A stretch of 64,000 bases of DNA, from NCBI RefSeq assembly GCF_947568905.1, contig NC_079166.1, forward strand, positions 70,308,001 through 70,372,000, read 5' to 3'. The first letter of the stretch is position 1, and each line of letters begins with the position of its first letter. The notes below the pieces were generated by a model. It made no database searches. It had not been told where the DNA came from and saw nothing but the letters and a program-made list of their open reading frames with translations. Positions 1 through 64,000 of the stretch are shown here, in pieces. Source of the stretch: Ostrea edulis (taxonomy: Eukaryota). The position numbers and the translations under genes were made by a program.

Positions 1-2100
1 GATTCTTCGTAAAACAATCTGTCTATGACTAAAATCTTTTTAGCCATGACCTTCTTCTCTCCTGCTTTTTGGGTCTGTCCAGTTTATGTCTGTAATGCAT
101 TTTTCTTCAGATAATATCTCAAATACCTTTTGTACTTTAGCGTTGAAACTTTGCGTGAATGTTCTCTATGTTATGTCAAAATGGCAAAGATCAAGGTTAA
201 ATCTGCGTGTTAAGAAATGCTTAGCTACATTTTTGAGTTTCAGCAATGAAATTTCACTTGCCGATTCTCCATCAATGACAAATCTTTTTTGTTTTTGAAA
301 TACATCTTTTGTCTTATTTGACCGTTAGCATTCAATAAAATTTTACATGAAGAGTTTTTAGGCTAAATGTTAAAGGACAATAGGTCACACAGGGTGAGAA
401 ATGGTATGTCTCTTGAGTTCCATCGATCATCTGAATGTTCTTTCCATTTTCATAATTTACAAACTTTGTTTTGAACATAATTACTAGAATTCTAAAGAAT
501 TCATTGCGTGTATCTGATAAAAATAGTTTAATGTAAATTGTTGAAAACCTACGTCCGATTTTGAACAAGTTTTCCAGGTAACAATTTCAAAACATAAGAT
601 TTTATTTCTTTATTGATGTTTGACATACTTCTTTAACCGACCTTGAATAACTTACTTGGACAACAAACCCATGTGGAAAAGAACTGTTTCAATGCCCTGT
701 TACGTAATTTCGTGTTTGATTTATTATTATAAATCAATGCGTTTTGTGAACTACTGCCGCCTGTGGCTGGCGTAAACATTGACAAATCCATTAAATACAT
801 TAAATTTTCAGTTTTTCAAACGGAAGTCTTAAGTACTTTCTAACTTTAGAAAATTTAACATCCCTCCGGCTTACGTAACCCGGTTTTTGAGGAGTGGATA
901 AAAGATTTAGGTGAAGTGCTAATATCTGTGTACTACTAGATAACATGAAGTTAAAAAAAATCAATCAATCAATAATCGACAACATCGTGACTAGGAGGAA
1001 CAAATCAACATTAAAATTTAAAATGATGAGTGTACACAAGAAATAATTTTTATTTTTGAGAATACATGAGGGCAGGAACTGCGGCGCTTTAAGTCAGCAT
1101 ACTTCTTAAAGCGCTTTAGAAATATGGCATAAAGCGTTGCATTTCATACCCTCGTGTTTTGTCAGAAATGAAATTTATTTTTTATATTTACATTCTACAT
1201 TTATTTCTGTCGGAGTTCTTAGCCGTTATGATAAACGAACTATATCTTTCAAGATTCATACGCACATCATTCACTTCTGCATCATATTCATGAGTAAATG
1301 GCTATCATATTGTGTGAACGAAGTGAATGGGATAAAAATATCAATCTTGCGAAATAAGAAAATACAGTTGGTATTTTCAAGCAGTCTTGTGTTCAGGTAC
1401 ACTTGCCCGAAGTTTGATGGAACACGTACATGATTTTCAAAACCACTGCACTGCATATCAAGGTTTCCAATCTACACGATGTCAACTTAAGTAACAGGTT
1501 GTCAGCCCGTGTAAACATGTCAATAACGAAACTTTTATCTCCTTGCCAAAATCAATATTCTTTTTTATAGCAACCTTCTCCATGTTGTCAGCAAAGGTCG
1601 ATCTAGAAACAGGGCATGTTTGATAAACCGAATTCATTTTCGTTTACATTTTTTTTCTTCTGAATGTGATAACAAATAAAAACTAAATTTGCAAAAAGCT
1701 TGTTTATTTATATATACATACAAAGATCATCACAATAACATAAAAGAAACAAATGTAACAAAACAACGAAGCATTCAATGCTTGGTAATGGACTCTGTCT
1801 CCATTTATAATGCACTGGCAAATTCTGTAAATGAGCAATGATTTCATCATTTTTCTTCTCGTTAAACATCACAGGCAATGTTCATTGTCTGCCTATTAAG
1901 AGGCACTTTAATTCATCAAAGAGCAAAGTATATCAAAACCACACTGTGTTTCTACAGCGATTCCGGTGTTGTTGGATTTCTATACCTCATACTATCATCG
2001 TTCACAGTTTAGAGCTAATATTAGATATTTTCAAAGCTTCAAAATATCACGGTGAGATATGTGTTTTTGGAAAGTTGACTCCTTTTTTAAAGGTTCAATT

Positions 2101-5100
2101 TCACGCGAGTCTGAGCGATGAATTCACATCAACTGAGGTCCGTCGCTTGTCAAATTCACAGTCCTTCTTTCCGCTAAACATGGCACCTAGTTTCTTTGAA
2201 ACATTCACTAAAGAAGTTCTCCTTCGTTTCAGCATGGATTTTTGTTGTTGATTCATTTTTGCGTCTCTAAGCAAAGCTTGGAATGCAATGTTAATCGTGA
2301 CGTAATTTTCCGCTGCGGAAACTTCGTAATATTGGCAATTATACTCGAGCGCTGCCTGATGGCCTTCTTCGACACCAACAGCTCTTCTGTGTTCGAGGTC
2401 AGTTTTGTTTCCCAGAAGAAGGGCTGGAATGTAAGAATTTGAACGAACTTTGCTGATGGTCTCCAACAGAGTCTTAGCTCTGTCAAATGAATAAGTATCA
2501 CATATGCTGTACACTATCACATAGGCATCGGCCCAATTTAGTTGTGGCTCCGCATTTGGTGAAGTTGAGTTGCTCTGAAAAATAGAAAATGCATACAATA
2601 ACTGCGTTCATCGATATTAACATAAGTTGTTTTTTATCCTCCTGCACTTGAATAACATAAAGATATATTTTATTTCAAAAAAAAGTTAAATATAGACAAG
2701 ACAGAAAGATTTTCGGCTTTGGTGTATTTACAAAACTTTCCAGGTGACCTATATACGATATGGAATTGTATTAAATGTTTACATACAATCGAATGTTAGC
2801 ACGAATTCAATAGATAAGTCAGATAGAAATTAAATTCAATGCATAATTCTCCGTAATAGTATCCCGTGTCAACACTACCAATAGCAAAAGCTTTTCAAAT
2901 TTACACATTTTTCGGGTCGAAGTTAGGCCAACGCAAATACAGTCCCAGCAGGTTTAAATAATTATGAACTAAACCAGTTAATAATAATTGTGTGGATTTA
3001 GTTCAGGGTTACTAAATTCCAAAGGGAAAAAGACAAAATCCGATCCCCCAAGAATGTTGATGTGCTGTTCATGTTTACATCCTTGGGCTTCCTCGTCAAA
3101 ACAATCTGGTGATGAAGAGTACCTAGCATATATAGGTTTTCCTCGAAAAGTTGCGTAAGGATAATTCATATGTTTATTGTGATTGCGTGTGCTTTCCACG
3201 CTGCAATCACGAATAATCATCAAAGACATGTTGTTGTTGTCCGGAAACTTGAGTTTTCGTCATTCAAACATTCCGAAAAGGACTCATAAAGTACCAGAAA
3301 CTTGAGTGGTTTGAAAATAAGATTTACCTTTTTACTGCAAGTGTCTAAGATTTCAATGTCTGTCAGATAATCTTCTTGCTTGATGCAGGATTTATATAGC
3401 AAATCTGGAAGAAAAAACGCATCACCATTTAGACGAATGATCACACGAAGTGTCTAAAAACTAATAAACGTACATGTATTTGACTTTAAAAGAGGTAAAG
3501 AATTAGGAAGGTGGGTGGAGGTGGGGTGGATAACGGTCCAGTACTCACCTATATTTGAATTGTATTCTCCAATGAATCTTTTGGTTAAAAATCTCACTGT
3601 GACAGCTGAAAGGTAAAAAAAAATACATGTACGACGTAAAAAAATGTCAAATTAACGAAAAATACATTTTACAGATAAATCATATCGAAATGCGAAATCT
3701 CAGTGCGAGTGAAAGCCAAATCTATTTGTAGATTACAGAAATTGTTTTTGACCCCCAAAAGTGCAAATTTCATTTATAGAATAACCTTCAAAGTTTACCA
3801 CTATAAACGATCGTAACAAAATTACGTTCTGGGGACCAAATATCACTGCTAGCTTTGATGTCTACCGGAGAAGGCCTCCCATTTTTCAAGGTCTAGTGCT
3901 GTGTATATATGTCAGAGGCATGGCACACTGTATATACCTGAAGAACCACTCTTTGTAGAAATATTTAGAGCAAATAGCCCCCTTGTAGTTATATACATGA
4001 GATGTCAAGCCCCATTTTTCTTTCCTTTTTATATGTCATGAAATAAAAGATTTAAGAGACCAATGTCGAGAGACTTTAGGATTACACTTCGTTGACAAAT
4101 ATTGTTTTAATGTAAGTTGAGGGTAAGGCGTCCTTTGTTAAATTTGGCGTGGGGTTGCCTACCTATCGTTTTATTTATCTATTGTAGTTTTCTGGGCGCT
4201 AATAATTTTAACGTCTGCATTTGATGCAAGAATGTTAATTTCTTACGTTGGAGATTACTGTCTCGTCTCTTGAAAGGAAAACTGTTTAAACGTTGTCCAA
4301 TTTGTGAAAACTGGGTGAAAACTTAATACACAAAAAAGACATTTTAAGTCACCTCAAAGAAAACTCTGTGTATACATAAGATTATCCGGGAATGCCAGTG
4401 TCTAGTTTTCAAATCATCAATGAAATACTCTCGACAGAAGGCCTACGACCAGCGTCAGATTCCAATTCATTAAAGATAAAAACCCTAATTAATGAATACT
4501 CAATAGGTATATATAACGGATTTCAATGTGTCGGTGTCCCAAGGACTAATTATATAACCTTTAAAAAACACTATTTAGCATGTTTAGGCGAAGATGTTAT
4601 CAGTGCAAAAATTGTTGAATGTCTAAAACAAATGACCTCCCGTCCGATATTTTTCGGAATATCAATATCCTATTAATGATATTTATACAGATGAAATTGA
4701 AGATTAACCGAGATCACTGAACACCTTTTTTATCCTCTTGTATCTCAGAGATCATATCTTGACATCTTTCCATATAACTTTGTTTTCGTTTTATGATTCC
4801 TGCAGAAATACAGTGAATGGATTGCTTTATCTATCCGCGTGTGAACTTTTTTTTCTTACACTTTTCAACCTTTTCCATCCTCAGCAGCCTATCACGCCGT
4901 GGAACTGTACTCTATGATTATCGGTTATATTTAATAAGAGATATCTGAGATAAATTATTTTTGTTAAATGTTGCGTAATCAAGCGTTGGGGGGGTTCGCA
5001 CGTGCATTTGCTCCTGTGAGGCGATATCGATGCCAAAAAAACTTGCAGACTAAGATTTATACCTATGTGATTCTCTTTTACGATTTCTATGAACGAATAT

Positions 5101-6809
5101 TCAAAATAGATGTATCCGTGAGAACCTATGAAGTGTCTGCACGCATTATCTGTTCACTGCATTAAGGATCATCTTCTGCAAAACCAATTATCCTTAGCAA
5201 CGGAAGTAAACCAAGTATACAATAATTATAAATGGGTTGTAGAACACCTGCCTTTGTCTGACTTTAACTTTTCGTTTAATCTTTAATGAGCGGGTTTGTC
5301 TGTAAACTTAGTGCATACATATGCATTTTTCTGATCAGCAATTGGTCTTTTTTATATATATTTTTTAAGTTGGCAATACGTTCCTTGCCTAGGTATTTGA
5401 TTACCTATTAGAACCATACATTTCATTTACTGTCCTACAATAATGTTTCATCGGCGTATTTCCTCATTTATTGTCACGAAAAACAAGACAAAATGCAGTA
5501 GGGTCGTGTCTGTTCTGTTTAGCACTTTGCTGACAAAAGCACTAGACCACGAAATGACTAGGAACCTTCGTCTGGGGCTCGAATTATCCACATATTTCTT
5601 TGATGTACGTTTATATTGTTCAGCAAGGTCCTTAGCAATAACAAGGAATTAACATATGTAAAGAAAATTCTCCTGTTGCTTGTAAAATAAATGCTGGACT
5701 TGGTATAAAAGCGTTTAACTTTGTAAAAGTAAGTTAATGGAAGCAAAGATCTCATTTAATGACTAAATGGCCAGTTCAAATAATTTGTTGAACATTTAAG
5801 TTTTGACCATCTAATAAAAACATTGCCATCTAGCCTGTTTTAGTGGTATATGGACCTTGAACAGTGTGTTATTAGGGAAATAACTTTTCTCTGTGAATAG
5901 ACAAATTCGTATTGAAAATTGCAAGTCAAGACTTTCTTTAAACTGCAATCCTCTTTAATTTTTAATTCTGTTTTTCACGTGTCAAGCTATAACGTTTGTT
6001 CATTTAAAAGAGGTTACGTCTCCAATTGTACTTGAAATGTGTGAAAATACAATAAACAGTCCGAATTTCGTAACCAGTATTTCAATAAAATTCTGCGATA
6101 AGGTCTCTCTGCAAAAATAGCCCCATTGTACGGTCAGTATACTCTTGAATGTTTGATGTTCAAATGGATTTGTGTACAGCTAAACGTTAAAACAACATCT
6201 TTCATTTTGGGGACTTACAAGAGTAGGCGGTATTTACAAACTGAACGTAAAATACAAACTCTGTTTAGTTTGTCTTATCCGAAAGTTAAACACATGATAA
6301 GCTGTTTTTGGAATTAAAAAAGTTAATTTATCTACAAAGCTGTGGTTATACGTCGGAAGAACAGATGGTTAGGGAGGATAAAGCCAAATCTAAATATTGG
6401 TGCAATTTATCCCCAGCAATTCTTATGTACGCGAGGGTTTATTTCTAAATCTTCATATGATGTGCAGTCTCTGTTTCAAATGATAGGCCTGTCCAGCATT
6501 GTTATGATAAGTGTAGACAAAACGCACGTTTCACATTAAATCCAATAATGAAATTAATTGTGAAAAATTACACTGTTTTGGTGTTTTACTCCTACTAATT
6601 TAAATTCACAATCAAACAACAGCCACTACAAATATGATTTTTTTTTTTAAAGAAAATATTTCAATGAAGTAATGAAAAGTTTTGGGAAATCATTGACGCA
6701 AGTTTCTACAAGCTGACTGTGAGAATAGAAAAATAAACTCACCTGACTTTCCCGATTTTTCTGCCCCTAGGACTACCACTCTCAATGATGCAGTCATAGT
6801 GGTCTTCAT
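2101..6809 (-). CDS. Ras-like small GTPase, RERG/RERGL/RASL11-12 group, 224 aa, 4 coding exons
   Basis: Exons (minus) 6743-6809, 3549-3605, 3328-3404 and 2101-2574 join in frame through GT-AG introns (phases 1,1,0). Product MKTTMTASLRVVVLGAEKSGKSAVTVRFLTKRFIGEYNSNIDLLYK...IEILDTCSKK...LLGNKTD...EVSAA. The G1 motif, RFLTKRFI signature, G4 NKTD and G5 are present; there is no CAAX. An in-frame TGA lies upstream of the ATG. Confidence 0.9.
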
Positions 6810-7587
6810 TAGGAAATAGTCCTTTCAATCCAAACAAAATGCATAAAGTTCACTATATGTATTAAAGAAATATCCAAGATCCACCGTTCTCAGTCAGTAA
6901 GAAGGCCTACATCGTTTGTAAACAGTTTGCGTATATATACTCCAACTTGTAAAAAAAAAAAAAAGTCTGTAAAGCTGGTGTCTATTTTTTGACAGAGGGT
7001 TCAATAATTGATGATTTTTCGCTCTATCTTACGCGAACTTAGTTATTAATTCATAAAGCCACAAGCCTGGCTCTCATCCATAAAAAAAATCTCTGAACAC
7101 GCTGCATCCACGCACACCTCGTAGCATCAATGACTCCTCGGGTTTCCGTGAGCCGGCGTATTATACCTTATGTCTGTTACATACATAGCTTATGTAAGGA
7201 AAAAAAACCAAGTTCACTCAACTTATCCTTTACAAATGCACCTAATGCGTAGCACGTCAAGGTTTTTTTCTAACCGATCCTTTGAATCAATATGTTTTAA
7301 AATAAGCGGAGTGTTCTTTCCTCTTTCTCTGCTAGTTGTGTGTGCTATCAGACAGACTAGGCTTATAAAGGTGTTCACAGGTGCTTTAATATAGAAAGCC
7401 GCGCAGGTGAACCAGGGCCAAAATTGACTAGTCTTTCCCCAAAATGTAAACATGCCCGTATGAAAGAGAGCCCTTTGTATTCGTCATAGAATCTGTCGAT
7501 AACCTCAAATACTATTCATGCACTGCACTCAGTCGGTTTGTCTCGGGATCATTAGTATCACTGGGTCACATCGGGGCGTGAAGTTGA

Positions 7588-7652
7588 GTAAATTCTGCGG
7601 TCATTCGTGATTTACTTACTTTTACGTTTTCTTTTGTTTTGCTGTCTTTCAG
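7588..7652 (+). other. Intron-like segment of a possible divergent (+) non-coding transcript
   Basis: GTAAAT donor at 7588, a ~35-nt pyrimidine tract and TTTCAG acceptor ending 7652. No linked ORF was found. Confidence 0.3.
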
Positions 7653-8842
7653 GTGCGTAGTGATGTGTTTCACTGACCTGAATCAATTATGTGTATTAGG
7701 TTGAAAAGATCCCGCGGTCATTTTCACCACTAATGATGCACCATCTACACAATTTGCTGTGGTTAATGAACTCTTTTTTTATTGCATTGCAGAGATTCGG
7801 CAATAATTTCTATAGTCAAAGTTACAATGGGATCCGATTATGCAACATTTATGACACACGCATGAACAGAATGCAAAACGCCTTTAATATTATTTAAAAT
7901 GCTAATTCCCTTTATATTGCCCAGACTATCACAATAAATGTGACGTAACATTTATACCATTGCCTCTCTATTCCTTGTTTACATTTTCTAAATATACGTG
8001 CCGCGTCCAGAATTAAAAAAAAGGTACGGTTTTGTATTATTTTTATCAATCTCAATGCCGATGAATAAATTTAACTTCCTCGTTGTACAAATTGTTCAAC
8101 AATTTCTTCAGTTTCACCGTCCTAAAACTTGCATCAAATCTGTAATATCGGGGTTCTTCTCTGTAAGATAATAAACATTGAGCCTTTGATATGATAATTC
8201 TACCATAAAAACCTATATCCTCTTATAACGAAGAGATGGAGAGAGGCGACATGACCCAGGATAGGATTTTTCTTTGAGTATATATGACACACAGTTCAAA
8301 TAATCCATAATGAGGACAGCGTATTCATCTTTGTCTATCTTACTGACCTTTCCTGTATATTTGAAAGTTTGTTAAATCTCCCGTGCGAAGTGCTTAACTG
8401 TCACTTAGTTACGAGGGCATTCGCCTGATGCGGTGTCCTTTCTTTTCAAGATCAGAAAACGGACGCACGTAAATTTAATTTCATTCGAAAAATAGATTCC
8501 TGATAATAATTTTAAATCTGGTTATCTCGTGGACGATAATAAATTACTCATGAAATAGATAAGGCATTACGAATTTGTTAGAGCAGTACTTAGTGGGGGA
8601 TTCTATACATAAATCCTGTGTATACACAAATAGTAAAGATGTTGAAATACAGTAGTAAAAAAAAAAGTTTCATTTTTTTAGATTATATTTTTTTTAATCT
8701 TTGAAAGGCGTGGGTGTAACACTTTCTGCAACATTACCCATTAGAAAATCACGAGTTAAATTGTTTTGTTTTTTTTCTTGTATATATTAATTTAAAATTA
8801 AATTTCTACAATACGCAAAAATACTTAGTGCCAATATGCATG

Positions 8843-8887
<45 letters not shown>

Positions 8888-8914
8888 GTTACTTTTCGCA
8901 ATGATCGGTAAAAG

Positions 8915-9018
8915 TATAGGTAAAAAATAAAAATGAAACACGAAGACGTTTAGTAAAGCTTTAGCGCTTTCATTTCAAATCTTCAGAAGCTTTACATTTA
9001 GTACATTTTTATTTTTTA

Positions 9019-9024
<6 letters not shown>
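8915..9024. mobile_element. ~110-bp MITE abutting (TA)n microsatellites
   Basis: Perfect 21-bp inverted repeat TATAGGTAAAAAATAAAAATG (8915-8935 and 9004-9024). (TA)n tracts at about 8845-8884 and 9021-9080. Confidence 0.7.
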
Positions 9025-9081
<57 letters not shown>

Positions 9082-10947
9082 CTATTTCTGTATTTTAAAA
9101 ATTTGTTTTCTATAGTCTAAATCCTACAAAGATCTCCCAGTTCTCCAGTTTACAAGTCGTGTAAATCTGTAATTTAAAACTGTGATAAACATCTACCTGC
9201 CGGATAGTAATTCGGGAAAAAAAGGAAGCTTTTAAACATGTATAATGCATATCACATCTTTTTGCGGAACAGTCACCAACCCAGCAGTCATTTTGTTTCG
9301 GGGTTAAAGTCTGAAGAAACTCGCTTTGCTTTACAATTGAAATCAATTTTCACACAGATTTCACCTCTACCAAATGAGGTTCAACGAAATTCTTGTATCT
9401 CTAATTCAATCTTTACAACAATGAATCCTAAAATGAAATATAGGAATCCGGCCACAACAAGCATATTTCATTTCTGTTTTTAAATATAGGACCAAGATCC
9501 TTCATTTTTTTTCTTTCTTTGATCTTTAGATTATTGGATTACAGTGTACAACGAAGAGGAAATGCATATACGTGAATCACCCTTAATATCCTTATTCTTT
9601 TGTATTTTAAATGTCGACTGTTTATTAATTGCATAACACCAGGCAAAGTAAATATTTGAACTTTGAATGTGCCAAATACTTCATTCACAACTAATATCGA
9701 AACAATGAATAACTCGTGACTACCCGCAGCGATGATGAAAGGCAAAGTTCATTTGATGACTGCTTGTGTAACGTACTGCTAAAATCGTATATATTGCATC
9801 AAAGATATTATCTAGGGAGTGATGAGGTGCCAAAGGACAGATGGCCGGTGAAAAGAGGGAGGAAAAATAAACACAGCATACCACCCCTTCCTAGTAATTG
9901 AATTAAGATTGGGTTTGCGGGGTGAATGGGTTAAGTTTGTTCATGGACAGGTAGAAGTGAGAAGTTTGTACCGGGTTACACGACTAAAAAGCGGTGCTTG
10001 TGTCTGATTAATGGATCTGATTTGGAAAATGTAAATTGTGTGAAACGATAAAATTGACTCCAAATCATGATCTATCGAAACATAACACTTAGGACCAATC
10101 AGAGAGGATGTATAGATTGTTTATTAGTTTTCAAAGATATTTTGTTTTAAGAGCAAATAACAAGATGGGTTTGTAGATATAATAGGGATGATACTTGTGA
10201 TGACGAAATAGCTCTGACGAAAATATCATTTTTTTATTTGATGTCCTACAAGTCGGCAGACATAAACGATAGTTCAAGTAATGAAAACCAAGCACATGTA
10301 ATTTACTCGGTTATTGACCATTACAAAGAATAAGAAGTTTTAATACCCTCGTAAAAGTCTGTATTTCTCTTACATTCAGTTGAATACTATATTAACTTTT
10401 GTAAACGAATACCCCGCCAAACGTCAAAAAACACAGAACAATTTGGATAAAATGTAAAGTATGTGGGGAGGACAAGGGAGGGGGGGGGGTCCCCTGCTCT
10501 CTCCATTCCGTCCCTTTCTATGTCCCCCATTTTTTGTTCCATCCTCCCCCACCCTGTCCTCTCTCATTAACCCCCACCCTTTTACACCATAGCGTTTCAT
10601 AATATGGGAAATTTCGTATCGCATTAATCACACACGGGTTTTTAAGCACCAAACCCGTAAGCATCCGAGATCGGCTTGAATTTCTCAGTAAAAATCTCAA
10701 ATTTGGTTATGCTTGAATTTTCTTTTATTTGAGGAATCAAATTTTGAGTAAAATCTCAGACTTAAGTCCAAGTTTCGACTTAAGTTCTTTTCGAGACATC
10801 CAGGCTGGATGTGTACTTTAAAAGGAAATATTTTGCATTCACATTGAAAAATCGAGAGAAATTTATCGAAGAGTATGATCCACGTCTTAAGAACCTGCTT
10901 CCAGTATCGTTGGTTGTAATGTCCCTCCGAACATCGATACATGCACT

Positions 10948-11230
10948 TTGATTGATTGATTGATTGATTTGTATATTATTTAACATCCCTCTCGATAATA
11001 TTTCACTCTTATGGAGACGTCACCATTGCCGGTAAAGGGCTGCAAAATTTAGGCCAGTACTCGGCACTTACAGCCTTTGAGCAGGGAGGGATCTTTATCG
11101 TGTCACACCTGCTGTGACACGGGACCTCGGTTTTTGCGGTCTCATCCGAAGGACCGACCCATTTAGTCGCCTCTTACGCCAAGCAAGGGGTTCATGTATT
11201 GAGGACCTATTCTAACCCGGATCCTCACGG
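10948..11230 (-). mobile_element. SINE-like retroelement with (AATC)n tail
   Basis: (TTGA)n tail at 10948-10970 on +. The body is homologous to partial copies at 30691-30835 and 48448-48502 and shares the central AAAGA(T/A)CCC..CTGCT block with the copy at 34200-34680. Confidence 0.8.
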
Positions 11231-11270
11231 AAAGATACGTGCACATTATATACATGTACCAATAATGATA

Positions 11271-11729
11271 AGTATGGTGTCCGGATAGGGCCATTTGCAA
11301 AAGCGTGACTGCGCGTTAGTCACAACGCGCCGTCACGCCAACAAGCAACGCGCCTTCGCGCTCTCACACCATCAAGCAACTCGCCTTCGCGCAGACAAGC
11401 AACGCGCATTTGCGCTCTCACGACAACAATCAACGCACCTTCGCGCTCTCACGCCAACAAGCAACACACCTTCGCGCCGTCACACCAACAAGCAATACGC
11501 CTTCGTGCCGTGTTGATTGTTGGCGTGACGACGCGAAGGTGTGTTGCTTGTTGGCGTGAAAGCGCGAAGGCGCGTTAATTGTTGTCGTGAGACAGCAAAG
11601 GCGCGTTGCTAGTCTGCGCGAAGGCGCGTTGCTTGTTGGCGCGAAGGCGCGTTGCTTGTTGGCGTGACGGCGTGTTGTGACTAACGTGCAGTCACGCTTT
11701 TGCAATTGGCCCTATCCGGACACCATACT
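11271..11729. mobile_element. Foldback-type TIR element, 459 bp, TA target-site duplication
   Basis: Outer 91 bp are inverted with 3 mismatches (AGTATGGTGTCCGGATAGGGCC...). TA flanks both ends (11269-11270, 11730-11731). The interior consists of ACAAGCAACGCGCCTTCGCG-type subrepeats that flip orientation near 11510. Confidence 0.9.
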
Positions 11730-13454
11730 TAAGTACTAGTGACTTGGTTAGTGTGAGCACTTTTCTTCCTCGGAGCCCTGAAGTGGAAACATACAATGTA
11801 ATCATTCAAAAAGTCTCAAAAGCATGAACACAAGAACAAGTAGAAATACTGCAGATTAATTCAACGTCTTCTAACGCTGAAACTCGTACTATTTTGACTT
11901 GCACTGGGAGAACAAAAAAATCTCAGAGTCAAGAAAAGGAGAAACGAGAAAAAATAAAAATATAGAGTAAGAGTTCATTGTGAACTGGGTTTAAAGGTGT
12001 CAGAAGTGACATACAAAACGATTTGAAAATATGCATATGCCACCTTCAATTATGTTTTTGAATTTAATACTGACAATTTAAAATGCTGATGGATTATTCA
12101 GTTTTATAACACCCTGTCGGATATCTATTTTCGATTTCCTAGTAACCTTGAGATGTGTAAATAATGAGGATTCGTGTGTACGTTAATCAATCACGGACCT
12201 TTATTTAGCATTCCAATAGCAAAAGACAATTTTAACACCAAAACTCTAGAATCGTCACATGAAATTCAAGAATTTCCAAGGTGCTGCCAAATACATTTTC
12301 TTTTCAAAATGACACTTAGGCAAGACAAGAATAAACTTCTGCAAAGTTTTTATTTCTTCCAACTTTCTTACCCTGTGTATCAAGTTTAAGTTCTAAATGA
12401 ACTGGCTCAATAAATGGTCGACTTTTATTACCTAGCTGGTAAAAATTCGATACTGACATGTTAAAGGAAATTAATTTGATTCGGAGGAGCTTGCGGCCAC
12501 ATCACCGCCTTCTTCGTAGGGATACAATAACCTCTTTTCATGAGCCTTCATTTTTTAAATACTGCACGGAGAAAAGATTCCTCATTTTATTTGATGTTTG
12601 GGTTGACTTCATGACATTACATTGGCGAAATTCATTACTAAAAGTTAAATAGGCTTGCGTGCTCCACATTCCAGACTTCCAGTCTTCCATATATTCATAC
12701 AATAAATTCATGCAGTTGTGAAATTATCGTTTTTTTACCTTAATATCTTATTATGTATTTTTTTAACCCCATGGAAAACACTAGGGTGAAGGAGGTGCTA
12801 ACGGAAGATTGTCTAGTTACTGGTAATTTAGTCTAAGAGTTTTTAACATTTAAGAAATTTATTCTTTAAAAATGGATCTAAAAAATCACCGTATATATTC
12901 TATATATAAGTTTAGACGTACTCGGTGTAAAAAAAAAAAAATAATAATGTGACGCGATATTAAAAAAAAAAATACAGTATACCACGACTTTATTTTCATT
13001 TAATCTTGAAATTTGAAACTGCCTACATTTTTTGTTAATTCCACCACATTTATAAATACCTAGTCAAGGTTATTTATATTCCGATAAGGAAGGCGATAAT
13101 TCTGCACATTATCTTTATCACTGTATATTTTCCGATCAACGCTCTACATTCGCAATCACCGAATAGAGGAAGTTATGATATTCTAATGTCAATGTTGAAG
13201 TTACTTAGTTCGCTCTGTCAGACCCACTCCAGAACAGTGATGGAAACTTGATAAATCCAAATAGTTGTCCTAGTACCACAAAGACCTACATCAGGAATTT
13301 CAACATCCACGCCCTATTATTATGCAATACCGACTGAGTCTTTACTGGGCAATTCTTATACTTGTATAAAAGTGTCGACTAGTTCGAATTCCAAACAGTA
13401 TTTAAGACCAGTTACAATTGCCTAAAATTTCACATGAATTTTGATAAACTTCAG

Positions 13455-13700
13455 TTTTGAAAATACACGAGGGTATAAACTGTCGCAGTTTGCCTCTCGC
13501 TGTATATTCTTCATGAAGCGCAGTGAAATTTAAAGTATGTCAGCGATGAAACGTTTTAGTTCATAACTTCATGTACTTTCAAAACTATTATTCTACCTTC
13601 ATTTTCTGTCGGAATTAGAGATGCACTATAATCAATAAGATTCATACGCTCATTTAACTGTAACGAATTCGTGGGGGAAATGGCTATCATTACAATTTAT
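13455..13700 (+). repeat. Diverged dispersed repeat, second copy at ~1060-1330
   Basis: Colinear shared blocks TAC(A/G)(T/C)GAGGG, TTCTGTCGGA, AAGATTCATACGC and AAATGGCTATCAT occur in both places. Confidence 0.5.
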
Positions 13701-14385
13701 AAAAACATCAAAGCAAAATCACTGAAAATGTAAATAAATGTTATTATCATATATTGACTTCATATATCAACATCTCCGGTGGAGGATCTAGAATTAATTG
13801 GTTGGGTAGCGGGGATTGCAACATTTATTATCGTTTCATTTTTGGAGCTTCGTCTCCATTTCTGAGTGGGAAAACTAAGATTTTTCCTAATATCAACATG
13901 CAAAACTTTGATTCCCTCTTGTGGCCCCACCCTAACCCCAGGGCCCATGACTTGAAACAAAATAAGGTTTCAGCCCCTTTAACAGTGTTTATTTGGATTT
14001 CCTCTCCGTCACCCAGAATCATCAAGGGAACAACCTATCATTTTTTCTGTTTTGTTTAACTATCGGGTCACAAGTACATACAATGATTGCGCAAATATCT
14101 GTACATTGACGAGTATAAGGAAAAGCAGACCAAAGTGCTTTGATATTTCGCACCCAAATCCCCAGTCGCACAATTTTATCTACTGGTGCTATCAAAGAAT
14201 GTCTTTGGGTATACTTAATAAACCAGACTATAGCTGAATGGGAAATGAAATACTTATCTCTAATCACAAACTTTCAAATTCCGGACCACCAAGCACAATT
14301 TTGATCACATGAGCATCATTCTGCATGTGCATGTAAATAGACGAGAGTGAATGCATAGCGATCGCGTGTTTCCATTAATAAACGA

Positions 14386-14630
14386 TCTTTTCTTTTAAAT
14401 TGATTAAGAGTTTATCTGTTAATTTGTTGTTAAAATTTAAGTAAAGGTGCACCATATCATATAAAACGAAAAGCACAGCAGAGAGAGGAGTCCTGTCACT
14501 AATTATAGTTTAGAAACGGTCTTTTCTTTTAAATTAAGAGCTTATCTTTATCTGTAAAATTTTTAAAATTGAAGTAAGGGTACACTATATATCCACGGCA
14601 GAGAGGAGTCCTATCACTAATTATAAGTTT
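14386..14630. repeat. Diverged ~130-bp tandem duplication
   Basis: Two units, each beginning CTTTTCTTTTAAATT and ending GAGAGGAGTCCT(G/A)TCACTAATTATA. Confidence 0.7.
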
Positions 14631-15349
14631 ATCCCTGGCGCTGACATCAATTAAGATTTTGAAGGACTCGTTAACTAGAAGTCGACAGAGTGAATGGAAA
14701 CTACAGGAGATGGAGGCGGTTTATCTTCCATCGGGGGTCAGACGTCTTCAATACAACAGCGAGGGCGACTCTATCATCCCATAGGTTCTAGCTTGCATAT
14801 TCTGTGTATCAGAGACGGGAACAGCTATATTGGATGTATGTACGTAATGTATGTACGTGAAATTGATTAAAATGGAGCCACATGATATTATACGTCTGCA
14901 CGGTGTACCTGCGACTTTGGTTTAATTGGGACAATTGGTTATAAATAGATATATTCAAATGCATATAAATAAAAGTTGCCAAATTGCATGTGGAAGGTCG
15001 AAATTGCTAAAGATGCAAAATTTATTCAATTTGATAAATATCCAAGGTTTTCTTTTGAAAGTAAGAGAATTAATGGATTTAATTATTTCAATAAAGAACA
15101 CGGCGAACTCTGTAAAATTGTCTCCTTGGGGAATAATTATCTTATATCAAATAAAGCCAACATGCTAATTAATTCTGCAGTTAAAATCCCACATTTCCTA
15201 CATTTGCTGTAGAACGAGAAGACAATGAACTGATATGTATTTTGGGAATAAAAAAGTGCAGCGCGTTTTACATCAGTTTGACTTTTATTACTGGAGGAGA
15301 TAAGGATGCTTTTGAAGATTACACGGCAAGTATCTATGCGGCACCATAG
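14629..15349 (+). pseudogene. Possible decayed coding exons, identity unknown
   Basis: 14629-14835 reads 69 codons with one internal TAG (14782) and ends at a GAT/GTATGT donor. 14976-15212 is open for 78 aa and continues after a frameshift to TAG at 15349. No family was recognised. Confidence 0.25.
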
Positions 15350-16097
15350 CATTAAAATACAGATCTTTCAAGGTTTTTATTCTTTATTTTCAGAGGAATC
15401 TATTTTTAAACAACTAATTGCGAAAACGTGTATCATTTTGATCAAAGCAATGCAGAGAAAGATATTAATTTTCCAGCAAACAAGCAAAACACGAAAGAAC
15501 TAAAGCCTTTTCACTTCTGAATAGTGATACATGCACTTACTAATACAAGTATACATGCGTTTGTTGAAGAATATGTACATTTACCAATATTTAGCGACAC
15601 ATAAACCTTTGATGTTTTATTGTCTTTGTTAATCGATAAACACGCAAGTGACCTTCAACTTAAACACAAAAACCTACATCTCATAAAAACAAACGAGTTC
15701 ATTTACAAAATATAAATATAAGCCATAAATGATGTATACGCATCTATTTTATCGGCACCATTAGTAATTTTATTAATAGCCATAAATTTAAAAAGTCATT
15801 AGATTTAACGCATTCTGGATAACGTACATTTGTCTTATTAACTACACTTACACATGCAATTGGATTTCCTCACGACCTTGTAATTAATGCATACAGTATT
15901 ATATATTCATATATTAGTATCTATCTATCTATCTATATATAGCCCGGGCTGGGGCAAAAATTTTCAGTACCTAGTTGTGATTATTTAGTGCGTATATATA
16001 TATATGTTATTGAGTGATTGTAAAATATAAACACACACACACACACACACAGATATATGGTCTATCTCGATTCAATATTATTTCAGAATTCACTAAG

Positions 16098-18075
16098 ACA
16101 AGAGGCCCATGGGCCTTAAAGGTCACCTGGGCATGCACATTTTTTGGTCTTTAGAAATCATTGTGTTATCTGTGTGCTATTTATATTTCTCCATATTCAT
16201 ATTTTGTGTAAGATGGTAGATATATTGGAATAATTATCATACACATTTGATAATTTGGAATTCTTCCATACACTGTAAAGGAGAGTTTTATTACATCACA
16301 ACAAAATGCCATTTCTTTTTTAATTTGAGTTCTAAAAGGGCAAATAAATGTTTTGCAGTTTTCATTCCTCATTATAGGTAATCATGCAAACAGTTTGACT
16401 GCTTGATGTCCAAGGGTAATCTTTTTTCTACAGAGTGTAAAATATGTTGCATTTCTAACGTATGACCATATAATCCCCATCCTTGGACCGGAACCCATGC
16501 CAGAGGTATAATGAATTTCACACTGCTCAGTATAATTATACACTTTCTGTGCTCGATGTCCAGCAGTAAGGATGATTTGCATTTTCAATATATAATGTAT
16601 ATGAACAATATCTCGCCCCAACCAGGCATCTGAACCCTGGGGTCACGAATTTCACGATTCTGGTAGAGAGCTCAATGCTCATTACAGCCATGCAAATATT
16701 TTGACTCCTTGATGCTCAGACGTAAAGAAGAATTCTTTGGGAGATCTAAATAAATTCATTTTCAAAATATGACTAACTTAGCCCCACCCTGGAGCATGAA
16801 CCCTGAATCCAGGGATCGTGAATTTCAGTTTTAGAATAGGACTCATTGCAGCAGTTCGACTGCTTAATGTCCAAGAGAAAATATTTTCTTAGATAGAATG
16901 CATTTTCAATACATGACCAACTTAGTCCCACCCTATGACCTGAATCCATTGGTAATCAATTTCACAATTTTGGTAAAAGGTTCAATGCTCATTCTAATCA
17001 TGTCAACAGTTTGACTGCTTGATTTCCAGAGGTAAAGAGCATTTTCTTTGATGTGATGCTTTTCCAATACGTGACCAACTGCAGTCCTGCCCTAGGACCT
17101 GAACCTTGAACTCAGGGATAATGGAGTCCATTTTGGTTGGGAAATCAATGCTCATCATAACCCAGGAAACATCTCGCCTCATCAATGTCCAGAAGTAAAG
17201 AAGAAGGTTCTCTATGATATAGTGCATATCAATGTATGACTAAATTGCCCCTACCCAGAGACATGAACCCTAAACCCAGGGGTCATAAATTTCACAGTTC
17301 GAAACTTGCTCACACCGGTAAGAGAGAAAGTTTCTCAGTTCAGTTTACTTTCGGAAGGTCGGTGGTCTCTTCCCAGGTACATTGTATCTGGGTTCTCCCT
17401 TCCACCACTAAAAACTGTGCGCCACCATATAACTGAAAATTTGTTGATTGTGGTGGAAAACAATCAATCAATTTTTACGATAATGCCAACAATTTGGCTG
17501 TTTGATGTCCAGAAGTGAAAAAGATGTTCTAAGATATATAAAGTATTTTAAATATGTGACCAACTTAGTCCCACCCTAAAGCCTGAACCCTGAGATCATA
17601 GATTTCACAACTTGAGTAGGCGATTCATTGCTCTATAATAATGCAAACAGTTTACGTCCTTGATGTCTAGAAGTTAAGAAGTTTACCTACGATACACATA
17701 TTTGAAGAAGTTTCAATATGTGACAAAGTTAACACCACCCTGTCCCCCTGGTTATTGTACCAAGGGGCCATGAATTTGACAACAGTGTACATAGCGCCCA
17801 TTCATGCAAACAGTTTGACTGCTTGATGTCCAGAAGTAAAGAAGATTTCTGAAGATTGCATTAATTTTGATGGTCTTTAGGCCCCAGAGGGCAGTCACCA
17901 TGAAATCTACAAATGTTGTCCCCCTTCACCCATAGATGCTATATACTGTAACAAATTTAGACAGAATTTGATGTGTCGTTCACGAGAAGAAGCTGGAAGA
18001 GTTCAAAAACTTACGACCGACGCACGACGACGAGCGGACACAGAGATGTAGCCATAGGTCACCTGAGTGACTAAA
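16098..18075 (+). mobile_element. Non-autonomous Helentron/pearl-type element carrying ~170-bp Cg170-like tandem units
   Basis: 5' ACAAGAGGCCCATGGGCC..GGTCACCTG. About 8-9 diverged ~170-bp units (CCCCACCC..GAACCC..GGTCA(T/C)GAATTTCAC..TTGACTGCTTGATGTCCAG). A GACG-rich microsatellite-like tract lies near 18015-18040 and GGTCACCTGAGTGAC at the 3' end. The family label rests on known oyster repeat architecture. Confidence 0.8.
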
Positions 18076-18819
18076 TTGAATAGTACAAATGATTTGTTCG
18101 CAAAGACCTCCGAATCTGACTTAGCTATAGAGTAAAGCAAGGTTGAATGTGACATATGACCTCGACCTTTTCCAGTGCAATTTATAACTTATGGTATAAA
18201 ATATTTTACGTGACCTGACGTAAGGCTTTTCCCCGTCAATTTACCAAGTATAAACTCTCCATCTTGTATTACTCAAGGATACGACATTTACAGGCAAGAT
18301 ATTTCGTTAATAAAAGAAGAAAAAATAGACTCCATACAATATATATACATGTACGAGTTTGAAACGGATAAAGTAGGCCTGCTGTTACGGACAAACCAAT
18401 GCATGTCCAGTTCTCGGGGCATGCTGTTGATGCCTAGGTCAAAATAAATGATGAAAAATTGTGCATGTAAACGAAAAGAGTTAGTGTGTTTTAATTCTAT
18501 TTTTATACAATCAGGTAAATGAATACTGACATATCAGATCTTGAAATGAACCATCGGTAGGTGTTCTCAAACGAATACAGGCCATCTAGATAAAATGCAT
18601 GTAGGTGAATCCATCATTGTCAATAATGAACAATAAACAAAACCACGGGAGATCACCATGATGGATTGCTTTGGACAGATTCTTCTCTTTATTTACCAAA
18701 ACTATGTATATCACCCAGTTATGTCAGGTTTGGGGGTTAAATCATCGGTCAGGGTTTTTTTAAATATGGATTTGTATGTTCTAGTGTCAATGTAAGAAAA
18801 CTTTTACCAACCCTAGATC

Positions 18820-19196
18820 CAGTGGCGTATCTTCCATTGAGGCAACCGAGGCAGCTGCCTCGGTAAAAAAAAACAACAACACCTTTTACGTTGTTAAAAT
18901 GCCGATAGCTTCTGGGGGCTGCGCCCCACAGACCCATTCGAACCCAAGCTACGCCTATGAGATCACTTCCTAAATGTCGTCCTATCACACAACAAGAAGA
19001 TTCCGCGATTTACACGATCATAAGCGTAGCTTTGGTTCGAATATTACCGAGGCAGGCGGTCTGGGGAGCGCAGACCCCGAGAAGCTATCGACATTTTAAC
19101 AACGTAAAAGGTGGGGGTTTTGGGGTTGTTTTTTTTTTTGTTTTTTTTTTTACCGAGGCAGCTGCCTCGGTTGCCTCAATGGAAGCTACGCCACTG
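18820..19196. mobile_element. Near-palindromic MITE, CAGTGGCGTA termini
   Basis: The outer ~55 bp are inverted with 1 mismatch. Further inverted blocks (CCTTTTACGTTGTTAAAATG; TTCGAACC(C/A)AAGCTACGC) occur inward. No TSD is discernible. Confidence 0.85.
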
Positions 19197-20036
19197 CACG
19201 ATTGTGGCGGGATCGTGGAAATATACTGCTTCCATTGTGAAGGCAAATTTTACAACAACACGACGTTCCTACCGTATTTTTTTCGACGTTTCCGCGTCCA
19301 CGAAACGTTCTTCTACGACTGCATCACTCCCTGTACGTAAGCAATACGTTCCCGACGTGATATTTCAAGATCACGCTCCGAGTATGCGTTATTACTTGAC
19401 GTCTAGAACGTCACGGTACAGATACGCTAGTCTAGTACCCGAGTGCACCTCAGGTACCAGGCTACAAATACGCGTGCAGATTTATATCATAATACGCTAA
19501 GACTACTACCACAGATATAACGCATGCGCCACGTTATTTCCACGACTTTTGCCTCATTCGGAACCCTTTGAATGTTGAGTGCGCGAAACATTCGAGGGGT
19601 TCCGATTACTTTTGCCAAGAAGCAGTATTCACAGTCGCGTTGACAACGTTGAATGGTCGTGGAATTCGAATCGTGAGAGCGTACCACAGATCTCGTGATC
19701 ACAACAAGAGAGCCGACGGGAAGAAGCTCCACTAAGCAAGCATAGTTGGAGTTCATTCGTCTCAGTGCAAGTATGAAAGGATCGTAGCTCCAGCGTGATC
19801 GAAGCCAGTGTAGTCAGTGGTTTAAACATACATAATATGTACTATTGACGATCAGGCTACGCGGGCCCTACGTCTTTGCTATGAAACACAGGTTGTCGCT
19901 GCACTTCTTCAACGCCCCTCATGTTATGTCGCTATAATCATCAAATTAAAGCACATCTTCACGACGCTGTGAAAACCGTTCAAGATGAAGCTAATTTACT
20001 AGATAATAACAGTTTCCGTCCAGTGTGAATGGGGTC
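19197..20036. repeat. CpG-rich interspersed element, probably a truncated non-autonomous DNA transposon
   Basis: Abruptly CpG-rich (many ACGA/TCGT) relative to the flanks. It ends CCAGTGTGAATGGGGTC followed by TAA (Harbinger-like end); no matching left end was found. Confidence 0.4.
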
Positions 20037-20151
20037 TAAGACATACTGACTTGGATTCTTCCACATTTCCAACCCTCTTCGACTTTCAGAAAACATTGAT
20101 CCCATACTTTGACAACCTTATCAGAAAACGCACTATTTGTAAGCATTTTAA

Positions 20152-20847
20152 AGGGACTGGTTCACGATTTTCACAAAAACTTTGTTTTTCACTCTTAATA
20201 ATCAAACTCGATTAATGTATTTAAAAGGTTTCACAAAATCTTATTATATAATACAGCATAACATAAATTTATTATGGAGAGTTTGCCATTTGTTATGTAA
20301 ACAAAGATTGAGGTATGTTATTGTATACAAAGTTCTGAAGATGTATGGTTATCGATCTAAGTTTATCCATGTATTATATATCACATTTCAAGTATCCTTT
20401 AGGTAAAACGTGTCATTCAAAAGTTTAGATTTGTGACAGCGCAAAATTTGGATGCTTTAATTCACAAACTTAACATTTTACGACATATGTAAACAAAACA
20501 AAAAGAAAAAAGAAAGAAAGAAAAAAAGAATAGCTCGAGTTTTCTTTACATAACACAAAGTTAAAACTTCAGGCATTTGTTTCTGTAAATAAGTTATGAC
20601 CTCTGTATAATAATAATACAGAGGTCATAACTTATTTACAGAAAAAAAAGGGCCTGTGGTTAAGACGAAAATATATTGTTCTTTCCCTTGCATTAAGAAA
20701 GGTCAAATGCTTGGTTGTCAACATTAAATGAGTTAAAATTTTAATTTTCAACATTAAAACATTTTTGTCAAATCTTTTTTTTTTAAACGTGGTTTGGGTA
20801 AACTTGCCAAAGTGTGTCACTTTTGAATCCATGTGATCCAAATAACT
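20152..20847. mobile_element. TTAA-flanked composite of two Kolobok-like MITE halves
   Basis: TTAA at 20148-20151 and 20848-20851. The left end AGGGACTGGTTCACG does not match the right end. The left half resembles the element at 43313-43825. A perfect hairpin lies at 20580-20644. Confidence 0.5.
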
Positions 20848-20849
20848 TT

Positions 20850-20995
20850 AAATATATGAGAGGCAAATAACTGTAAATATATCAGAGGCAAATAAACGAA
20901 AATTTATCAGAGGCAAATAACTGAAAAATTATCAGAGGCAAATATCTGTAAATATATGAGAGGCAAATAACTGTAAATATATCGGAGGCAAATCA
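20850..20995. repeat. 25-bp minisatellite, ~6 copies
   Basis: Unit AAATATAT(G/C)AGAGGCAAATAACTGT. Confidence 0.9.
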
Positions 20996-21348
20996 TTTAA
21001 AATAAGCATTAGACAGGATAGCTTTAACTAAATACTGTAAGCTTTATTTTTAAGTCGGCATATGGATAGCTCTTCTGAGAATTCTGCCGACATACAAAAA
21101 AACAAAAAACAAAAACATGCAGCACAAAATATACAGCACTGATATACACCTAGCAACCATACATTAAAACAATTACTCAGAACGACAAGGAGACAGGGCA
21201 GCACATAAAAAATATAATAAAACCAACACAGAAAGTCAACATGATTCTTCATTAAAATAAAACTGAATCCCCTTCACCCAAGGATAATCAGTAGCAAGTC
21301 GACTGAAAATAGCTCAGTGGTTTGACAGCTATAGATAAAGAAATGTGA

Positions 21349-22880
21349 GAAGAGGTCCACGGGCCACAACACTCACCTGAATCAGCATGCTCCTGCTGTT
21401 CTTCATCAGAAGATATATTTTTAACCTCTTTAATCCCATGGCAAATTTAAACCTTATAGCATGACCCCTTTGAGTTTATCATTTTACCGAACTTGGCTTG
21501 ACACAACATGGGCATGCTTCAATATCAATATGACTAACATGAAATTGTTGTTCTGGAGATGATTTTGAAAAGAGACCCCCCTATATTTATGCTAAATTTT
21601 ATTCACTATTTTAACCCCAGGGTCCATAAAAACAATTGATTTCACACAACTTGAGAATAACTGCATATTGTCATGATTTAGTGTGGCCCTGCTACTCATG
21701 ATTTTTTTCTTCAAATTTCTTATTCTAATGTAAAATGGTGAATCCCAATTGAAGCCAAACTCAAGTCAAACATGAATATGCACTACAATAGAAAGCTTAC
21801 ATATTCAAAATATTACTGTCATGGCCAGTGGTTTTTTATAAGAAAATTTTCAAAAAATATACATATTCCCATTTTTATCCCCTATCTTAAACACCCCCTC
21901 CACCATGATTGGAAGAAACTGGAGTACATGGTGATGTTTGCATATTAATGACATATCCTGGACCTGCTAGTCAGGAGAAGATTTTTACATATTTCCTAAC
22001 ATAATGTGGACATATCCTTTTCTCACAAGGGTTATGGTCTTTGAGAATACTTTCCCCCAAATATTACCAATTAAACCTTGATCTCCTATAGTGGCCCAAT
22101 CCTACACTCCTGGATCATGATTTGAACAAACTTGAATCTGCACTACCTGAGGATACTTGCATATTAATATCTTTTGCTCTAGAGAAAATGATTTTTTTAA
22201 AAAAATATTTCCTAGATATCCTTATGAATACTTTGCTTTTCTATTCTGCCCCCCCCCCCTACCCCCAGGGACCATGATTTGAACAAACTTGTAGTTCCAT
22301 AACCTGAGGATGCTTGCATATCGATATGACTAATCATGACCCTGCTGTTTTTGAGACAATTTTAAAGATATTTACTATAAATATCCCCATGTAAAAAAAG
22401 TATCCCATATTGTGGCCCCACCTTACCACCAAGGGCCTTGATGTAAAACTTATACCGTACCAATTTTGATGCACCAGATGCGCATTTCGACAAATAATGT
22501 CTCTTCAGTGATGCTCAACCGAAATGTTTGAAATCCGATATAACTATGAAGTTTTAGAGCTAAATATAGCCAAAAACAGCGTGCTAAAAAAGTGGAGCCA
22601 AATTCGTTTAAACAATTTTGAAACCCCTTTTGTCAAGGAAACTTGTCTTTTTAAAAAGATGTTGCTCTATTTTCAGTATCTCTTCATCACCTTCCCTTTA
22701 TACCGTTATTTGTACAATTTTAAATTCCCTTTACCCAAGGATGTTTTATGGTAAATTTCCTTCAAATTAACCTTGAGGTTCTGGAGAAGAAGTAAAAACA
22801 AATGTTAAGTGTACAGATGGACGTCAGAAAAATGTGATCAGAAAAGCTTACTTGAGCTTTCACTCAGGTGAGATAAAAAA
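21349..22880 (+). mobile_element. Helentron/pearl-type element with Cg170-like units and a nested insertion
   Basis: Subterminal inverted repeat CTCACCTGA (21372-21380) / TCAGGTGAG (22864-22872) and a 3' hairpin AAAGCT..AGCTTT. The ~170-bp units are interrupted at about 22449-22690 by an unrelated block starting TATACCGTACCAATTTTGATGCACCAGATGCGC. Confidence 0.8.
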
Positions 22881-23466
22881 GTAGACAAATTCTGACCAGT
22901 TCAGCCGACTTCAAATGGCCTTCACCTCATGTAAACTAAAACAAATGTCATGTTCCATTGATCTTAAAACATCTAGAAAAACCTGTTCCATTTGCTGTAA
23001 ATAAATTGAACATTGTTTTGATAAAACCTTTATCAATTAGAAGCTACATTAGTGGCGAGCCGATTGACAGATACTCTTCAGTTCACTAAATGAAGAGTCA
23101 CGTTTTCATATACATGTATATAAGGTATGATACTGGCATGTTACAGAGTGCTAAGCATTGAGCTAAAATTTACAGATAGAATTAAGCCACATAGACTTGA
23201 TTAGGAGAAATATTAATTATATCTACTTTATCAAAAATTCAAAGCAAAGGGATTACATCAAAGTTCTCTTGAAGCTCAGTTTCAATATAAGATACTGAAT
23301 CCAAGGAAAGGATAGAGGCACGAAATCATCAGATGTAGCAATACTTGAGGGGCCTTGGTAAGGATTACACATTCTGCAAATCTTTTATAACTCAATCTTA
23401 CAACCAATAATAAAGACAGATAAGCCAAAACAATTGGCTTCCAAATCTTTGCAACTCCAGGGCATA

Positions 23467-23545
23467 AAAATACAACATCTGACACAATTACAAAAATACA
23501 ACATCTGACACAATTACAAGAATACAAAACCTGACACAATTACAC
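23467..23545. repeat. 26-bp tandem repeat x3
   Basis: AAAATACAACATCTGACACAATTACA units. Confidence 0.85.
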
Positions 23546-23791
23546 CAAACTCTGTTGGTCATTGAACTTGCATGCTTTATCATGCAGCCTTCAAATACTA
23601 GTACTACCAAGAACTGTCAGATGACAGCAGGGCCTGCTAGGTAAATAAAATAATTATAGGAAATGTAGCTAATGTGTCAGGTTAATGCCTCCTTAGATAA
23701 ATTGATGAGCGTCATGTTATGTGGGGATGAAGTTATACATTTAGATAAGATATGGTGCAAGTCTGTCAAGCTTCAATGCTCACATTCTTGT

Positions 23792-24510
23792 GAAGTATGG
23801 CCAGTATTATGTAAGTAATGGACTTATTATAAAGTATGGCCAGTATTGTGTTAGTAAGAAATGGACTTATTATGAAGTATGGCCAGTATTGTGTTAGTAA
23901 CGAATGGACTTATTATAAAGTATGGCCAGTATTGTGTTAGTAAGAAATGGACTTATTATGAAGTATGGTCAGTATTGTGTTTGTAAGGAATGGACTTATT
24001 ATGAAGTATGGCCAGTATTGTGTTAGTAAGGACTGGACTTATTATGAAGTATGACCAGTATTGTGTTAGTAAGAAATGGACTTATTATGAAGGATGGTCA
24101 ATATTGTGTTAGTAAGAAATGGACTTATTAATTATGAAGTATGGACAGTATTGTGTTAGTAAGGACTGAACTTATTATGAAGTATGGCCAGTATTGTGTT
24201 TGTAAGGACTGGACTTATTATGAAGTATGGCCAGTATTGTGTTTGTAAGGAATGGACTTATTATGAAGTATGGCCAGTATTGTGTTAGTAAGAAATGGAC
24301 TTATTATGAAGTATGGTCAATATTGTGTTAGTAAGGAATGAACTTATTATGAAGTATGGCCAGTATTGTGTTAGTAAGAAATGGACTTATTATGAAGTAT
24401 GGCCAGTATTGTGTTAGTAAGGAATGGACTTATTATGAAGTATGGCCAGTATTGTGTTTGTAAGAAATGGACTTGTGAAGTATGGCCAGTATTATTTAGT
24501 AAGGAATGGA
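23792..24510. repeat. 43-bp minisatellite, ~16-17 copies
   Basis: Unit GAAGTATGGCCAGTATTGTGTTAGTAAG(A/G)AATGGACTTATTAT, head-to-tail with no unique spacers. Confidence 0.95.
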
Positions 24511-24843
24511 CCTGCTGCAACACCTTTAACCTGGTCAATCTTCTTGAAAATGTAGGTCAGATGCACGTCTAAATTGCGATACATCATACATGCACAGCTT
24601 TGCGCCATATAGAGGGGTATGACAACAGCTCTTTGGGCAATTATGTAGGCAAGCTTAATATATTCATAATCACGAAGATTTGTAAATTCTATTTTCCAGA
24701 TTATTTTAACAAGTTTGAATAAGGAATGAAAGAGATCAGGATATAAGGACATTTTGGAGTTTCATGTATATATGAAAAGCATATCACATATCAACAGTTT
24801 TAATCTGTAGGATCTACTTGATAGTCATGTTTAGATTAGATTA

Positions 24844-26096
24844 GGGCTATTCCAGCAAAAAAAAATATGGGGGGGGGGAGGCACTTTATTTTTAAGACAG
24901 CCACCCATACAATTAAATTTTCCTCTGATACCACCACCCATACAAATAGATTTTCCCCAGCCACCACCACCCATACAAATAGAATTAGGAATTCAATACT
25001 GAAATCACCTTGTATATCAAGATTTTCCTTTAAAGGTAGAGTTCAATTTCAACAAGTTCATATTGGTCTTAATCCTATGTGCATGCAACTATTTTTTAGA
25101 AGTCAGAATTTGTGGTGATTTATAAGAACAAATTACCCGAATTTATTTTGACTACATTAGTGTGAATAAGTATTCTAACATTGATATTGTAATTTGTGAT
25201 CCATTCTCTAGCCAAACTCCAACTGTAATGTCATCTAAAGCATTTGATTTTAATAGTTAACAGAAGGTTCGCTCATACCAAAATTATTAGTACCGTAGTG
25301 GCCTAATGTTTAGCATTTGGTCTTTTAGCAGTGTTGTAGGTTCGAACCTTGCCCTTGAGATAGGCCTATGTGTTAAAACAGGTTATACATGTTGGTGTTT
25401 CAGACACGTGTGGCACATCACGTTGTGAGAAAATTTGGGCATTTTAAATTTTTTTTTTACATGAACGTGTATATCATTATTATCTTGAAAGACCTAACAA
25501 TAATTGCCTAAGCTATTGGCTGATAAAAATGTGGAAACACGTTTCAGTGGGCTTATGGCTGCAACTTCTTTGTTAACTCGTACATATATTTTCTTCTCAT
25601 TCCCTTCCGAGTTCACTAAAAATATCCCTTAATAGATCACATCTGGAGATGGTGTTACTTCTAATCATGTCACTCCCAACAGAAAACATTTTGTTTTCAT
25701 TTATTCATTTATTATTGTTGTCATTTCTACCCAAACTGAAACATTTACTTTGAATAGAGTTATCTGCCATTTTATCAATCTTTTTTTCGTACATAATGTA
25801 GGATGGCTCCGCTTTTCTTCCTCTTCTTTTATGATAAAAGAAATTTCGAAACATGATACAGACTCTGTAATGTCTTCATTTTTATCATAATTCACTAGCA
25901 CCCATATTTTCTTTAACCTAGAAGACAACCACCCATACAAATACATTTTCCCCAACTCACCACTACCCATACAAATATATTTTCCCCAACTCACCACTAC
26001 CCATGCAAATATATTTTCCCAAATCACCCCCACCCATCCAAAAAAATATCAACTGCGTCCCCCCCCCCCCCCATACTTTTTTTGCTGGAATAGCCC
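24844..26096. mobile_element. PIF/Harbinger-like non-autonomous element, 1253 bp
   Basis: TIR GGGCTATTCCAGCAAAAAAA at both ends. TTA duplication at 24841-24843 and 26097-26099; a 3-bp TWA TSD is characteristic of PIF/Harbinger. Subterminal CACCCATACAAAT repeats are present. Confidence 0.85.
25292..25420 (+). mobile_element. tRNA-derived SINE head (Pol III A/B boxes), truncated
   Basis: A-box-like TGGCCTAATGT at 25299 and B-box GTTCGAACC at 25340. It is followed by TTAAAACAGGT, resembling the SINE at 34200-34680. No cloverleaf closure is evident. Confidence 0.6.
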
Positions 26097-26933
26097 TTAG
26101 ATTTAGCATAGAAAACATTAGTATTTTACAAAATTTCTTTTCCAAGTTTGTACATGTAGGAGTCATAAGATTGATCACTGTTCGTTATCTTCACCTTTCA
26201 TGTCAAAACAAAAACAAAAGGGTCTTTACAATTTATCATTTTCAGTTTTATACATAATTGTAAATGGGGAAAACAAAAGAGAAACCCACAATTTTTTCAC
26301 ATCAGTTTAATAAATGCTGAAAACAGCTAGAATGAATTAATGAATGTGAATACACGTAAAATGGACAACAGTGACACAAAATTTTCCTGAAAATTGATTT
26401 AAAAGACAATTACTGTTGAAATACAATGCGCATCTCATAATTCTATGACATGCCTACTTACTGTCGTGTTGCGACTTGCTCACATATAGAGTTCTGAGCA
26501 AGAACACAGCAATTCTGATACAACTTGTACTTCTCTCTGTCGGACCATACATGTCAAAGAAACCTCATGGAAAGGCTCATTCAAAAGTTGAAATATCTAA
26601 TGAATATTTTCACAATCTTCTTAAAATACACACAGCTTCAAAACGTTCCTGTATTCATAAAGATCTCTTCAGAGATTCAGCAATTCAAAACTACTAAAAA
26701 TAATCTTTAAACTACATGTGATATTTCCTCCTTCTGATTAAATCTTGCAAACTTAACAAAAATGAAAACATTTTTGCAACCTCAAATTTTAGAATTGAAT
26801 GAATCTTTGTAATGAATCTCTTTTTCATTCTTTCTCGACCTCATGAAATGTTGCAGTTTACTGTACATGAATCTTTGAAGATCAGATGAGAGTAACTTTG
26901 CATGCACGAGTCTAAAGGTATACTTCACACGCC

Positions 26934-29900
26934 TCAGTCCACATCGTTAATGTCATTCCCCACCAGGGGTTCACTTTCTTGCACTTCATCGTATACTTCC
27001 TCCTCCTTAGCGCCCTCGGGTTCTTTGTTGGCTTCGGGCACCCACAGTCCGGAATCAACGCACCGTTTCATGTGATAGCGCGCCTCCTCCTCGGGCAACT
27101 CTGTGATAGCTTTTTGTAATGAAGCAATGTCTTTGGACTCGAAACACTTTTGTAAGACCTAAAAATAATCACACAAATTACACGGATTACAAATACACAC
27201 ATCTGAAACAAGCTGGACTACAAGCCAATCTTACAAAATTTCATAAATGCTTGATGTTTATGTTTCTGTTTTAGAAAATTGTAAAATCACCCTACTAGCA
27301 TAAACCACCAAAAGGGAGATAAACCTTGGACAATAAATTCATACTTGCCTCTGGTAAAGTTTCAAACACTTCCACAGGGTCCAGACCGCCTGGTCCTAGC
27401 CTCTTCTGCCTCTCCTCCTATATCAAGTCAAATTCATATTCAGCAAAAAAAAAAATGATATAAAAAATGTGACAACAAAGGAAGAATTAATACAAACCTT
27501 GATTTGAACTTCCCCAATTACAATAAATTGTATGATACTTTTATCATCCCCCAATACATATGTATTGCAAATGAATACCATTAAAAAAAAGTTACTATCT
27601 ATAGTTTTGTATTTCTTACACTTTTATATTTAAAATATTTCATTTTAATTTGATATTGGATGAACATCCAAAAATCCTGCTAAAACAAATATTTTCATCA
27701 AGTTTGTAAATAAAGACTTGAGAACTCATCTTACAATAAAACATTTGAAGGAATTTGAAGATTCTATTCCAACATATGCAAAATCAATATCAGTCAAGTT
27801 TTGTGTATTTGGAAGGGGGGGGGGGGGGGGGGGGGTTGTTGTTGTTTCTGTCTGTCATGTAGTTGCTCACTTACAGAATAATGCACAAAGTAAAGTGCTG
27901 ATATCAATGAAAATTCTGCAAAGAGCAAGATGTACACAAGCTATAAGATCTGGACTGTCAATCCAAGGTATCCAGCAGTTTACAATCTCTAAAAGATTTT
28001 AGTTGTATAAGGTCAATATAGCTTCAATCGTTGTTATTGACCAGTTGCTCCTCTAAAACATACCTCTTCATATTCTTCCATGGCTTTCTGTAATTTCTCC
28101 TGGGCTCGCTTTGTAATTCTTTCTTTGAATGCATCCAGTTCACTGTTGAAGGCTTCCATATATTGCTTTTCACCAAGCTTTATCCTGAAAAATAAATTAA
28201 ATATTATGCCCAAAGGTTATAATGCTCCTCTAGAGCAACTTTTTTTTTTATAAAACAAGATGCATTTGTGAAACATCATGCTGCCCACCCCTTCCCTAAA
28301 AGGGGCATATTTAATCTGACCTTCATCTTGATGAATAATACCGACCTTTACCAGTCTGACACAAAGATTTGACCTTTTATTCTACCATGTATGAACTGTT
28401 TAAAATTTTTATAAGCAATGCTAAATTTGCAGATAAAGAGATGGAAGGATTCCTAATGAGGGAAAGGGGTACAAAAATTAATCCATTAAACATCGATCTC
28501 CTTATTGTGGCCTAGCCCATTGCTAAGCTATGGGATCTATCTGGCCATACTTGAATTTATGATACAGTGAAAGTCTTAAAACCATTCAAAAGTTATAAGC
28601 AAGGTTAAAGTTTCGTACAGATGGACAGACAGGCAGCAAAAAACAGTATGCTTCCCACCCCCACCCCACTTTAGTTGCAAGGGCATGAACATTTTTACTG
28701 AATTATAGATTCTGTGATACAGTGACAATCATGATATAATAAGTAGAAAATAAATACAACACTGATGCCAAGATTCTCCAGCAAGAAATGTTTCTATTAA
28801 ATCTAAAAATTTTCATCAATTGAGTGAGCTTTGATATATTAAACTTGATATGCAACTGTTTATGACATTTTGTCAACTTGTAGGATCAATTTTTGCAATA
28901 GATGCATAAAAAGTTGTACTTGTTTGACAAAGGATTTAGCAAGGCTTATAACATCACACAGTAAACAGATGAAGCTTAAATTATACAGGAACACAGGGTT
29001 TTACCTGGAGAAAAAAGGACGAACACAGCTTCTTGGATCTACGTCCATCTGCTTTGCCAGTTCCATTATGAAGTTCATTACGATTGTTTGATGAGCCACA
29101 TGATTCATTAGATCAGTTTTCTGTTTAAAAAGAGTAAGTAATGTGAAATTAGACAACCTTTTCAAACTTTATCAAAGAAATTTCAAAGAATTAATGTCTC
29201 GAAGTGTAAATTTAAAGACAGAAAAACATTCTTTACAAAGAAAAAAAAATACATTTAGTAGTTGTGTAAAATCCAAAATGCTCTGATATAAATCACACTT
29301 TATAGATTCAGACCAAAGATAAAATGTTCTAATCAGAGTTCTGAAATTTCAAGCACATATCATTAAAGAGGAAAACACAAGGGTCTGACTTCCCCAATCC
29401 AAGATTGGTGAGAAGTGCACATATCTGCTTACTTTTATGCATATTCAGAAACAAAAAAATATACAGTAGACCCATATATGGTATAGGTTGGAGCTCCCTA
29501 AAAAAAACTGCATGGGGTGAATCCACCATATACCCCACCTCTAATCTCCCCCAGGAAAAAATTCTGGATCTGCACATGGTCATTTTACAGAGCATAGGCA
29601 TCAAAATATATAGATTAAGTATATATATATAAAACAATCAAAAAATATTTTAAACATCACATCCCACTGAAGGCCTAGTAAGCAGAGTTTAGTCTGTGGA
29701 TCAGGAGTTGAGTGCCCTTACCTCCTCCATAGCAAGATCTATACACCAGATGACCAGGACATTGGCCGTTTCCTCACAGACCAAATCAGGGTTGTCAATC
29801 AAGAACTGCTGGCTATCCTCAAACCGACGCAACATCCCAAACTTTTTTGCATCTGCTTTATGTTTCTCTACAAACTCTTTCTGCAAATATGTCAAAATAC

Positions 29901-32900
29901 ACAAATTTAACTGAAATACTTGCATTCTTTTTCTCTATACTAAAGGGCACCGTCCGATACCCACGGCTTGTCTTCTATTCAGATAATTCAGGGGTAGGTA
30001 ATATAATACAAAATGCATACAACTAAACAGCTTCATTCCCAATGGACTGAATGGTCATTATAAATGACATTTTTAACTTGATTGTACGTACATGTTTCTG
30101 ACTTTTCTCTTCCTCTGTTAATTCTTTTTTTGGTATTGGTTTATTTATCACCTGTAATAATTAAATCAGTAATACAACAAATGTCAGTTACTGTTTCAAC
30201 ATTACGAAAACTAAGCCTTCCCCATGTTGAAACATTTTCAATTTTTACCTTTGTCAAAATGTAAAATTCAACATGACCTGATTTGTTAAGAAATATGATA
30301 CATGTGTTAAACATTATACACATCTGTACATACCAAGCTGATAAACAAACAAAAAACTCCCAAGAAACTGTACCTAATAATCAACTCTATTGATGTATAC
30401 TGTTTTAAAATATACAGTTGTATGTATAATCATTGATTAAAATACTCACAGTTTTTGATTTTCCATCGTGGCATATGGTGTCAATATTTAATGGAGTTAG
30501 CTGCAAACATAGGAATCAGTGTTTTATTGCTCTATAACAATTTCAATGATTATCATATACACAAAAGACACACGATAACACTGTGAAGATGATTGATAGA
30601 GCTCTCTGATCTGAGGTCCTATAAATATTATGTTTCAATGAGGTTTATTGGTGGACCCAGTTTGCAAAGCGTATGTCAAATAGTGAAACATTGATTGTAT
30701 ATTGTTTAACGTCCCTCTCACTATTTTTTCACCCTTATGGAGATGTCACCATTGCCAGTGAAGAGCTGCAAGATTTAGGCCTATGCTTGGCACTTGTGGC
30801 TTTGAGCAGGAAGGGATCTTTATCGTGCTACACCTCAATAGTGAAAGATAAACTAAGCAAATGCTTACTATGTCTCAAGGTCAAGGGCAAATGCAGGTTT
30901 CAGTGATGTGTGCCTATTGCCTAAGTATGGAATCTGTAGCATGTCAAACTGTTAAACATGGTACCTTACAAGTTTATGTCAAAAGTCAACGTCATTTTGA
31001 GCATTCAATATTAAGTTTTGTCTATGGATTAGGTTTCAGACCTAAAGGTCATATACTTTCAACAAAACTCAGAACAAGAAATGTTTTAGAAACATACATA
31101 TGCTCCCAGTGTGACAATTTTGAAAAGGATTAACTTAAAATTCAGTATCTGTAATGATGGTGAAAAATATGCAGTATCGACAGTGAATTCATTTATAACA
31201 TTGTGGATTCAAATTGAAAACTAGCCATCATGCAATGTCAAAACAGGGGTTCTCAAGATTCTGAGGGGACAATATCTTCCTTTAGTCAAAGTAAATCCTA
31301 AACCAGGATAACAAGTTCGATGTCGATCAAGCAAAGGGTTCTCTAGATATAAGCAGACAATACTTTCTCTACCAACTGACCAACAGATGCAAATCAACAT
31401 GCCCCCATTTGAACAGAGGCATAAAATGCAATCAATTGAATTAACCAGAAAATTTCACAGGCAGTTATTGCTAATTCAGTGACTGGAATTGTGATTAAAG
31501 TCATTCAACATCTTTAAAATGTAATATTGCAACTGCATGCATATAATATCTTTCCTACAAACATCAATTCATTAACTCACAATTCTTAGGCACTAACTCA
31601 ATACAACACTAATTTACTACCTTTTCTTTTTTCTTCAATTCTTCTTCTTTTTCTCTCCATTTCTTCTCTTGGTCCTCTAATTCAGAGAGTTTGGTTTTTG
31701 CATCTTTATCACTGCTCTGTAAATACATGACACACTCCTCTCGCTACAGTACACTATTATGCAGAACGTGTGCACATGCAACAGAGTTTCCTTTTGGTTA
31801 ACTTTCATGACACAAAACCATAACAGTAATAACTAATAAGACATATTCATCAGTCAATTTCATTCATCTTAGGGTATTTCTCAAAATTCAAGTAGTTCCT
31901 TATTAAACAGGCTAACATGACATAGTTTAATCTATTCACAATGCCTGTAAATGCAATCATTTCTGGGACACACAATAAAACATCAATGTTGTATTATACA
32001 AGACTTTTTAAAGTACCTACCAAATCTGCCTCTTTTAATTTCTGCTTGATTTCATTCATTTTCTGTTGATGTCTGAAAATGTCACAATAAATATGTATAT
32101 AATTTCAAATATCTCGTGCATGCATGTCTTGGCACTTATATATACTATCAAAACTGTTCCTAATATGAAATAATAATCTTTGTACTACAAATATTCTGTC
32201 TCTCTCTCAAAAAAGAAAACTCACTCTGCATAGCCTTTCTCAAAGTCTTCTTTTTCCTTCTTTGATTGCTCCATTCTTTCCATTCTTGCCTGATGTCGCC
32301 ATCTGAAGAGACTAGCTGTGTCAACATTGGGATGTGTGTCATCTTCATCGTCCGAGATCTAATTTCATGCCAAAAAAATCAAAAAGTAAATAAAAATCCT
32401 TTAAAAAAATTAATCTAAAACTCTCCTAACTCAATTTTTTCACATCTGTTACAGCAAAACATGGGCATAGGCCTGGTAGGATGAGAATGATAGCATAGAT
32501 GTTTTGTCCTGGTCAATCTGGATCAGTGCATGCAAATATTTATACTTGATTTTGCTATTACTATTACGGGCAGTGTATTTCTACAAAAGATGGGCTACAA
32601 TCGTCGGAAGCCCACAGTGGGTTGCACTCCGTGAGGTGAACAGAGTGCGACTGACCGTGGGTTTCTGACAATGATATGCTACACACATGCAAATAATATA
32701 CAGAATATTACAGCACCACATCAATATAATGAAAAGAACATATTCTGAAATTAATTCATATGACATAGTGGATGCTAAAATAAGATCTTTTCAGGTTTCT
32801 GAATTTCTCTCCGACTAGTTATTGAAATGTGATTTCAGAATACATTGGGTATTGATCATGCATCATATTGATATACATGCATCTAAAAAAGTTAGAATTC

Positions 32901-34946
32901 CTTGTTCTTTTTCAGTATTAGAGCTCACATAGATTGAATAAAATTCATTTAATACAGATTCATGAAATCATCCTACAATTTTCACTACAGTCAGTCATAC
33001 AATTAATACAGATAAATCATACAGCGTGGGTATAACAATCAAAGCAGTGTTTTTTTTCTATAATACATCATTTTCTGATGTCATATTTTGTGGTGTACGT
33101 GAGTAGACATTCACAAAAATATAATTGGATATCATAGATACATGAAATCACTGTCCAACTTGAGTACACAGATTTTCAACCATTTTGATACCAAATTAGG
33201 TGTAATTGATGAACTAGTGGATCTAATGGAAGATGAAATCATCTAATTGTTCACCATGTATCAGGCAAAGTAAGTACTTTACTTGCACCAATAGTAGCAC
33301 TGTCAACTTAACCGAATTTAATAAGATTCAACTTAGTTGCTTGGAGGTGACACATTGTACACGTATTTGGACTAATGTCCAGATCAGCATAGTAGCAATG
33401 CCCAATATCACCAAGATCGAATTTATTAAAACAGAGAGAGACTGAGTCTAAGAAATTTTGTTAAATTACTAATAAAGTGAATCTTAATATTGCATCTCAC
33501 TTAAGCCCTCAATTCAGAAAAAAAGGTTTATAATACATGTATGTGCATTCAATACTTTTTTCATTTTATGGTAAATTATGTACTTCTAAATAAAAATGAA
33601 GTGCACAGCTATGGTACATGATATATCCATCTGGAACTACATGTGTGTAAGACACGATCATTTTCACTATATAAAGCTAAAAAAAATTCAAAATGAAGCC
33701 ACATTGACCTAAATTTGGGTAACAATACACTTTCCCCAAAAAGATGCATCAACTAAGCAAGTTTTATGGTCCTAGGCCTCACAGTGCTCAAGATAAAGTC
33801 CAGATACAAACTGAATATGTTGTCATAAAATTTTTAAATGGGGCCATAGTAACATATTATGTGTAGCCATAAAATTCCAGGAGGCCACAGTGACACATTT
33901 TGGGGTAACGACACACCTCTCCCTCAAGATGTATCAGCTAATCAAACTTAATGGTCCTACATGTACAACTCTGAAGTATGAAAGATATGACCTACACTAA
34001 AAAGAGTGACAGACAGACAGACGAAAAAATTCCTACCATAATACAGTTTCTCGAAAGACAGGCCTATTGAATTATTCTTTTTATAGAGCAACATCTTATA
34101 TATGTTAATTTTTTGGGTTACCGTATATATGTTAGTTTGGTGGGGTTTTTTTTTTTTTGGTTACTTCCTTTTTTTATGCATCCCTTTTACAGTAATATAC
34201 TCACCAGCTGTAGTTGAAGTACTACAAATTTAGAATTATGCTTTGTGTTCTAGGTTGTAGCAGTGTGGGTTCTTTAGACAAACCAAAGGAGTCGGCAGTT
34301 TTATCTGTAAAGGTTTACAATGTAAGCAGCTGAGAAACCTCAGTGCACTGGTTGTTGTTTACATTGTGGCTGGGCCTGCCTTTACACATAAAACTGCAGA
34401 GTCCTGTAGTTAACCATGCCAACTCCTGCTGCAACAAGAGACTTCTGATTTTAAAGGGCATGTCTGAATTCAGAGGGACCCACAACTCTCATTTTTAGAT
34501 GCTCACTGCTGAGCGTTTGGCGAAAAAACACTCTCTTAAACCTACTTTTACATCTTAGCTTAATGCAGCAATGGCAGAAGCAGGCTCAAACTTACAACCT
34601 ACTATTCATCGAGGCTGGATATTTTGGACTGTTGCCTCTGCCCAGTCACAAAACTGCATAGATAACATTCTACATGCTCCAACATTTCTACTACTAATAT
34701 GCTGGTACCTATAAATATGGCGCCAACATGTATGTCGCCTAACTCTAACCCTAGTCACGATCATCCCCTTTTTTGAAAAATGTTCATTTTCTGGAACATT
34801 CTGAAAAGAAAACATCACTTTTAACCTGTTCCAAGTTTCATTCTCGTTCAATTTGTAACCTAAAATAGAGATCAACTAAGACATTATATTTCCTCTTCAT
34901 CATTTACCTCAATATGGTCCCATTTACTGTAATTGATCGCGGTCAT
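26934..34946 (-). CDS. CDC37: Hsp90 co-chaperone Cdc37, 373 aa, 11 coding exons
   Basis: Exons 34908-34946, 32225-32358, 32021-32072, 31621-31716, 30450-30500, 30092-30151, 29722-29880, 29005-29120, 28064-28184, 27349-27417 and 26934-27158 (1122 nt) join in frame. Product [42 protein letters not shown]...[27 protein letters not shown], all hallmark Cdc37 motifs. Confidence 0.97.
28253..28690 (+). mobile_element. Helentron/pearl-like fragment in a CDC37 intron
   Basis: AACAAGATGC start, GACCTT motifs, and a GACAGACAGG tract near the end followed by a short GC hairpin-like segment. Confidence 0.5.
30691..30835 (-). mobile_element. Partial copy of the (AATC)n-tailed SINE
   Basis: Colinear similarity to 10965-11110 (TTTAAC(A/G)TCCCTCTC..ATGGAGA(C/T)GTCACCATTGCC..GGGATCTTTATCGTG). 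Confidence 0.85.
33700..34070 (+). mobile_element. Pearl/Helentron-like fragment with two diverged core units
   Basis: Repeated TTTGGG(G)TAAC..ACAC..AAGATG(C/T)ATCA..ATGGTCCTA blocks followed by (GACA)n at about 34007-34023. Confidence 0.5.
34200..34680 (-). mobile_element. Decayed tRNA-type SINE with a nested 133-bp TTA-flanked insertion
   Basis: The minus strand matches the window's other SINE copies (AAAGAACCC..CTGCT..CTAAATTTG..TGGTGA; TAAAAGTAGGT). The central GGCATGGT-TAAAGAACCC block is split by 34277-34409, which is flanked by TTA (34274-34276, 34410-34412) and has internal inverted repeats. Confidence 0.65.
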
Positions 34947-35225
34947 GATAACAATTTAGTGAACTACGTCAATATCAAAATATTGCGTCTTCTGGAATAA
35001 GGAAGTTCATGTGGTATTCCGATCCCGACTTTATATTAATTGTTTTTATTTTAGTATATAAAATCGCATTAAATATTTTAAACTTATATAAGATACTGAT
35101 ACTAATGTAACCATTGAACATCACAACACACTTTTTAAACATTTTACAGGTGAAATTGTTTCCTTAGTTTCTTACATAACATAAACTAGTTCTCCCTTGA
35201 CGAGTACCAGTATTAGTATCACGCC
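34947..35225. promoter_or_regulatory. Bidirectional promoter region CDC37/SPTLC1
   Basis: Only 279 nt separate the divergent ATGs. ETS-type GGAAGT at 35001-35006. A candidate SPTLC1 5'UTR acceptor TTTTACAG ends at 35149. Confidence 0.7.
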
Positions 35226-36662
35226 ATGGCGTCAACGTTCATTCCACAAACATGGGAAATGTACGATATGTTCCAGGCCCTGCTACAGGCTCCATCGTAT
35301 CATCTTTTCTTCGAAGCACTGCTAATTATCTGGATTTTCAAATTACTGTTTTTCTCAAAGGCGTATGCCCCAGAATCTGTCCTGACTGAAAAGGAAAAGG
35401 AGGAGTTGATTGCGGAATGGCAGCCGGAACCTTTAGCACCCGAAATTCCAGAGGATCACCCGGTCCTACAGGCCATGGAGAATAACATAATAACTGGAAA
35501 GCCAGGGAAATATGTCACAATTAACGGAAAGTCGTGTATAAATATGGCAACATTGAACTTTTTAGGTATGGCTGGTGACCCTTCAGTTGAGTCTGCAGCA
35601 ATTGAGACTCTGAAAAAGTATGGCGTTGGCTCATGTGGACCTAGAGGGTTCTATGGCACTATGGATGTCCATTTAGAACTAGAGGACAAGATAGCCAAGT
35701 TCATGAACTGTGAGGAAGCCATTCTGTATGCATTTGGATTTGCTACAATAGCAAGTGCCATACCCGCTTACTCGAAACGAGGTGATGTCATTTTCGCAGA
35801 TGAGGGTGTGTGCTTTGCTATTCAGAAAGGACTAATTGCCTCAAGAAGCAAAATCAAGTGGTTCAAGCACAATGATATGGATGATCTAGAACGTCTCCTT
35901 CTGGAACAAGCGAAAGAAGATAAGAAAAACCCCAAGAAAGCCAAAGTGACAAGAAGATTTCTGGTTGTGGAAGGACTCTATGTAAACTATGGAGACTTGT
36001 GCCCACTTCCAAAATTAGTGGAACTAAAGTGGAAGTACAAAGTCCGTCTCTTCATTGAAGAAAGTTTATCATTTGGAGTTCTTGGTGCTACAGGAAAAGG
36101 CGTGACTGAACATTTCAACATCCCCCAAGATGAAATTGACTTAATAGCAGCAGCGTTAGAAAATGCTATTGGATCAACTGGAGGTTTCTGCTGTGGAAAG
36201 AAATATATTGTGGATCATCAACGACTCTCAGGGTTGGGGTACTGTTTTTCTGCCTCTTTACCTCCAATGCTGGCCACAGCAGCCATCCAGTCATTGCATT
36301 TGATTGACAATCAACCAACCATGTTGATTCAGTTGCGAGAGAACTGTGAAAAAATCCACGAGAAGCTGAAAGAGATAAATGGAGTCCTTATAGTTGGAGA
36401 GGCGTTGTCACCGATCAAGCATATAAGATTGGCCGAACCAAGCACTGATCGTGATTTTGATGTTCAGATTTTGCAGAAGGTGGCCGATCTCTCCAGAGAA
36501 AACAAAGTAGCCGTAACTTTAGCTCGGTACTTGAGTGAGGAAGAACACAAACTTCCTGTGCCAAGCATCAGAATTTCTGTAAACAGTCAACTCTCAAATG
36601 ATGAAATTGAAAATGTGTGCACTACACTTAGTGACGCATTTCAAAAAGTTCTCGCCCATTAA
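35226..36662 (+). CDS. SPTLC1: Serine palmitoyltransferase subunit 1 (LCB1), 478 aa, single coding exon
   Basis: Uninterrupted ORF with Kozak GCCATGG and an N-terminal hydrophobic helix (YHLFFEALLIIWIFKLLFF). It contains YGVGSCGPRGFYGT, FKHNDM and ENAIGSTGGFCCG; the last shows no PLP-binding Lys, as expected for LCB1. Confidence 0.97.
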   Translation: MASTFIPQTWEMYDMFQALLQAPSYHLFFEALLIIWIFKLLFFSKAYAPESVLTEKEKEELIAEWQPEPLAPEIPEDHPVLQAMENNIITGKPGKYVTINGKSCINMATLNFLGMAGDPSVESAAIETLKKYGVGSCGPRGFYGTMDVHLELEDKIAKFMNCEEAILYAFGFATIASAIPAYSKRGDVIFADEGVCFAIQKGLIASRSKIKWFKHNDMDDLERLLLEQAKEDKKNPKKAKVTRRFLVVEGLYVNYGDLCPLPKLVELKWKYKVRLFIEESLSFGVLGATGKGVTEHFNIPQDEIDLIAAALENAIGSTGGFCCGKKYIVDHQRLSGLGYCFSASLPPMLATAAIQSLHLIDNQPTMLIQLRENCEKIHEKLKEINGVLIVGEALSPIKHIRLAEPSTDRDFDVQILQKVADLSRENKVAVTLARYLSEEEHKLPVPSIRISVNSQLSNDEIENVCTTLSDAFQKVLAH

Positions 36663-37705
36663 ATGTAATTTATTACTCTAGGTTATTGTAGCTGTTACAC
36701 CAAAATTTTGTAAGAAGGTACTCAATTTTTGTACATTAACTTATGCCAACATTTATACGAGATGCATAATTTATGTGTGTTAGTATTAATTACAGTTTTA
36801 CATGTATATATGCAAGTCTGACATCATCACAAATTTAGAAGATTTTTAATATTTTTTTCAAGTAGCTTTCATCTCTGTGATCAGGTTTGAATTTCGCACA
36901 CAATGTATTCTTTAGTTTGTAATACATGACATTGCACATATTTTCATCGTTTGTTGGTTATGCTTTTGAATATATACCCAGTGTTGAGATTTGTACTGGT
37001 AATCTGTCCTAGAACGTAGAATGAAAATTGTATCTCTGCTAACCCAATCTATTCCAAATTATACCCAGTACCCTAAAATTATTTCAAATAGTTTATTAAG
37101 AGATTTTTGAATAAACATTGTTTTGTAATTAATTCCTGTACTTATGTATTAGAGGTAATTAGTATTGTCTTAGATGTTGACAAAAACACAATTATTATTT
37201 TTGTTCTTTTTCCATTACCAGGCATATAATCACAAGAAAGTCCAGTGAGTAAAATTGAATAAATATACGTGTTTTAAAGGAACTTGAAGGCAGTAAATCT
37301 CCCATAACTTTATGAGATTTGTTAATTTTTTTATCACTGGAAATATTGAACTGTGATATAATATGAATCCAAAACTGTACACATGTACTACATGTAGACT
37401 AAGTGATCAAACTGTCATGCACACATTACATGCACATTTTGAATTAAATTTGTTTGGTTTTTTTTTATTATTTATATTATTCCTAGCATAAATGAAATTT
37501 ATTTTCTTAATGTGATTTTTCACAATACATGTACCGGTATGCGTTATAAACAGAAGCTATTATTTTAAAAGACTGTATATTATAATGAATGCAGAAATTG
37601 ACCATATCATGTACTGTATATACTTTGATGGGTGGATCCAGGATTTTTTTTCTCAGAGTGCATGTTGTTGAACTTTTTGTCAGGAGTTTAATTAAACCCA
37701 AAGCT

Positions 37706-37741
<36 letters not shown>

Positions 37742-39407
37742 CTTTAGTGCATGAATTCGATTCAGAGCCTTCATTATATAATCTTTGGTTTCCCTGCCTG
37801 ATAAATGATTTTGCCAATGATGAACGAAGACTTGAGAGTTTAACTGTGCTAAAGTTACTTATTAATTATAATGCAATAAATAGCATATAATGCTGTTAGT
37901 CAAAGGCTTAAATTGTCCAGAAGTTTGTCTTTGTCAAAATAGTGAAAGGTGTAAATTATTAATATGTTGAATCCTAACTTTGTTTAAACATAGATCATTT
38001 GAGCATGAATTGTATAAAATTGTTATATCAATCACTGGTAATGATGTAAATTGTAAATGAAAAAATTAATATCAAACAAATTATTTCAGTGTGCATTCCT
38101 TTGAAAATACTTCGTATATGATTATTGTATGATAATATTGTGATTGGTTCTGTCCTTATTTAATACTTAGCACACAACTGTAATACTAATTTTTTTTTCA
38201 TTTCTTAAATCATGATGATACAAGTATATACCCTGCAGGGGGTGGGGGTCCCAACTCCCGCTAGATTCACACATGGATTATATTAAGCGTATTGTACTGC
38301 TAAAGGAATTTTTCTCTCCATTAAATTAATATCAATGTGTATTCAGAGTAAAATCAATCTATTTCAACAAAATAGCAAGTTTGTCTTATGAAATAAAAAT
38401 TGGACTTTGACACAAATTAGTGATAAAATATGATAATTCTAGATGTACCATATGTTACTTTTTGTATATACTATTGCTGTAATTTTTCTTTATAAGGCAA
38501 CAATTAGGATGTTGACAAGTATATGGACTTGTCGAGCAGAACATTTGGTTCTGTATTTGATGATTGATTTGTAATATATATACTTCATGCGATTGTTTTT
38601 AGTTTTACTTACTACAACAGGTATATTGTGGGCATTTACATGACAAAAATATTTGTTACAATGGACAGATCTTCATCTGCTTAGATCCATTACAGAACAA
38701 ATGTCAGAAGTAGCCATCACTTTCTTTACTGACGAATTTAAAGCATTATTATTACAAACAAAACTGCTTGTTTAGCATGTTTAGTGTTATCGAGATTACA
38801 GTGCTATTAGTTCAATAAAAATAAATACATGTGTGTATTAGTCTCAGTTTATGTCATGTGATACAGTGTACACAGTGGATGAAAGCTTGCTGAAAACTAG
38901 AAGCAAGATACAAAACAAAAAATATTCTTAGCAGATATCCATGAAAAGTAATTGACAATAGCCTGCAAAGAAGCAATGTACTCATTCATACATAGATTGG
39001 TACCCTGTTGATGGATCTATTAGCTGATGGTTGTAAACTCTTTAAAAAAAAATAGCACCTCCTGATACAACCATTCGGTGCAATGTCTCATTTTCCTGAT
39101 CATACATGTACCATTTAATGCATTTACAACATTTGTTGCCCTGTATTTATATAATTGTAATCATTAATATTTTTAAAATGCAATGTTTCAGGTTCTATCA
39201 GAGTCACAAAGACAGATCACATATTGTGATCAAGAATTGATATGCATTAAATTAGATGGAACATATTGTGTAGCCCGAATAATTAGGTTCAAGAGAAAGC
39301 AAACATTGCTTATGGGAAATGATGACATCAGAGTGAAAAGTCACTATATCTCTAACAGCACCAAAACAAATCAAACCCAACCCAATTTGATTATTACATG
39401 TATATGT

Positions 39408-51346: not shown

Positions 51347-52224
51347 ACATCTGTTTCATACTTATGTGCTTAATTGAAATTAAATGTTAACGGCAAACTA
51401 ACAACTCAACGGGATAACTTCAGCTTTTCCATCGTCAACTTTTAATATTTATGTAGCAGTATTCCATCATCAACTTCAAATGGTGTTTAGAGCTTGTTCT
51501 GTGTATGGTCAGTTTTTAAATTGAGGTAGGTTACTGACAAACAACTTGACGTTACAGGGGTTTCAACAGTTTCGTTTAAGTCGGCATTTCGCAAATTCTA
51601 TGGTCGTTATACCGATTTAATTTGCCATTGCAACCTGTCATTGGGTCAAGTGCTGTCTGACGTGTTTCATACCAATTGTTAGGCTATTTTACACACTGCT
51701 TTTGACTACAGATTACTCCGTTTACCTGATTAAGATATAAGGCTCACAGGGGGTATGGCCGGTCGACAAGGGATGCTTACTCACAGTCACCTGATCCCAC
51801 TTCTGGTGTGTCCAGGGGTCCGTGGTTACCCAACTCTTGATTTTGCATTCCTTATAGGAGTTGTGAGGTTGATCACTGTTCGTTTTCTTCACCTTTTCGC
51901 ACACAGTAATTTGTTCTGTTGTTTCATGACACTATCATTCCAATAATTTTAAGCGCGTCACCTCGCTTGATCGAGAATGTAAATGCCACTCACTGATTGG
52001 ACATGTGGTTTCAATAAATTTTGATTTTGACTACGGATAACTTCGTTTACCTGATCAAGATAGGGGCTAACGGTGGGTGTGACCGATCAACAGGGGATGC
52101 TTACTCTTTTTAGGCACCTGATCCCAGCTCTGGTATATCCAGGGGTCCATGTTTTGCCAAACTCTCTATTTTGTATTACTTATAGGAGTTATGAGATTGA
52201 TCACTGTTCGTTATCTTCACCTTT
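51347..52224 (+). mobile_element. Decayed Penelope-like retroelement 3' end: RT C-terminus plus a duplicated ~200-bp terminal repeat
   Basis: Broken frames give NGKLTTQ..DNFSFSIVNF*YLCSSIP..GV and, across a frameshift, LTLQGFQQFRL/SAFRKFYGRYTDLICH..LSDVFHTNC* (TAG at 51680). Two copies of TTGACTAC..CTTCACCTTT follow (51701-51898, 52027-52224), and a third fragment lies at 26156-26199. Confidence 0.7.
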
Positions 52225-53133
52225 TATAGAGAATACTGAGATGTGCAAAATACTTGAAAGTACCTGAGACAAGAATTCAGTAAAACGGTAGTTAAAGAAT
52301 ATGCAAAATGTAGCACTTTAAACAATTTAACAAAAATAAGATGAAAATAAAGAGATTTAACCTCACTAGACAAACTGAACAAACCACATCTGATATACGA
52401 CAGCAACTGTTTTGTATTCTTAGAAGATAGGATACAGGGTTTCTTAGAAATATTAATATGGAATGTACCGGTCCCAACCCCCAATAAATATTGACCGGTC
52501 CCTTACCTAGAAGTTACATGTACTACCGTCACTTGCATGAATCAGTTTTTTTTGTAAAATTCTGTGAAGTGGTCTCAGGCAGAGCAGTTATGCTGACCGG
52601 AACAGGATTGGCGGAGGCAAACATTTCTATGTTCAAAGGGAGCATATATAACTTCCAGAACAAAAATCAAATCGAAATCCACATCTACACAGTATGTCCT
52701 TATGAACTACAAAGTTTCATGAAATTCTGTTCATCGGCTTTAGATGAGTAGCGCCGATACGAACATGACTGACGGGTCAAAATCATTATACACTCCGCAG
52801 CTCGTTGCATGGAGGTATAATGAGGGTCTCTAGCATCGTTTAATTATAAATTTAAAACCTAAATCAATGTAGGTATATGTGCCTAGAATCAAAATAGTGT
52901 TTAACAAAGTAATATTTTATATGAGTGATCACGTGATATAAATATTTAATTATGAGGTTGAGAAAACTATGTTCTCTGACAGTAGAATGCATGCTAACTG
53001 AAGTACCCATGTGACTTGCTATCTGACCATTTAACTAAATGAATTGAATTGCATTATGGGTTAGTTTGAAAATGCTATGTGGAGTTTACGTTAGAAAAAT
53101 GTCCACATTTTTTGTATCGCTCTCTGAAATTCA

Positions 53134-53172
<39 letters not shown>

Positions 53173-53194
53173 CCGTATCCATATATTTGCACAG

Positions 53195-55125
53195 AAAACC
53201 TTAGTCCCTATCGTGGCCCCAATCCCCAACCTATCCCTGGAGGCCATGATTTTTAAAAAACTTGAATCTGCACTATGTCAGAAAACTTTCATGTATTTAA
53301 ATGTCAACTTCATTGGTTCTTGAGAAGAAGATTTTAAAGATTTTCCCTATATATTTCTATGTAAAACTTTGATCCCCTATTGTTGCCCCAATCTACCCCC
53401 GGGGGCATGATTTTATCAAACTTTAATTTGCACTATGTCAGGATGTCAGCTCTTCTGGCTCATTGGTTCTTGAGAGGAATATTTTTAAAGATTTTTCCGA
53501 TATATCTTTGTATGAAAAACTTTGATCCACTATTATGGCCCCATCCTACCCCCGGGGGCCATGATTTGGACAAACTTAAATCTGTACTATGTCAGAAAGC
53601 TTTCAAGGAATTCTCAGCTCTTCTGGCTCATTGGTTCTTGACAAGAAGATTTTAAAAGATTTTTCCAATATATTTGTATGTAAAACTTTGATCCCCAATT
53701 GTGGCCCAATCCTACCCCCGGGGGCCATGATGTTAACAAACTTGAATCTGCACTATGTCAGGAAACTGTCTTGTCAATTTCAGCTCTTCTGGCCCAGTGG
53801 TTCTTGAGAAGATTTTTAAATGACCCCACCCTATTTTTTGCATTTTTGTGATTATTTCCCCTTTGAAGGGAGCATGACCCCTCATTTAAACAAACTTGAA
53901 AGCCCTTCACCCAAGGATGCTTCTGGCCAAGTTTGATTATAATTCAGGGGCGTCGGCAAGTATTTGACACTGGAGAAACGAACTGGATCAAAAAGAGGGG
54001 TCTATAACTACATGTAACATATTTTGACTTAAATTCAGATTACCACCTGAATCTTGATATACCCTTTCCCCCATTCTGTCAATGTCGTAAAGACACCACC
54101 TGGAATACTTATAAGCCAGATCCCAGTATCATGTAACAACTCAGACTTCATTATTTTTTAACTGAAACTCTTAATGTGCAGACACTAGAAATTGAAGAAG
54201 CAATATTGAATAACAATTTCATCCATTTTGGAATCATTGACTTGTCAATCATTTTATCGCAATATTCAGATTTTGAATTAAGCTTACCTGAAACAATACA
54301 TGTAATAAATCAGATTTGTTTCCTTTTAAAATATCATAGAGTAGACATAATGTAATATTTTGATACTTCGTCATAATGTGACCATTCGTACCATACAGAA
54401 CGTATGGAACCAAGAGGTGTTGAAAGAACGCAATTCTGGATTCCTCTTGCCGAGACAAGGAAATTAAGATAAACAGGTTTATTGATACTTGTTAATCCAT
54501 CCATTTTTTTAAATTGAAATGCAGGAATATGTGTGACAAAGGTAAAAGAAAAAAAAATATCTCAACAAGTTGTTTTAGACGTTAAATTTTAACTAATTTT
54601 CAGTATTTTCCTTTGAGTTATAAATATGCTCATACATTCCTAATATTTTTCGATAATTTTCTATCTAATTACTTACAACCTAATATCATTATAGCTTCCA
54701 AATATCGATCGACCAATGAACAATTTGTAGCACACCCGCACTTACAGCAAGGAAGTCCCTTTTATTGTTTACACTCGCCAGGGGCCAGGTACAGGTATAC
54801 ATACATACATACATACATGTACATCCCATTTGGTATGTGTAGTTAGCTTTCACACTTGGAGCTCCATTGACCACAGATCGCCGTTATACTCGCCGCTCTG
54901 GACAATGAGTAGATATCGTCGTTAAAAATCTTTAATTTTGTATTTTGTTTTTATTTATTTTTATTCATTTTATTTTATTTCATTTTTTGCAAAATTATTG
55001 GGGCGGCGACCGCCACCCCTTTGCAGACGCGGTCCAGTGGTTCTGGAAAAGAAGTCATAACATGTAAAAAGTTTACAGACAAACAGACGACGGACAACAG
55101 GCGATCAGAAAAGCTCACTTCAGAT
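53195..55125 (+). mobile_element. Cg170-carrying Helentron/pearl element interrupted by a 1.09-kb insertion
   Basis: About 4 ~170-bp units at 53195-53820. The 3' module AAGTTTGATTATAATT (to 53944) resumes as GGTCCAGTGGTTCTGG at 55031 and ends AGAAAAGCTCACTT. The insert is 53945-55030. Confidence 0.8.
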
Positions 55126-55219
55126 AACCCACCCCACACAATGAAAAAAAATAAACATAGAACCAAGAAATCACATATTTTGGATAAATCGTTCGTTCTG
55201 TATTAATTTTTTATGGGGG

Positions 55220-55433
55220 TAGCCTGGTTCCCGAGGCTTTCCGATGTGCAGGTGCTTGCACATCGAACCAGGCTAGATCATGCCAAGAAATCCCGTCCGG
55301 TCTGAATTCGTTGGCTTCAATAGGGCCATATTACATGCTGATTAATAGTAGCCGTCGCTTATCTCTTAATTGCGGTCACTGATTTATAACGGTTTTTCTA
55401 TACCGGAGATTTTGCTAAGAATTTCTTGGCATG
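55220..55433. repeat. Two adjacent small inverted-repeat units
   Basis: TAGCCTGGTTC/GAACCAGGCTA hairpin at 55220-55275 with an inner CGATGTGCA/TGCACATCG stem. CATGCCAAGAAAT/ATTTCTTGGCATG bound 55279-55433. Confidence 0.7.
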
Positions 55434-56711
55434 TCGAGTGGGTGGGTGGGTGGGTTGTATATTTTTAGGGTGTTGCTAAAACGCGGAACGGAAAATATTA
55501 TATGCAATAATGTTATGAGGAGGTCTGTATTTTGTAAAATCAAAAGGCTTATTATGAACAAGGGAAACAGAAATTACAGAGAGAACAGGAAGTCATCCTT
55601 AGAATCCACATGTATTTTAAAACGATAGATTTTGTGGATGAATGTACCAACAGGCGCTTGCTTAATATTTTGCATAGTAAGTTTTAATAAAAATATTATG
55701 CAAGCGCCTGTTGGTACGATCCTTTTCCCCGGCTTTGTCACCCCCCCCCCCCCCGATTGTGACAGTATATGTTGTTTCACAAATGAAGAAGAAAAATAAG
55801 ATAAACATACTGAAAAAGACTTGAATTTCAATTGAACCCCTTTCAAATTATATTACTTTATTCTGACTACTACCTTAATTAAGAAACGATTTTTATGAGC
55901 TTATCCAATGAATTAAAGGTACCCCCTTCCTGAAAACAACATTGTAAAAGATAAACTAATTTTTTGAACAATTTCCTCCAAAGATAGCCTATTTAAATTG
56001 AACGTGCTTTTAATCGAACTAGAGGTGTTTAAGATAACTGAATTTGAATTTAGTTCTACACCTGGTAAATAGACATTTATGTATCACATCAAATTTCAAA
56101 GCAAACGATCCGGTGTGGAAAAAGTATTTGCCTCATTTGGGATGGATTTATGTGAAAGTTCGTACATTTACCGATATCCTGCGGATTAGTGTTGAAACTG
56201 AAGAGATACGACGGGAAGGAAAGATTTAAACAGAACCAATGTAAACCAGGGTGAAGTTTACAACCCATAGTAAGAGGAAATAACAGATTTATTTCTTAGT
56301 ATACGAAATAGCTAAAAGGCTAACACAGAATTTATGCTTGAATGGAATTAAGTCATCTCATTTAATATTAATCTAAAGGTTAAGCTATATACGCGAGTAT
56401 TTAGTTTAGAAATGAACTGCCAGAAGTCCTCCCTCTTTATAGGATTGGAGTGCTGCGGTCACTAATTCTCTGTTAGTAAAAAAAATAATAAATCAAACAC
56501 AAGATGTTTAACTTGTTGACTTAAAAACATAATGAATTATTTCGTTCTTTTATATACATATCACACTCCATGTACAGACACATGCACGGTATTATGTGTA
56601 AAAACATGTGTTAATGACGTTTTACCACGGGAGGGGGGGGGGGTATATAAACCACGCGTGTTATTTTCATTCTCTACCTATAGGTGTCATTGCTCGCTAA
56701 CACCTCTGTCA

Positions 56712-56795
56712 CACAGGCACTCGACGTTTTAAATATTATGTTTACAGGAAGACAATTTTTTTTATTATAGATATTTAAAACGTCGAGTGCCTGTG
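56712..56795. mobile_element. 84-bp MITE with perfect 25-bp TIRs and an 8-bp TSD
   Basis: TIR CACAGGCACTCGACGTTTTAAATAT. CTCTGTCA is duplicated at 56704-56711 and 56796-56803. Confidence 0.95.
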
Positions 56796-57170
56796 CTCTG
56801 TCAATTATGCCGAAATTTCAAAATTCTTGTATAAAACGCTTTGTAAAATCTTATATTGTTGATTTTAATAAAATTGAATCATTTCCCCCTGATTTTTCGC
56901 GTTATCTTATCTAAATTAATCATTTTAATTTTTAAATTCCGTTCCATGTTTTAGCAACACGTACCCGTATTTTCATTGTTTCGAAGGGTGCATGCAACAC
57001 CGAGTTAGCCCGCATAGTATATCATACGTGTGTTAAAATACGTAAGAATGAGTGAAAATAGGCTAAATCATTTCATTTTTATCTGTACAGACACTGCGAC
57101 ACTCGTCGACTTGTTAGTTTAAATTGTAAATTGTCAGTTAATAAATTCGACCCGTGTACGTGCCAAATTA

Positions 57171-57180
57171 GCGCATGCGC
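57171..57180. promoter_or_regulatory. NRF1-type palindrome GCGCATGCGC
   Basis: Perfect 10-bp core in a local CpG patch ~830 bp upstream of the Mondo-like ATG. Motif match only. Confidence 0.4.
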
Positions 57181-58008
57181 GATAGCCTAGTCTGGGGAAA
57201 ACATGAAAATATAGTCCTAGATAAACAAAAGAATCCCACTGCTCTATAGCTATTTAAGTACTTTATTTGCAACTTGGAGATATTTTTAAAAAATGTCATG
57301 AACTATGTTAAAAATTCATGAGTCTCTTGAAGTTCACTATAGACAAGAACGATAGAAATATTCCCGACGTCTCAATTTTAAAAAAATTGGAATGACTAAA
57401 TTGAGAGAGAGAGAGAGAGAGATTAGGAAAGGTCGAGGGATGAGCGCGTCTGTTCTGGCCACCATATTATAAACACTCATCTACCCGCAGTAGCTTTCTT
57501 TACTTTTAAAGCACCGATTAATTTGATAAAATGCAATGGTTCACTGAACTCCCCTTTCTAGGCCTAGATCCGCCACCCAGGTGTTAGGCCAACTGGTTTC
57601 ATCCTGTTAGCCCAGTTTTAATCTCGAAGATCGTTACAAATATTCAATTGAGAGGATGGATCATTTTTTAAAGTTTTCAATTTACCTTCTATGCATAAAA
57701 TTTATAATAGAAATTCAGTAAACAAACTACAGCCTATATCGCGATCGCGGCATGTGCATCAAGTGCACGTGTTTATATTAATGCACAACAACCACAATTA
57801 TTTTATTTTAAATCAGCAAACAGGTCTACTCTTACATTTTTTACTAAAGTCACAACAATATTTTAGGATTGGAAACGTTTCACATTTTTAAAACGTCAAA
57901 ACAAAGCATTTTCATATGGATTCGAGATTATTTTCGCAATGCATTGTGGTATACCAGTATATAACATTGGCGCTCAGTGCTGAGCTGGGCCGACAAGGTG
58001 ATTTCATA

Positions 58009-58622
58009 ATGACGGGTCATTGTGATTACCAAACTGAACTGGATTTAAGTAACCTCCACAAGGAAATAACTGAAAAACTACAGGTCAGAATTTCTTTTAT
58101 AATATATTTTCAACGATTTAACAATATTCTGAAAATAACAAAACGTGCTGTCGCTTAAGTCGATGTCTGCTTCACATGTACACATTTCCACTGATTTTGT
58201 CAACTCTTCCAGATCTAGTACTTGATGATTTTAATACATTTTTACTTCATATTTCTATTACAATCCTTGTATCAAACTGTTTTACAGCATCCAAGACATC
58301 TTCATAGACATCATCATACTTCTTTACACCACACAACAGTAATTTCATTCTGAAGGTGTTTCTCTGTCGAAATCGCAACCGGCAAGAAATTGAAACGAGC
58401 TAAGCGCCGTTTATATACTGTGGTGTCACAGATCACATGGTAAAAGCATTCAAGTAATTCTGATTGGCTGATAACATTCGTGCATGTTAATCAGTTCTGT
58501 AAACGTCACAAGTATGGAGTATATGAAAAGTCACGAGGAATATTTGGGTTAACATTGTGACGTCAAAAGGTCACTGAATGAATCAAGATGGAAGGTGTTC
58601 CGAATGTTGAATTTTACTTAGT

Positions 58623-58655
<33 letters not shown>

Positions 58656-61600
58656 GTATTTAAAAGTTTCAGCATTCTGGATTCTGTTGAATTGTAACTT
58701 AATAAAGCTGCATTTTAGAATTTAGAATCTAAATGGATAGTTGTTTTCCATTAACTATATAGATGTCTGATGGTGTCAAGATAAATATGTATTGAAAATT
58801 GCATACTGTCACCCAAAACCACACAGCACGTGCACAAAATCATAGAAGATTCAGTATTTTATATATCAAGGGAGAATGTTGACCTGGTATTGGTTAATTG
58901 GGATAATAATTTGTGTGTGTGTTTGATATTGTTTTACAGAAAGCTTGCCAATGGGATTTTTGATAAAATATTCTTAGGATAAATTTGATACTTGTATGTA
59001 TTAAGCATGGACTTGCAACACTTTCAAATGTACTAATTTAATTTTTTGTGCAGGTAAATGGAAGAGTAAAAAGAAAAACCCGACACAGAGCAACAAAAAG
59101 CCCTCCCGATGTGAGTTCTCCTTCATCTCCCCAGTCACCGAGAACTCAGTCTGGTAAATGTGGGCGTCCAGCGAATCCGATCCCCAGACACAAAAGGGAC
59201 TCCCACATCAAAGCCGAATACAGGAGGAGGGATAAAATTCAGGTTTGCAACGGCTCAAATTGAATTCTGATATATATTGTAGATTTTTGGCTTTTCTCTT
59301 CACAATATATATATTTATGTAACATATATATATGGTAAGTATTGAATATGTAGCAAATCTTCATTTTTCTGGCAAGTCTTCTTTTATTAGTTTTCTTTTA
59401 AGCATGATTTTGTCTGTTATTTTTTCATGGTTATTGAATGTAGTACGACTTGCAAAAAGAAAGCCTGACCATAATTGGCCAGTGTATCCAATATTTAGGC
59501 TAGGAAATTTGGAAAAGTGCCCCCTATATCTCTTTTGATTCCAAATCAGGTAAGGTGTGTTTATAGACAGTGCAATCATTCAGGGGTAAGTTTGATTGGA
59601 TGTGTTGAGTAGTAATGTACACTTTGTACTATTTCTCACTAAAGCATCTTTATTTGCCCAAAATATGTGAAAATGTAGAACTAAGAATTTCAGGCCTTAA
59701 AAACACACAAAAAAATCTGTACAATTCACATATTGAAAGGGCAAACTTCTAGAAATGTCTTCTGTTTGAGCAATATCAAGGTATTTTATCACCCTTAAAT
59801 GAAAATGTATCCTATAGTATTGCCAGAAAAGGAGACATATCTTTGGTATTTATGTATATTTTGACTATCATGTTGAACTTTTTCTTTTTCAGAATATAGA
59901 AATTGTTATAAAGTTTGATAATTTTGTTAATCCAGTTGGTTTATATTTACAGAAAGGATTTGAAAGTTTAAGGTCATTGGTTCCCTCACTTGAAGATGTG
60001 TCAGAAAAAGAGAGCAAAGCTGTTATGCTGTTTAAAAGTAAGTATCCCCAGAACCAGAAATTAGGATACAAAGACTCTTAGTTAGAAGGGGGAGTCACTC
60101 ATGGGCACCTACTAGTGTGAGGGGATTTTTTAAGACAACACTGCTCTTTCTGTGCGTGCGCTGATTTCACTTCTGTGCTAAAGGACACTTGATGCAAACA
60201 AAAAAGTGGGATACATGGGTTGATATTTATATTTTTTGCCTTAGTTTGGTTGTAATAAGTACAAGTATAAAATTCCTTTAAAAATTTAAGGGACTTGCAA
60301 ATTTCTATGATGTTCAAAAGTTGAAATATATTACCCTTCCCTATATGATATGAATTTACTATTTTGGACTTAATTGAGAAATCAAAGGAATAAATTACAA
60401 ATACAATAAATTTTGAATTTGTTTTACATATAGAAGCATAAATATAGTTTTGATTTTCAATGTTTTTGAAAAAAATTTGTAGCAAGTGTCGTTAGGTTTT
60501 AAACAGTCTTTGAAAATTTTAAAGAACATTTGTTTTGTTATCTGTAAATTGCGAAAAAGCACAGAAAAAAGTTCATTTGAAGCCAGAGAGAGGAATGTTT
60601 GGGGCATCATATGCTAGGCTCTGTTAAGTTTAGTTTGCCCTCTTTTGTGAGGGGGCATCTAACCCCAAAATTTTGACTTGTCTCCCTCTTGTAGCTGCTG
60701 AATACTGTCGGCAACTTAAGGGCGAATGTAGGGGGCTCACCGATGAGGCGGCTGCTTTGCGGCAAGAAATCCAGTCCCTGGGTACTCAGATTCAGTAAGT
60801 CAAAAACATTTTAAATGTTTGACCATGCTCTGTATGTATGATCTCTATTCATGGTTGTATCTAACCATGATTTATACCTATATATATTTGTATATATATT
60901 CATAATAAGTGCTTACATTACTAAATCTCTATTCGTTTCTTCCAGATATTAGATATTGATGCCAAGTTGTTGGATACAAGATATGTAAACTAGTATAGAA
61001 TAATATACAGAAACTTTGCTTTCTTTTGTAGGTACAATAAATTATATTGAATGATTTATGTTTATATGTAGTTAGAATTTGTGCTGAAATGTATCTGACT
61101 AATTTTTCTTTTTGTTTCAGAAAAAGCATCAATTTGATGCACATTTTATATTATTAATGATTTGTTTTATTTTCAGGAACATTTGGTAAGATACTCGTAG
61201 ATAGCATAATGAAATATGATAATACTAATTATTCTTTTTTTAAAATTCTTAGTATGAGACTAAATGTAGAATGATGATTTGTATCTTTTGCAGGTGATAA
61301 CTTCTAGTTAATTAGCTTAGTGATCCAACAACTTGGTTTAAGGAGATATTTTCCTGCTTTGATGCCCTCATGAACAAAAAAAGAAAAATGAAATAATAGT
61401 TTGAATATGTGGAACATAACTTCAAATGGTTGAAGTTCTAAAAAAAAAATTGATTTAGATGAAAATATTTCTGTGAATAATGAAAATTCAGGGATATTCT
61501 GGAAAAAATCTCCTTATAAAACTTTTGGGGATTGAACATTTCCCATCAATTTGCAGTGGGTATTTGGAAGATGGTTTAGTCTTTAAATCCCTCTGCATTT

Positions 61601-63257
61601 CCTTAACTCAGACAGCAATTGTTAACATGGCCTTTTTGACTTTTCCAGTGACCTTCAGACAGAGCTGCCGGTGACAGGAGTGGACACTGTTGAGGAACCA
61701 CCCAGCACAGACATTGACAAGCTTTACGAAGAATATGTGGCTACTCAGACCAGAAAAAACTGGAAGTTCTACCTTGTATCCTCTTCAAACTTGATGTACA
61801 TTTACAAGCCTCTTTTGGTGTGTGATGCAGTGAGGAATTCATGTTTATATTGAAAACTATTTTAGTTTCCACCAATTAAAACCTTTGTAAGAATGTTAGG
61901 GTCCGGTCAAATGGCAGGTGCTCTGTAATAATCGCTCTGTTTCTCCATCAGCACTTCCTATGGCATGCAACAGGGTTTTCGATAAGTAAGCAGGTGAATT
62001 AGAATTTTAAACAGGTCATGTTGAGCATCATTACCCATTACATCAACTATCTGTCACATAAGATATGATTGAATGCATGTATATATTGCTTATTCATTAA
62101 AATTGCAATTTCATGAATGAAAAATCACTTCATGTAATTTAAAAATCTTTTGGGAACAAACCCAACAACTTAGTATTGATGCTTGAGGTCGCTTCGTTTT
62201 TGTTTATTTACATTCGTATTGAACATTAATGTTTTCATTCCATTGTCAACTTTCAGGATAGCTCAGATGTAACCCATGCATAAAGCAACCCACACATGAC
62301 CCAAAATAGCATCAGTATTTTATTATTAGGGGAAAAAACAAGGTTGGAACTGATATTGATACATTGTTCTATTTTATTGAGAATCATGTCATCACATTTG
62401 AGGAAACTCGAGCTGGCAATTTCTTTCAATCAGAACGGCAACATTTAGCCAGGTGTCACTGCATATTGAAAACCCTGCATGCAATAACTTAAGTTTCCTT
62501 TGGAAGATTTTCAAAAATTTTATATCCTTGGATTAAACAGAGAATTTTAGACCCTTCTCAATTTTCAGGCTTCTGTCTGGCTGTCCGTCAGCATTTGCCA
62601 TGACACTGCCACACGATAAGTTTCTTTTGGGAGATTTTCATAACTTTAATACGTAATACTTCGATTAGGCAAAGGAAAACCCCTTTCTATTTCAATGTTT
62701 ATCAGCCTTGTCATTACAGAGTTATGGGACTTCCAGCACTTTCTATTTCAATGTTTATCAGCCTTGTCATTACAGAGTTATGGGACTTCCAGCACTTTCT
62801 ATGTCATCCCAGCCTCCAAAATATTCATTGCAGGACCCTTTCGAACTTGTCAGTTTTTTAGTGTTTTGATATATTGATTTCAAAAATGAATCTCAGTAGG
62901 AGCATTCATGTCGTACTTGCACATTAAGTTAAACTGGCCCATAATTTTTGCAAATACTTTTTACTTTAAGGCTACATATTTGGCATGAACATTCCTTTAT
63001 ATGACAATTTGAATTCATTGCACTGATAAATCTCACCCAAAAAAATCAAAGGATGGGGCCCCAATTTGATGTATTTTTAATATCACATTACAATTGTTGA
63101 TGACAAGTTTCCTTAAGTCTTTATCAGTTCAGTTTCATGATGAGGCCTCTGTTTGAGTCCTTTAAAGTCATGATTACCTCAACGACGTCTGATGAGTTTT
63201 CCCAATCGGTCAACAACTGGGTCAAGGAAAAACTTTCACTGCCAAAACTAAGGATAG
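58009..63257 (+). CDS. Mondo/ChREBP (MLXIP/MLXIPL)-family bHLH-Zip + DCD protein, short form, 3' end missing
   Basis: Exons 58009-58083 (least certain; an upstream in-frame ATG lies at 57916), 59054-59242, 59953-60037, 60695-60794, 61649-61775 and 63128-63257 join in frame. Product includes KRDSHIKAEYRRRDKIQKGFESLRSLVP..ESKAVMLFKTAEYC..ELPVTGV..NWKFYLFSFMMRPLFESF..W..KLSLPKLR, which follows the ChREBP/MondoA C-terminal pattern rather than MLX. Confidence 0.85.
58258..58347 (-). CDS. Candidate 29-aa micropeptide MKLLLCGVKKYDDVYEDVLDAVNSLIQGL, nested antisense in intron 1 of the Mondo-like gene
   Basis: ATG at 58347 and tandem stops TAA TAG. The codons show a GNN bias. TATATAAA lies at 58417-58410, CCAAT at 58467-58463, and ATTAAA ~25 nt after the stop. 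Confidence 0.45.
58391..58467 (-). promoter_or_regulatory. CCAAT + TATA + Inr-like arrangement upstream of the small ORF
   Basis: On the minus strand: CCAATC (58467), CATGTG E-box (~58439-58434), TATATAAA (58417) and TCAATTT with its A at 58391, 26 nt after the first T of TATA. Confidence 0.45.
58558..58565. promoter_or_regulatory. Full CRE palindrome TGACGTCA
   Basis: Exact 8-bp CREB/ATF site, ~140 bp upstream of the small-ORF TATA box. Confidence 0.4.
61776..63127 (+). other. U12-type (minor spliceosome) GT-AG intron
   Basis: 5' site GTATCCTCT; branch site TTCCTTAAG at 63109-63117, ~11 nt from the AG; no long pyrimidine tract. Splicing restores NWKFYL/FSFMMRPLFESF. Confidence 0.85.
62683..62802. 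repeat. Exact 56-bp tandem duplication
   Basis: CTTTCTATTTCAATGTTTATCAGCCTTGTCATTACAGAGTTATGGGACTTCCAGCA x2 plus 8 bp. Confidence 0.9.
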
Positions 63258-63688
63258 GTAATGCACATATTTGATCTGCTACAGAAGTACATTGTTGGGT
63301 GCACATTATTTGTTATGAAAAGGCTGTCAGAATATGCTGTGTGCTGGCATGCCCATTGTCGTTTAATATGGACAACATTGTTAGGAGCTGGCAAATCAGG
63401 TGCTTTTCTATGAAAACAAGTAACTATTTCATAGGTACTTAATTGACCATGGATAAATGAATTTTTCAGAAGATAAAGTATGTATTGAAATGTCTCTAGC
63501 ATTGTGCAAATCAAAATTAGTGCCGTATGTCTTTGATCCACTCTGTGAATCACAATACTGAGTTCCAAAATATAGGATATTTTAACCAAGATAATATTTA
63601 GATTTAGCCAATCAAAACACATCGTTGATTACCCTTGTGTGCTTCTTCATTCTTTCCATGTGACAACTTCAAAACATTGAAAATGTGT

Positions 63689-63817
63689 NNNNNNNNNNNN
63701 NNNNNNNNNNNNNNNNNNNNNNNNNNNNNNNNNNNNNNNNNNNNNNNNNNNNNNNNNNNNNNNNNNNNNNNNNNNNNNNNNNNNNNNNNNNNNNNNNNNN
63801 NNNNNNNNNNNNNNNNN
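63689..63817. other. Assembly gap
   Basis: Run of N. Confidence 1.
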
Positions 63818-64000
63818 TAGGGCAAGTCAGTTAAGAAAGGACACCTGTCACTCAAATGAATTTGTAAGCCCCTGAATGCATTTTTGCTCGTATGTTTAGT
63901 ATTGTTTAATTAAAAACAAACAAGTGCATGCACATAGACTAGTACATTTTCTCTTTATTTCGGCTGCAGTTAAATGAACTTTCAAGATCGTGGGATTATT

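What the first reader, a model, noticed from the sequence alone, without database searches (positions are those of the whole stretch)
58215..58570. Hidden antisense micro-gene inside the Mondo-like intron
Seen, in order on the minus strand within ~350 bp: CRE palindrome (58558-58565), CCAAT (58467), E-box, TATATAAA (58417), Inr-like TCAATTT (58391), a ~44-nt leader, ATG (58347), 29 codons (12 starting with G), tandem TAA TAG, then ATTAAA. The ORF is below the 60-aa cut-off of the supplied track. Inference: an inducible TATA-driven micropeptide gene. Its YEDVLDAVNSL segment is amphipathic and loosely fits the Mad/Mxd Sin3-interaction pattern (IQMLLEAADYL), which would be striking next to an Mlx-network factor, but this resemblance is speculative. 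It could also be a first exon using the TT/GTAATA donor.
Basis: partly seen in the sequence, partly recalled or inferred. Interest (0 to 1): 0.75.

Follow-up and report, generated by a model that had tools for sequence, protein, structure and literature searches.

The report
Conserved antisense promoter, not a micropeptide gene
Inside the first intron of an oyster Mondo-like transcription-factor gene there is a backward-facing TATA promoter conserved from oysters to scallops, but the 33-codon reading frame behind it is not conserved, so it is most likely a small non-coding antisense unit and not a hidden peptide gene.

Summary
The promoter motifs are real and sit at the stated coordinates on the minus strand: CRE, CCAAT, E-box, TATATAAA and an Inr-like site. 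The ORF was misread. The ATG is at 58348, and the frame has 33 codons (MKLLLCGVKKYDDVYEDVLDAVKQFDTRIVIEI) ending in TGA.

The window is Ostrea edulis. A spliced transcript from a related oyster confirms that the unit lies in intron 1 (58084-59053) of a bHLHZip "MLX-interacting protein-like" gene.

I fetched the orthologous loci of Saccostrea echinata, S. cucullata, Magallana gigas and Pecten maximus.
- **Promoter:** the TATA box and a block just downstream of it (ATTTCTTGCC.GTTG...GAC) are kept in all five species with the same spacing. CCAAT and the E-box keep their spacing in the four oysters.
- **3' end:** an A(A/T)TAAA signal lies 154-156 nt downstream in the four oysters.
- **ORF:** it is not kept. 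The ATG is ATC in both Saccostrea species, which also carry in-frame stops and a frameshift. M. gigas has a 26-aa peptide sharing only MKLL. The scallop reads ATG TAA.

A HMMER search of 1.84 billion proteins found no relative. The Sin3-motif consensus is not met.

Verdict: an ancient antisense core promoter, probably driving a short non-coding RNA. No transcription data could be consulted.

The parts
58558..58565 (.). Full CRE palindrome TGACGTCA. Present in O. edulis but not in the other three oysters.
   Evidence: One search finds a single match in the window. Searches find it absent from intron 1 of Saccostrea and M. gigas. Pecten has a full CRE nearer its TATA box.
58503..58511 (-). TTGTGACGT, a CRE half-site shared with M. 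gigas.
   Evidence: Alignment A2, columns 10-18.
58461..58472 (-). CCAAT box, ATCAGCCAATCA, about 75 nt upstream of the predicted start site.
   Evidence: CCAATCA is invariant in the four oysters, 28 nt from the E-box in all of them.
58434..58439 (-). E-box. It reads CATGTG here and in M. gigas, and CACGTG in Saccostrea. In the alignment it falls opposite the scallop CRE.
58410..58417 (-). TATA box, TATATAAA.
   Evidence: TATATAA is invariant in five species. It is 27 nt from the downstream block in both O. edulis and Pecten.
58366..58392 (-). Inr-like start (A at 58391) and the conserved downstream block CAATTTCTTGCCGGTTG....TCGAC.
   Evidence: ATTTCTTG.C..TTG.G....GAC is invariant in five species. 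Combined with the TATA box, the pattern is unique in the 895-Mb genome.
58247..58348 (-). ATG ORF of 33 codons plus TGA. Not conserved, so probably fortuitous.
58294..58318 (.). 12-nt tandem duplication (2.1 copies) inside the ORF. It coincides with the DDVYEDV stretch and the G-first codon periodicity.
58242..58248 (-). GAAGTAA, a motif resembling a 5' splice site. Conserved at this position in Ostrea and Saccostrea. The ORF's stop codon lies inside it.
58230..58235 (-). Poly(A) signal ATTAAA. It reads AATAAA in S. cucullata. It lies 154-156 nt after the start of the Inr block in all four oysters.
58181..58184 (-). TGTG, a possible GU-rich downstream element about 50 nt after the poly(A) signal. 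Invariant in Ostrea and Saccostrea.
   Evidence: Alignment A1.
57910..58083 (+). Host gene exon 1. The coding part is 58009-58083 (MTGHCDYQTELDLSNLHKEITEKLQ). The host TATA box is at 57958-57964.
   Evidence: Spliced transcripts L011 and L012 and protein P0001. Promoter motif conserved to scallop.
59054..59242 (+). Host gene exon 2 (basic region of the bHLH). It marks the end of intron 1.
58437..58441 (+). Plus-strand ATG|GT. This could be the alternative donor that gives O. edulis isoform X2 (M|VNGRV...). The GT is GC in a second haplotype.

Best explanation
The sequence at about 58180-58520 is an ancient RNA polymerase II core promoter that points backwards, against its host gene. It has CCAAT, an E-box or CRE-type site, a TATA box and an Inr plus downstream block. 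It lies in intron 1 of the Ostrea edulis Mondo-family bHLHZip gene ('MLX-interacting protein-like').

It faces the host gene's own TATA promoter from about 460 bp away, so the two promoters are convergent. In oysters it most likely produces a short antisense RNA of about 175 nt that is unspliced or minimally processed. That RNA would end at a conserved A(A/T)TAAA signal, about 130 nt before it would reach host exon 1.

The 33-codon ORF is an incidental open frame in an AT-rich transcript, partly created by a 12-nt duplication. It is not the conserved functional product.

What is shown: the position in intron 1, the conservation of the motifs and their spacing, the non-conservation of the ORF, and the lack of protein or RNA-family relatives.

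What is inferred: that the promoter fires, that the RNA ends at the poly(A) signal, and that the unit regulates the host gene. The regulatory route could be head-on transcriptional interference or local chromatin effects near the host start site, possibly steered by bZIP or bHLHZip factors at the CRE/E-box site.
For: **Location**
- The junction of host exon 1 and exon 2 is confirmed by a spliced transcript of a related oyster.
- The window maps to O. edulis. Protein P0007 lies on a contig of 98,268,724 nt, the same length as G000:C3.

**Promoter conservation**
- In the four oysters the spacings are Inr to TATA 27-29 nt, TATA to E-box 23-24 nt and E-box to CCAAT 28 nt.
- TATATAA and ATTTCTTG.C..TTG.G....GAC are invariant in five species including Pecten maximus. 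TATA-to-block spacing is 27 nt in both O. edulis and Pecten.
- The block sits 361-391 nt from the host ATG, and the two TATA boxes are 437-472 bp apart, in all five species.
- The rest of intron 1 cannot be aligned.
- The TATA orientation fits TATAWAAR only on the minus strand.

**3' end**
- AWTAAA lies at +154 to +156 in the four oysters, with a conserved TGTG downstream.

**Polymorphism**
- A second O. edulis haplotype has one variant in 57915-58395, against 12 in 57403-57914.

**ORF not conserved**
-.
- HMMER found no relative. The only hit is a same-species genomic ORF that a gene caller read with TGA as Trp.

**Single copy**
-.
Against: - No transcription data (RNA-seq, CAGE or 3'-end reads) could be consulted, so firing of the promoter and the 3' end are inferred.
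- The gene tables returned with the three oyster loci (L016, L017, L026) and the scallop locus list no minus-strand gene here. They show protein-coding genes only, so a non-coding RNA would not appear.
- No poly(A) signal was seen at the matching position in the scallop.
- O. edulis and M. gigas share the ATG and a collinear frame. Three of the four oysters carry an ORF of 26-33 codons in the unit, so a fast-evolving peptide is not strictly excluded.
- The RNA shows no conserved or unusually stable structure. Any function would therefore lie in the act of transcription or in short sequence motifs.
Confidence: 0.6

Rival explanations
1. The conserved block is an intronic enhancer or other cis-regulatory module for the host gene, read in the plus direction. 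The matches to TATA and Inr would then be transcription-factor sites, not a working antisense core promoter.
For: - It lies in the first intron close to the host promoter, a common place for enhancers.
- The CRE/E-box and CCAAT sites work in either orientation.
- O. edulis isoform X2 (M|VNGRV...) implies plus-strand RNA running through the block, spliced at ATG|GT (58437-58441).
- There is no direct evidence of antisense transcription.
Against: - The invariant TATATAA sits at a fixed 27 nt from a conserved downstream block in five species. That is the signature of a core promoter and fits the consensus only on the minus strand.
- CCAAT lies at about -75, the classical position.
- The conserved poly(A) signal at a fixed +154 to +156 is unexplained by an enhancer.
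- The X2 donor is not conserved in other species and is GC in a second haplotype.
Confidence: 0.2
2. The block is the first exon of a longer spliced antisense transcript, non-coding or with coding exons elsewhere. It would use a 5' splice site such as GAA|GTAA, and it would run across host exon 1 and the host promoter.
For: An AAGTAA-type donor-like motif lies within the first 150 nt in all five species. It is at the same position in Ostrea and Saccostrea, and displaced in M. gigas and Pecten.
Against: - The donor is weak (A at -1, no G at +5).
- A conserved poly(A) signal follows within 11-37 nt.
- No minus-strand protein gene is listed between the two plus-strand neighbours at any of the three oyster loci fetched.
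- HMMER found no protein starting with this peptide.
Confidence: 0.1
3. This is a true micropeptide gene. A short TATA-driven mRNA would encode a fast-evolving peptide of about 26-33 aa, possibly an amphipathic helix acting on the Mondo/Mlx/Mad-Sin3 network.
For: - Transcript layout: a 43-nt leader, an ATG with A at -3, an ORF filling most of a transcript of about 175 nt, and a poly(A) signal right after the stop.
- O. edulis and M. gigas share ATG AAA TTR CTN (MKLL) and an ungapped frame. The substitutions in the DLIEKL / VLDAVKQF stretch are partly conservative.
- The relaxed SID-like pattern matches here. It occurs only 7 times in 92,766 residues of six-frame translation.
Against: - The start codon is lost in both Saccostrea species, which also carry in-frame stops and a frameshift, while their promoter stays intact. 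The scallop has ATG TAA.
- Peptides of different species are unrelated beyond MKLL.
- Substitutions show no third-position bias.
- The codon-usage score is that of a random ORF.
- There are no relatives in 1.84 billion representatives.
- The strict and core SID consensus are not met.
- The acidic core comes from a local 12-nt duplication.
Confidence: 0.07

Closest known systems
Convergent or antisense intragenic promoters and natural antisense transcripts near the 5' end of a host gene (from my own knowledge of NET-seq and CAGE work in mammals and yeast)
   Same: A promoter on the opposite strand a few hundred bp downstream of the host start site, facing it. The transcript is short and ends at a poly(A) signal. 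It has no conserved coding potential.
   Different: Such antisense starts are usually poorly conserved and lack a TATA box. Here a textbook CCAAT/TATA/Inr promoter keeps its sequence, spacing and distance to the host promoter from oysters to a scallop. Whether it is transcribed is untested.
smORF or micropeptide genes (for example tarsal-less/polished rice, sarcolamban/myoregulin; from my own knowledge)
   Same: A very short transcript in which a small ATG ORF fills most of the RNA, with its own promoter and poly(A) signal.
   Different: Known functional smORFs keep their frame and peptide motifs across species. This ORF loses its ATG, gains stops and shifts frame among oysters. It has no homologue in the databases searched.
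[quoted passage not shown]
   Same: YEDVLDAVKQFDTRI is amphipathic and matches the hydrophobic positions and the first Ala.
   Different: The second Ala is Val and the last acidic position is Ile. The alternative A[AV]X[VA][LV] motif also fails. The segment is absent from the other species. No binding test was done.

Membership tests
TATA-containing RNA polymerase II core promoter | A TATA box (TATAWAAR) about 26-31 nt upstream of an initiator-like start | tested here: met
   TATATAAA lies at 58417-58410 and the Inr-like A at 58391, 26 nt from the first T of the TATA box. TATA to the downstream block is 27 nt in both O. edulis and Pecten.
TATA-containing RNA polymerase II core promoter | Elements and spacing conserved at orthologous loci | tested here: met
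   Five-species alignment A4 and the spacing tables.
TATA-containing RNA polymerase II core promoter | A mapped transcription start site | not testable with these tools
   No CAGE or RNA-seq data could be consulted. The exact-peptide look-up for the ORF found no contig.
Natural antisense or convergent intragenic transcript | Lies inside a host gene on the opposite strand | tested here: met
   It lies in intron 1 (58084-59053) of the plus-strand bHLHZip gene. The exon 1-exon 2 junction is seen in transcript L011 and protein P0001.
Natural antisense or convergent intragenic transcript | Conserved 3'-end signal | tested here: met
   AWTAAA lies at +154 to +156 in the four oysters. None was seen at that position in Pecten.
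Conserved micropeptide (smORF) gene | Start codon and reading frame kept in orthologues | tested here: not met
   ATG is ATC in both Saccostrea species. S. echinata has an in-frame TAA. S. cucullata has a stop at codon 3 plus a 1-nt deletion. Pecten reads ATG TAA.
Conserved micropeptide (smORF) gene | Homologous peptides in protein databases | tested here: not met
   phmmer against 1.84 billion representatives gave one hit, P0016. It is a same-species genomic ORF called with TGA read as Trp.
Conserved micropeptide (smORF) gene | Coding-type substitution pattern and codon usage | tested here: not met
   Differences by codon position are 18/9/17, 14/14/21 and 21/12/17, with no third-position excess. 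The codon-usage score is 0.08 bits per codon, in the 84th percentile of random short ORFs.
Mad/Mxd-type Sin3-interaction domain | [quoted passage not shown] | tested here: not met
   The strict pattern and the core AA pattern both fail. Only a relaxed A[AV] version matches.
Mad/Mxd-type Sin3-interaction domain | Binding to Sin3 PAH2 | not tested
   No complex prediction was run, because the report does not claim binding.
Known non-coding RNA family or Pol III type-3 small RNA gene | An Rfam match or a conserved T-run terminator | tested here: not met
   Rfam has no relevant hit in 56500-60500 at E up to 1. T-runs are not conserved among species when read from the sequences. Consensus fold energy is -2.85 kcal/mol and the folding z-score is -0.28.
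DPF1-3 N-terminal domain (PF14051) | A Pfam score above the cut-off | tested here: not met
   The score is 12.5 bits against a cut-off of 27.6. The true DPF gene is on contig C4, and there is no pairwise similarity.

The most novel reading that the evidence does not exclude
The host TATA promoter and the antisense TATA promoter, 437-472 bp apart and facing each other, form an ancient convergent pair kept since before oysters and scallops split. In this reading the antisense unit is a signal-responsive brake, steered through its CRE/E-box site. It would set the output of a Mondo-family nutrient-sensing transcription factor by head-on transcriptional interference, possibly with feedback from the factor itself binding the CACGTG-type site.
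Probability: 0.12. Interest if true: 0.6.

Novelty: new member of a known kind. Interest (0 to 1): 0.35.

Why it matters
The finding removes a tempting false positive. A textbook promoter followed by an ATG ORF and a poly(A) signal is still not a peptide gene when the frame falls apart in sister species.

It also turns up something else. A backward-facing core promoter in intron 1 of a bivalve Mondo-like gene has kept its sequence, internal spacing and distance to the host promoter between oysters and a scallop. By my own knowledge these lineages separated hundreds of millions of years ago. Antisense promoters conserved this well are uncommon. This one offers a concrete, testable handle on how a metabolic transcription factor is regulated in molluscs.

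Tried and rejected
- **DPF/Requiem N-terminal exon.** The weak Pfam hit (E 0.18) is rejected. The real DPF gene is on C4 with the whole domain in one exon, and there is no pairwise similarity.
- **Repeat, transposon or gene family.** The region and the peptide are single copy. The TATA-plus-block pattern is unique in the genome.
- **Inverted duplication of the host promoter and exon 1.** No inverted repeat beyond short chance matches.
- **Known ncRNA or structured RNA.** No Rfam hit, no consensus structure, folding z-score -0.28.
- **Pol III small-RNA gene.** T-runs are not conserved among the species.
- **Exact look-up of the 33-aa product in public assemblies.** Not on record.
- **Distant bivalve genomic contig (JGI BSg2, L013).** No similarity in the intron.
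- **Two metagenome pattern scans for further orthologues.** The first gave 0 hits. The second gave 6 hits with no similarity to the locus.
- **M. gigas UniRef model P0006 and O. edulis P0007.** Neither could be looked up by exact sequence. The NCBI isoform P0020 worked.
- **Glucose-sensing (MCR) motifs.** A regex scan of the six-frame translation of the window found none. This agrees with host proteins of 413-470 aa that begin at exon 1.
- **Complex prediction with Sin3 PAH2.** Not run, because binding is not claimed.
- **Spliced models.** Exons of the window gene were searched one at a time by reference. Full-length queries were database proteins only.
- **N stretches near 63685-63820.** Left untouched.
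- **Human DNA.** No contig looked human.

Full report
**What is in the sequence**

On the minus strand I confirm these elements:
- TGACGTCA at 58558-58565. It is the only copy in 64 kb, against 0.65 expected.
- ATCAGCCAATCA at 58472-58461.
- CATGTG at 58439-58434.
- TATATAAA at 58417-58410.
- TCAATTT with its A at 58391.
- A 43-nt leader.
- ATTAAA at 58235-58230.

The ORF was misread. The ATG is at 58348. The frame runs 33 codons, MKLLLCGVKKYDDVYEDVLDAVKQFDTRIVIEI, to TGA at 58249-58247.

An ORF of this size is ordinary here. The window has 301 ATG ORFs of at least 33 codons. This one has a codon-usage score typical of random short ORFs (0.08 bits per codon, 84th percentile), while real exons score 0.10-0.32. 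A 12-nt tandem duplication at 58294-58318 coincides with the DDVYEDV core and the G-first codon periodicity that looked like a coding signal.

**Context**

The plus strand carries a bHLHZip gene with a Mondo-type C-terminal domain. Its exons are:

| Exon | Window coordinates | Note |
|---|---|---|
| 1 | CDS 58009-58083 | MTGHCDYQTELDLSNLHKEITEKLQ |
| 2 | 59054-59242 | basic region |
| 3 | 59953-60037 | |
| 4 | about 60692-60798 | leucine zipper |
| 5 | about 61650-61793 | |
| 6 | 63128-63258 | |
| last | beyond the window | large exon |

A word search with the exon-2 ORF returned P0001, from a spliced transcript of a Crassostrea-like oyster (L011, L012). It joins ...EITEKLQ to VNGRVKRK....

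A second search returned the annotated orthologues. The O. edulis protein is named 'MLX-interacting protein-like isoform X2'. It lies on a contig of 98,268,724 nt, exactly the length of this window's contig, and it maps back onto the window. The genome is therefore Ostrea edulis.

The region is single copy.

**Comparative test**

I fetched the orthologous loci of Saccostrea echinata (L016), S. cucullata (L017), Magallana gigas (L026) and Pecten maximus (L027). Synteny holds in the three other oyster loci. The gene tables returned with the four loci list no minus-strand protein gene at this place. They list protein-coding genes only.

BLAST and MAFFT alignments show one conserved island, covering roughly 57846-58511. 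It spans the host promoter, exon 1 and the antisense unit up to its CCAAT box. The remainder of intron 1 does not align.

Spacings in the four oysters:

| Interval | Distance |
|---|---|
| Inr block to TATA | 27-29 nt |
| TATA to E-box | 23-24 nt |
| E-box to CCAAT | 28 nt |
| Start of Inr block to A(A/T)TAAA | 154-156 nt |

S. cucullata has AATAAA where the others have ATTAAA. A TGTG follows about 50 nt after the signal in Ostrea and Saccostrea.

In the scallop, at the same offset from the host ATG, the minus strand reads CCAAT boxes, TGACGTCA, TATATAAG, then 27 nt later ATTTCTTGCCAGTTGAGCCGTCGAC. The offset is +391, against +361 to +381 in oysters. TATATAA and ATTTCTTG.C..TTG.G....GAC are invariant in all five species.

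The host promoter motif ATGCATTGTGG(T/G)ATA..AGTATATA is also shared with the scallop. The two TATA boxes face each other at 437-472 bp in every species.

A second O. edulis haplotype (L018, L019; 98.3% identical) has one variant in 57915-58395, against twelve in the 512 nt before it.

**The ORF does not share this conservation**

- At the aligned start, both Saccostrea species read ATC.
- In the O. edulis frame, S. echinata then runs into TAA and has no ATG ORF longer than 8 codons.
- S. cucullata has a stop at codon 3 and a 1-nt deletion. Its own 30-codon ORF (MMRHQNTEF...) is in a shifted frame and is unrelated.
- M. gigas keeps ATG AAA TTG CTT and an ungapped frame, but reads MKLLSFNQLNERKMFQNSMDLIEKLK (26 aa; 5 of 26 identical).
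- The scallop reads ATG TAA.
- Identity over the ORF is about 50%, with no excess of third-position change.
- A phmmer search of 1.84 billion cluster representatives gave one hit, P0016. It is the same genomic stretch in O. edulis reads, called with TGA read as Trp.

**Sin3 idea**

[quoted passage not shown] YEDVLDAVKQFDTRI fails at the second Ala and the last acidic residue. Only a relaxed pattern matches, and that pattern occurs 7 times in 92,766 residues of six-frame translation of this window. Since the segment is absent from the other species, I treat the match as coincidence.

**Other readings tested**

- A weak Pfam hit to the DPF1-3 N-terminal domain is chance.
- There is no Rfam family, no consensus RNA structure and no unusual stability.
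- There is no inverted duplication of the host promoter.
- O. edulis isoform X2 starts M|VNGRV. The plus-strand ATG|GTAAAA at 58437-58441 is a likely alternative donor for it. No other ATG lies on the plus strand between 58299 and 58436.
- That donor is GC in the second haplotype and is absent from the other species. It does not explain the conservation.

**Conclusion**

The interpretation as a micropeptide gene with a Sin3-binding helix is not supported.

The best reading (confidence 0.6) is a conserved antisense core promoter. It would drive a short non-coding RNA that ends just before host exon 1, arranged convergently with the host promoter. A regulatory effect on the host gene is inferred, not shown.

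The rivals are an orientation-independent intronic enhancer (0.2), the first exon of a longer spliced antisense RNA (0.1) and a fast-evolving micropeptide (0.07).

Direct transcription data are the missing piece.

Noticed in passing
window about 60692-60798 (host exon 4); L011, L012, L014, L015; protein P0022: Assembled transcripts from at least three bivalves skip the leucine-zipper exon: a Crassostrea-like oyster, M. gigas, a scallop-like species and one other. Exon 3 joins exon 5 out of frame. The result is a bHLH-only ORF of about 120 aa (…MLFKMTFSRSF…), followed by a separate ORF for the C-terminal domain. This looks like a conserved alternative-splicing event.
   Followed up: partly
window 57935-57965 (+); L027 4936-4968: The host-gene core promoter motif ATGCATTGTGG(T/G)ATA..AGTATATA(A) is conserved from oysters to Pecten maximus. 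In a Crassostrea-like species, however, transcripts start at least 110 nt upstream of the ATG, beyond this TATA box.
   Followed up: partly
window 59243-59594: The first 350 nt or so of host intron 2 fall inside a 545-nt alignment, with exon 2, that is about 77% identical to both Saccostrea species. This is a second conserved non-coding block.
   Followed up: no
window 58437-58441 (+): ATG|GT is the likely end of an alternative or extended first exon that gives O. edulis isoform X2 (MVNGRV…). In a second haplotype the GT is GC (58441 T>C).
   Followed up: partly
window 58633-58657: A long G run on the plus strand is polymorphic. It is 11 nt shorter in the second O. edulis haplotype (L018, L019).
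   Followed up: no
window 56708-56804: A near-perfect long hairpin gives weak miRNA-like Rfam hits (33 bits, below the gathering score). It did not align to Saccostrea, so it is probably an inverted repeat of a mobile element.
   Followed up: no
window 58009-63258 and beyond; proteins P0007, P0020, P0025: The host gene encodes a 413-470 aa Mondo-type bHLHZip protein that begins at a 25-30 aa first exon. A regex scan found no glucose-sensing (MCR) motifs anywhere in the window. Orthologues exist across bivalves (oysters, scallops, mussels, clams), and Mya arenaria has a separate, longer 'MLXPL-like' protein.
   Followed up: partly
P0016; L018 and L019: A 151-aa 'protein' in the public collection is a gene-caller artefact. 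It is this genomic stretch translated with TGA read as Trp.
   Followed up: yes
window 35226-36662 (+) and 39408-40439 (-): Two long uninterrupted ORFs (478 and 343 aa) lie in an otherwise intron-rich region and may be intronless genes. By eye they resemble a serine palmitoyltransferase subunit and a HAD-type phosphatase. This was not checked with any tool.
   Followed up: no
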